Below, piece after piece: positions 1-49,174 of a DNA stretch of 49,174 nt. How positions within the stretch are numbered: position 1 is the stretch's first letter; each line of letters opens with the position of its first letter. The DNA is taken from positions 1-49,174 of the forward strand of contig JAVZLH010000008.1 of assembly GCA_038883855.1 (NCBI GenBank), given 5' to 3'. Made by a program: the position numbers and the translations under genes. Under the pieces are notes generated by a model that saw only the letters and a list, made by a program, of their open reading frames with translations, searched no databases and was not told the origin of the DNA. This DNA is from Candidatus Bathyarchaeia archaeon (GTDB lineage Archaea > Thermoproteota > Bathyarchaeia > Bathyarchaeales > Bathycorpusculaceae).

Positions 1-212
1 AAGACAGGAACTTTCAATTCGTTGGCAAGCTTCAAAATTTCGGAAATCTCCTGAGCACTCCCAGGTTTAACCACCACAACACGCTCAGCAGGCTTAGGAC
101 GAACTCCTGGAGGAGTTTCATCAAGAATGTAGTCCTGTATGATGTCTTTTCCTATTAAAACATGTTCTTCTCCAACAATATCTTTTAATCTTTTTTCTAT
201 GGTGCTTAACAT
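1..212 (-). CDS. FAD-binding oxidoreductase (GlcD / D-lactate dehydrogenase family), N-terminal part, runs off window
   Basis: Manual translation from ATG at 212: MLSTIEKRLKDIVGEEHVLIGKDIIQDYILDETPPGVRPKPAERVVVVKPGSAQEISEILKLANELKVPV, a typical FAD_binding_4 N-terminus; not in the ORF track. Confidence 0.8.
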   Translation of the reverse strand, partial: MLSTIEKRLKDIVGEEHVLIGKDIIQDYILDETPPGVRPKPAERVVVVKPGSAQEISEILKLANELKVPV

Positions 213-732
213 TTCTTATTCACCGATTGTTAAAAAAGTATTTTAAAGGGTGTTCTTAAATCTTTTCCAGAATATGGCAATTAAAACATGTTTACTTTTA
301 CATTTTTCTTTATGTTTGGTGTTATGTTTGTTAGCGGGCTTAAACTATTAGAGTAACAAGATCCCCGTTGTGCTTTAAGGGTTTCTTGGTTTGCCATGTA
401 TTTTCAGTTTTCAAGTCTTAGGAGATTGTGAAAGTGCTATAAATCGCGCGTTGCACCATAAGATAAAGTCTTAGAAAATTCCTTCACAAAAACTCTTCCA
501 TTATGTTAATCACCCGGAATTCTAACCGTAGGAGTTACTGATCTTTCTGACACTATAAGAATCCTTAAAAGGGCTGGTATGTTGGCTCTTACATAAGAGA
601 ACGTGGTGAAATCTCCGCAAATCCACATTTTCTGCTCTTTTTCCGTTTTTGTTAGGTGTTTTTCATGCAAGTTGAGGTTTGCGCTAAGGGTTTCTGCTTA
701 AAGAAGCGTCAGAATTAATGAGAAGATAGGCT

Positions 733-754
733 TTGAATTCATGGATGAATTCAA
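733..754. promoter_or_regulatory. Perfect 10+2+10 palindrome, candidate operator
   Basis: TTGAATTCAT-GG-ATGAATTCAA in the divergent intergenic region 213-899. Confidence 0.45.
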
Positions 755-797
755 TGGCATCATGATATTTCGGAAGCGTAAATAACTTCGCCACCAT

Positions 798-826
798 TAT
801 GTCATATTATTCTATAGTATGTCATA
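798..826. promoter_or_regulatory. Two TATG-T-CATA palindromic boxes 20 bp apart, candidate operator
   Basis: TATGTCATA at 798-806 and 818-826, just upstream of an AT-rich TATA-like stretch (about 841-853) and the wHTH gene. Confidence 0.4.
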
Positions 827-899
827 AATCGTAATATAGGTTAAATTTTTAAATGTCTAAAACTAAATCAGGAAGGTATGTAGGGTAGGGTGATGTGCA

Positions 900-1244
900 A
901 TGGTTAAGAGTGGAGAGGAGGAGAGGGTTAAGCGCATCTTGACGGACTCGAAGCTTTCAGCCATTAAAGCAATGCTTGAGAAAGATCACGCCATAGACTG
1001 CATATTTCTACTGTATATGGACATGGGCAAGTGGAAGGAGGCGAAAGAGTTCATGCGCGAGAACGGCTTGACTTTGAGCGATGGTACTTTTAGGGCGAGG
1101 ATGATTGAGATTGAGGACTTGGGGTTGGCTAAGAGCGAGCGCATAGACCCGTTGAAGAAGAAGTATATGAAGACTGAGTTGGGGGAGAAAGTAGCGAAGC
1201 TTCTTTTGGAGTTCTTTGATAAACTGGCTGAAAGCGTTAAATAG
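900..1244 (+). CDS. Winged helix-turn-helix protein (HxlR/MarR-like putative regulator)
   Basis: LSDGTFRARMIEIEDLGL recognition helix followed by wing and KYMKTELGEKV; GGGTGA SD-like sequence upstream. Confidence 0.65.
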   Translation: MVKSGEEERVKRILTDSKLSAIKAMLEKDHAIDCIFLLYMDMGKWKEAKEFMRENGLTLSDGTFRARMIEIEDLGLAKSERIDPLKKKYMKTELGEKVAKLLLEFFDKLAESVK

Positions 1245-1517
1245 CATTAAACATTGCGAATTTGAGGCGTTTAGAAGCGGTTGCCTCAAAGCGGGGGTTA
1301 TGTAAAGGTCAATTTTACCCATATATGAACTGTTCAAAATTGATAGCCCCCTCTAATTTTTGGTTGCAGAGAATGCCAATATTGAGTCTAGCCCCTAGGT
1401 TTTTGTTTTGTTGCTTTGTTTTACGAATAAATAATATGGTGTATTAAGTCGTAAGATTTAAATCCTAAGCTTCCACTAAAATACACAACTAACCCTTAAG
1501 GAGGGATAAGAAAGAAA

Positions 1518-1937
1518 ATGAAAATATTGAAGAGTAAGAAAGCCCTAAGCCCCGTCGTCGCATCAATCATACTCATCGCCGTGACAGTCGCCGTCAGCAT
1601 TGCCGTCGCAGCATGGATGGGAGCCTTATCATTTATGTTCATGGGAGGCGCAGAACAACTAGAAGTTGGAACACCATGGGGATGGAAGTACAATTCAGTT
1701 AACGTAACGGTTGCAAACGCTGGAGGCTCAACAGTCATCATAGCTAGAGCGCGTGTCAACAACACGGAAATCGATATTAGCCCAGACATACAGTTGGCAC
1801 CAAAAGCCAGTCAAACCTTAACTATAACTCTACCGGCAGGTACAGGATGGAATTTCACGTCGAATTATCAGTACACTATAGTGATAATAACCAATAACAA
1901 CAAGGAATTCACAACGACTGGCATATGTTCGTACTAG
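1518..1937 (+). CDS. Archaeal type IV pilin-like protein (class III signal peptide)
   Basis: MKILKSKKA|LSPVVASIILIAVTVAVSIAVAAW prepilin motif, then a beta-rich domain with N-x-S/T sequons; GAGGG SD. Confidence 0.85.
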   Translation: MKILKSKKALSPVVASIILIAVTVAVSIAVAAWMGALSFMFMGGAEQLEVGTPWGWKYNSVNVTVANAGGSTVIIARARVNNTEIDISPDIQLAPKASQTLTITLPAGTGWNFTSNYQYTIVIITNNNKEFTTTGICSY

Positions 1938-2034
1938 CTCCTATCGTTTGTCTGTGAAAGTTGGGGGCAGGGTGAGTTAAAGCCTCTTTCAGTTTCCCTC
2001 TATTGTTCCCAGATGTTGGAGGTGTGTAAACAAA

Positions 2035-2460
2035 ATGGTGGTAGAAATAAAGGAGTACACTTCGGCTGAAGAAATAGCCGAAACCCTAGAAAAAGAAATA
2101 GCCGAAACAAAAAGCACGTTAGGCGAATACCTACGCCGACTAGACGAAATACGGGCTTTAGCTGAAAAATCAAAGAAAATCCGCGAAGTCGTCATGAAGT
2201 TGGCTGGAAAAAAGGCTACAAGCGAAAGCCTAGGCGAAATCACAATAGGCAACCTAAACATAGTCTTGGACGCAAACCCCTTCCATGAACTAACAGCCAT
2301 AGAAGAAGTTGTAAGAAGCTTCCAGGAAAGGCTATTGCTGTTACAGAAAACTCGTGAAGCATTGAAGTGGTTGGACCAGCTTGGAGACACAGAAGGTTTA
2401 AAGTATCTAGTGGTGGTCCATGACGGTGTACCAGAGCGCATTCTCTTCAAAATATCCTAG
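2035..2460 (+). CDS. Hypothetical protein, helix-hairpin-helix coiled coil (prefoldin-like topology)
   Basis: 141 aa ORF with GGAGGTG SD; two long amphipathic helices flank the beta-hairpin EITIGNLNIVL. Confidence 0.7.
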   Translation: MVVEIKEYTSAEEIAETLEKEIAETKSTLGEYLRRLDEIRALAEKSKKIREVVMKLAGKKATSESLGEITIGNLNIVLDANPFHELTAIEEVVRSFQERLLLLQKTREALKWLDQLGDTEGLKYLVVVHDGVPERILFKIS

Positions 2461-2473
2461 GCAGTCATAGGAT

Positions 2474-3298
2474 GTGGAATATATGGATACTGAGCTATAT
2501 TCTTTCGCTTTAAAGAGCGCGCTAAATGAAATAGTAAATGTCTACCCAGACATAACCAGCGCTTTCATTTTCAAAAAAGACAGAGAACTCATAATTGGAG
2601 ATGAAAAAACCCCTGAGAAAACAATTATGCAGGCTGTAAACCTTATTTACGGCATATTGGAAAAAGCCGAAGCTATTGGAGGTTTCAAGTGTACCACTAT
2701 TAACGGAAGCATGAATAGGCTAAACATTTTACGTATGGACGACTTTTACCTCGTTACAGTAACACCAACGCAGGCAGATGTAAACTGCGTAAATACTTTA
2801 ACTAACGTCTTAATACCCACGGTTCTTAAAATACTAGAGAAAATTCACCCTGCCCCAACTAAAGACACACAGCCACCAATGGAAGTAGAACTAGAACCAG
2901 AAAATCCGAAAAACAGGAAGCAAGAGAAAAATTTGGAAGAACCTTCCAAAGAAATCATGACGGAAGAAAAAACAGAAAGTGTTAAACATGAAACCCTACT
3001 CCCTGAACCCCCCGTAAGTCAACTCATTGTGGAAAATCTTGGTGGTTTACTTGTCCCATCAGACACTGTGCGCATTGACAATGCAGTGTTAATGCAATGG
3101 AGGGAACTTTACAAGGACAAAGAAATTGCAGAGGTTGAAGTTGAAACCTTTGATGGCAAGTCAACTCGATGCAAAGTCAAACCAATAAAAGATGCAAAAT
3201 ATGAAGGGAAGGGATTAATTCAGATGCCGGAGAAAATACAACTCACACTAGAAATCAAGAAAGGGGAGCTTGTCAGAGTTAAACCAGCAATTGAATAG
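2474..3298 (+). CDS. Roadblock/LC7-like N-domain + acidic Pro-rich linker + double-psi-beta-barrel-like C-domain
   Basis: N-terminal LNEIVNVYPDITSAFIFKKD pattern; C-terminal IQMPEKIQLTLEIKKGELVRVKP resembles the CDC48-N DPBB motif; start may be ATG 2483. Confidence 0.6.
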   Translation: MEYMDTELYSFALKSALNEIVNVYPDITSAFIFKKDRELIIGDEKTPEKTIMQAVNLIYGILEKAEAIGGFKCTTINGSMNRLNILRMDDFYLVTVTPTQADVNCVNTLTNVLIPTVLKILEKIHPAPTKDTQPPMEVELEPENPKNRKQEKNLEEPSKEIMTEEKTESVKHETLLPEPPVSQLIVENLGGLLVPSDTVRIDNAVLMQWRELYKDKEIAEVEVETFDGKSTRCKVKPIKDAKYEGKGLIQMPEKIQLTLEIKKGELVRVKPAIE

Positions 3299-3708
3299 TG
3301 GAGGACAATGTTATGACTAAGAAAAAGAAGGCGTTTCTGGAAGAGGCTGAAACCATGCCTAAACCCGCAGCTGTCGAAACAGCATCCGTGGATACTCTGC
3401 GGTCAAACCTTGAAGAAATTAAGACGTATGAAGGCATTATTGGCTATATCCTAAGAAACTCCACCTCTGCATCCATAGACCTCAAAGACCCAACGAAAAT
3501 TATCGACTACGCCATTCTTTCTTCTTCAGCGCTTAACGCAAGCGAGGAACTCTCGGAGCTTTTCAGTTTAGGCGAGCTAAAAAATGTAATAGTCGAAGGA
3601 AAAGACGCAAAAATGTTTTCTTTAACCGACGGCGCGAACAAAGTGAGCATTTTCTTAGAAAAAGACGCCGATCTAGAAAAGGTTTTAACTAAGCTCCGCC
3701 AACCTTAG
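3298..3708 (+). CDS. Roadblock/LC7 (MglB-like) domain protein
   Basis: LEEIKTYEGIIGYIL...AILSSSALNASEELSELFSLGELKNVIVEGKDAKM..VSIF gives the alpha-beta-beta-alpha-beta-beta-beta roadblock pattern. Confidence 0.75.
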   Translation: MEDNVMTKKKKAFLEEAETMPKPAAVETASVDTLRSNLEEIKTYEGIIGYILRNSTSASIDLKDPTKIIDYAILSSSALNASEELSELFSLGELKNVIVEGKDAKMFSLTDGANKVSIFLEKDADLEKVLTKLRQP

Positions 3709-4067
3709 AAAGGCCTTCCCCATTAGCTGGCTTGTTTCTTTACTTTTCCAATAAGTTTCTCTTTTCATTTTGCAATTATTAGAATGTTCAAATTCACTTT
3801 TCCCTAATCATTACTTGGGAGAAAGGAGCTTAGAGTCTTCAGAAGTAGAGGCTGTTTTGATGAATTTAGAAAAAAGCGAGGCAAAACACAGCAGTAATGT
3901 TCATCTAAATCTTCAGAAATTATTGCAGATATTCTTGAGCATTCCAAGAAAAGACTAAGATAACTTACATAAAAAGGGACTTTAAAACGCGGTCAGTGAA
4001 GATGGCAGCCTTGCCCCGGTTGGAATCAAAAAGGTAAAAATTTTGAGTATACAAGGGTTAAAAGCTC

Positions 4068-4385
4068 TTATGACGTGATTGTTTGGGTAAGAAATTTCCT
4101 GACATCATCATTAAGCCGTATTTTATGCCCTTCCTTATCAACTATCACAAAACCGTATTCTTTTAGGAACTGTATGGCGCTCACGATGCTACGTTTAGTT
4201 AATTGCGTCGTTTCCTGTATTTCCTCTAACGTATGCCATTTCCCATCGCTGAGCAACTCGATAATTTTCGCCATTTTTGTCGTCTCTGTATGTCCTCCAA
4301 CAGATGTATTAGCGTATATACCCATATGTACGCTTAAATTTTTATGAGGTTGTCTTTCAGAAGCTTTTTCTAGAACACCATTCAT
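4068..4385 (-). CDS. Small winged-HTH protein (start uncertain)
   Basis: IIELLSDGKWHTLEEIQETTQLTKRSIVSAIQFLKEYGFV wHTH pattern. Confidence 0.6.
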   Translation of the reverse strand: MNGVLEKASERQPHKNLSVHMGIYANTSVGGHTETTKMAKIIELLSDGKWHTLEEIQETTQLTKRSIVSAIQFLKEYGFVIVDKEGHKIRLNDDVRKFLTQTITS

Positions 4386-4443
4386 AATCAGATTCGTTTG
4401 ATAAACTCTTTATTCAAACAACATAAAAAGCGGAGAACACAAT

Positions 4444-5283
4444 ATGACAGAACAAACCAGCTGGCTAAACATCCTCATTAAATGCAAAGACAACATACAA
4501 AAACAGATTAACCCGCTATTAAAAACGCTTAAACAACCCCAGCCAGACTTAGGCATAGGGGCTGGCGGAGACCCGATAAAACAGATAGACTTAGCCGCGG
4601 AAAACGCCATAATAAATACACTCAAAGAACATGACATTTCTTTCACACTCATAAGCGAAGAATCAGGCATAAAAGAATACGGTGTAAGCCCTCATAAGCA
4701 TTATGTTACAGCAGACCCCATAGACGGAACAACAAACCTCACGAGAGGCATACCATTCTACGCCACATCAATCGCAGTCTCCACAAAACTAACATTAAAC
4801 ACCATACACACATCCCTTGTAGCAGACCTCTATCATGACATAACATACACGGCACAAAAAGGCAAAGAAGCCTACCGCAACAACCAAAAAATAGCCCCGT
4901 CAGAGACTACATCACTTGAAGAAGCGGTCATTGGAGTGGACTTAAACACCTACAAAGTCAGCCAGATTGCCCCACGCTTAACAAGTTTAATCCAAAGGAC
5001 AAGCCACATACGCCACCTCGGAGCCAACGCCCTCGAACTGTGCTACGTAGCAGATGGAACAACAGACGCCTTCATAGACATCCGTGGAAAACTCAGAGCA
5101 ACAGACACCGCAGCCGCATGGCTAATAATAAAGGAAGCAGGCGCAAAAATCACAACACCCGACGGAAAACCGTTAAACTTTAAGCTTGACCCAAAACAAA
5201 AAGTAACCTTCATAGCAGCCGCAAACCAAAAAATCCACAAAACAATACTGGACTTGTTAAATGCTGAAAAGGAAAAGAAATGA
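4444..5283 (+). CDS. Inositol monophosphatase / FBPase class IV family protein
   Basis: ISEE, DPIDGTTN, RHLGANALELCYVADG and D-x-AA motifs. Confidence 0.9.
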   Translation: MTEQTSWLNILIKCKDNIQKQINPLLKTLKQPQPDLGIGAGGDPIKQIDLAAENAIINTLKEHDISFTLISEESGIKEYGVSPHKHYVTADPIDGTTNLTRGIPFYATSIAVSTKLTLNTIHTSLVADLYHDITYTAQKGKEAYRNNQKIAPSETTSLEEAVIGVDLNTYKVSQIAPRLTSLIQRTSHIRHLGANALELCYVADGTTDAFIDIRGKLRATDTAAAWLIIKEAGAKITTPDGKPLNFKLDPKQKVTFIAAANQKIHKTILDLLNAEKEKK

Positions 5284-6122
5284 TAACGCCTTTACCCCCA
5301 CACCCAGCCGCCATAATAAAAACAAAAGAATCGCGGACACTGGTGATAGCAGACCTTCACATAGGATGGGAGATAGCCCTATCAGAAAAGGGAATACATG
5401 TTCCAACTCAGACGCTGAGACTTCTAAACAGACTGAAAGAAGTCATATCCGCATGTAAACCTGAACGCCTCTTAATCCTCGGCGACGTAAAACACACCGT
5501 AGCCAAAGCGGAAATAAGCGAGTGGCAAGATGTGCCAGAATTCTTCAATGACCTCAAAAAACAAGTAAATGAAGTCCAAATAATATACGGCAATCACGAC
5601 GGAAACCTTGAACCGCTTCTCCCAGAAAACATAAAAATTCTACCCACAACAGGCACGGTAATAGGCGAAATAGGCCTTTTCCACGGACACCGTTGGCCAT
5701 CCCCACTGCTTCTGAAATGTAAAACCTTGGTGATGGGACACGTTCATCCAGTTGTGTCGTTCCGCGACCCGGCAGGCTTCAGAATAACAAGACAAGTTTG
5801 GGTTAAAGCAAAATGTGACGCTGTCCAACTGGCAAAAACAGTGCTTTTGAAACATAAAATAAAGGTTGAAAACAGTCCCGGGGAAACACTATGGAGCCGC
5901 TACAGAATTAAGCCTAAAACCTCTCAGCTTTTCATAATGCCGTCCTTCAACGATTTTCTAGGAGGAAAACCGTTAAACGAAAAACTAGGCGAAAAAACGA
6001 GAAACGAGAAAATCGTAGGCCCTGTTCTCCGAGCAGAAGGAGTTGACATAGAAAACGCGGAAACATACCTTCTTGATGGAACATTTTTAGGAACCTTAAA
6101 ACACCTCCAACTTCCAAGCTAG
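5280..6122 (+). CDS. Calcineurin-like metallophosphoesterase
   Basis: ADLHIG, LGDVKH, GNHD, HGH and GHVHP motifs; ATGA overlap with upstream gene. Confidence 0.9.
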   Translation: MITPLPPHPAAIIKTKESRTLVIADLHIGWEIALSEKGIHVPTQTLRLLNRLKEVISACKPERLLILGDVKHTVAKAEISEWQDVPEFFNDLKKQVNEVQIIYGNHDGNLEPLLPENIKILPTTGTVIGEIGLFHGHRWPSPLLLKCKTLVMGHVHPVVSFRDPAGFRITRQVWVKAKCDAVQLAKTVLLKHKIKVENSPGETLWSRYRIKPKTSQLFIMPSFNDFLGGKPLNEKLGEKTRNEKIVGPVLRAEGVDIENAETYLLDGTFLGTLKHLQLPS

Positions 6123-6172
6123 CACAAAATTTATAGATGTAAAACTTCTTCAAACTAGAAAGGTGAAAGAAT

Positions 6173-6769
6173 ATGCCTTCAGAAGATGAGGATTTCCCAG
6201 AATGGTTTAGAAGAAGACGCTTCCCCTTCTTCAGAGGATGGTTCTTCGAGGACATCGACAGAATGTTCAGGGAAATGGAAAAAATGATGGAAGAAGAATT
6301 CAAAACTTTCACTTCGCGAATCCCGAAAGACTACGTTAGGGAACGCAAACTCCCAGACGGCTCAACAGTACGCGAGTGGGGCCCCTTCGTCTACGGTTAC
6401 AGCGTAAAAATAGGACCAGACGGGAAACCAGAGATACATGAGTTCGGAAACGTCAAACCTAGTCGTTTAGGACCTCAAGTTAAGGAAGAACGTGAACCCC
6501 TTGTAGACGTTATGGAGACAAACGGCGAAGTTCAAGTGGTTGCAGAGCTTCCAGGCGTTGAGAAGGAGGATATAAAGTTGCATGCAACTGAGGATACGTT
6601 AACGATTTCAGTTGACACACCGCAACGTAAATACTATAAAGAAGTAACATTGCCAGCAAAAGTGAATGTTAAAGAGGCGAAAACGGAATACAGAAATGGA
6701 GTTCTCGAAGTTAAACTGCCGAAGAAAGAAGAAAAGAAGCCTAAGGGCGAACCAATAAAAATAGAATAA
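6173..6769 (+). CDS. hsp20: Archaeal small heat shock protein Hsp20
   Basis: GPFVYGYSVKIGPDGKP, REPLVDV, AELPGVEKEDI and YRNGVLEV alpha-crystallin motifs. Confidence 0.93.
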   Translation: MPSEDEDFPEWFRRRRFPFFRGWFFEDIDRMFREMEKMMEEEFKTFTSRIPKDYVRERKLPDGSTVREWGPFVYGYSVKIGPDGKPEIHEFGNVKPSRLGPQVKEEREPLVDVMETNGEVQVVAELPGVEKEDIKLHATEDTLTISVDTPQRKYYKEVTLPAKVNVKEAKTEYRNGVLEVKLPKKEEKKPKGEPIKIE

Positions 6770-6808
6770 CCAATGTTCCATGTTTGACTCCTCAAAGCAT
6801 GTGCGCCT

Positions 6809-7219
6809 ATGACGGAAAATTCGGAAACCGACATATTAAGCGCCATATGCAAACAAGCTAAGGCTGAAGGAAAAATAACTGGAAAAAACCTAACAAAACT
6901 TTACGAAATTTTCGGACAAAGGTTCACAAAGGCCTTTGAAGCTCTACAGGAGGGGCGCGTTAAAAAATATGTCTTTAACCCCAGCGGCAGAACAGTGTGG
7001 ATTGTCGTTGGAAAGGAGAGAGACTATTTGATAATGCCGGAAGCAGAGTTTTGTACATGCGACGACTTCTACTTTCGAGTCTTAGACAAAAAGACACACT
7101 TATGCTATCACTTAATCGCACAAAAAATAGCTAAATCACTTGCATGGTACGAAACCATAGAAGAAAGAGACGAGCTTTACGACTCCTTAATGAACGAGTG
7201 GAAAAAGGCTACCGTTTAA
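6809..7219 (+). CDS. SWIM zinc finger protein
   Basis: FCTCDDF...LCYHLIA (CxC..CxH) SWIM signature. Confidence 0.85.
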   Translation: MTENSETDILSAICKQAKAEGKITGKNLTKLYEIFGQRFTKAFEALQEGRVKKYVFNPSGRTVWIVVGKERDYLIMPEAEFCTCDDFYFRVLDKKTHLCYHLIAQKIAKSLAWYETIEERDELYDSLMNEWKKATV

Positions 7220-7256
7220 ATACTTCAAACTGAATATTGGAGAGAGGATTCGCGAG

Positions 7257-7373
7257 ATGACCCCCGCAGAATACTTTGAAATGCTCAAGTACATCCTCAT
7301 GACAGCAACCTTCATCGCATTGGTTTTAATATTCCTATATGCCTTCTATGGCAAAGAGGAAAAAGCAAAGTAG
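7257..7373 (+). CDS. 38-aa single-pass membrane microprotein
   Basis: MTPAEYFEMLKYILMTATFIALVLIFLYAFYGKEEKAK with GGAGAGAGG SD; below ORF-track cutoff. Confidence 0.55.
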   Translation: MTPAEYFEMLKYILMTATFIALVLIFLYAFYGKEEKAK

Positions 7374-7381
7374 GATAGCGT

Positions 7382-7663
7382 TTACCGTCTTCTATACGAG
7401 ATCAAAAATATTATTATGCTTAAAACTGTAAGGATAAGAGCGAATAAAATTACCCAAGCTACGTGGGGTCCAGCTCCAAAGACTATTGGGATAAACCATA
7501 TGAAAATTACTCCACCTATATCCACTGAGCCGCCAGAAAGAAAAGCGGCAACAGCCAAAAGCACAACACCAACAAAAATTGCCAGAAACCCGATGGTGAA
7601 CATTAAAAAGAGTTTTTTGACCCCTCTTTCGTCGTTGCTTTCGCCTTCTTCACTTTCTGTCAA
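7382..7663 (-). CDS. DUF131 (TIGR00304-like) membrane protein
   Basis: GGVIFIWFIPIVFG motif flanked by TM helices. Confidence 0.8.
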   Translation of the reverse strand: MTESEEGESNDERGVKKLFLMFTIGFLAIFVGVVLLAVAAFLSGGSVDIGGVIFIWFIPIVFGAGPHVAWVILFALILTVLSIIIFLISYRRR

Positions 7664-7678
7664 GCTGCATGCTCTCCG

Positions 7679-7948
7679 TTATTTTAGCATTAAGTGAAAG
7701 AGCACCATGGCAATTATAAGCAGTATCGTTAGGGCTAAGGCAAGCCACAAAACGGTCTTTATTGATTCTTTATCTGTTCCAAAAACTATTGGAAAAAGCC
7801 CGATTATTATGGCTCCTCCGCCCTTCAATTTTCTTTCTCCCTTGGCGCTTTTCACAAACAGTAAAACAAGTGAAATTAGAATTACGAGTACCCCTATTAG
7901 AATTAGGGTTGCGCCCAAGCCGTAAAGTGTTTCTGGCGTCGCCGCCAC
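7679..7948 (-). CDS. DUF131 (TIGR00304-like) membrane protein, tandem paralog
   Basis: KGGGAIIIGLFPIVFGTD motif; likely GTG start at 7948 (the longer ORF-track call overlaps RPA). Confidence 0.8.
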   Translation of the reverse strand: MAATPETLYGLGATLILIGVLVILISLVLLFVKSAKGERKLKGGGAIIIGLFPIVFGTDKESIKTVLWLALALTILLIIAMVLFHLMLK

Positions 7949-8039
7949 TTTGTTCACATCCAAATTAGAAGGGCGGAAAAAGCCTCTAATAAACTTTATA
8001 GCGTATTTATTCATTGTCTTCAGCGGTATTGAAGCTGAA

Positions 8040-9200
8040 ATGAATGCGGAGGAAATCATTGCTAAAATACTTTCGGCGCATCCTGAAATTTCTAGAGGAG
8101 AAATTTTAGAGCGGTTGGAGAAGGCGCGGAAGAAGACTGGCGGTTTTATTTCTGATAATGTTCTTTTACGGATGATTGCGGTTGATTTTGGCGTTGAAAC
8201 TGGAGCGGATAAGGTTTTAACCCATGGGCTAATGTTTAAGGATTTGGTTCCAAATTTGAATGATGTCACTGTTTTCGGACGCGTTGTCGCCGTTTTTCCC
8301 TCTAAGACTTTTATGGGACGGAAAAGCGGTAAAGTGGCATGTTTACTTGTAGCGGATGAAAGCGGGGTTTTACGCGTTGTTTTATGGAATGATAAGGCTG
8401 ACATTGTTGAATCTGGCAAGATTAAAGTTGGGCAAATATTGCGTTTTTCTCACGGCTACACTAGGGAGGGGCTTGACGGAAAAGTTGAGCTACACATGGG
8501 TGGAAAAAGCGATGTGGAAATCGAACCAAAGGATATAGAGGCAGAGAAATACCCGACAATAGCTAAGTTCCTAACAAAGATTAAGGAACTATCCAAAGCA
8601 CATAAAGGTAAAAGAGTGAACTTGGCTGGTGTAGTAAAAGAACTGTTTCCATCATCAACTTTTCAAAGAAGCGATTCAACAGGAGGAAAAGTCATACGCT
8701 TCACCATAGCTGATGGCACTGGCGAGGTTGCTGTTGTTGTGTGGAACGATAAGGTTGACGAGGTTGAGAAGTTCTTGAAGAAAGGCGCTAAGCTAAATGT
8801 GGTAAATGCAAAGGTGAAAACCGGGCTTGGTAAGGGCTTAGAGGTTCACATTGACTCTGAAACTTATGTTGAAGCCGTTGAGCATACGGAAGAGTTTTCG
8901 AAAATTGCAGATTTAAAGGAAGGCTTAAACCACATAAATGTTAAGGGAGAAGTGGCATCTAAACCAATTACTAGAGAAGTGAAAACATCAAAAGGAGAAA
9001 ATGTAAAAGTTACAGTTTTCGAGTTAAAGGATGAAACAAGCAAAATATGGGTTTCAGCATGGCGAAAACACGCAGAAACAACCGGCGGTCTAAAAATAGG
9101 CGAAAAAATAATCATAAAAAACGCTTACGTCAAGAGGGGTTTTGGAGACCAACCCGAAATAACAACAAAAAACACAACAACAATAGAAAAACACAAATAA
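8040..9200 (+). CDS. rpa: Replication protein A / ssDNA-binding protein with three OB folds
   Basis: Repeated OB motifs ADESGVLRVVLWN, ADGTGEVAVVVWN and KDETSKIWVSAWR; N-terminal helical domain; ATG 8040 preferred. Confidence 0.88.
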   Translation: MNAEEIIAKILSAHPEISRGEILERLEKARKKTGGFISDNVLLRMIAVDFGVETGADKVLTHGLMFKDLVPNLNDVTVFGRVVAVFPSKTFMGRKSGKVACLLVADESGVLRVVLWNDKADIVESGKIKVGQILRFSHGYTREGLDGKVELHMGGKSDVEIEPKDIEAEKYPTIAKFLTKIKELSKAHKGKRVNLAGVVKELFPSSTFQRSDSTGGKVIRFTIADGTGEVAVVVWNDKVDEVEKFLKKGAKLNVVNAKVKTGLGKGLEVHIDSETYVEAVEHTEEFSKIADLKEGLNHINVKGEVASKPITREVKTSKGENVKVTVFELKDETSKIWVSAWRKHAETTGGLKIGEKIIIKNAYVKRGFGDQPEITTKNTTTIEKHK

Positions 9201-9322
9201 ATATTTTGGGAATTCAAGCCGCGACTCTTCAACCCTAATATCTGCGACTCAAACATAAATTGCTGTAAGAAATATTGAAATTCTCAATAAAATAATTTAG
9301 CTGCCTTCTGTGTTGGTCACTG

Positions 9323-10162
9323 CTAACCAGAGAGAGTTTCCAGCGACATCTTTCTATACCCATTTATGCAACCATTTTTTATTTCGTTTGCGAGCTCAGC
9401 TATTTCAGGCAGTTTTTGGAAAGGATTTTTCAAATTTTTCTCGTATATTCTTGTATATGCGCTTCCAACAACAACACCGTCTGCCCCGGCGGAAACTAGA
9501 GTTTTGGCGTGTTCCCTTTTTGAAACTCCGAAACCGACTAATACGGGTTTGTCGGCTATTTCTTTGACCTTTACTATAAGTTTCAGTGTGGCTTTTAGTC
9601 CTTTCATTTTTGAGCCTGTAACGCCTTCAAACCCTATCAGGTATATGAAGCCTGAAGCCTCAGCCAATATTTTTTTAAGCCTTTCGGTAGACGTTGTAGG
9701 CGCAATTTGAAGTATTAAATGCATTTTTCGCTTTTCAGCCATTTCCATGAAGGGGTTTGCCTCTTCCACTGGAAGGTCTGGAACTAAAATTGCTTGGGCT
9801 CCAGCCGCAGCTGTTTTGTCCAGAAACTTTTCAAAGCCCATTATGTAGGGTATGTTAAAGTAGGTCGTCACAACTATCGGTGTTTCTAGCCCCCTGGATC
9901 TAAGCTTCTCAACACCTTTAATGCATTTTTCAGGGGTTACGCCACCATTTAAGGCCCTTTGACAAGCAGCTTGGAATGTCGCCCCATCAGCTATCGGATC
10001 TGAGAAGGGAATACCGAACTCTATAATGTCCGCACCGTTTCCAGCCAAAGTTTCTATAAGGCTTATGGAGAAATCCTCGTTCGGATCACCATAGTAAACA
10101 TGGGCCATGTGGATTCCTTCACCACTTTTCCTTAGCATTTGTATTTTCTCTTCAAGCTCCAT
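9323..10162 (-). CDS. trpA: Tryptophan synthase alpha chain
   Basis: IIEFGIPFSDPIADG (catalytic Glu/Asp), GVTG, VGFGVS and ADGVVVGSA motifs. Confidence 0.96.
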   Translation of the reverse strand: MELEEKIQMLRKSGEGIHMAHVYYGDPNEDFSISLIETLAGNGADIIEFGIPFSDPIADGATFQAACQRALNGGVTPEKCIKGVEKLRSRGLETPIVVTTYFNIPYIMGFEKFLDKTAAAGAQAILVPDLPVEEANPFMEMAEKRKMHLILQIAPTTSTERLKKILAEASGFIYLIGFEGVTGSKMKGLKATLKLIVKVKEIADKPVLVGFGVSKREHAKTLVSAGADGVVVGSAYTRIYEKNLKNPFQKLPEIAELANEIKNGCINGYRKMSLETLSG

Positions 10163-11324
10163 AGAAGTGCCTCACAATGGTTTCTATGTCTTTATCTCCC
10201 CTTCCTGAATAGTTTATGACCACAATTTCGTCAGAGCTAAATTCTTCAGGATGGTTTAAGACGTAGGCTAGGGCATGTGCTGTTTCAAGTGCCGGTATAA
10301 GTCCCTCTGTCCTGCACATAATCTTGACAGCTTCAAATACCTCTTTGTCAAAAGCATAGCAGGGCTTAACCCTGCCAATTTCACATAAATACGACATTTC
10401 GGGTCCCCTTCCGGGATAGTTTAGTCCAGCAGCCCTTGTTTTTGAGGGTTTAATTTGACCGTGTTGGTCCTGCAGCACCTGCATTAGGCTTCCGTTGAGA
10501 ACCCCAGGCTTGCCGAGTTGGAAGACTGCAGCACTGTTTTCCGCGCTCAGGTTTTCTCCGCCTCCTTCAACAAAATAAAGTCTAACTTCAGCATCATCGA
10601 TGAAAGGTTTGAAGGCGCCTATGGCGTTGCTTCCCCCGCTCCCGCAAGCCACTATGGCGTCCGGAAGGCGGTTCTCCCTTTCAAGAATTTGCCGTTTAAG
10701 TTCTTGGCCTATAACGCTTTGAAATGTTGCTACCATTGTCGGAAACGGATGAGGCCCCACAGTGGATCCCATCAAATAATGGGTTGTTCTAGAGCATGAA
10801 GCCCACTCCCTCAGGGTTTCTGAAACCGCGTCTTTCAAGACGCCCGATCCGGTTTTTATAGGCCTAATTTTTGCTCCTAGAAGCTTCATTTTTTTAACAT
10901 TTGAGGCTTGCCGTTGAATGTCTTTTACTCCCATGAAAACTTCTGTTTTTAAACCACAAATGTTGCCAGCCATAACCGTTGCCAAGCCATGTTGGCCAGC
11001 AGCAGTCTCCGTTATCAAACGTTTCTTCCCCATTTTCTTGGCCAGCAGCGCTTGCCCTAAAGTGTTGTTAAGCTTATGTGAACCTCCGCAGAGCAGGTCT
11101 TCGCGTTTGAGGTAAACCTTAAACCCGACAAGTTTGCTGAGATTTTTAGCGTGATAAAGTGGAGTTGGCCTTCCGCCGTAATCTCTCAAAAGCTTTGAGA
11201 GTTCCCGCTGAAACTCTTGGGTTGGGTAGATTCTTTCAAAGGCTTCCTCAAGCTCTATTAGGGCTTGCATTAAGATTTCGCTTACATACCGCCCGCCATA
11301 TTTGCCGAATTTTCCCTTCGACAT
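10152..11324 (-). CDS. trpB: Tryptophan synthase beta chain (TrpB1 type)
   Basis: FGKYGGRYV, LKREDL..GSHKLNN (PLP Lys), GQHG and SGRGDKD motifs. Confidence 0.95.
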   Translation of the reverse strand: MSKGKFGKYGGRYVSEILMQALIELEEAFERIYPTQEFQRELSKLLRDYGGRPTPLYHAKNLSKLVGFKVYLKREDLLCGGSHKLNNTLGQALLAKKMGKKRLITETAAGQHGLATVMAGNICGLKTEVFMGVKDIQRQASNVKKMKLLGAKIRPIKTGSGVLKDAVSETLREWASCSRTTHYLMGSTVGPHPFPTMVATFQSVIGQELKRQILERENRLPDAIVACGSGGSNAIGAFKPFIDDAEVRLYFVEGGGENLSAENSAAVFQLGKPGVLNGSLMQVLQDQHGQIKPSKTRAAGLNYPGRGPEMSYLCEIGRVKPCYAFDKEVFEAVKIMCRTEGLIPALETAHALAYVLNHPEEFSSDEIVVINYSGRGDKDIETIVRHFYGA

Positions 11325-11336
11325 CTTAAACCCCCA

Positions 11337-11999
11337 TTAGGTATCGGTTAGAAACACTTGTTTTGCGTTTTTTATGAAGGCTTCAACCTTCACAAAATCT
11401 TTCACGCCTAGTTTCGCCTCAACTCCTGTGGAAACATCCACAGCGTAGGGCTTAACGGTTGCAATGGCTTCTTTAACGTTTTCAGCGTTCAAGCCTCCGG
11501 CTAATATTAACGGCTTCGGATGGATGGCATCTCTAATGCGTTTACTCACCACCCAGTTGTGGGTTAAACCAGTTCCCCCAAGCTTTCCAGCCATCCAAGA
11601 ATCCACAAGAACAGCATCGAAAAACTTTGCGGCTTTAACCGCCTCTTGGACAGCCTCTTCAGATTTAGTGCTTATACTTCGAACTAAAGTGGCGTCTGGA
11701 AACTTCTCCCTTAATGCTGCTGTTTCAGGAATAAATTCTCCGTGAATTTGAATTATGTCAGGCTTCAACTTCTCATAAATCCCAAAAAGGGCTTCCAAGC
11801 TTTGAGGAGCAACCACCAAGACGCTCTTCACAAAAATTGGAACACACTTAAATAATCTTTCAGCTTTTTCTAACGGCAAGTTTCGCGGCGAGTTCGGAAT
11901 TCCCACAACAAAGCCTACAGCGTCAGCACCTAAATTGCAAACCATTTCAAGGTCTTCTTTGCTGGTAATTCCGCAAATCTTAACTTTAACTGCTCTCAT
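11337..11999 (-). CDS. trpF: Phosphoribosylanthranilate isomerase
   Basis: VKICGIT, QIHG, GGTG, LAGGL and VDVSTGVE motifs. Confidence 0.96.
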   Translation of the reverse strand: MRAVKVKICGITSKEDLEMVCNLGADAVGFVVGIPNSPRNLPLEKAERLFKCVPIFVKSVLVVAPQSLEALFGIYEKLKPDIIQIHGEFIPETAALREKFPDATLVRSISTKSEEAVQEAVKAAKFFDAVLVDSWMAGKLGGTGLTHNWVVSKRIRDAIHPKPLILAGGLNAENVKEAIATVKPYAVDVSTGVEAKLGVKDFVKVEAFIKNAKQVFLTDT

Positions 12000-12781
12000 A
12001 AAGCGTGCACAAGCTCCCTCACTTTAGCCTCTACATCTTCAGCTAACATAAATGCTGAACCAACGAGGAAAGCATCGGCGCCACAAACCTTTAGAAATCT
12101 TATATCCCAAACATTTTGGATCCCACTTTCGCTTACAACAATTTTCTCGTGGCTTTTCATGTCCACCAACACCTGCTCAGTTACTCTTAAATCAACCTTC
12201 AAAGTCTTCAAGTCCCTGTTGTTAATGCCCACTATGTCAGCGTCTGTCTTAAGCGCCGCCATGAATTCTTCTTTGGTATGAGTTTCCAAAACTACTTCAA
12301 GACCGAATTTATGGGCAAGCTGAATCAATTCTTCGAGAGAACAGTTAGCGTAACCCCTTCTGAATATTGCGTATATAAGCAAAACAACGTTAGCTCCAAA
12401 TTTTGAAGCGGCCTCTATTTGTACAGAGTCAACAACAATGTCCTTCATTAATATTGGAAGATCGGTGTGGTTTCGCGCTTCTTTAAGGGCTGTGAGAGAC
12501 CCCCCGAAATGTCTTGGCTCTGTCAGCACCGATATCCCGATGGCACCTCCACGCTCCATAGCTTTAACAACATCTGATAGGCTATTAATTTTCCTTAAAA
12601 CGCCGTGAGAGGGAGAGTGAGGCTTGACTTCGGCGATTATAGGCGCATGTTTACATTTTCTTATAGATACTTCTAAGCTTATGCAGCGTCTTGAAACGCT
12701 TTCTTCATTCTTCACGTTATAGTAGCCCGACATTACAGTTCTGACAGCATCTCGCGCTAGAATGTCAAGAAAATCAGCCAT
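11996..12781 (-). CDS. trpC: Indole-3-glycerol phosphate synthase
   Basis: IIAEVKPHSPS, ISVLTEP, GINNRDL and VSESGI motifs; ATG 12781 (MADFLD) preferred. Confidence 0.96.
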   Translation of the reverse strand: MADFLDILARDAVRTVMSGYYNVKNEESVSRRCISLEVSIRKCKHAPIIAEVKPHSPSHGVLRKINSLSDVVKAMERGGAIGISVLTEPRHFGGSLTALKEARNHTDLPILMKDIVVDSVQIEAASKFGANVVLLIYAIFRRGYANCSLEELIQLAHKFGLEVVLETHTKEEFMAALKTDADIVGINNRDLKTLKVDLRVTEQVLVDMKSHEKIVVSESGIQNVWDIRFLKVCGADAFLVGSAFMLAEDVEAKVRELVHAL

Positions 12782-13838
12782 ATTGGGCTTCCAGCTCCTC
12801 AAGTCTTGAAAGGTCACTCTTTCCATAGCAGCGTAATAAATCCCTTAACTTCTTATAGGCAGCCCCGCTTTCAATAGATTCTCGTGCAAGTTCCATGGCA
12901 GAAACATAATCTTCTGCTTTTCCACCTACAACAATTGCCGCAGCAGCGTTCACAAGCACTATATCTCTTTTAGGGTTTCCATCTTTCAATACGCCATAAA
13001 GAATCTTGAAGGTAATCTCCACGCTTTCCTCAGCGCTTGTTCCTACAATCTCTTCAGGCTTAGCTTTTCTCACGCCGAAATTTTTAGGCGCAACCTCGAA
13101 GGTTTCAACTTTTCTGTTTCTCACCCACGCAATCAATGTTTTTCCTATAGTGGATATTTCGTCAAGCCCGTCTAACCCATGATAAACCATAGCCTCTTCG
13201 CGGTTGAGATTTTTGAGTACCATTGCAACCTTATCCACAAGAGATGCCTCATAAACACCTATTGTTTGGGCGTTGGCGCATGCAGGATTAACCAATGGCC
13301 CGAGAACGTTGAAAACCGTTCTTATGCCTAACTCCCTTCGAACACCAGCTACGTTCTTAATTGCCGGATGGAATGCTGGAGCGAACATAAAACCTATACC
13401 AATGTTTTCAATAGCCTTTTCAACAGTTTCAGGTTTCACGTTCAAGTTGAGCCCCAACATTTCAAGGATATCGGCGCTACCACATTTGCTTGTAACTGAA
13501 CGGTTCCCGTGCTTGGCTATGACGACACCAGCCCCAGCAGCCACAAAGGCGGCCACGGTGCTTATGTTGAAAGTTTTAAGTTTGTCCCCGCCTGTTCCAC
13601 AAGTATCAACGAGGCGCCCTTTCACCTCCGGTTTAATTTTGTGGCAGAACTCCATCATTGTAGAAGCGAAGGCACTTATTTCCTCCACCGTTTCACCTTT
13701 CATCCTCAACGCCGTCAAGAAAGAGGCTATTTGAGGCTGAGTGGCCTCCTCAGTCATAATTGCCCTCATGGCTTCACAAGCTTCAGCATGTGTCAAATCT
13801 TTTTTTTCCACAAGCTTTTGTATGGCTTTTTGAATCAT
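12774..13838 (-). CDS. trpD: Anthranilate phosphoribosyltransferase
   Basis: DTCGTGGD, FNIST, KHGNRSVTSKCGSAD and GLDEIS motifs. Confidence 0.97.
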   Translation of the reverse strand: MIQKAIQKLVEKKDLTHAEACEAMRAIMTEEATQPQIASFLTALRMKGETVEEISAFASTMMEFCHKIKPEVKGRLVDTCGTGGDKLKTFNISTVAAFVAAGAGVVIAKHGNRSVTSKCGSADILEMLGLNLNVKPETVEKAIENIGIGFMFAPAFHPAIKNVAGVRRELGIRTVFNVLGPLVNPACANAQTIGVYEASLVDKVAMVLKNLNREEAMVYHGLDGLDEISTIGKTLIAWVRNRKVETFEVAPKNFGVRKAKPEEIVGTSAEESVEITFKILYGVLKDGNPKRDIVLVNAAAAIVVGGKAEDYVSAMELARESIESGAAYKKLRDLLRCYGKSDLSRLEELEAQYG

Positions 13839-13841
13839 ATT

Positions 13842-14423
13842 TCACCGACCGTAAATGAAATTTTCCAGAATTTTTTTACCGCATTCAGTTAAGATGGATT
13901 CCGGATGGAACTGAACCCCTTCAATGGGGTAGGTTAAGTGGCGGATTCCCATTATTTCCCCATCGTCTAAAGCTACTGCTGACACCTTTAGACATTTGGG
14001 AAGCGAACTTTTCTCCACAACTAATGAGTGGTAACGCATAGCATTGAGAGGGTTTTTAACATTTTTGAAGACACCTTCGCCGTCATGTTTCACAAGGCTA
14101 GTTTTCCCATGCATAATCCTCCCAGCCTTAACAATCTTACCGCCGAAAACGGAAACTAAACCCTGATGCCCCAGACAAACGCCTAAAGTTGGGATTTTTG
14201 GGCTCATAATTCGCAAAATATCGCCGCAAATTCCGAAATAGCGGCTTTCCTCAGGAGTGCCAGGTCCGGGAGAAATAATTATCCTGACAGGATTAATTCT
14301 CAAGGCTTTTTTGAGAGTTAGCTGGTCGTTTCTGTATACCATAGGTTTTGCTCCAAGTTCTCCCAAGTATTGGACGAGATTATAGACAAAAGAATCGTAA
14401 TTGTCAATAACTAAAACTTTCAT
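13842..14423 (-). CDS. trpG: Anthranilate synthase component II (glutamine amidotransferase)
   Basis: IDNYDSF, SPGPG, GVCLGHQ and QFHPES motifs. Confidence 0.96.
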   Translation of the reverse strand: MKVLVIDNYDSFVYNLVQYLGELGAKPMVYRNDQLTLKKALRINPVRIIISPGPGTPEESRYFGICGDILRIMSPKIPTLGVCLGHQGLVSVFGGKIVKAGRIMHGKTSLVKHDGEGVFKNVKNPLNAMRYHSLVVEKSSLPKCLKVSAVALDDGEIMGIRHLTYPIEGVQFHPESILTECGKKILENFIYGR

Positions 14424-15838
14424 GGAGTTTCACCTTCTTCAGAAAGTTGGAGGGCTTTAAGCAAGGCTTCAGCCTTATGCTCTGTCTCAAGCCACTCCTT
14501 TTCAGGATCCGAATCTGCAACTATTCCTGCTCCAGCTTGGATGTAGGCATAATCTTCGTATGCAACTAGCGTTCTTATGGTTATGGCGAAATCAGCATTC
14601 CCATTAAAAGAGAAGTAGCCCACAGCCCCGGCGTACGGGCCTCTCCTTACAGGCTCACATTCTTCAATAATTTCCATAGCTCTAACTTTCGGAGCACCTG
14701 AAACCGTTCCAGCTGGAAAAACACCCCTTAAGGCGTCGTAACAGTCGCATCCGTTTCTAAGCTTTCCTATAACCCTTGAGACAATGTGTTGAACATGGCT
14801 ATATTGGTAAACATTCATAAATTCAGGCACTGAAACCGTGCCAAAATCTGAAACTTTGCCAACATCATTTCTAGCCAAATCCACAAGCATTACGTGTTCT
14901 GCGCGTTCCTTCGGGTCTAGCAAAAGCTCTTTTCTCAAAGACTTATTTTTAACTGCGTCTTTAACACGCGGGCGTGTGCCAGCTATGGGAAAGGTTTCAA
15001 TCCAGCCGTTTTCCACCCTAATAAGCATTTCTGGACTTGATCCAATTATTTGACGCCTTCCCATTTTGAGAAAGTACATGTATGGAGACGGGTTGAGATT
15101 CCGCAAAACCCTATAAAATGGGATTAGGCTTCCCTGGAATTTAAACCCGTAACGTTTCGAAAGAACAACTTGGAAAATATCGCCAGCCGTTATATAATCT
15201 TTGGCCCTAGCAACAATTTTTTCAAAATCTTCTTTGACGATGTTAATCTTCGCCTCAGAATATCGAAAGGGTTCACTATTGCATTCTTCACCTACAATGG
15301 TTGATAATTCCGCCAATCGATTTTCACCTATGTAATAGTAGAAGGCTTCCCCAGTTTTATGGTCGAAAATTATACCGTCAAGGAATATCGCCATCTCAAT
15401 CTCTGGAAACCCTAGATCATCAGTAGCCAAGCTTGGAAGCTTCTCCCAATAACGAACAGCGTCATATGAGATGTAGCCAACGGCGCCCCCGAGAAAACGG
15501 AAATTGCTTGAGGCCACAGCTAATTTTTTGACCAACCTCCTTAAGGTAAACAAGGGGTCTTCAACTTCAAAGACCGTTTTTCCTTCCTGGATTCTATCAT
15601 AAATTTCAGCCTTTGCATTTTTCACCTTCAAAACTATTGGCGGGTCAAAACCGACGAATGAGTACTCCGCAAGTTTTTTAGGACCTTCCACAGACTCTAG
15701 AATATAGATGTAATCGTAATGCTTGAAGATTTTAGCGAACAAATTGACAGGCGAAATCCTCTCTTTAAACTTTATAAGTATTGGATGTTTAGAAGGCTTT
15801 GATAAGCCAAACGCTATTCCCCATATGCATCCGCACAA
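14420..15838 (-). CDS. trpE: Anthranilate synthase component I
   Basis: [30 protein letters not shown] and GTVSGAPK motifs; start uncertain. Confidence 0.95.
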
Positions 15839-15845
15839 ATTTTAT

Positions 15846-15891
15846 CATACATATATGCACATATTTAAACTTTAATGTACATTAAAGTACA
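15846..15891 (-). promoter_or_regulatory. trp promoter: TATA box flanked by two pairs of TRP-box-like (TGTACA) hexamers
   Basis: + strand hexamers CATACA 15846, TGCACA 15856, TGTACA 15876, AGTACA 15886; minus-strand TTTAAATA at 15862-15869; perfect 20-bp palindrome 15869-15888. Confidence 0.65.
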
Positions 15892-16203
15892 TAAATTTCT
15901 GAGCCTCAGAAACATTGTCCGATGTGCGGTGATTGCAACTTGAAAAGCTGGTTCGACTTGCCCATTTTGGGAGGCCAACTTTAAAGGAAGTGACAGGGAA
16001 GCAGAGAGGGGGCGCGAGCGAATATTTTATGCCAATATAAAATTTTGAACAGTTTAATGTGAGCTTTCCAGAGGCGGAAAAAAGAATCGCGCGCATACAT
16101 CCGGAAAACCGTTCGAGCTCATAGAAGCCGGTTCAAATGCGTGTGCAGTGACAGCGACCTAAAAATTTCAGAAAGAGGAAAAGAGCATTATAAACTCGAT
16201 AAA

Positions 16204-16247
16204 TAGTGTCCGGAATTCGAACCCGCGCTGGACAGTGGGGCGCTTAG
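16204..16247 (-). repeat. Degenerate direct repeat of the tRNA-Met 3' half (att-like remnant)
   Basis: ATTCGAACCCGCG / CTGGACA / GGCGCT are collinear with ATTCGAGCCCGCG / CTGGACA / GGCGCT at 17071-17103. Confidence 0.6.
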
Positions 16248-16299
16248 AATGCAAATTGCTATAAAGAATGTGCTCTAACGTAGTTTTTGTAGGGTTACC

Positions 16300-17016
16300 T
16301 TGACAAAAGTAATGGCTGTAAATGGAAGCGTCCGTATGGAAAAGAGTAATACAGCAATGCTTATGGAACCTTTTCTTGAAGGCATGAAAGAGGCAGGTGC
16401 GTCTGTCGAGTTGTTCTATGTAAAACGCTTAAACATTAAGCCTTGCATCGGAGATTTTCATTGCTGGTACACAAAACCAGGTGAATGCATCATTTCTGAC
16501 GATATGCAAACACTCTATCCCAAACTGCGTAGTGCAGACATTCTCGTACTAGCCACACCAGTCTATATTCCCCTTCCAAGCGAGATGCAGAACTTTATCA
16601 ATAGACTTTGTCCTCTGGTAGAGCCAATCTTAGAAAAACGCGGATGTCGCACGCATGCAAAATTCCACGATGATGTTAAAATACGGAAAATTGTGCTAGT
16701 GTCAGCATCTGGTTGGTGGGAATTGGGCAACTTTGGAACTGTGCTCCGTATCGCTGAAGAGCTTGCAAAGGATGTGGGTGTTGAATTTGCGGGTGCTATT
16801 CTCCGGCCGCATGCTTTTCTCATGGAAGAAAACAAAGAGAAAGCCAGAATTATCCTAGAAGCATTAAAACAAGCCGGCATTCAACTAATAAAAGACGGAA
16901 AAATGACTGACGATATCCTTTAGACAATTAGTCAGCCTCTTATCTCTGAAGAAGAGCTCAAGCGAAGGTACAACGAATCATACTTGAAAGTAAAAAGCGG
17001 AAAAGCATCCAACTAA
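16300..17016 (+). pseudogene. Flavodoxin-like / iron-sulfur flavoprotein (NADPH-dependent FMN reductase family) with in-frame TAG at 16921
   Basis: NGSVRMEKSNT, PCIGDFHCW..PGEC, DDMQ and LATPVY motifs; frame continues past TAG as TISQPLISEEELKRRYNESYLKVKSGKASN to TAA at 17016. Confidence 0.75.
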
Positions 17017-17054
17017 ATAGAGAAACCCGTTAGACAAAGAGAAAAAATAGAATA

Positions 17055-17168
17055 TGGTGCCGGGGGCGGGATTCGAGCCCGCGACCTCTGGACATTAGGC
17101 GCTCTTAAGCCCCATTGTGTTCTCCAGATTATGAGTCTGGCGCCCATTCCAGGCTAGGCTACCCCGGC
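17055..17168 (-). tRNA. tRNA-Met (CAT, elongator type) with 36-nt intron at 45/46; CCA encoded
   Basis: GCCGGGG/CCCCGGC acceptor stem, CCAGA-CTCATAA-TCTGG anticodon arm; intron 17086-17121 bounded by a bulge-helix-bulge. Confidence 0.9.
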
Positions 17169-17294
17169 TAATGTTTGGATCACTCCAGTACAGTTCTGTA
17201 TTTTATTTATGCTTACTAAAAAACATTAAGTCGCCACTTTTGTTAAAAACGAGTTGGTCATTCCGTTGTAAGTGGATTGCTTAACAACACATGC

Positions 17295-18399
17295 TCACTG
17301 CATCAATTGAATAAACAATGAAGCTACCCAGCCAGCAAAGAACACTATGGTTGTTAGAACGAGACCACTTATGATCAATTCAACTATTTTTCTACTTATG
17401 CTTGTTTCCGTAGATATCGCCGCCAGAAAACCTGTAAAAGCTAACACAGCAAGCGTTATCAGTACTGAAGTTGGAACTGTCAGTATTAGTGGCAAGTTCA
17501 AGAAGTACGGTATCAGCGGGAAGATCGTGTCAATAAGCCTAAACAATCCAGCATATAGTCCTGTCCTGCGTGGATTGCCAAGCTCTTCCTCGTGTATACC
17601 ATATCTTTCCTCAGCAAACAATCTCCTCAATAGGTCACTATCTTGCCTCAACTCCTCACCGACCATCGCTGCAGCTTCTTTACTCAACCCCTTCTTCTCA
17701 AAATACTTGGCCATCCTTTCCGAGAAAACATCAGGAAGATTTTCTGTGACAATTTTCAATCTCTGCATTATACCCACTTTGATCTGTTTTTCTGTTTTGA
17801 CATAAAAATAGAAGCTAACAGCCGAGTTCATAGCCTCTGTCAAACCTACCAATAATCCGGCCATGGCTGCTACAAATGGTTGTCTATAAACTCCGGCTAA
17901 ACCGGCGGATAGTACGGTCACAAGCCCACCACTAATCTGCGTTAAGACAATAGCCAAATTTTTAAGTAAGAACTGTAACTTGCTGCGTATTCTTCAAACT
18001 GCTCTTCGTGCCGAAGCTCGTCAATTAGAATTTCTCTAATTGCCGATTGTTCTTCACTTGAGAGATCCGGATCACCTTAAATGGCGCAATAATTGATGAT
18101 AGCTGTCAGCTCACCTCTTTCAAGAAACTTCAAGCCCAAACCCACGCCTAATAGTCTAAAAACGAAAGCGTAAACAATGATCTTGATGGGGTTGGCTCTG
18201 AGAACTCTTGTGTCAACGCCGCGTTTCTCAAGAAATTTTGACCAGAATCTCGCATGCTCCGCCTCAGTTTCTGACAAAACACCTAATTTTCCCGATAAGT
18301 CAGTACGACAGTTTTTGCAAGTTTGCCATAAATTGCTGAAGTTTCAAGCTCATTCAATAATGCCTTTTTTGCAAAGTCAACGGTTCCGATTTTTGCCAT
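17295..18399 (-). pseudogene. Ferritin/rubrerythrin-like + VIT1/CCC1 iron transporter fusion, disrupted
   Basis: Fragments MAKIGTVDFAKKALLNELETSAIY / SETEAEHARFW / LIDELRHEE (ExxH motifs) / GLVTVLSAGLAG...IFPLIPYF, separated by a frameshift, a stop and an apparent deletion. Confidence 0.75.
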
Positions 18400-18660
18400 C
18401 GTAATAACCTCGCAGCAAGAAACATAATTTAGGATTCAAAAGAGATAAATTCTCTCTTCATGTATTATATCACTAACCGAAATCATTGCACTGTATTAAA
18501 TTAAAGCTACAAGAAAAGAGGGGATTTGCGGGAGAAATCTCCATTAAAAGGCAATAGGCCACCCCCCAGCTTTGGTTAACAAGAATTAAGCTCTTACCAA
18601 TTTTATTTGCAATTTTCAACAACGTTTTAATAATTGCAAAATCACGCTTAAAATTTTTAT

Positions 18661-19377
18661 CTATTTTCTTGTTAATTTCTCAACGCTATCACATTTTCCA
18701 AGATATACCGCGTCTGCCATATTAATGAAAAGTCCAGTTTCAACTATTCCAGTAATTGTTTGCAGCTTTTGTTCAAGTTCTTGGGGTTTATGTATTAGCC
18801 CGAAAAATACATCTATTAACATATTTGCATTATCGGTTATGATGGGACCAACTTTTCCTTTTCCTTCTCTTAATACGGGTTTTCCGCTGATTTCACTTAT
18901 TTTGCGAATAACAAGCGGGACTGCAAAGGGCAAAACTTCTATTGGCACCGGATGGTTTTTTTTCCCTAAAACCTCGACTTTTTTGGTTTCGTCTGCAACT
19001 ATGACGAGTTTTTTAGAGGCTGAGGCAACAACTTTTTCTCTGGCTAGGGCTCCGCCCATGCCTTTTATCAGATTTAGATTTTTGTCTATTTGGTCTGCTC
19101 CATCTATCGTCATGTCCAGTGTCGGATGTTCCTCCAATGTTGTTATGGGGATACCGCACTTAACAGCGAGGATGAAAGTTTGGTATGATGTTGGAACTCC
19201 GAGAATACGCAGTTCTTCGCTTTTTATGCGTTTCCCTATTTCTTCTATGGCGTAGGCTGCCGTGCTACCGCTTCCTAAACCGACAACATAACCGTCTTTA
19301 ACATGTTTGACCGCTTCTAACGCAGCGTTTCTTTTTGCTTTTTCAATCCATTCCTTTGAAGATTGTTCAGGTTTCAA
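18661..19377 (-). CDS. rpiA: Ribose-5-phosphate isomerase A
   Basis: GLGSGSTA, IDGADQ, IKGMGGALAREK and GIVETGLF motifs. Confidence 0.96.
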   Translation of the reverse strand: MKPEQSSKEWIEKAKRNAALEAVKHVKDGYVVGLGSGSTAAYAIEEIGKRIKSEELRILGVPTSYQTFILAVKCGIPITTLEEHPTLDMTIDGADQIDKNLNLIKGMGGALAREKVVASASKKLVIVADETKKVEVLGKKNHPVPIEVLPFAVPLVIRKISEISGKPVLREGKGKVGPIITDNANMLIDVFFGLIHKPQELEQKLQTITGIVETGLFINMADAVYLGKCDSVEKLTRK

Positions 19378-20068
19378 TTTCCATCTGCCCCAATCTTTCC
19401 AAAACCTTTTCCACTTCAGCCCTAATTTCTTCTATACGCTTTTCTGCCTCGGTTCTTGGGCTTGGTTTAGTTGGAGGCTTCCGTTTCTTTTTCTTTTTTT
19501 CCTCGGGAGGCTTCTCTTCCGCTTTTTTAGTTGTAGGCGTTTCTGCTTCCGCAATTGGCACAGTGATTTCTTTTATTGGTTTCACTTCAACTTTTGAACG
19601 TAACTCTTCAATTTTACTGCTTAGTTCGTCTAAGCGTTCGCTAAAAAGCTTTATCAAATCTTCCTGCATGGCTTCAAGCTCGTGCAGAGCAACAAGAGAT
19701 TCATCCTTTGAAATGGCTTCTTTAACCGCCATCATCCTAGACTTATACGTTTGCGCGAGCCTATCCCGCTCTTCCTCTGTGATTTTTCCTTCCGCGGACG
19801 CCTCGTAAAGGCGTCTGATTGCATCGCTTAAAATTTCCCTTTCTAAATCTAGGATTCTAAGCTCTTCTTTTGCGCGTTGCGCTTCTTCTTTGGGGACACT
19901 TTTGGCGATTTTGAACGGGAAACCTTGAAATTTTGCCGTTAAGCTCTCCTCTTCTGAAACCTTGTTTTCCCTTCTCCCATGTCTTCTCATCGCGAAAATA
20001 ACTATTAAACAAGCGATAACGACCCCTACTATTATTAGCACTATGGTTACGGGGTCATCAAAGGACAA
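19367..20068 (-). CDS. Membrane-anchored coiled-coil protein of unknown function
   Basis: N-terminal TM helix, long heptad helices with a SHOCT-like EGKITEEE segment, and a Lys/Pro-rich linker. Confidence 0.7.
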   Translation of the reverse strand: MSFDDPVTIVLIIVGVVIACLIVIFAMRRHGRRENKVSEEESLTAKFQGFPFKIAKSVPKEEAQRAKEELRILDLEREILSDAIRRLYEASAEGKITEEERDRLAQTYKSRMMAVKEAISKDESLVALHELEAMQEDLIKLFSERLDELSSKIEELRSKVEVKPIKEITVPIAEAETPTTKKAEEKPPEEKKKKKRKPPTKPSPRTEAEKRIEEIRAEVEKVLERLGQMEIET

Positions 20069-20574
20069 GAGCTTCCCTCTATAGTTTCATTGCTCTTTAT
20101 TCATATATAAATTATATAACACACATAGGTTACATGCTTGACATCAAAATTTACAAAAATTTCTGCCGAGTACCCAAAGTAGTAGGGATGGGCTATCTGG
20201 AGAAAACGCAAGAAAAACTTAAATTACGCTTGCTTCACAAGCTAAAGAACATTTTCCCTTTTGATTAGCGTGGTATCCGTTGTGTTCAGCGTATCTGATT
20301 CTACTTTTAACGAGACCTCATTTTTAAGCAGTTCTAGCTTTTTACGTTTAGAATACAATGTTTCGCTCCCTGATGACGAACGGAAGACTCAGCTTGCTGA
20401 CTTTTAATGTTTGCCGAGGAAGATTTTAAGTATTTTAGCCGTTAAACGATCCCTTCACATTCTTATTGGACGCGTTTTCTTGCGTTTTTAATTCTTCTAA
20501 GAGGATTGCAATGAAGGCGACGCTTTTAGGGCAAGATACAAGTGCAGTAACATGGTCATGAAAACAACGTTTGA

Positions 20575-20648
20575 AGCCTCGGGCGGGATTTGAACCCGCG
20601 ACTACCGCCTTACCAAGGCGATGCCCCACCAGGCTAGGCCACCGAGGC
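20575..20648 (-). tRNA. tRNA-Thr (GGT)
   Basis: GCCTCGG/CCGAGGC acceptor, TCGCC-TTGGTAA-GGCGG anticodon arm, GGTTCAAATCC T-loop, U73; no CCA. Confidence 0.95.
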
Positions 20649-20719
20649 ATCAGATCATAAGTAGTAATGCAGTTTTTCCATTTTAAAGATTTTGAGCTTT
20701 ATTTTTACATATTTAGAAA

Positions 20720-20933
20720 ATAAAAATAACTTCCTTTTCCTTCGTATTTTAATCGAGTTTTGGGCAGAAGTTTTTGAGGATTACTTTCCGAATTACATCG
20801 GCGTCTTCACCAAAGATTTTCGTTAAGATGTCGATGGAGGCTTCTGGTTTTAGGGATGTCGTGTTTTTGAGGAAAATATGTTCATAAGACTGTCTTCGAT
20901 GCTTGTTGGACACGCTGACTCAAATTCGCCCAT
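20720..20933 (-). pseudogene. Decayed small helical protein (resembles Nitrosopumilus-output-domain-like proteins)
   Basis: Fragments MGEFESACPTSIEDSLMNIF and PEASIDILTKIFGEDADVIRKVILKNF in different frames; family resemblance from memory only. Confidence 0.3.
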
Positions 20934-21070
20934 ATAAAAACTTACATTGGAAACCATTTGTTTAAAATTTAAAAGTGCGAAATTGAATTTTATGCGTTGA
21001 ATAACATATTTGAGGTGGGAAAAGTTAAAAGATTTTTTATCCAACGAATGCAATGCACATATTACGGTGG

Positions 21071-21155
21071 GCGGGGGTGTCCGAGTCTGGTCAAAGGAGT
21101 CAGGCTTAGGACCTGATGCCGCAGGGCTGCGTGGGTTCAAATCCCACCCCCCGCA
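21071..21155 (+). tRNA. tRNA-Leu (TAG)
   Basis: GCGGGGG/CCCCCGC acceptor, TCAGG-CTTAGGA-CCTGA anticodon arm, long variable arm, GGTTCAAATCC. Confidence 0.95.
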
Positions 21156-21362
21156 CTTGTACGCGCGAGGTTTGTTTGAAAAATTAAACGCGTGTGCTTA
21201 CTCGGGATAGTCACTGGGGCTGTTATATAAACCTTATATAAAGAAAGTTGATTAAAATTAAGTGAAGAATAGAAATTATCATCCTAGCTTCGGGCTGAGA
21301 ACGCCTCAAGCCAGAATGGTTATTTCTTTTCTTCAGGGTGCACTCTAGGATTAAAGGAGAGT

Positions 21363-22841
21363 ATGGAAATGCGGATGAAAGCGGCTGCAATAGTTATTAT
21401 GTGGTTATTTTTAAGCGTAACTGCAATTTCAGTTCATGTTTTTGTTTTAAAAGCGAGTTCGCTTGGGGGGTCTGCACCGGCCGCGGGTGTTTATTGGTGG
21501 CCGATGTTCCGCCACGACTTGACCCACACGGAAGCGTCTGCTTCAACTGGACCAACCACGAATATTACTCTGTGGACGTACACGACAGGCGGCCATGTTT
21601 ATAGTTCCCCCGCTATTGTTAACGGCTTCGTGTACTTTGGGTCTTACGATCATAAAGTCTACTGCTTGAATGCATCCACTGGAGCTTTCGTTTGGAGCTA
21701 CTCGACTGATTATGTTGTGTATTCTTCCCCAGCTGTTGTTGACGGTCGGGTCTACGTGGGCTCAGGCGAGTATTCCACGTATGGAAGGCTATACTGTCTA
21801 CACGCAGCTACTGGAACATTAATCTGGAGTTACTTGACAACGGGCTCAGACGCGAGGCTTGGTGGGATTTATTCATCTCCCGCCGTTGTTGACGGTCGAG
21901 TCTATTTCGGTTGTAACGACGGACTCATCTACTGCCTAAACGCTACTACTGGAGCGGTTATTTGGTACAACCGAGTAAGTGGCTCCGGCCACATAATTTC
22001 TTCTCCTGCCTTTGTTGATGGTCTGGTCTATGTGGGAGCAACCGATGGATGGATCTACTGCAGAAACGCTACAAACGGATTTCACGTCTGGTCTTACCCC
22101 ACGGGCGGCCCTATGTGTGCTTCTTCGCCTGCTATTGTCGCGGGTAGACTCTACATGAGTTCAGGAGATGGAAAGGTTTACTGCTTAAACGCAACCACTG
22201 GCGCACACATCTGGAATTACACGACTGGCAACGCTGTAGATTCTTCTCCCGCCGTGGTGGATGGTCGACTATACGTGGGCTCAAATGATGCAAAAGTCTA
22301 CTGCCTAGACGCGACAACAGGCTCATTCATTTGGAGCTTTACAACAGGCTCTTCCGTGATGGGGTCTTCTCCGACAGTCGCTGGTGGTTTAGTTTACATA
22401 GAATCTAATGATACAAGAGTCTACTGCCTTAACGCAAATACAGGCGCGCTCGTTTGGAGCTATGAAGCAGGTGGGTACGTGGCAAAAGGATGGGTTGGTT
22501 CCGCCACAGTAGCAGGCGGCACAGTCTACGCAGGCTCGGTAAACGGCAAAGTCTACGCTTTCATGGAGCTTCCCACACCAACCATAGTGGTCATGTCTCC
22601 AGAAAACAAGACCTACATAATAAATACTGATATCCCCTTGACTTTCAACGTTGACCAAGTGACGAGTTGGATAGGCTACAGCCTAGACGGGCACCCGAAC
22701 GTCCCAATCACCGGAGACACAACTCTGCCTACTCTGTCCGACGGAGGACATTACGTGACTATTTACGCACTTCCTAATAATACAGTTAATGGTGCAAAAC
22801 CGTTTTTCATGCGAAATCATTTTCTGAAAAAAATAATATAA
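21363..22841 (+). CDS. Secreted PQQ-like (BamB-type) beta-propeller repeat protein, C-terminally truncated at about 22770
   Basis: Signal peptide, WPMFRHD, about 8 repeats of SSPA-V-DG-VY-GS-D-KVYCLNA-TG-W; Ig-like domain (SPENKTY...WIGYSLDG...HYVTIYA) cut off. Confidence 0.85.
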   Translation: MEMRMKAAAIVIMWLFLSVTAISVHVFVLKASSLGGSAPAAGVYWWPMFRHDLTHTEASASTGPTTNITLWTYTTGGHVYSSPAIVNGFVYFGSYDHKVYCLNASTGAFVWSYSTDYVVYSSPAVVDGRVYVGSGEYSTYGRLYCLHAATGTLIWSYLTTGSDARLGGIYSSPAVVDGRVYFGCNDGLIYCLNATTGAVIWYNRVSGSGHIISSPAFVDGLVYVGATDGWIYCRNATNGFHVWSYPTGGPMCASSPAIVAGRLYMSSGDGKVYCLNATTGAHIWNYTTGNAVDSSPAVVDGRLYVGSNDAKVYCLDATTGSFIWSFTTGSSVMGSSPTVAGGLVYIESNDTRVYCLNANTGALVWSYEAGGYVAKGWVGSATVAGGTVYAGSVNGKVYAFMELPTPTIVVMSPENKTYIINTDIPLTFNVDQVTSWIGYSLDGHPNVPITGDTTLPTLSDGGHYVTIYALPNNTVNGAKPFFMRNHFLKKII

Positions 22842-23267
22842 TATAACGTCGAATCTCCCAAACGCAAACCCCTCTTTATGAGGAATAAAAAATCCGCTTA
22901 CCCCAGCAACTTTGGGATCTTCAAAATATTTAACGCCTTGCTCTAACCACTTAAACGAAATGGGCACGGAATGCGCGTTTATTATGGAAACTAACTCATT
23001 TTCTGCAAAGTGAACCCCCAAATTAGTGGAGTAGGCATGGGAAAATTCGCTATCGACAATTGGAATTAATTTGATTTTTTGAAGCTTTGAATATCTCTTA
23101 ATTTTTCTTCGCAGGTCTTTCTCCAAAAGTTTTAGTTTTTCTCGGTTAGAGCAGTTATCAACCACGACTATTTCAGAAGGGTGAAGGGTTTGGGATGCCA
23201 AATTTTTTAGTAAATGTTCGAAATAGCTTTCTTTATCCCTAGTTCTTATAACAACTGAGAGACTCAA
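22683..23267 (-). pseudogene. Glycosyltransferase family 2 (rhamnosyltransferase-like), N-terminal half only
   Basis: TTG 23267 with GGAGA SD; SVVIRTRD, IVVVDNCS, FSHAYSTNLG and INCIIRK motifs, after which the frame runs into antisense PQQ-gene sequence. Confidence 0.75.
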
Positions 23268-23658
23268 TGTTTTATCTCCCACACTATAATTTCGAGATAA
23301 AATTCCATACTTAATGCCCAAAGTCCGTTCGCCATTTCTTGTAACCACATTTACCCGTTTTACATTATCATTTGGATTAGTTTTTCTTTCCAAAACTAAA
23401 ATGCTTTACTCTATGAAGAACCATTCCTTCATTCAAATTCCTACTATACAAGATTTCCCTTTATAATTTCTTAATTGCTCTTTGTCTTTTCATCGTTGTT
23501 TCGGTTTTACACCATTATTCTATTCTCTATACTTAGAAAAACCTATCTCGAATGGCAAGTAGCGTTTGATTTTGTTTCAGCATTTAAACTCTCAAGTTCG
23601 AAATAAAAGTTGGTAAATGGAGCATAGGCTTTCACGTGAACTCTTTTTGTGCGACATT

Positions 23659-23856
23659 CTAACGTTTTTTGACGCTTGCTTTTAGCGGCGCCAACGCCCC
23701 TGATTTTTCTTTGCCGGACAAGCACATAATTTTTATTTTCATTTTTTTAACGGCTTCTTTAGCTGCTTTTCTCGCCTCGTTCCTCGTCGCATATGTGCCC
23801 TCAATTTCAATCCACGGCAGAGTTTCGTTAATCTTCACACACGCAGCATACAACAT
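23659..23856 (-). CDS. Small basic hypothetical protein
   Basis: MLYAACVKINETLPWIEIEGTYATRNEARKAAKE; GGTGA SD upstream. Confidence 0.55.
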   Translation of the reverse strand: MLYAACVKINETLPWIEIEGTYATRNEARKAAKEAVKKMKIKIMCLSGKEKSGALAPLKASVKKR

Positions 23857-24094
23857 TTTTCACCGCATCATGTCTTAGCGAGAAGGTTAGATTTTGAGTA
23901 ATTAAAACGGTTATGAATTCAAAATATTGATTTCCACTAAACCCTTTTAACAAGACTTTCGGAAACTTATTTAAGCAAAGATGTTTCATCCTTATGGTTT
24001 AAGGAGCGAAAAGTGGTGTTTAAGGCCCCGCATGTCGAGACTCTGTCGAAGGGGTGCCTATGGATGAACGAAGAAAGCCTAGAAGGTGCGCGAG

Positions 24095-25276
24095 ATGAAG
24101 TCAGCCAATGCCTTCAAACAATCACTGATGGCTTATGCCTTCAACATTTTCGGAATAGTTGCCGGCACAACCGTTGCCTATCATGTCGGAGTTTTTGAAC
24201 TTTTTCCATGGGCCTTCGCCATTTATCCCCCAATTTTAAGCGCAAGAGGTGTTATAGGAGGCTTGCTATGCGGTCGCCTAAGCACAGCACTGCATCTTGG
24301 AACTGTGCACCCGCACTTTTTTAGAAACACCAAAACCTTTTATTTATTGTTCCGCGCGATTGTTGTCTTAACTTTTGAAACCAGCATTTTTATGGTGTTA
24401 ATTGCCACTTTGTTCACAGGGTTTTATGGAGGGTCAATGGCAGATTTTTGGAGTCTTTTGTTGGTGATTATGGCGACGATGGCTTTGGCTTTGATCATCA
24501 TCTCTCCGCTGACTTTTACAGTTTCGTTTATTTCTTTCAAACAAGGATTAGACCCGGACATCATTTTATATCCAATAGAATCTACGGTTGCGGATCTTCT
24601 AATCACGGCAACTTATATTGGAGTTCTAAATGTTTTCGCTTTCGCTGGATTCGTAGGAAAGTCCATGCTTGTTCTCACAAGTTTGGCTCTGCCATTTTGC
24701 GCAATCTATTTTATGATCAGAAGCTTCAAAGAGGTTGAATTTCTAAAAACGGTAAAAGAGTCTTTTCTAACAATGATTCTTGTTTCTTTCATCATTAACA
24801 TAGCTGGTTCCACTCTCGGCAAGATCGCAGAAAAAGTCGGAGAAAAACAGGAAATATACATTGTTTATCCTGCTTTAATAGATACGATTGGTGATGTTGG
24901 AGCCACAGTTGGTTCAACAGCCACAACAAAACTTGCTTTAGGCACCTTAAGGTCTTCCCTTTCCTCAATTAAAGATCATAAGGTGGAGATTTTCGGCGCT
25001 TGGGCAGCCTCTGCATTAATGTTTGGCGTTTACGCAGTTTTGGCTTTAATTATCCGAGGAGTTTTAACAGCTCCAAATCTTCTTCGTTTCACTGCCTTAC
25101 TGCTTATTGCTAATTTGATAGCCGCATCTTGTATAATATTGGTTTCTTATGCAGTTGCAATCTTAACCTACCAATGGGGGCTCGACCCAGACAACTTTGA
25201 AATACCAATTGAAAGTTCTCTAGCCGACAGCCTAACGTCAATAGCTTTGCTAACTGCACTTCTTATGATAGGCTAA
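24095..25276 (+). CDS. MgtE-type divalent cation transporter (two integral-membrane repeats)
   Basis: GLDPDIILYPIESTVAD and GLDPDNFEIPIESSLAD MgtE motifs; AAGGTG SD before ATG 24095 (alternative GTG 24086). Confidence 0.88.
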   Translation: MKSANAFKQSLMAYAFNIFGIVAGTTVAYHVGVFELFPWAFAIYPPILSARGVIGGLLCGRLSTALHLGTVHPHFFRNTKTFYLLFRAIVVLTFETSIFMVLIATLFTGFYGGSMADFWSLLLVIMATMALALIIISPLTFTVSFISFKQGLDPDIILYPIESTVADLLITATYIGVLNVFAFAGFVGKSMLVLTSLALPFCAIYFMIRSFKEVEFLKTVKESFLTMILVSFIINIAGSTLGKIAEKVGEKQEIYIVYPALIDTIGDVGATVGSTATTKLALGTLRSSLSSIKDHKVEIFGAWAASALMFGVYAVLALIIRGVLTAPNLLRFTALLLIANLIAASCIILVSYAVAILTYQWGLDPDNFEIPIESSLADSLTSIALLTALLMIG

Positions 25277-25339
25277 GCCTCAAGGAGTAGAGTTAAAATA
25301 TTCCTTAACCATAATTTCACTCGGAGCGACTCCAACAAT

Positions 25340-26551
25340 ATGCCCCACTTTGAGAAAATAGAATACAAGCCCATACCAGTTAGAGAGTTGCTTTTAGAGA
25401 TGAAAAACCTTTCAGAGTTAATGATAGACTTAGCGTATTCCGCCGCACTCTTTAACGACAAAGACCTTGCAGAAGACGTGTTAGAGCTTGAAAAACGCGT
25501 TGACACTTTGGCTTATCTCTTAGACATGGAAATAATGATAGCGGCAAGAGACGCCAAGGACGCGGAAGCCTTAACAGGAGTGTCCACGGTGGCTGCGGCA
25601 ACAGACAAAATATCGGATGCAGCCGCGGACATTGCAGCAATAGTCACGCAAGACATAGGCGTACACCCGATCGTAACCGAAATTTTCGAAAGAGTTGAAG
25701 AACGCCTAACAAGAGCTAAAGTGGATGAAAAATCAGTAATCGTTGGCAAGCAGGTCTGTGAACTTAATTTAGCTGCAAGAATGGGCATAGACATAATCGC
25801 CATTCGCCGGGGCAACGAGTGGATATTAAACCCGAAAGAAGATGAAAAAATTTTACAAAGTGACGTTCTAATCACGCGAGGGACCCCGTCCGGAATCAGG
25901 AAATTTAAAGAATTGGCCGAAGAAAAAGTGCAGAAAATGGAAGTCGAAATGCCACGGCGGCATCGTGATCAAAAGAGATTTGATGAGTTTGAGGGAATTG
26001 TTGAAAAGTTTGTTGAACTTAAAAACACGTCTGAATTAATGATGGATTTGGCTTATTCTGCACTGCTGCTTGACAACAAGGAACTGGCTGAAGAAGTGCA
26101 AAGGCTAGAGGAATACGTTGACAAATTGCACACTGAATTTGAGTTGACAGTCCTGTCAAGCCGATTTAAGAAGGAAGAAGCAAAAGGCTTCCTTGGACTT
26201 ATACGATTGGGCGTGGTTACAGAAAAAATAGCAGACGCCGCGGCTGAAATCGCCGAAGTTGTTTTGAGAGGCATAGAAACCCACCCAGTGTTGAAACTCG
26301 CTATAAAAGAGGCGGATGAAACAGTAACGCATGTATGCGTTGCTGAAAACTCTCCATTAGCAAATAAAACTCTAAAAGAAGCACGGATTCCAGAGGAAAC
26401 TGGCATGTGGGTTCTCGCTATAAAAAGGGGAGAAAAGTGCATAAGACCAAAGCCAGATTCGAAAATTGAAGTTGGCGACATATTGATAGCTTCAGGTTAT
26501 GCTGAGGGAGAAGAGGATCTTAAAAAAATGGCATCACCGGTAAGTAGTTAG
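25340..26551 (+). CDS. Tandem (PhoU + TrkA-C) x2 regulatory protein
   Basis: Internal duplication MKNLSELMIDLAYSA / LKNTSELMMDLAYSA, each followed by RCK-C (IIAIRRG / VLAIKRG). Confidence 0.88.
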   Translation: MPHFEKIEYKPIPVRELLLEMKNLSELMIDLAYSAALFNDKDLAEDVLELEKRVDTLAYLLDMEIMIAARDAKDAEALTGVSTVAAATDKISDAAADIAAIVTQDIGVHPIVTEIFERVEERLTRAKVDEKSVIVGKQVCELNLAARMGIDIIAIRRGNEWILNPKEDEKILQSDVLITRGTPSGIRKFKELAEEKVQKMEVEMPRRHRDQKRFDEFEGIVEKFVELKNTSELMMDLAYSALLLDNKELAEEVQRLEEYVDKLHTEFELTVLSSRFKKEEAKGFLGLIRLGVVTEKIADAAAEIAEVVLRGIETHPVLKLAIKEADETVTHVCVAENSPLANKTLKEARIPEETGMWVLAIKRGEKCIRPKPDSKIEVGDILIASGYAEGEEDLKKMASPVSS

Positions 26552-26619
26552 GATATTTATTCTGGGTTCATTAACACTATAAGCTCGGAATCCAATTCTT
26601 ACATAAAGGAGGATTAACC

Positions 26620-27006
26620 ATTACACAAAAGAAAAAGCAGATAGCCAAAGGCAGCGGTATCACATGTCCAAATCCACTGTGCGGAAAAACCTTCTCAAAC
26701 CCGATAAAAGCTGAAGTGATAGGCTCAAAGAAAGCGGAAACGTTTGACGCTTGCCCCTACTGCCTAACAGAAATAAAAGTAGGCGAGGACGCGGAAACTG
26801 TTGAAGCCAAGAGAGAGAAAATCGAAATAAAACAAACAGAAATACAGAGAATAGAAGAGGCACCATCCACAAAAATCCAGAAGATGGAAGGATGCCACTA
26901 TTATATTGGATATCTGAGCCAACGTTCCACAAAAGAAAAAATACCAGAGGAATGCATGGTCTGCGAAAATATTGTGAAATGCATGCTTAAAAACGTGACT
27001 GGTTAG
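26620..27006 (+). CDS. Two-module Cys-rich zinc-binding protein, probable ATT start
   Basis: CPNPLC...CPYC ribbon and C-terminal CHYYIGYL...IPEECMVC..IVKCML; AGGAGG SD precedes ATT 26620; in-frame TAA at 26572. Confidence 0.7.
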   Translation: MTQKKKQIAKGSGITCPNPLCGKTFSNPIKAEVIGSKKAETFDACPYCLTEIKVGEDAETVEAKREKIEIKQTEIQRIEEAPSTKIQKMEGCHYYIGYLSQRSTKEKIPEECMVCENIVKCMLKNVTG

Positions 27007-27072
27007 GGTTGGTTACCAATGATACACACGCCCTCTTAAACCACTCAAGGCTTTCCTAAAAACAGTTTAGGA

Positions 27073-27448
27073 GATAGCATAATTGTCAACCGCTCTGCAA
27101 AAGGGAACACCTAGCATGCTTACAGCAGCTACCCACAGTTTAAAGAATTAAACGCGGAGACATTACAGCAATAGCTACTGGTTTTTGAAAAGAATTGGAC
27201 ATAGTAGGGTTTGAAACCAAAACGAGTTTCACTTGAGGAAGAAGTTTACATCGTTGAGGTTGAAATGAAAAAGTTCACGGCACTTGTCCGTATAAACAAG
27301 GAAACTCGCGAGATTGGGGAATATGAAACAGCCCAAAGGTGAGGAAAACTCTTACTTGCCTGTTTCCCCCAAAATCCTAATTATAGTGGGAGTTTCTATT
27401 GCCGTTCATTTCGCCTTATATTTTGCGTTTAAAATTCTAAATTTGTAA
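27073..27448 (+). pseudogene. Frameshifted gene for a C-terminally membrane-anchored hypothetical protein
   Basis: Protein-like fragments LKRIGH / LKPKRVSLEEEVYIVEVEMKKFTALVRINKETREIGEYE / PKGEENSYLPVSPKILIIVGVSIAVHFALYFAFKILNL in shifting frames. Confidence 0.5.
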
Positions 27449-27537
27449 TAATGTTAGAAAAGCGTTTAATCACAAAAAGAATTATTTGTATTTTCCAGTT
27501 TAGTTGTTCTTAGATGAAGATGAACTGTGGAAAGTCT

Positions 27538-27909
27538 TTACTTTTCGCTTTTCTTTCTCTTTTTCTTTTCTTCTTCTGAAGGTTCTTCTGCCGCTTTCGC
27601 CTCTGCCACTGACTCTTCCGGCTTTTCTTCCTCTTTCTTTTCCTCTAACTCCGCAGTTATTTCCTCTATTGGTTTTGGCGGTGGTGTCGTCGCCATTGTC
27701 CAACCTATCCATGCGCCTATAGCCATTACTGCAACAAAGGCTATGAACACTGGGATAGCTATGATCCAAAATTGAACGGCATTCGTGTTGCTTGCCCAGC
27801 CTAGGTCTACGAGCCATTGAGGATAGAACAGCGTTACTATGTAGAAGATGGCGATAACAACACATACAATCAGTATAACTCCACCTATTGATTGGTCTTT
27901 ACTAACCAT
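27538..27909 (-). CDS. Conserved archaeal two-TM membrane protein with acidic tail
   Basis: MVSKDQSIGGVIL...WIGWTMATTPPPKPIEEI motif. Confidence 0.8.
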   Translation of the reverse strand: MVSKDQSIGGVILIVCVVIAIFYIVTLFYPQWLVDLGWASNTNAVQFWIIAIPVFIAFVAVMAIGAWIGWTMATTPPPKPIEEITAELEEKKEEEKPEESVAEAKAAEEPSEEEKKKRKKSEK

Positions 27910-27982
27910 TTACATCACCACTGCAAAGCCATGTTTATCATTTTTAAGCTTTTAAAGTTTACCATATCTTTAGGGCTCAGAA

Positions 27983-29239
27983 TCATGTAGTTCCCATTTC
28001 CCACGTTGCCAAATACTTTTTCTGTTCCTCTGTAAGCTTGTCTATTTTTATCTGCATGGCTTCGAGTTTCAGCCTTGCAACCGCCTCATCTATTTCTTTG
28101 GGCACAGGGTAAACCTTAGGGGGCATTTTCTCGTTTTCCGCTAAGTATTCCACACAAAGCGCTTGGTTTGCAAAAGACATGTCCATTACTTCGGATGGAT
28201 GCCCCTCTGCCGCCGCGAGATTTACGAGGCGTCCTTCCGCCAGCAGATACAGTTTTCGTCCATTTTTTAGCGTGTATTCGTCTAGGTTTGGTCTTATGTT
28301 CCTCTTGGAAACTGCCAGTTCTTCCAAGTCCTTAATGTTTATTTCCACATTGAAGTGTCCACTGTTGGCGAGTATGGCGCCGTCCTTCATTTTTTGCATG
28401 TGCTCTTTCCTTATCACGCTCACGTCGCCAGTGGAAGTTACAAATATGTCTCCTATTGGTGCTGCTTCGGCTATGGGCATGACGCGGAAACCGTCCATCG
28501 CGGCTTCTAACGCCCTTAAAGGGTTGACTTCAGTGACTATGACGTTTGCACCCATCCCGCGGGCTTTCTGGGCTATCCCTCGAGCGCACCAGCCGTAACC
28601 ACAGACAACGAAGTTTTTCCCAGCTAATAAAATGTTTGTGGCTCTTAGAATTCCGTCTATGGTGCTTTGCCCAGTTCCATAACGGTTGTCAAATAAATAT
28701 TTCGTGTAGGCGTCGTTAACAGCTATTATAGGATATTTTAATGCGCCTGATTTTTCCATGGCTCGAAGTCGCGAAACGCCAGTCGTCGTCTCTTCGGTTC
28801 CACCCTTAATCCTTGACAGCGCCTCTGTTCTTTTGCTGTGAACCGTGCCAACAAGGTCTGCGCCATCATCAAGCGTTATTACGGGCTTTTGGTCAACGAC
28901 CCTCTCCACACACCAGTAATATTCATCTGTCGTTTGCCCCCGCCAAGCAAAAACCCTAACACCTTTTTCAACTAAAGCCGCAGCAACATCATCCTGCGTA
29001 GAAAGAGGGTTAGAACCGCACAAAGCAACTTGGGCGCCGCCTGCGATGAGCGCTTCTACGAGAACTGCTGTTTCCTTTGTCACGTGAAGACATGCGCCCA
29101 AAGTTAAGCCTTTTAAGGGTTTTTCCTTTTCAAACCGTTTTTTGATCTGGTTTAGAACTGGCATGTGTTTTGAAGCCCATTCAATTTGCATATGTCCCTT
29201 ATCCGCTAGGGTTTTATCCTTCACTTTGAAGTTTTCCAT
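27983..29239 (-). CDS. ahcY: Adenosylhomocysteinase
   Basis: [48 protein letters not shown] and [11 protein letters not shown] motifs. Confidence 0.97.
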
Positions 29240-29280
29240 TTCCTTTAACCTTCCCTTATGCTCAACAATTCTTAGGCTAT

Positions 29281-30636
29281 TTAACGTTGCGCTGCCTTGC
29301 TTAATAGGTTGTTTTTGGCTTTCTCAACCATTTCCATGACTTTATCAACGTCTAAAGTTGTTATCTCTCCGTCTTCCACGATTATCTTGCCGTTTATTAA
29401 CACGGTTTCGACGTCGGAGGCTTTAACCGCGTAAACAAGGTGGCTTGCTTCATTGTAAAGCGGATGTAAGTGCGGTTTCTTGAGGTTTATCAGGGCTAGG
29501 TCTGCCTTTTTGTCAACCTCTATAGAGCCTACCTCATTTTCTAAACACAACGCCTTTGCACCATCTGTTGTAGCCATCTCCAAAATTTTTTCCGCGGGCA
29601 AAACTGTCGGGTCTCCGTTCACTCCTTTGTGAAGTATGGCGGCGGTCTTCATTACCTCAAACATGTCTGCTGAATTATTTGAGCAAGGGCTGTCTGTGCC
29701 GAGAGAAATAACCACGTCTTCCTTAATCATTTTGGGAACTGGGCTTATTCCAGATGCCAGTTTGAGGTTGGATATGGGATTGTGGGAAATCTTCACGTTT
29801 CTCTGCTTAACAATTTTAATATCATTATCTGTTAGTGCAACGCAGTGCGCCGCAATTACATGTTTGTCTAAAACGCCTAGCGAATCCAGATACTCCATTA
29901 CGCCTTTGCCATCCAACCGCACATTGAAAGCGTGCTCTATTTTTCTAGGCTCGTCTGCGGTTTCAGCAACGTGAATGTGCCAGATTATAGGCGCCCTTTC
30001 AGAACCGTACTTTTTATTCAGTTCTTCGCGGATTAGTTTTAACTCTTTCATGTATTCTGGGTCAACTGTGTAAGGTGCATGCGGGTCAACGCTTACGCGA
30101 ATCAAGCCATCTTCTGCATTATGCCAGTTTTTGGCCAGATGCTCCAGCGCCCGCTTATCCTCTTCCTTTCTCCACGAAAAACAAACATGACCTACTACCC
30201 CCCTTAAGCCCACATCCCTGAAAGCTTTTGCCTCATTTTCCTCTGGCATATAATGATACATGGTGTTAACCGTTGTTGTTCCGCCCATTACGGATTCTAT
30301 CGCCGTCAACAAAGCGCCAACATAAATGTCGTGGGCACTCATGTGTTTTTCTATCGGCCATATCCATTTCTCCAACCATTCTTGAAGTGGTAGGTCGTCA
30401 GCATAACCTCTCAGCAGGCTCATTGCAGCGTGTTGGTGCGTGTTGACGAGCCCTGGCATGACAATTTTGCCTTTTGCGTTTATTTTTTCGTAGCCTCTGC
30501 CATACTTTCGTTTGAGAAGGTTTGCCTTTCCAACGTCGATTATTGTTTCGTTTTCTATGGCTACGGCTCCTTCGCGGATTACCCTGCGATTGTGCATTGT
30601 GAGGATTGTTCCGTCGTATATTAGAATGGCGTTCAT
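29281..30636 (-). CDS. mtaD: MTA/SAH deaminase family amidohydrolase
   Basis: [35 protein letters not shown] and GTDSPCSNN motifs. Confidence 0.85.
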
Positions 30637-30740
30637 GGCGAAACCGCTTTCTAATCCGTTTTATGAATGTAAAGGGGGTTGTTGCTCTTAAAACTTTAAA
30701 GCTTCTGCATGCCCTATTGTAAACGGCTGGTGTTGGAATT

Positions 30741-31832
30741 ATGAAGCTTTCCAAAGACGCTCTTCGAAAGTATCTCTCATCTCTTTACGGCGGAGAGGCG
30801 GAGGTTCTCGGGGTTTGGAGGCTTGGCGGCGAGAAACTTGAGGATTTAAAGGGTTTTGGTTATGGTTATCCCTACGTGATAGAGTTCAGAGTTGGCGGCG
30901 GCGAGGTTAAGCGGGTTGTTTTAGAAACCATGCGTCCAGAAGGTTTTGGACATGACCATTTTTCGGATAGGGCGCAAATACTTCTCTGGCAGCATTCCGC
31001 CTTCAACAAACTACCCAGACATGTGCATTCCATTGACGTGGGCGCCTTCGCTGAAGATGATACGTGTTTGAAATCTCTTGGCAAATGCAGCGAATTCTTC
31101 ATTTTAACCGAGTTTGTGGATGGACGCCTTTATCACTTAGACTTGGACCGCATAAAGGAGACTGGGCAGCTAAATGCCTTGGACGAGAAGCGATGTCTGG
31201 CTTTATCCGATTATCTCGCAGAAATCCACAAAGTCAAGAGGGAAGCCCCTTGGCTTTATGTTAGACGCGTAAGAGAGCTTGTTGGTCACGGCGAATGTAT
31301 CATGGGGTTGCTGGACAGTTACCCGCCAAACCTCGACTTTGTAAACGAAAACTATTTCATGGACATTGAAAGAGACTGCGTTGTCTGGCGCTGGCGCCTT
31401 AAACGCATGACGCATAGGCTGAGTCAGGTGCACGGCGATTTTCACCCATGGAACGTGATGTTCCATAATGGCACAGACTTTACAGTATTAGACCGCAGCA
31501 GAGGAGAGTGGGGCGAGCCAGCAGACGATGTCACAGCAATGACCATCAACTACATATTTTATTCTCTCCAAAAATATGGAGAGTTGGCGGGAGTTTTTGA
31601 GCGGTTGTTTAGGGTTTTCTGGGAAAACTATCTAACGAAGACTGGCGACTTCGAGATTATGAAAGTTGTGCAGCCATTCTATGCCTGGCGCGGTTTGGTT
31701 GTGGCTTCGCCGATATGGTATCCAAACCTCGATAAGGATGTGCGCATCAAACTTTTAAACTTCGTGAAAAATGTTCTACAACATGAAAAGTTTGATTTGG
31801 AAGCAGTAAACTCCTACATAGTGAAAGCTTAA
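30741..31832 (+). CDS. Aminoglycoside phosphotransferase / choline kinase family kinase
   Basis: Brenner motif HGDFHPWNV followed by VLD and GEPADD. Confidence 0.85.
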   Translation: MKLSKDALRKYLSSLYGGEAEVLGVWRLGGEKLEDLKGFGYGYPYVIEFRVGGGEVKRVVLETMRPEGFGHDHFSDRAQILLWQHSAFNKLPRHVHSIDVGAFAEDDTCLKSLGKCSEFFILTEFVDGRLYHLDLDRIKETGQLNALDEKRCLALSDYLAEIHKVKREAPWLYVRRVRELVGHGECIMGLLDSYPPNLDFVNENYFMDIERDCVVWRWRLKRMTHRLSQVHGDFHPWNVMFHNGTDFTVLDRSRGEWGEPADDVTAMTINYIFYSLQKYGELAGVFERLFRVFWENYLTKTGDFEIMKVVQPFYAWRGLVVASPIWYPNLDKDVRIKLLNFVKNVLQHEKFDLEAVNSYIVKA

Positions 31833-31938
31833 ACGCGCAGTTTTCAGAAAAAGGTTTTTATTTTTGACATATTCCGATGCGGGAATAAAAAAATAAATAC
31901 TGATTCAAAATAACAATCGCGACTGTAGGTGTGAGTGT

Positions 31939-32046
31939 TTGAACGCTGAGCCTACTAATGAGTTGAAGAAAATTCTTAAGGGGATGGGTTATTCAAGCAG
32001 AGCTATAAACGAAATTTTGAAATGGTATGAATCAAATAACTCATAA
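31939..32046 (+). CDS. 35-aa microprotein (UBA/RuvA-C-like helical pair)
   Basis: MNAEPTNELKKILKGMGYSSRAINEILKWYESNNS, TTG start with AGGTGTGA SD-like sequence; below ORF-track cutoff. Confidence 0.5.
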   Translation: MNAEPTNELKKILKGMGYSSRAINEILKWYESNNS

Positions 32047-32057
32047 TAGGACTATTA

Positions 32058-32450
32058 ATGAAGGGCGTATATGCTCTAATAATTTCTGTAAATGAGAACG
32101 TTACAGTCCAGGTAGGCGCATTGGGCAAGATAAATTTTGAAAAGGGCTTATACGCCTATATCGGGTCAGCCCAAAACAACCTAGAAAGACGCGTGGAAAG
32201 ACATAGGGAATGGAAGAAGAGAAAGTTTTGGCATATAGACTACCTGCTTTGCAATAAAGCAGCAAAAATTGAGAAAGTTTTCTATAAGGAAGCAAAAAAA
32301 GTTGAGGAATGTAAAATTGCAGAGGAAATCGGCAGAATAGGTGTTGCTGTGAAAGGTTTTGGGTGTTCAGACTGCAAATGTGAAAGCCATCTTTTCAAAA
32401 TTGACAATTACCAATTTTTAAGGGAGTTTATGCAAGAACATAAAATATAG
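32058..32450 (+). CDS. GIY-YIG (DUF123/Uri) nuclease family protein
   Basis: KGVYAL, GLYAYIGSA, WHIDYL and GFGCSDCKCESHL motifs. Confidence 0.88.
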   Translation: MKGVYALIISVNENVTVQVGALGKINFEKGLYAYIGSAQNNLERRVERHREWKKRKFWHIDYLLCNKAAKIEKVFYKEAKKVEECKIAEEIGRIGVAVKGFGCSDCKCESHLFKIDNYQFLREFMQEHKI

Positions 32451-32483
32451 ACGCAGTAACTTTACAGAAAAGAGAAGGGCGGC

Positions 32484-33041
32484 TTGTTTGCTTTGAGAGA
32501 TGGTTGGTGTGTTTGGGTCACTGGTTTGCCGGGAAGTGGTAAATCCGTGGTCTCTGAAGAGCTGCTCAAACTTTTAGAAAAAAATGGAATTCAAGCCCAA
32601 TTGTTGTCTTCAGACGCCTTACGCAAGGTTTTAACTCCAAAGCCCACATACACGCTGGAAGAACGTGACATCGTTTACGCCACTCTCGTCTACATAGCCA
32701 AACTGTTAACACAAAACGGCGTAAACGTGATAATTGACGCTACTGGAAACTTGAGGCGTTACCGTGAAAATGCGAGAAAACAAATCCTAAAGTTTATAGA
32801 AGTCTATCTTGAGTGCCCGCTAGAAATTTGCATGAAACGCGAAGCAAAACGCAAAGAAACACGCCAAGCACCAAAACAAATTTACGCCAAAGCTTTGAAG
32901 GGGAAAGCGCCAACAGTTCCGGGAATAGGACAGCCATATGAGGAACCGCTTAACCCCGAAATAACCTTAAACACAGCCAAAAACACTCCAGAAGAGTGTG
33001 CCCAAAAAATATTTGAAATGATACTTCAACGCTTCTCTTAG
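32484..33041 (+). CDS. Adenylyl-sulfate kinase-like P-loop kinase
   Basis: WVTGLPGSGKS, FIEVYLECPLEIC and VPGIGQPYEEP motifs; has LSSDALR in place of the canonical LDGDN. Confidence 0.8.
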   Translation: MFALRDGWCVWVTGLPGSGKSVVSEELLKLLEKNGIQAQLLSSDALRKVLTPKPTYTLEERDIVYATLVYIAKLLTQNGVNVIIDATGNLRRYRENARKQILKFIEVYLECPLEICMKREAKRKETRQAPKQIYAKALKGKAPTVPGIGQPYEEPLNPEITLNTAKNTPEECAQKIFEMILQRFS

Positions 33042-33667
33042 AATTTGCTTCTATAATTTTTAACGTAATCTAGAACAGTTTCTGCTTGTTCTTTTGAGAT
33101 TTTTCCACTCTTTAAGAGGCAGTTAACAAGCATGGAGATGTTAGTTAAGGCGTGTATTTTGTAGCCTTGTTTTTCAAGGTTTTCTTTTCCGCCTTGCTCC
33201 CTGTCAACCACAACCAATAGATGTTCTACTTTGGCTCCAAGCGCCTCTAATGGTTTTATGCCCTCCAGTTTTGACAAGCCTTCGCTTACAACATCGTCAA
33301 AAAACAGTATTCTGTCGCCGTTCACAACATCTGCGCCAACTATTCTCCCAGTTACGCCATATGCCTTCTCTTCTTTGCGCACCACGACGCACGGAAGGTC
33401 TAGCCTACACGCTATGCTGGGCAAAATCAACGCACCCTTCAACTCGATGGAAGCCAACTTATCCACCCTTTCAGAAGCCATAATCTCCGAAACTTTCTCT
33501 GCCACACACTCTGCAACTGTGTTTAACTCTTTGGGCGCCGAAAGCAAACGCCCAAGGTCAATGTAGTATGGGCTTAAAGCTCCAGACTTTATCCTAAAAC
33601 TACCAAACCTTAAACATCCAGAACGATAAAGTGCATCCGCAACCGAAGACGCAATATCCAACTGCAA
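33038..33667 (-). CDS. pyrE: Orotate phosphoribosyltransferase
   Basis: FGSFRIKSGALSPYYID, VRKEEKAYG, FFDDVVSEGLS and VVVDREQGG motifs; TTG start near 33667. Confidence 0.9.
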   Translation of the reverse strand: MQLDIASSVADALYRSGCLRFGSFRIKSGALSPYYIDLGRLLSAPKELNTVAECVAEKVSEIMASERVDKLASIELKGALILPSIACRLDLPCVVVRKEEKAYGVTGRIVGADVVNGDRILFFDDVVSEGLSKLEGIKPLEALGAKVEHLLVVVDREQGGKENLEKQGYKIHALTNISMLVNCLLKSGKISKEQAETVLDYVKNYRSKF

Positions 33668-33830
33668 ACCCCAAAAAGAATAACCCCCTAAAAATTTAAC
33701 GTTTACTAGGCTTATGCAAAAGATGATGACTGCCCATTCCAGCCTTAACAATTACTTTAAAACTAAAGACTTAATGGTAACGTTTATAACTTAATTTCCT
33801 CATTCCTAAAAGACGCGAAGCGGAAGAACA

Positions 33831-34844
33831 ATGGGTCACAGAAAAAAGCATGCTCCTAAACACGGTTCACTTGCTTATTTGCCTAGGAAACGCGCCAAAA
33901 GCCTGTTGGCTAGAATACGTTATTGGCCTGAAATAAAGGCTGACACACCTAGGCTTTTGGGTTTTATAGGTTATAAAGCTGGAATGACTCACGTTTTTGC
34001 GATAGAAGATAGAAAACGCTCACCAAATTATGGAAAAGAGGTTATGCGCCCAGCCACTGTTATCGAAACGCCTCCTATGCTCATATGCGCCATAAGAGCC
34101 TACACAAAAACCTCCTACGGCCTAAACAGCCTAACAGAAGCTTGGATGAAAGACCCGCCAGACGAGCTTGACAGAGTGTTAACGCTTCCAGAAAACCTAA
34201 ACACGGAAGAAAACCTCAAGAAAATCGAGGAAAACCTAAACAAAATAGTCAAAATACGCGTTATCGCCGCAGCCATGCCAAAGCAAGCGGGCTTACCAAA
34301 AAAGAAGCCAGATTTAGCCGAAATAGAAATAGGCGGAGGCACAATTCAACAACAGTTTGAATACGCGAAAAGCCTTCTGGGAAAAACGGTAACGCCCATG
34401 GAAATTTTCAAAGAAGGACAATACATAGACATAATAGCCATATCAACAGGAAAAGGCTTTCAAGGTCCAGTGAAACGCTGGGGAGTAACGATACTTCAGC
34501 ATAAAGGAAGAAAAACAAAAAGAGGAGTCGCTACCCTAGGACCGTGGAACCCCCACCACGTCATGTATACAGTTCCAAGGGCTGGGCAAATGGGCTTCCA
34601 CCAAAGAACAGAATACAACAAACGCATCTTAAAAATAGGCAAGGATGGAAAAGAAATAACGCCTAAAGGCGGATTCCTAAGATACGGCGCAGTTAAAGGT
34701 CCCTACATGCTAGTGGAAGGAAGCGTGCCTGGAACAGAAAAACGCCCGATAAAAATACGCTACCCTGCACGCCCACCAAAACAAATAATCGAGGAGCCGC
34801 CTCAAATTACGTATGTTTCTCTGGAGTCTCCCCAAGGAAAATAA
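33831..34844 (+). CDS. rpl3: 50S ribosomal protein L3
   Basis: HGSLAYLPRKRA, GYKAGMTH, GKGFQGPVKRWG and RAGQMGFHQRTE motifs. Confidence 0.98.
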   Translation: MGHRKKHAPKHGSLAYLPRKRAKSLLARIRYWPEIKADTPRLLGFIGYKAGMTHVFAIEDRKRSPNYGKEVMRPATVIETPPMLICAIRAYTKTSYGLNSLTEAWMKDPPDELDRVLTLPENLNTEENLKKIEENLNKIVKIRVIAAAMPKQAGLPKKKPDLAEIEIGGGTIQQQFEYAKSLLGKTVTPMEIFKEGQYIDIIAISTGKGFQGPVKRWGVTILQHKGRKTKRGVATLGPWNPHHVMYTVPRAGQMGFHQRTEYNKRILKIGKDGKEITPKGGFLRYGAVKGPYMLVEGSVPGTEKRPIKIRYPARPPKQIIEEPPQITYVSLESPQGK

Positions 34845-34854
34845 ACGGTGAAAA

Positions 34855-35649
34855 GTGATGGCGAAAAAGACAGTGAAAATCTTTGACCTTGCAGGAAAAC
34901 CGGTAAAGAAAATAACTCTACCCCCAATTTTTGAAACTCCGTTAAGACCCGACGTTATAAAACGTGCTGTAATCGCCATACAATCAAACAGATTCCAGCC
35001 ACAAGGCAGAGACCCCATGGCTGGCAAAAGAACGTCAGCAGAGTCTAGAGGTGTAGGCTTGGGCATGGCAAGAGTTCCCAGAATTAAGGGAGCTACGGCG
35101 AGGGCAGCTTTCGCTCCCGGAACAGTCGGCGGTAGAGCCGCACATCCACCAACTTCTGAAAAGAAAATTGTCAAAAAGATTCCCAAAAAGGAGAAGCGTC
35201 TTGCTTTATTATCAGCGATAGCGGCAACAGCATCTAAGGAGGTTGTTGCTTCAAGAGGACACTCCATCGAGGATGTCCTGCAAATCCCCTTGATAGTCAC
35301 GAATGACATTGAGAATCTAAAGAAAACAAAAGAGGTTGAGGAAGCGTTAATCCAATTAGGAGTTTTGTCAGACGTTTACCGAGTGAAAGAAAGCATAAAA
35401 ATCAGGGCGGGTAAAGGCAAGCGCAGAGGCAGAAGATTAAAGCAAGCCGTAGGACCCCTCATAGTTGTGGCTGAAAACAGAGGCGTTATGGAAGCAGCGA
35501 GAAACATACCAGGAGTGGACGTCATAACAGTTAAAGATTTGAACGCTGAAGTTTTAGCTCCAGGCGCACACCCGGGAAGATTAACTATATGGACTGAAGG
35601 CGCAATCGAGAAACTGGCAGAGCTCTACAGCCCAGGAGGGAAAGCCTAA
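34855..35649 (+). CDS. rpl4: 50S ribosomal protein L4
   Basis: QPQGRDPMAGKRTSAES, GGRAAHPP and LAPGAHPGRLTIWT motifs. Confidence 0.98.
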   Translation: MMAKKTVKIFDLAGKPVKKITLPPIFETPLRPDVIKRAVIAIQSNRFQPQGRDPMAGKRTSAESRGVGLGMARVPRIKGATARAAFAPGTVGGRAAHPPTSEKKIVKKIPKKEKRLALLSAIAATASKEVVASRGHSIEDVLQIPLIVTNDIENLKKTKEVEEALIQLGVLSDVYRVKESIKIRAGKGKRRGRRLKQAVGPLIVVAENRGVMEAARNIPGVDVITVKDLNAEVLAPGAHPGRLTIWTEGAIEKLAELYSPGGKA

Positions 35650-35909
35650 TGGACCCATATGATGTCATTCTTTACCCGCTTATGACCGAATCCGCCAGTT
35701 TAATGGTTGAGAAAGAAAACAAGCTTGTTTTCATAATTAACAAGAAAGCCACCAAAGCTGACGTGAAGAAGGCTGTGGAAGAACTTTACGAGGTAAAGGT
35801 TGAGAAGGTTAATCTTTTAATTACACCTCAAGGAGAAAAGAAGGCCTTCGTTAAACTTACCCCCGAATATAAGGCGGTTGACGTTGCAATTAAGCTTGGA
35901 ATACTCTAA
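35649..35909 (+). CDS. rpl23: 50S ribosomal protein L23
   Basis: YPLMTE, ENKLVF, KKAVEELY and GEKKAFVKL motifs. Confidence 0.97.
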   Translation: MDPYDVILYPLMTESASLMVEKENKLVFIINKKATKADVKKAVEELYEVKVEKVNLLITPQGEKKAFVKLTPEYKAVDVAIKLGIL

Positions 35910-35929
35910 GCCTATAGGAGGAATAAGCT

Positions 35930-36670
35930 GTGGGAAAAAGAATTCGTGTTCAAAGACGTGGGCGCGGCGGACCAACGTTCAGGGCTTCAACTCATAAAAG
36001 AGTAGCCCCTGCACAATACCCACCAGCAATAAAGCCGAAAGAATATTATGAAGCAGTCATCAAAGGCGTAGTAGAAGAGGTTGTCCACGACCCCGGACGC
36101 GGAACACCGCTCGCACTTATACGGTTCGAAAACAGCGAAACATGCTACACCATAATCCCAGAAGGAGTCTATGAAGGACAAAAAATTTACATGGGAGGAA
36201 ACGCGCCGCCAGAAGTCGGCAACATCCTTCCAGTTGGAAAAATCCCAGAAGGAACCATGGCATGTAATATAGAGCTTAACCCCGGAGACGGAGGCAAAAT
36301 CGCGAGGTCTTCCGGAACATACGGGATAATTGTAGCTCATACACCTCAAGGAACAATGATTAGGCTTCCATCTGGAAGCACGAGATATATTAATGACTAT
36401 TGTTTGGCAACAATTGGAGTTGTTTCCGGAGCAGGCAGAACTGAAAAGCCTTTCTTGAAATCTGGTGCGAAATTTCATTTAATGAAAGCGAAAGGACACA
36501 AATACCCGAGAACACGCGGAAGAGCTATGGTCGCAGCGGTACATCCTTACGGGAGCAGTAAAAGAAGCGCACGTAAAGTTACAACAACATCGCATGGTGC
36601 ACCTCCAGGGCAAAAAGTTGGGTTGATTGCAGCAAGAGGCGCAGGAAGGAGAAGGAAACGAACAGTATAG
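35930..36670 (+). CDS. rpl2: 50S ribosomal protein L2
   Basis: MGKRIRVQRRGRG, HDPGRGTPLA, PGDGGKIARSSG and PPGQKVGLIAAR motifs. Confidence 0.97.
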   Translation: MGKRIRVQRRGRGGPTFRASTHKRVAPAQYPPAIKPKEYYEAVIKGVVEEVVHDPGRGTPLALIRFENSETCYTIIPEGVYEGQKIYMGGNAPPEVGNILPVGKIPEGTMACNIELNPGDGGKIARSSGTYGIIVAHTPQGTMIRLPSGSTRYINDYCLATIGVVSGAGRTEKPFLKSGAKFHLMKAKGHKYPRTRGRAMVAAVHPYGSSKRSARKVTTTSHGAPPGQKVGLIAARGAGRRRKRTV

Positions 36671-36727
36671 CATGGAAATGAACAGAAAGCTTATAACATC
36701 CGCAATCATGAGTTTAGTTGATGGAAA

Positions 36728-37132
36728 ATGCCTAAAGAATTTACATACCGTGGTTACACGCTTAATCAGTTACAGAATATGTCTATGGATGAGTTCATCA
36801 ACTTACTTCCTTCAAGGCAGAGAAGAAGTCTCCACAGAGGTCTAAACTTGGAACAAAGAACTCTGCTTGAAAAAATAAGAAAAGCAAAGGAGGCTATGAG
36901 AAGCGGAAAAAACGTGACGATTAAAACACATGCGCGTGATATGATTGTTTTGCCCGAGATGGTCGGGTTAACTATTCTTGTTCACAATGGCAAAGATTTC
37001 GTCCAAGTAGAAATAAAGCCTGAAATGATTGGACATTACCTAGGAGAATTTGTAATCACAAACAAGCCAGTGAAACACGGAACTCCTGGGATTGGGGCTT
37101 CCCGCTCTTCCATGTACGTACCACTAAAGTAG
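36728..37132 (+). CDS. rps19: 30S ribosomal protein S19
   Basis: [31 protein letters not shown] and [12 protein letters not shown] motifs. Confidence 0.98.
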
Positions 37133-37286
37133 AAGTTAAATTTTGACATTTATCATTGTATTTTTATAGATTGGGTAATATTTAAGTTTGTCTTTGTTGT
37201 AGGCTTTCGTAACTTTTGAAAGGGTTTCGTTGAAATCACGCCGAGGAGTATTACGATTGCACTAAAAATTAACATTGGGATACCAA

Positions 37287-37726
37287 TCAATAAAGGCATA
37301 AAAACGCAACGAAGAATACTGCAACCCCTACGCCTATCAGCCCTAATCTCTCCTCTAGTAACGCCACGCTGTAAAGGTCTACGAAGTTTTCTGATTTATA
37401 CTTGAAAGGTTTTATCCACCCTTGTCCACCAAAATCTGGAAGAACAGCACCTTTTGGAACGGGTACATTTGCCAGCTGCGCATATCCATCTTCCACATCT
37501 TGCATTTTGGATATCTCTTTAATCCTTAAATAGATTCTTTCTTGATAAGCTGCTACTTCTGCCCTAACGTGAACAATAGCACCAACAAAATTGTCTGTGA
37601 GACCGCATTCTAAACCTTGGCTAACACCATTCCTGAATCATCAGCAAGCGTTAAATAAACACGCGTGTACGCCTTATCGTAAAACAGCCAAACTATGCGT
37701 CCACAAACCGAGACGTAATTTCCCAT
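37287..37726 (-). pseudogene. Decayed OB-fold protein with C-terminal TM anchor
   Basis: Fragments MGNYVSVCGRIVWLFYDKAYTRVYLTLADDSGMVLAKV / VGAIVHVRAEV / RIYLRIKEISKMQD...LGLIGVGVAVFFVAFL across stops and frameshifts. Confidence 0.55.
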
Positions 37727-37892
37727 GTGCCTTCCATAATAATCGTTCTATATGTATACAAAACTGATATGCTAATTACTATTGAATTATACAAAAAATT
37801 CTATTAAACCTTTGGTTTACATCAAATCAAAAGGGAAAAGTTCAACATCCCTTAAGTTTGAAAACGCTGTCTGAAAATTTCCATTGATTAAT

Positions 37893-38318
37893 TTAAGCGC
37901 TGTATTCCATCTCTGAAGGCCTTTTGCCAGGCGGCTTAACCTCGGGTATCTGTGGTAACGGGATTGGCGGCGGGATATTCAGCGTCCTAGAAACCATAAT
38001 AGATTCTATGAAAACAACATTAGAAATTGACTGCACTATTACTGGTGGCGGCAGTTTTTTCTGCTCATACTCCTTGTAGACTTTTTCAATTTCGCCCTTG
38101 TCCCCAACTACGTGTGCTTTTCCTTTTAGGCTTATTTGCGCTATAGAAGGGTTGTAATTTATCGTCAAAACGAAGGGCACTTCCAACAAATCTTCTGATT
38201 TCTTTTCCACACCTACTAAGTTGAGGTTAGTGCTTATCTGAGTTGGCGGAATAGGTGTGTTTATATCCCAGAAGCGGTCAGCCGATACATGAGTTAGGGA
38301 AACATTAACTCTAATCAT
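37893..38318 (-). CDS. Conserved archaeal hypothetical protein
   Basis: 141 aa, beta-rich N-terminus then SRTLNIPPPIPLP; co-oriented with the ribosomal cluster. Confidence 0.75.
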   Translation of the reverse strand: MIRVNVSLTHVSADRFWDINTPIPPTQISTNLNLVGVEKKSEDLLEVPFVLTINYNPSIAQISLKGKAHVVGDKGEIEKVYKEYEQKKLPPPVIVQSISNVVFIESIMVSRTLNIPPPIPLPQIPEVKPPGKRPSEMEYSA

Positions 38319-38364
38319 TTTCTAACCCAACAAAAGTGTATGCAGTCGTGAAATTAAAAGATGT

Positions 38365-38580
38365 TCATTTTCTAGCTGGCTTGTACCGTGTGAAACCACA
38401 GTGTCCGCAAGCGTATCTGTCGCCGTGGTCAGCCATAAAGTATCCCGTTCCGCATCGTTCGCAAGTTGGGCGTAATCTCAGGACTTTGTCGCCTTCAATT
38501 TTGTATAGAGAAAAAACGCCTTTTTCCTTTTTCTTTTTCTTCGCAGCTTTTTCCATTTCTTTTGCAGTTTCCCCAGACAT
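38365..38580 (-). CDS. rps27ae: 30S ribosomal protein S27ae
   Basis: CERCGTGYFMADHGDRYACGHCGFT zinc ribbon. Confidence 0.96.
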   Translation of the reverse strand: MSGETAKEMEKAAKKKKKEKGVFSLYKIEGDKVLRLRPTCERCGTGYFMADHGDRYACGHCGFTRYKPARK

Positions 38581-38583
38581 TTA

Positions 38584-38898
38584 CTACTCCCCCTTTCCCT
38601 CCTCTTTAGGCTTTTCAGGCGGACTGTTCCGTTTGATGATGTACTTTGGTTCAGCAAGTTTGGCTTGTTCCACAGAGTCATAAATATTTGCTATTCCCTC
38701 GGCGACTTGTGTTCCTGTTTTTGTTTCTAACCTTTTAATGAAAACTAAGTTTGCATCTGCCTTTAACGCAGCGGCGATAGCGTTTCTGACTTCAAGCCTC
38801 GGCGGTGTGCTACCCGTTTGATCATGTTCCACGGTGAAATAAATTTCTCTCCGTTTTAGCAGAGGGTTATTTTTCTCTGATGTTATATTAAGTTTCAT
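38584..38898 (-). CDS. rps24e: 30S ribosomal protein S24e
   Basis: NPLLKRREI, STPPR, IYDS and EPKYIIKRN motifs. Confidence 0.96.
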   Translation of the reverse strand: MKLNITSEKNNPLLKRREIYFTVEHDQTGSTPPRLEVRNAIAAALKADANLVFIKRLETKTGTQVAEGIANIYDSVEQAKLAEPKYIIKRNSPPEKPKEEGKGE

Positions 38899-38939
38899 GA
38901 TTTTTCCTCGTGAGTGATTTTGACTGGTATGCCATCCCC

Positions 38940-39473
38940 CTATTTAGTTTTTCGAAAATTTTCCATAGCCTTAAGGATTCCAGCTACTTCTGCCTTCTTT
39001 TCAGGAGTCACTTTAACTAGAACTACGCCTTCCCGCGGCTGGCCATACGCAACGAAAGCATTTTCCTCAGCGTGTAAAATAGCTACGAGCGTTAGCAAGT
39101 CTTCTTCTCCATTTACGGTTATTTTTACTCTGCAATTGTTTTTTAACGCTTCTTGAATTGCTGTTATGGCTTCGTCTGTTATTGTCCCAGGGGGATTCTG
39201 GACATTGATGGATTTATCTGCCGCCAGTGGAATTGGCTTTATGCTTTTCCGCATCACCCTATTGTCCACAATCATAAGTCGTGGGAGCATCTTGCCTCTA
39301 ACAAAGTTCTTTGAAACTCTGTCCCCAACAGAGATCACGTAGGGCGGTTTCTCTTTCTCCACAATACTGCTAAGAACTTTAATTGTTTCAGCATGTGAAC
39401 CACGTATCAGTTCTCCTATCGGTTTTTTGAGCTTTCTGCGTAGTTCTGGTGTAAGAGCGTATACGATGTTCAT
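38940..39473 (-). CDS. GTP-dependent dephospho-CoA kinase (DUF359)
   Basis: LKKPIG, SVGD, VDNRVMR, NPPGTIT, GEEDLL and YGQPREG motifs; canonical position. Confidence 0.92.
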   Translation of the reverse strand: MNIVYALTPELRRKLKKPIGELIRGSHAETIKVLSSIVEKEKPPYVISVGDRVSKNFVRGKMLPRLMIVDNRVMRKSIKPIPLAADKSINVQNPPGTITDEAITAIQEALKNNCRVKITVNGEEDLLTLVAILHAEENAFVAYGQPREGVVLVKVTPEKKAEVAGILKAMENFRKTK

Positions 39474-39475
39474 GT

Positions 39476-39661
39476 CTATCTAACCTTCAAAGCGTAGCGC
39501 CCTTTTTCTTTGACATTCATAGCTTTTGCTATGAGTGAGTTTTCGGGATCGAAGATTATGGCTAGTCCGCTGAAGTCTTCGCTTAAGGATGCTGTTTTAC
39601 ATTTTGGGCATATATTTCCTTTGGTTAAATAGTGGCAGCTTGTACAAGCCTTTTCACTCAT
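39476..39661 (-). CDS. spt4: Transcription elongation factor Spt4 (RpoE'')
   Basis: ACTSCH...CPKC, SLIAKAM and GRYALKVR motifs. Confidence 0.95.
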   Translation of the reverse strand: MSEKACTSCHYLTKGNICPKCKTASLSEDFSGLAIIFDPENSLIAKAMNVKEKGRYALKVR

Positions 39662-39667
39662 TTTAAG

Positions 39668-40267
39668 TCACCCTTTCTCTTCTTCGCTGCTTTCTTTCTT
39701 TTCTTCAGTTACCGCTTCCTTTATCCTCTTAGATTCCTCTTCAATCCACTCCAGTTTTCCGAGGAAAGGCTGTCTGGCTGTCACGCCTATCTTCCCGGAA
39801 CTTCCAGCCCTGCCAAGGGAAACCGCCGTTATTCTTACACGAACTTGGTCACCGCTTGACAATTTCCTTTTCGTTTCTTTTCCGAAAAGAACTCCTTGTT
39901 TTTCGTCATAGGAGATGAAATCATCCATAAGCTGTGAAACGTGAAGCAACGCGTCCAACGGGCCTATGCGCACGAAGGCGCCGAAGTCGGCGATTTCCAC
40001 AACATCTCCTTCAACTATCTCCTGAATTTTAGGGTAGAACGTTAAGAGGGAGAAGGTTACCTTATGGTATGTAGCTCCATCTCCTGGAATTATTTTTCCA
40101 ATTGGGCTCACTTTAACATTGGTTACTGCAATAACGTAGCCCAATTCCTCGTCAACAGCCCCTTCGTACTTTTCTTTAACTTGCTGGAGACCTACGTGTT
40201 CTATGGGTTTGCCGAAGGTTTCTGGCGGAATGCGAATCGTGTCTTCAAGGGTTACAAGTTTAAACAT
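39668..40267 (-). CDS. rpoE: DNA-directed RNA polymerase subunit E' (Rpo7)
   Basis: IRIPP, IIPGDGATY, FGAFVRIGPLDALLHVSQ and TARQPFLGKLEW motifs. Confidence 0.97.
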   Translation of the reverse strand: MFKLVTLEDTIRIPPETFGKPIEHVGLQQVKEKYEGAVDEELGYVIAVTNVKVSPIGKIIPGDGATYHKVTFSLLTFYPKIQEIVEGDVVEIADFGAFVRIGPLDALLHVSQLMDDFISYDEKQGVLFGKETKRKLSSGDQVRVRITAVSLGRAGSSGKIGVTARQPFLGKLEWIEEESKRIKEAVTEEKKESSEEEKG

Positions 40268-40270
40268 TAA

Positions 40271-40675
40271 TTATATCGCCCCGTTAATTTCTAAGCGAGA
40301 CTTTTGCCTCACATAAATAACTGGCACATTTATATCTCTTAGCCTCTTCCTCAATCTTCTGTCATTCGTGAAAACGGGACAACTCCATTCCATAGCTGTT
40401 TTTAAAATGATATCGTCTGGTGAAAAAACGCCTTCTTCCTTTACATTTACGAGCTTGCATTTTTCGGCGAGTTTCAAAGCGTAAGAAGCGCTTCTCCTCA
40501 TTTGCGGTGAACCTTCCTGTCCAAGTCTTTCAAGTTCCCGCAGAACTGGCATGAGTAAGATGAGTTCAAAATTTCTTTTCAAAAGCGTTTTTAACTCTTC
40601 GAAAATGTCGATTCTAAATTGAAGTGGAACAAATAGCGCGTTTGAGTCCAAGATTATTTTTAATTTTTTTCCCAT
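40271..40675 (-). CDS. PIN domain protein (Utp24/Fcf1-like)
   Basis: ILDSNAL, ELERL, DDIIL and VFTNDRRLRKR motifs; canonical position between eIF2g and rpoE'. Confidence 0.9.
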   Translation of the reverse strand: MGKKLKIILDSNALFVPLQFRIDIFEELKTLLKRNFELILLMPVLRELERLGQEGSPQMRRSASYALKLAEKCKLVNVKEEGVFSPDDIILKTAMEWSCPVFTNDRRLRKRLRDINVPVIYVRQKSRLEINGAI

Positions 40676-40818
40676 GTTTCTCAGAACACATTCTCTCTCC
40701 AGTTTCTTTTATGCATTCTTGTAGGATATTCAGCCAAGTTTTCTTAAGCTAAGTTAAAGCTAAGCGCCGCAAGTTTTTGGCACACGTGAATCAGCTATTG
40801 GTTTAAGGTGAAAGCTAA

Positions 40819-41221
40819 TTGAATTTCAAGAGCGAGTGTGCGCTTATTCCGTTTTTATTAGTTGATGGAGTTTTGGTTTTTGGAATTCTCATCCTCTTAC
40901 AATTAGACTGGATTGTTAACCACACCCTTTACAGTTACAATCTCACCTTTGGTGTCGACTGGGCTGTTCCATACTGGACTTTTCTTAGATTAATTTTTGG
41001 CGCATTCTTTTTGGCGATTATTGCAATAACTGTTTTGGGCTTTGGTGTTTATAGGCAGGTTAGAGAGAGAAACAAGATGCCAGTTTAAATATGCAGAACA
41101 TGTGGAAGCCCGTGGATAAGCACCGCTATTAAAGGCTGAAGGAGAAAAGGTAAAAAATTCTGCGAAAATTAGGTTTATCAAAACCTATCCAAGGTGCAAC
41201 AAAAATCTGCTCACAGAATAA
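40819..41221 (+). pseudogene. Two-TM protein with decayed C-terminal zinc ribbon
   Basis: 89-aa TM ORF ends in TAA at 41088; the frame continues ICRTCGSPW, and a shifted frame gives FIKTYPRCNKNLL. Confidence 0.5.
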
Positions 41222-41242
41222 CAAGCGTTTTCTTTCAAAACT

Positions 41243-42517
41243 CTATAATATTATTCCGTACCCTATCAGTCTCCATCTTCCCGTGATTTTTCTGCTTATC
41301 GCAACTCTAGACCCCGCTTGTGCACAGACAGGTCTAGTGAGCTTAGCAGTAATCGTTTCTTTCTTTATCGAATCGACTTTCCCCACGGTTATGGCTGCAC
41401 CTACGTGAAGAAGCAAAGTTTCGCCAATGTTAATTTTTTCAACTTTAATAAGCTCCTTTGTTCCAACAGCCTGCTCTAGAATATGTGTCTCCAAAGTCAA
41501 CTCTGAAAGCGTAGGCGGAAGCATTCCCGATTTCCCAACAATGTTTCCAGTTAAACCATCTGCCTTAGAAAAGGACGGGTCTAGAAGAGTGCCGACACCC
41601 ACAAGCCCGCCGCAATGCGCCTCTTTAACGCTTTTCCCGCCAGCATGCAAACTAACTATCTCACTGAACAATGGATAATGGAACGACTTGCCCTCTCTTT
41701 CAATGCTGATTCCAGGGCGAATCTCAATCTCGTTTCCAACAGAAAACCTGCCCTGTAATATCGTGCCTCCTAGGACACCGCCTTCAAGCTTTTCAACAGG
41801 AGTACCAGGTTTGTTCACGTCGAAAGAGCGCACAACATACATTAATGGGGGTTTTGTTTCGTCTCTCTTTGGCGTTGGTATAAACTCTTCAATCGCTTGA
41901 ATGAGAATGTCCATGTTCACTCTCCTCTGGGCTGAAACAGGGATTATTGGAGCGTTTTCAGCCACTGTTCCCTTAACAAAATTTTTGATTTCCTCGTAAC
42001 TCCTCCGCGCTCTCTCCGCGTCAACAATGTCGATTTTGTTCTGCACTATAACTATGTTTTTCAAGCCGACAATTTCCGCAGCCGCTAGATGTTCTCTGGT
42101 TTGAGGTTGAGGGCAAGGTTCGTCAGCTGCTATCACAAGCAAGGCTCCATCCATTATCGCGGCTCCAGAAAGCATAGTAGCCATAAGAGCCTCGTGACCC
42201 GGGGCATCTACAAAGCTCACCGCCCTAACGAAAGTTGTTTTTGAACCGCAGTTTGGACAAGTGGGCTGCGTGGAATAGTTTTTGGGGCTTTCACAGTTCG
42301 GACATTTGTAAACGGGCATGTCTGCATAACCAAGCTTTATCGTTATACCCCTCTTCAACTCTTCGCTATGTCTTGACGCCCAAACACCAGTCAAAGCCTG
42401 CACTAATGTTGTTTTACCATGGTCAACATGCCCAATAGTACCGATGTTTATTTCAGGCTGCTTTGGCAGAGGGTCGCTTTTTTCACTGCTCATGTCCTTC
42501 TTTCCCATAAAGTGCAA
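41243..42517 (-). CDS. eif2g: Translation initiation factor 2 subunit gamma
   Basis: GHVDHGKTT, RGITIKLGY, DAPGHE, QNKID and WRLIGYG motifs; true start probably 42493 or 42508. Confidence 0.97.
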   Translation of the reverse strand: MHFMGKKDMSSEKSDPLPKQPEINIGTIGHVDHGKTTLVQALTGVWASRHSEELKRGITIKLGYADMPVYKCPNCESPKNYSTQPTCPNCGSKTTFVRAVSFVDAPGHEALMATMLSGAAIMDGALLVIAADEPCPQPQTREHLAAAEIVGLKNIVIVQNKIDIVDAERARRSYEEIKNFVKGTVAENAPIIPVSAQRRVNMDILIQAIEEFIPTPKRDETKPPLMYVVRSFDVNKPGTPVEKLEGGVLGGTILQGRFSVGNEIEIRPGISIEREGKSFHYPLFSEIVSLHAGGKSVKEAHCGGLVGVGTLLDPSFSKADGLTGNIVGKSGMLPPTLSELTLETHILEQAVGTKELIKVEKINIGETLLLHVGAAITVGKVDSIKKETITAKLTRPVCAQAGSRVAISRKITGRWRLIGYGIIL

Positions 42518-42565
42518 ATTACAGAAAAGGATTAACCTAGCAAGTTAATAAAGGTTAAGCCCTCT

Positions 42566-42985
42566 TTAAGAGCTATTTCCAGAGATTTCGCTCTCAGCTT
42601 CTTCCTTCTTTTCCTTTGCCATCCTTTCCTTCTCCAGGGGTTTTTCCACTATTTTCATGTTAATCTGCACAATTTCATCTGTTATGACGTTTCCACGAAC
42701 TGTCTTGCGTCTCCTTGCACCTTTAGCTTCAGGGTTAAAGCCAACACCACCGCTTAACACAACCTCCCGACGGACACCATCGTGAACATTAGGTCTCATT
42801 GGAAAACCATCTTTGTCTGAACCGCCAGTGATTTGCACTTTATGCCCAGGTAAATCTACTATTGAACCATCTATAACTTCGCCTATCCTTCTTCCAATAA
42901 GCGGGGCAGCGCGCGCTCCTTCAAGTTCTATGGATTTTGACGCCCCAGTTTCCGGATCGGACAATACTACCTTGAACTTCGCCAT
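42566..42985 (-). CDS. rps6e: 30S ribosomal protein S6e
   Basis: FKVVLSDP, ITGGSDKDGFPM and RRKTVRGN motifs. Confidence 0.97.
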   Translation of the reverse strand: MAKFKVVLSDPETGASKSIELEGARAAPLIGRRIGEVIDGSIVDLPGHKVQITGGSDKDGFPMRPNVHDGVRREVVLSGGVGFNPEAKGARRRKTVRGNVITDEIVQINMKIVEKPLEKERMAKEKKEEAESEISGNSS

Positions 42986-43042
42986 AGATGATTAGACTCT
43001 CCAGCGATGTTATGAGGTTAAATTTCCCTCTATTAAGGGTTT

Positions 43043-44314
43043 ATGAAAAAGTTAAAGGTTTCTCTAAATGGAAGAGGAGGTTTAGTTGGTAAGGTTTTAA
43101 TTCTACCACAACACGATTTCATAACTATGTGGCGGTTAGGGTTCTTCATTCACGAAATGGCATTCGGTTTGCTTTCGGTTTTTATCCCACTTTACGTAAT
43201 TGCTGTTGGCGGTTCTCTGATTGATGTGGGGATCATGACTGCAACTGCATTGTTTTCAGTTATCCCTGCATCCTTCTTTTGGGGTTACATATGCGACAGA
43301 ACAAGGCGTTACAAACGCTATATTCTCTTATCCTTTTTCACGACGACTATTATCCTTTACCTATTTACCTTTATAACAAGCGTAATTCTATTAATAATCC
43401 TCTACACCCTCATGTCAATTCTCCACGTCGCCCACGAAGCACCAAAAAATGTGCTGATAGCTGAATTATATTCACACAACGAATGGAAAAAAGCATTCGC
43501 ATTCTATGAAGGCTTTACCGAAATCGGATGGCTTTTCGGCTTGCTCTTAGGCTTTGCAGCATCAACCTACAACCTTAACTCAGGAACCCTACTGCTACTC
43601 TGTAGCGGACTGAACTTCGTTGCGTTTTTCATTTCCATTTTCTTGATAACGGATCCTGTAATGATTTTTGAAAGAAAACTTGTGAGCATAGAAAAAACAA
43701 TAGATTTCACTTACAAGGGAGTAATTCTCGCTTCAAAAATCATAGATGGACTAAAGACAAACGGAAAATTAAAAAGAGAAAATAATAATGCTTTTGGCAC
43801 GGGTTTGATTCTCTTTTCATTAGCAACAAACATGCTATTCACACCCCTCCCAATATTCTTCTCGAAAAATCTAGCTCTTCCAACAAGCATAATTTTTGCC
43901 ATTTATGCACTAAACTCTATCGGGGAAGTTACAGGCTATTTTATTGCAAGCAACGATTCAGAGCAGTGGACTCAGAAAATGCATATTTGTAAAATTGTAT
44001 TGGCAAGAAGTGTTCTAACTATTCTCTTAATCCCGGTTTTGTATTTACCAAATGTCAACATTGTGTTAGCAACATTAATCCTTACTCTAATGAGTTTTGC
44101 TTACGCAGTGTTTCTTGTTCGAACACTCGCTCTATTTATGGAACTGATACCCGCCGGAAAAACTGGGTTGTTCAATGTTCTCACAGGAGTGGGAGGTGCA
44201 TGCGGCTCGTTCATTGGACCTTACATGGCCCAAACTTTGGGCTTTGCATACGTCTTTATAATAGCAAGCGCGCTTTTCCTTCTCAGTTATCTAGCCTTCG
44301 AGATTTTTGCATAA
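43043..44314 (+). CDS. MFS transporter
   Basis: About 12 hydrophobic segments; WGYICDRTRRYK motif A variant; start uncertain. Confidence 0.88.
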   Translation: MKKLKVSLNGRGGLVGKVLILPQHDFITMWRLGFFIHEMAFGLLSVFIPLYVIAVGGSLIDVGIMTATALFSVIPASFFWGYICDRTRRYKRYILLSFFTTTIILYLFTFITSVILLIILYTLMSILHVAHEAPKNVLIAELYSHNEWKKAFAFYEGFTEIGWLFGLLLGFAASTYNLNSGTLLLLCSGLNFVAFFISIFLITDPVMIFERKLVSIEKTIDFTYKGVILASKIIDGLKTNGKLKRENNNAFGTGLILFSLATNMLFTPLPIFFSKNLALPTSIIFAIYALNSIGEVTGYFIASNDSEQWTQKMHICKIVLARSVLTILLIPVLYLPNVNIVLATLILTLMSFAYAVFLVRTLALFMELIPAGKTGLFNVLTGVGGACGSFIGPYMAQTLGFAYVFIIASALFLLSYLAFEIFA

Positions 44315-44321
44315 GCTGCAA

Positions 44322-45788
44322 TTATTCAACATGAACACGGAATAAGTCCACGTCCTCACGCATTTCTGGTGTTAACTCTAGGAATTCTCTTACGGCACGC
44401 TTGATATCTTTTGACTGCGTCACATAGCGCCCTACAATAATTATGTCCGCACCCTTTTCTAGAGCTTCTCTTGCTGTTTCAGGCACTATCCCACCAGCCA
44501 CGGCAACCAAGAAGCGTTTATCGCTAAAGGTTTGGCGAAGCTTCTGTATGAGGTCTAGCCCAATGGTTTTTCCAGTTTCTTGGTCTATCCCCCTATGTAT
44601 AATAATTACATCTGGAAAATCCTTCAATGTCTTTAGCTTTTCAATAGGATCTTCAACGTTTAACATATCAACCATGGAGTATATGCCAACTCTTCGCGCC
44701 TCGTATATGAAGGCGTTAAGCGTTTCTGCTGGAGCCAGACCAGCAGCCACCACAGCATCAGCAGTCTCTTCATAGGCTATGTCGACCTCAACTTTCCCCA
44801 CATCTAAAGTTTTCAAATCTGCAACCATGAAAACATCTTTGGCTACTTGCCTAAGCTCGTTTATCACCTTAGTTCCATAACGCTTTATAAGCGGCGTCCC
44901 GACCTCCAAGATTATTCTGTCGCTTCCAGGAATTTGCTCTATAATCCTCTTCGTCCTTTCAAGTTCCGGTATGTCAAGCGATATTTGCAGGTACGGCGGT
45001 CTCCAGAGGCGTGGAACCCTGAATCCCATTATCGGATGTTTAGCCCTATCCTTGTCATAGAACACCTTCTCGAGGGTGGGATACTTGTTCAACGCCCTTT
45101 TTAAGGCCAGTTTAGTTGCGCTATAGTTATAATGGTAGATTTTGCGGTAGTCCTTAGCTTGCGGATGGACAAAAACGCTGCATACGATAACCCAATCATC
45201 TACCTTATCACGGGGGATAAGCCCCTCTTCAACAGCATCTGCAACAGCTTTCGCCACAGCAGCTTGCGCAGGACCAAAAATTTTAGCAGCATCTTCCATG
45301 GTTTTAACAGTGACCTTTGGCACAAGAAGTGTATGCGGCTTAGGCGGCAAATTGGGTCTAATAACAGCAAGCAACGGCGTATGTCCAGCTGAAAGATTAG
45401 ACAAACCAGCGGCAAAAGCCTCTCCTACAGGACCATCTTTGTCGCCCATTAAAAGATCAATGTGTGCGACCTCCTCACCTTCCCCGACAAACGCCTCGCC
45501 AATAAGATATGTTTTCCCAGTTTCGACAGACTTCGGCACAATCGTTGTCGATAAATTCCGTGAAATATCTTTAAAATCGACATTGAACTCTTTCAGCCAA
45601 GCGTAAAGGGTGTCCCTATGTATGTTTAAGATTTTGGCGGTACCAGAAATTGTAGGTTTTGTCGGCTTAACCTTAAACATAGCTCGAGATTCCATTTCCT
45701 TTTTGGCAGCTTCCGTCAACATTCTTACAAATTCTTCTCTAGATTTTGGCTTTGCGACGTTGATCTCCGACACCTTGAACCTCACCAC
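44322..45788 (-). CDS. fae-hps: Bifunctional formaldehyde-activating enzyme / 3-hexulose-6-phosphate synthase with extra N-terminal HTH domain
   Basis: Fae: GEAFVGEGEEVAHIDL, GHTPLLAVIRPNL, FGPAQAAVAKAVAD. Hps: LEVGTPLIK, ADLKTLD, HRGIDQE, VAGG, IVGR. Residues about 45-70: TISGTAKILNIHRDTLYAWLKEFNV. Confidence 0.93.
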   Translation of the reverse strand: MVRFKVSEINVAKPKSREEFVRMLTEAAKKEMESRAMFKVKPTKPTISGTAKILNIHRDTLYAWLKEFNVDFKDISRNLSTTIVPKSVETGKTYLIGEAFVGEGEEVAHIDLLMGDKDGPVGEAFAAGLSNLSAGHTPLLAVIRPNLPPKPHTLLVPKVTVKTMEDAAKIFGPAQAAVAKAVADAVEEGLIPRDKVDDWVIVCSVFVHPQAKDYRKIYHYNYSATKLALKRALNKYPTLEKVFYDKDRAKHPIMGFRVPRLWRPPYLQISLDIPELERTKRIIEQIPGSDRIILEVGTPLIKRYGTKVINELRQVAKDVFMVADLKTLDVGKVEVDIAYEETADAVVAAGLAPAETLNAFIYEARRVGIYSMVDMLNVEDPIEKLKTLKDFPDVIIIHRGIDQETGKTIGLDLIQKLRQTFSDKRFLVAVAGGIVPETAREALEKGADIIIVGRYVTQSKDIKRAVREFLELTPEMREDVDLFRVHVE

Positions 45789-45811
45789 GTGGGTGGGTTA
45801 TGTGTGAAACT

Positions 45812-45928
45812 TGTATATAAGATTGTCGGATCATGTCGCTGATTTCCATGTCGATGAAAGTAATTTTTGTAGGGATAAATGTCGGATAGTGAAGGGCATG
45901 CGCAGTTTTTCGCTACATTTCAATGTCG
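45812..45928 (-). promoter_or_regulatory. fae-hps promoter: TATA box plus array of five TGTCG repeats
   Basis: Minus-strand TTATATACA at 45812-45820; + strand TGTCG at 45824, 45834, 45849, 45880 and 45924. Confidence 0.55.
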
Positions 45929-46015
45929 TGTCTCTTTGCTCATTCTTAGTCTTTTATAGTTAAACCTATATATTTCTGGAGGTAAAGAGTTTAAACTAAC
46001 TCGCAGGGTCACCTA

Positions 46016-46207
46016 ATGAGCTGGAAAGACTTAACATGTTTATTCTTGTTTTTGTTAGGTGCCGTTTTGTTCTTACATGGAGGCAACTTTTATAATGCAA
46101 TAACTGGTTGGGCTGGAGTTTTCCTCATATTAAGCAGCGTTTTCGCCGAAATATTCCTACACATATATGAGAGTATAAGAGAAAAGAGCAATATTCAAAA
46201 ACCATAA
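46016..46207 (+). CDS. Small two-TM membrane protein
   Basis: 63 aa, two hydrophobic segments joined by GGNFYNAITGWAG. Confidence 0.6.
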   Translation: MSWKDLTCLFLFLLGAVLFLHGGNFYNAITGWAGVFLILSSVFAEIFLHIYESIREKSNIQKP

Positions 46208-47728
46208 AGCTTTGAGTATTTATCGCTGAGGTAATTTAGGTATGGCTTAATGTCGAGACCTGTCCCAGCTATTTTCTTGATAAGGTCTTCTGGATCGTAG
46301 AGGTTGCCGTAACTGTGGACATTATTAACAAGCCACCTTTTTATGTTCTTGAAATTGCCTTTTGAAAGTTGTTGTCTCCAGTTGGGCAAGGTTTTTTCCA
46401 TTGCGTCAAGTATTTGCCCACTGTAAATATTGCCCAACGCGTAGCTCGGAAAATACCCATATAAACCACCAGCCCAATGAGTGTCTTGCATAACGCCTTC
46501 AGAGTCGTTTTCAACTTTTACCCCTAAATATTCTTGATACATCTGATTCCATATTTCAGGAAGTTCTTTAACGGTTATTTTGTCTGCAAAAAGATCTTTT
46601 TCGATTTTGAATCTAACTATTATATGCAGTCCATAAGTGACCTCATCTGCTTCCACTCGAATCTTTGATGGCTTAACATGGTTTATTGCATGAACAAACT
46701 TCTCCAGTTCCAAGTCTGCTAGAGTTTTGCCAGCAATTTCCTTCATTTTTGGAAGAAAGTACACCCAAAATTCGCGAGAGCGTCCAATTATGTTTTCCAC
46801 AAAGCGGGATTGCGACTCATGGAAACCCGAAGAGCATGCGGTGCCAACTGGTTGGTAAATCCACTCTTGTTTCAGGTTCTGCTCATATAGGGCATGACCG
46901 ATTTCATGAAGAACCGAGAAGATTGATGACATGAAGTTCTCCTCGTAAAAATGAGTTGTTATTCGCACGTCATAATAATAACCTGTTGTGAAAGGATGTT
47001 CAGTTTCATCTATTCTTCCCCCAGCCTCCTTTGAACTCGCATCATAATCTACGGTTTCCGCCAAAGCTTTGGCTATCCGACGTTGCACTTCTATTGGAAC
47101 ATTCCGTTCGAGAAAGCGCATTTCAGGTTGTTTTGGAGCCGCCTTGTATTCTTTCAAGATTGAAATTAGCCCTTTTTGTAATTCGTTAAAGATTTTAGCG
47201 ATTGTTTCAGCCGCCATTTTCGGTTCGTAAATATCGATTAACGCGTCATATGGTGTTGCGGTCTCTTTTACTTCCATAAGAATTTCTGCAGCCTTCTTTT
47301 TCAAATCCACAAGCTTTTCAAGCTCGGGTCTAAACATTGAGAATTTTTTGGCTGCTTTAGCTTTTTTCCAGACATCAACCGTTATAGTGCGTTGTTTAGC
47401 AATTTCGACAACCAAATCCTCGGGGAAGCGCTGTCTGCTCGTCATACTGTTTCTTTATTAGATACAGATTTCTTTTTTGAATCTCATCAAGATCATCGTA
47501 CTTTGGATTATGCAAAATGCTTTCGAGCAACATTCCTATTTCTGGGTCGGTGCTCATTTTATGTTCTATGAGGCTTAGCAAAGCTAGCTGTTGACTTCTT
47601 AGACCTATAGCTTTCGGAGGCATCATCGTTTCCGTATCCAAGTCTAAAATGTACTTGGCAGACTGGAAAACAAACAGGTCCTTCGCCTTATCCATTAGCC
47701 TCTTATAAACAGAGTTAATTTCCTCCAT
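46195..47728 (-). pseudogene. Thermostable carboxypeptidase (M32), split by a single +1 frameshift at about 47422-47425
   Basis: HEIGH, HESQS, HPF, IRVEADEVTY, GVMQDTHW and GYFPSYALG motifs; the N-terminal 110-aa ORF joins the rest if one C of CTT-CCC-C-GAG is skipped. Confidence 0.88.
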
Positions 47729-47810
47729 TTTTCGCTGCTCCCTTACTTAAAAGTTATTCTTCATAGGCTTAACTTACCTATGAGTTCTAGTTTATTGAAT
47801 TTAAAGCGTG

Positions 47811-48704
47811 CTAAACTCCTTCAACAATTTTCAACAAGTTTCTTATTTCTCTCTTCTCCGCTTCTTCCAACGGCAAAGCTGGCTTGCGCGGATAACCCGC
47901 CGGCAATCCCAATAGTTTCAACGCCTCTTTTATCGCTGAGAGTTGATTGTATTTTTTAACAAGCACATCATTCGCGTAAGCTATCAGTTTCTGCAAACGA
48001 CTAGCCTCTTCATAAGCTCCCCTTTTGAAACTCTCATATAGGCTGGCGCACAATTTTGGAAAAACGTTTGCAACAGCTATCACTGCGCCTTTCCCCCCAT
48101 ACATCAGCGTTGGAAGCGCAACATCCGCTGTCCCAGCCAGAACAGAAATCTTGTCGCCGACCAACCTTATCGTTTCTGCTATTGTGCTCATGTTTCCGCC
48201 GCTGTCTTTAACGCCAACAACATTGCTATATTCAGACGCAAGTCGAGAAATTATTGTTGGCTCCAAAGAGCAGCCCGTAAACTTTGGCACATTGTATAAA
48301 ACTAGGGGAAGGTCAACAGTTTCCAAAACAGTCTTATAATGCTCGTAAATTTCTCTGTTTGAAAGTTTAAAGTAAAAAGGAGTCACAACAAGCGCAGCGT
48401 CAACGCCTAAGTCCTTTGCATCCTTTGTTAATTGGATCGTTTCCCAAGTACTCATGCTACCCGTTCCCGCTACCACAACAACCGAACCATGCGCCTCATC
48501 CATCACAACTTCAAGAATCTTTTTTCTCTCCTCTCTGGAAAGATAAGGCGCTTCCCCATTGCTTCCACAAGGCATTAACCCAGAAACCCCACTTTCTAAC
48601 CAAAATCTTACACACTCTCGAAGCGCCTCTTCATCAATATTACCACCCTCTGAAAAAGGCGTTATATGAGGCACAAATATTCCTTCCAAATTAACTTTCG
48701 GCAT
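47811..48704 (-). CDS. Dihydrodipicolinate synthase family (DapA / class I aldolase)
   Basis: ITPF, GSNGEA, AGTG, LYNVPKFTG and GVKDSGG (Schiff-base Lys) motifs. Confidence 0.9.
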   Translation of the reverse strand: MPKVNLEGIFVPHITPFSEGGNIDEEALRECVRFWLESGVSGLMPCGSNGEAPYLSREERKKILEVVMDEAHGSVVVVAGTGSMSTWETIQLTKDAKDLGVDAALVVTPFYFKLSNREIYEHYKTVLETVDLPLVLYNVPKFTGCSLEPTIISRLASEYSNVVGVKDSGGNMSTIAETIRLVGDKISVLAGTADVALPTLMYGGKGAVIAVANVFPKLCASLYESFKRGAYEEASRLQKLIAYANDVLVKKYNQLSAIKEALKLLGLPAGYPRKPALPLEEAEKREIRNLLKIVEGV

Positions 48705-48792
48705 ATTATCTCCGAAATCTGAAAAACATTTACCACTACATATAATTTATAGTATCAATTCAACTAACATATAATATCTATTTTAGAGATAG

Positions 48793-48810
48793 TGGTGCTC
48801 CGGACGGGAT
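48793..48810 (-). repeat. Isolated tRNA 3'-end fragment (att-like remnant)
   Basis: Minus strand ATCCCGT-CCGGAGC-A-CCA: 3' T-stem, acceptor strand, discriminator and CCA; no upstream tRNA body. Confidence 0.5.
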
Positions 48811-49063
48811 CGGCGCACAAAATTACCGGTAAATATCTGCCGATCATAATTCTGTTAAACGTTATTAACAGTAAAACTGTAAAATGAAGGCATAAGAAAT
48901 TTTTTGTAAAATTAAAAGCGCTAATATCTGTACATCGATAAACACTTGATGAAAACCATTTTTTGATTTTAGCTTTTACATGATATAAAGTATTTCTTTT
49001 TTCCTATATTAATCGATTTTAGCAAATGTTATAAGAGACTTCTTCACTAAAATGAGTGAGTTA

Positions 49064-49174
49064 ATGGGGCGTGTGTTGACGTCGGAAGGGATAATAGTTT
49101 CAGGAGAGGAGGCTTTAAAGGTAGCTGACGCTCTTACCGAATCGAGTTTCCGAATTCTTCAGCTGATTTCTGAG
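49064..49174 (+). CDS. Probable ArsR-family HTH regulator, N-terminal part, runs off window
   Basis: MGRVLTSEGIIVSGEEALKVADALTESSFRILQLISE matches the ArsR N-terminal 'KVAxAL...RILxLL' pattern. Confidence 0.55.
   Translation, partial: MGRVLTSEGIIVSGEEALKVADALTESSFRILQLISE

Follow-up and report, generated by a model that had tools for sequence, protein, structure and literature searches.

The bifunctional enzyme Fae-Hps of many Bathyarchaeia carries an N-terminal helix-turn-helix (HTH) domain whose nearest relatives appear to be the HTHs of phage small terminases, and the gene that encodes it bears a phased array of the hexamer CCGACA over its promoter and 5′ coding region. In computational comparisons, the array and the canonical HTH are absent together. 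It is reasonably probable, judging from these comparisons, that the oligomeric enzyme binds its own gene and thereby autoregulates. The array is newly described here, and a literature search found no publication on the HTH-Fae-Hps architecture. Bathyarchaeia are among the most abundant archaea of sediments and have barely been cultivated; to our knowledge, next to nothing has been learned of how they regulate their genes.

The gene comes from Candidatus Bathyarchaeia archaeon (GCA_038883855.1, contig JAVZLH010000008.1). The window, meaning the whole stretch of DNA that was analysed, is 49,174 nucleotides long, and all gene features given below lie on its minus strand. An open reading frame at 44322..45788 is unbroken and encodes 488 aa if counted from the GTG at 45788, which the sequence-only reading had taken as the start. 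Homologues begin with M-S-[E/D/G], and alignment to these starts selects instead the GTG at 45771–45773, which is the likely start of an HTH-Fae-Hps gene at 44322..45773 (483 aa; stop codon 44322–44324). The database entry for the gene (P0001) is likewise 483 aa and agrees with the GTG at 45773. The five residues encoded by 45774–45788 are unconserved, and several relatives have a stop codon there, just before the M-S start. This in-frame stretch (45774..45788) up to the upstream GTG (45786–45788) is probably 5′ leader and not coding, and it contains a Shine-Dalgarno-like GGTGAGG at 45780–45786; relatives have a similar GGTGA or GGAGG ahead of the M-S start. Because a conserved TATA box and the Shine-Dalgarno-like site lie upstream of the GTG at 45773, the HTH extension appears to be translated, and conservation at the protein level spans its whole length. 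The earlier claim of an extension in one uninterrupted frame stands, with the start moved from 45788 to 45773, and HTH and enzyme are, as far as the sequence can tell, parts of one translated polypeptide. No conserved internal start that would yield an HTH-less enzyme is evident in the variable linker of alignment A1. An RNA-library contig of 256 nt matches 45516–45771, the HTH-coding part, with 0 mismatches. This contig ends at the start codon, DNA contigs continue past it, and none of the RNA-library contigs reaches upstream of 45771. Contigs are unable to define a transcript end, and the contig end at 45771 is a weak hint of a transcript that covers the HTH.

The enzyme part contains two complete domains, numbered here on the 488-aa ORF counted from the GTG at 45788. 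The Fae (formaldehyde-activating enzyme) domain occupies residues 96–254 (45027..45503; PF08714, E 6.9e-72, profile positions 1–159 of 159), and the Hps (3-hexulose-6-phosphate synthase, OMPdecase fold) domain occupies residues 265–469 (44382..44996; PF00215, E 3.2e-33, profile positions 1–221 of 221). The NCBIfam models TIGR03126 (Fae, E 3.4e-78) and TIGR03128 (Hps, E 1e-37) and the PDB entries 1y5y (Fae, E 4.9e-44) and 9lj9, 3f4w and 3ajx (Hps) match the same domains. The Fae-Hps equivalog NF009833, for which the cut-off is 274 bits, scores 583.6 bits, and positions 2–390 of its 392 are matched by residues 94–487. Since this match begins only at residue 94, ~90 residues are extra, in line with what the sequence-only reading had reported. 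Both Pfam profiles match at full length, Fae before Hps, and the strings that the sequence-only reading had quoted (SREEFVRMLTEAAKKEM, TISGTAKILNIHRDTLYAWLKEFNV and AHIDL) are all found in the ORF translation. The protein is thus a complete Fae-Hps by its domains, and homology predicts both catalytic activities. The Fae reaction is the condensation of formaldehyde with H4MPT, and Hps converts hexulose-6-phosphate reversibly to ribulose-5-phosphate and formaldehyde. Fae crystals hold five chains per PDB entry, so the enzyme core is expected to be oligomeric.

The N-terminal domain (residues 1–70 of the 483-aa protein, 45564..45773) consists of a helix (TREEFVRMLTEAAKKE), the motif KPTKPT and then the helix-turn-helix, with its core TISGTAKILNIHRDTLYAWLKEFNV at 45579–45653, and a three-helix fold is predicted for it. 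A linker of variable length and weak column conservation (residues 71–89, 45507..45563) joins it to Fae. In alignment A1, residues K39, T41, S43, A46, L49, H52, R53, D54, T55 and L56 are invariant, as are W59, E62, V65, D66 and F67. Residues 1–89 are basic (pI 9.74), in contrast to the enzyme part (pI 6.0).

The sequence-only reading had assigned the extension to the Fis/NtrC type of HTH. An HTH is indeed predicted, but other families fit it better. HTH_8 (PF02954) shares a simple helix-turn-helix with the motif ..A..L.I.R.TLY..L, yet it scores 11.9 bits (E 0.19) on the whole protein and 14.6 bits on the N-domain against a cut-off of 22, and HTH families of the terminase and transposase type score higher. 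HTH families match in 17–20 of the 20 A1 members, all below threshold. Every one of the 20 relatives matches Pfam GP3_package (small terminase), HTH_29 and HTH_23, and 19 of them match HTH_28, each below the Pfam cut-off. For GP3_package (PF16677), the protein's own N-domain reaches 21.0 bits against a gathering threshold of 29.4, the best sub-threshold E-value among the relatives is 1.9e-5, and the alignment is limited to profile positions 27–79 of 105. With hhalign, A1 aligns to small-terminase HTHs at 98.8% probability (E 5.7e-17; 47 columns, 45% of them identical), the target being seven proteins that score above the PF16677 threshold (E 1e-17 to 1e-24) and that were chosen among the A1 profile's own matches. 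When 1.84 billion representatives were searched by profile, genuine small terminases of the GP3_package family were recovered with E-values between 2e-6 and 5e-4. In PHROGs, terminase small subunit families rank at the top, with phrog_606 matched by 12 of 20 members, and viral contigs encode small terminase (TerS) proteins with PTIEGLA..L.IHRDTLYAW. Profile searches of the PDB with A1 and A2 gave no significant structure (best 2ao9, E 0.17 and 0.2), and the ESM Atlas gave no usable match for the N-domain. On these profile comparisons, the extension is judged a genuine basic helix-turn-helix that is nearest to phage small-terminase HTHs and not to Fis.

The HTH-Fae-Hps protein itself is, by its sequence and context, not a terminase, because only PF16677 positions 27–79 of 105 align and because its neighbours are genes for an M32 carboxypeptidase and an MFS transporter, none of them viral. 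Of the 62 loci compared, 44 have the M32 carboxypeptidase gene upstream and 32 have the convergent MFS transporter gene; no functionally related conserved neighbour was found among them.

The extension is widespread, well beyond what chance would give. Searched alone, residues 1–93 match 799 of 869 database candidates at E ≤ 0.01. Among the 120 matches listed, almost all are 483–488 aa long, and every one contains PF08714 and PF00215. Databases call such proteins plain 'Fae/Hps', with the N-terminal domain lying below Pfam thresholds, an annotation that is corrected here. A stop-free match that begins at query residue 2–9 is present in 32 of 41 related genomes, and a survey of GTDB places relatives in 276 species genomes; for the best 80 of these 276, the titles all name Bathyarchaeia, Bathyarchaeota or Bathyarchaeales. 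An 89-aa ORF in genome G025 was considered as a free-standing HTH and rejected, being merely cut by a contig end. Genome G000 has no paralogue of the N-domain at E ≤ 10, and thus no other obvious reader of the hexamers from the same family.

The promoter of the gene contains a TATA box, TTATATA, at 45814..45820, 41–47 nt upstream of the start codon, and the T-T-A-W-A-T-A columns are 94–100% conserved over 109 loci. Three bp upstream of the TATA box, at the BRE position, the gene strand reads CCGACA (−56..−51, 45824..45829), and a TATA-adjacent hexamer at −50..−56 is found in 109 of 112 loci. The inverted hexamer TGTCGG lies at +2..+7 (45767..45772), where it overlaps codons 1–3 (GTG TCG GAG), and 106 of 112 loci have a start-codon hexamer. 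The second codon is TCG at 108 of the 112 loci, although this triplet accounts for 15.6% of serine codons elsewhere in those genes. At +7, 107 of 112 loci have a G, although the third residue is variable (E 55, G 28, D 22).

Additional copies lie on both sides of these core sites. A CCGACA is found at −112..−107 (45880..45885), with weaker TCGACA and GCGACA copies between it and the −56 hexamer, and at least one further hexamer occurs at −140 to −66 in 78 of 112 loci, most commonly near −105. Within the coding sequence, CCGACA at +109..+114 (45660..45665) falls on the Pro-Thr codons of KPTKPT, and TGTCGG at +285..+290 (45484..45489) falls on the codons for F-V-G where Fae begins. The region +90..+125 contains a hexamer in 83 of 105 genes, compared with 15.2 ± 3.6 (maximum 24) under codon resampling, and +205..+300 contains one in 77 of 105, compared with 11.7 ± 3.1.

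Together these sites form an array of 4–7 hexamers from about −110 to about +350, phased in steps of ~53–54 bp. Distances between adjacent sites peak at 51–56 bp (166 pairs) and 105–107 bp (71 pairs). Over +1..+365 of 105 genes there are 352 hexamers where codon resampling gives 48.3 ± 6.6, so the hexamers inside the coding sequence appear to be kept by codon choice; the loci are kin, and these counts are not independent events. Hexamer density is 9.18 per kb in +1..+365 and 0.61 per kb in the remaining gene. An unbiased 6-mer count of the region also returns CCGACA as the most repeated word.

The array is specific to this gene. In G000, the sole cluster of at least three hexamers within 130 bp is at the HTH-Fae-Hps gene, and the core pattern CCGACA-N3-TTAWATA is single copy in that 1.11-Mb genome. 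In 41 related genomes the core pattern occurs 31 times, 28 of them at the HTH-Fae-Hps gene, and the reversed control 5 times. The other three occurrences (one in G008 and two in G035) were rejected as regulon members, since they are without the start-codon copy and stand before unrelated genes. The spaced pair CCGACA-N40-56-CCGACA, no more frequent than its reversed control, was discarded as a regulon signal, and so was a CCGACA/TGTCGG dyad at C1:156129, which falls within a coding region. Pattern searches of G000 and the 41 related genomes found no regulon beyond the HTH-Fae-Hps gene.

Hexamers were then counted in a 505-nt region for three classes of locus. Where the HTH has the canonical HRDT helix, 103 of 105 loci have at least three hexamers. 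Fae-Hps loci that lack the HTH have none (15 of 18) or one (3 of 18), these controls being mostly from other orders or families, and both loci with a variant HTH have none. All 20 loci without the canonical HTH thus have 0 or 1 hexamers each, and only two of them sit inside the HTH-bearing clade. In one of these two (L048) the HTH has been deleted in frame, and CCGGCA and ATGTCAGG replace both core sites. The other (L072) is an additional gene copy within its genome, in which HRDT has changed to QLDT. An array on the gene's own promoter and start that is absent in the 20 loci without the canonical HTH is as an autoregulating DNA-binding enzyme would predict.

The same comparison bears on whether the array might be the operator of a separate regulator, with the Fae-Hps HTH doing something else, such as nucleoid tethering of a formaldehyde scavenger or protein-protein contacts. 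DNA binding by this HTH is a prediction, its recognition helix is poor in basic residues, and a metagenomic protein (P0129, locus L163) joins this canonical HTH to a different domain, and its gene has no promoter or start hexamers and only two in the KPTKPT-equivalent codons. Such a regulator would nevertheless serve one gene only, as the core pattern is nearly single copy per genome and at HTH-Fae-Hps. Moreover, the array lies partly within the HTH-coding sequence, is gone where the HTH is deleted (L048) or altered (L072), and is also missing at 18 other loci, so that we regard a separate regulator as unlikely.

It is very unlikely that the N-domain and the repeats have no present regulatory role and are left over from the capture of a viral small-terminase gene and its pac-like repeats, or that the domain merely aids oligomerisation or solubility. 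Small-terminase HTHs are indeed its closest homologues, as a relic would have it, but viral terS genes with the HRDTLY helix had no CCGACA arrays among those examined. In addition, the recognition-helix residues, the hexamers and the unusual codons are invariant across families at 55–65% domain identity, while the flanking DNA has been randomised. Columns beside the hexamers and the TATA box, which are themselves invariant, are near background, and this points to ongoing selection. Least plausible of all is an action of the hexamers as RNA, in which UGUCGG over the start codon would pair with CCGACA at +109 and hide the start, the upstream copies being unrelated or relics: the inverted copy at +2 is complementary to the direct one at +109, and both are nearly universal, but the helix would be just 6 bp with a loop of ~100 nt, the invariant hexamers offer no covariation in support, the best-conserved copy adjoins the TATA box with more copies upstream, beyond the expected transcript, and multiples of ~53 bp suit DNA-helix phasing.

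Autoregulation by the enzyme itself could work as follows. The N-terminal HTH, kin to the DNA-recognition domain of small terminases, would recognise the CCGACA hexamers. An oligomeric core would display several HTHs on flexible linkers, and the multiple HTHs of one oligomer could engage an array of 4–7 hexamers. Since ~53–54 bp is about five helical turns, the sites would be on the same face of the DNA. Occupancy of the sites at the BRE/TATA and at the start codon should block TFB/TBP or RNA polymerase, so the effect of binding is presumably repression, and a blocked promoter would give negative autoregulation of the enzyme level. More speculatively, the substrates (formaldehyde, H4MPT, sugar phosphates) might modulate binding. 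The symmetry of a pentamer or decamer is awkward for classical operator binding and counts against autoregulation of this kind, as do the P0129 gene, with its bare promoter and start, and the viral terS genes, which share the HRDTLY helix but have no CCGACA arrays.

A more ambitious proposal is offered tentatively. A Bathyarchaeia lineage may have domesticated a viral small-terminase HTH onto a pentamer-forming Fae-Hps, with the enzyme ring replacing the terminase ring, and the ring of HTHs would wrap ~450 bp of the enzyme's own gene by way of CCGACA sites about five turns apart. Such an archaeal autoregulatory nucleoprotein particle would be of a new kind; its DNA code would be strong enough to dictate the protein's own codons (M-S-[E/D/G] at the start, KPTKPT), and it may tie the amount of enzyme to C1 and pentose status. 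If true, a viral terminase HTH has been recruited into host regulation, and a constraint at the DNA level shapes both the opening codons of a protein and a peptide motif within it. The combination of a purifiable enzyme and a 6-bp word at defined positions gives a testable candidate protein-DNA pair.

Biochemical work exists on the Fae-Hps of Methanosarcina. Compared to the methanogen Fae-Hps (NF009833), with which it shares complete Fae and Hps in the same order, the Bathyarchaeia protein has ~89 more N-terminal residues, which form the predicted HTH, and its gene carries the hexamer array that HTH-less Fae-Hps loci lack.

Autoregulation would place an archaeal protein among the small number of known enzymes that also act as transcription factors. 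PutA, BirA and NadR are bacterial enzyme-repressors ('trigger enzymes') that combine catalysis, operator binding and autoregulation under ligand control. HTH-Fae-Hps would likewise unite catalysis with putative operator binding and autoregulation in one polypeptide, although its domains are unrelated to theirs. Their operators are short dyads, whereas the Fae-Hps array is phased, spans ~450 bp and extends into coding sequence. An archaeal counterpart is RbkR, which is reported to be a bifunctional riboflavin kinase/transcription regulator (PMC5397151). RbkR joins a metabolic enzyme to a DNA-binding domain and acts on genes of its own pathway, as is predicted for Fae-Hps on its own gene. Its enzyme and DNA-binding families both differ, and it controls a regulon, whereas the Fae-Hps sites are seen at the own gene only.

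TerS proteins are reported to present HTH motifs in a ring (PMC4737164). Phage TerS (PF16677, PHROG 606) and Fae-Hps appear to have homologous HTHs joined to a ring-forming core, and several HTHs on Fae-Hps, like those on TerS, would face repeated DNA sites. Just residues 31–78 of the Fae-Hps protein align with TerS, and it is without the TerS oligomerisation core and TerL-binding tail, so that a ring would come from the metabolic enzyme. In further contrast to terS, the HTH-Fae-Hps gene is chromosomal, single-copy, free of viral neighbours and conserved over Bathyarchaeia.

The open reading frame runs uninterrupted on the minus strand over 44322–45788 (488 aa if counted from the GTG at 45788), and all peptide strings quoted in the sequence-only reading are found in its translation. 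In Pfam, both the Fae domain (residues 96–254, E 6.9e-72) and the Hps/OMPdecase domain (residues 265–469, E 3.2e-33) are complete, while the NCBIfam equivalog for bifunctional Fae-Hps (392 positions) matches residues 94–487 (583.6 bits; cut-off 274). By these matches the enzyme part is whole and, like canonical Fae-Hps, belongs to the Fae-Hps family. The roughly 90 extra residues reported before Fae are borne out, since the equivalog match begins only at residue 94.

The extension is conserved rather than spurious. When residues 1–93 alone were compared with a collection of 5.8 billion proteins, 799 of 869 candidates matched at E ≤ 0.01, and the 120 matches listed are nearly all 483–488 aa long, with both enzyme domains and 57–99% identity in the extension. 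A six-frame search gave a stop-free match starting at residue 2–9 in 32 of 41 related genomes. With one genome scanned per GTDB species, a relative of the extension is encoded in 276 genomes, the best 80 of which are all titled Candidatus Bathyarchaeia, Bathyarchaeota or Bathyarchaeales. Within a 301-genome sample of the phylum, surveyed for the long and short forms, the gene is present in 16/16 genomes of the window's family (HTH deleted in one); the long form also occurs in two further families of the same order and in one other order, and the canonical short form in many other lineages. Judged from its sequence, the extension is a real protein.

Homologues at 20 loci start with M-S-(E/D/G), using 15 ATG, 4 GTG and 1 TTG. 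The equivalent codon here is the GTG at 45771–45773 (minus), which gives a product of 483 aa. The stretch from this codon back to 45788 is unconserved, and in several relatives a stop codon immediately precedes M-S. The start thus moves from 45788 to 45773. A TATA box, TTAWATA, lies about 37–47 nt upstream of the start (columns 94–100% conserved in 109 loci), and GGTGA/GGAGG-like sequences lie about 7–13 nt upstream of M-S. Promoter, SD-like site and M-S start all precede the HTH, which, on the sequence evidence, argues against translation beginning after it. In addition, a metatranscriptome library yielded a 256-nt contig that matches the window exactly and spans 45516–45771, from the HTH-coding part to the start codon; DNA contigs, unlike this one, run on upstream. 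Its edge at the start codon is only a hint, because contigs give no fixed 5′ end and the library may hold DNA.

An alignment of 20 orthologues of the N-domain comprises four parts: a helix-like N-terminal segment (TREEFvkmLtEAAKKE), KPTKPT, the HTH (ISGTAK.LNIHRDTLYtWLKEFNVDF, with invariant H52, R53, D54, T55, L56, W59 and E62) and a variable linker roughly 20 residues long. Every Pfam match falls under the curated cut-offs, though consistently across members: GP3_package (phage small terminase), HTH_29 and HTH_23 match 20/20 and HTH_28 19/20, while Fis-type HTH_8 matches 17/20 with the weakest scores among the matching HTH families. Searched against 1.84 billion representatives, the alignment profile gave 75 matches at E ≤ 1e-3. 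Most are fragments of the HTH-Fae-Hps gene or tandem-HTH repeat proteins; others, found at E 2e-6 to 5e-4, are small proteins that themselves pass PF16677 (E 1e-17 to 1e-24). When the alignment was compared profile to profile with seven of these small proteins, drawn from its own matches, the probability was 98.8% (E 5.7e-17), with 45% identity over 47 columns. The top PHROGs matches are "terminase small subunit" families (phrog_606 in 12/20 members, best E 4.8e-6), and TerS proteins on viral contigs carry ..PTIEGLA..L.IHRDTLYAW... Residues 1–89 are basic (pI 9.74, against 6.01 for the enzyme part). PDB sequence searches with the N-domain gave no significant match, and no paralogue of it was found in the window's own genome (85% complete). 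The consistent families and the profile-profile match identify the extension as an HTH, for which "small-terminase/transposase-type" is a closer description than the earlier, loose "Fis-like". Although the N-domain is homologous to the TerS HTH, the protein is no small terminase: it has neither the oligomerisation core nor the viral neighbourhood of one.

A new observation of this analysis is an array of CCGACA hexamers (inverted form TGTCGG) on the fae-hps gene itself. In the window, minus-strand CCGACA copies adjoin the TATA box (45824–45829), lie upstream of that copy (45880–45885) and occupy the KPTKPT codons (45660–45665), while TGTCGG copies lie over the start codon (45767–45772) and at the start of Fae (45484–45489). 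When 20 loci are lined up by start codon, all 20 show CCGACA at a distance of three bases before the TATA box, 18 show TGTCGG across the start codon (as NTG TCG G), and 15 have a further CCGACA about 53 bp upstream of the TATA-adjoining copy. Among 112 non-identical loci, CCGACA occurs at −50 to −56 in 109 and TGTCGG at +2 to +7 in 106, with at least one extra hexamer between −140 and −66 in 78. Codon 2 is TCG in 108 of these loci, whereas just 15.6% of the genes' other serine codons are TCG; G occupies base +7 in 107, though residue 3 varies (E 55, G 28, D 22). The columns flanking these hexamers are near background composition.

The array extends into the coding sequence, as measured in 105 full-length genes against a null in which synonymous codons were resampled from the genes' own usage. 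A hexamer is found in +90 to +125 in 83 genes (null 15.2 ± 3.6), in +205 to +300 in 77 (11.7 ± 3.1) and in +325 to +365 in 28 (3.9 ± 1.9). Over the first 365 nt the hexamers total 352, against 48.3 ± 6.6 under the null, and their density is 9.18 per kb compared to 0.61 per kb over the remaining gene. Loci mostly have 4–7 exact copies, and neighbour distances peak at 51–56 bp (166 pairs) and 105–107 bp (71 pairs), that is, five and ten helical turns. Between the −112 and −56 hexamers (45830–45879, minus) are two imperfect copies, TCGACA and GCGACA, both with a T after them, which may be weaker sites; the 505-nt region defined below contains TCGACA four times.

CCGACA ranks first in an unbiased 6-mer count of the region. 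It is not a general BRE of the lineage, because it adjoins none of the 38 other TTTATATA sites elsewhere in the 1.11-Mb genome, where CCGACA-N3-TTAWATA occurs once and the sole cluster of at least three hexamers within 130 bp is the HTH-Fae-Hps promoter. Across the 41 related genomes, CCGACA-N3-TTAWATA occurs 31 times (5 for the reversed control), and 28 of these are at the HTH-Fae-Hps gene.

Hexamers also accompany the HTH across loci. They were counted at every locus in a 505-nt region that begins 415 nt ahead of the IGEA motif and ends 90 nt past it. Of the 105 loci whose helix is the canonical HRDT form, 103 have at least three; 15 of 18 HTH-less loci have none and three have one, and both loci with a deviant HTH have none; the HTH-less loci come mostly from other families, so shared ancestry could account for part of the association. 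HTH-less orthologues retain the Fae V-G and P-V-G peptide motifs, not spelled TGTCGG. Two cases are the informative ones. L048 (G266:C5, about 25689–26903) has genus-mates with the HTH, yet an in-frame deletion between MSGTEVKKPENR and ASGPTYLIGESLV takes out the whole HTH and leaves the first 12 residues of Fae-Hps; each core site has one substitution (CCGGCA; ATG TCA GG). L072 (G224:C94:3770-5245) is a second HTH-Fae-Hps copy beside the canonical L035 in the same genome, with 64% identity, a recognition helix changed from HRDT to QLDT, and zero CCGACA hexamers. Against a simple HTH-hexamer rule counts the metagenomic locus L163 (gene 297–755, protein P0129), immediately past the end of an Hps gene, where the HTH N-domain is joined to an unrelated C-terminal part (..KIFVIMPFDSTFDDVW..); its only two hexamers are both in KPTKPT codons, and its promoter has none. 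The extension on Fae-Hps at L051 (G068:C4:81720-83033), from another Bathyarchaeia family, is a different one: about 75 N-terminal residues that include an HTH-like motif, LNIAEMAQKYNVSRDTIERRLKF, with no CCGACA array at the locus. It represents either a diverged form of the fusion or a second fusion.

Fae is a pentamer. Its crystal entries have five chains each (1y5y: 10 chains in 2 entries), so a Fae-Hps oligomer would present several HTHs, tethered by linkers some 20 residues long. This would be similar to the ring of HTHs described for small terminases (PMC4737164). Several weak hexamer contacts, phased on one DNA face, would then sum to specific binding along about 450 bp. One hexamer occupies the BRE position and another lies just downstream of the expected transcription start. 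Both are typical sites of archaeal repressors, which suggests negative autoregulation of fae-hps by its HTH-bearing product; metabolite sensing is speculation. The observation itself is confirmed, with start and family corrected; the proposal of a DNA-binding regulatory enzyme is partly supported, and the operator-like array lends it strength. Functionally, its nearest kind would be the enzyme/regulator fusion, of which PutA, BirA and NadR are bacterial examples. RbkR is an archaeal one (PMC5397151). Full-text searches of literature outside subscription journals turned up no description of an HTH on Fae-Hps. The interest of HTH-Fae-Hps with its array is high because it is directly testable.

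PDB 8ub7 chain B (290 aa, deposited as "Avd") also gives a Fae-domain match (E 3.9e-44 over its residues 110–286), and matches of this type comprise nine entries of five chains each. Just upstream of fae-hps, an M32 carboxypeptidase gene (46195–47728, minus) is split over two frames with a break near 47423–47427; an intact 499-aa homologue aligns with its residues 1–91 in one frame and its residues 90–499 in another. Either the gene is a pseudogene with a frameshift or the assembly is wrong here. Between this gene and the fae-hps promoter, a 63-aa hydrophobic ORF lies on the opposite strand (46016–46207, plus).
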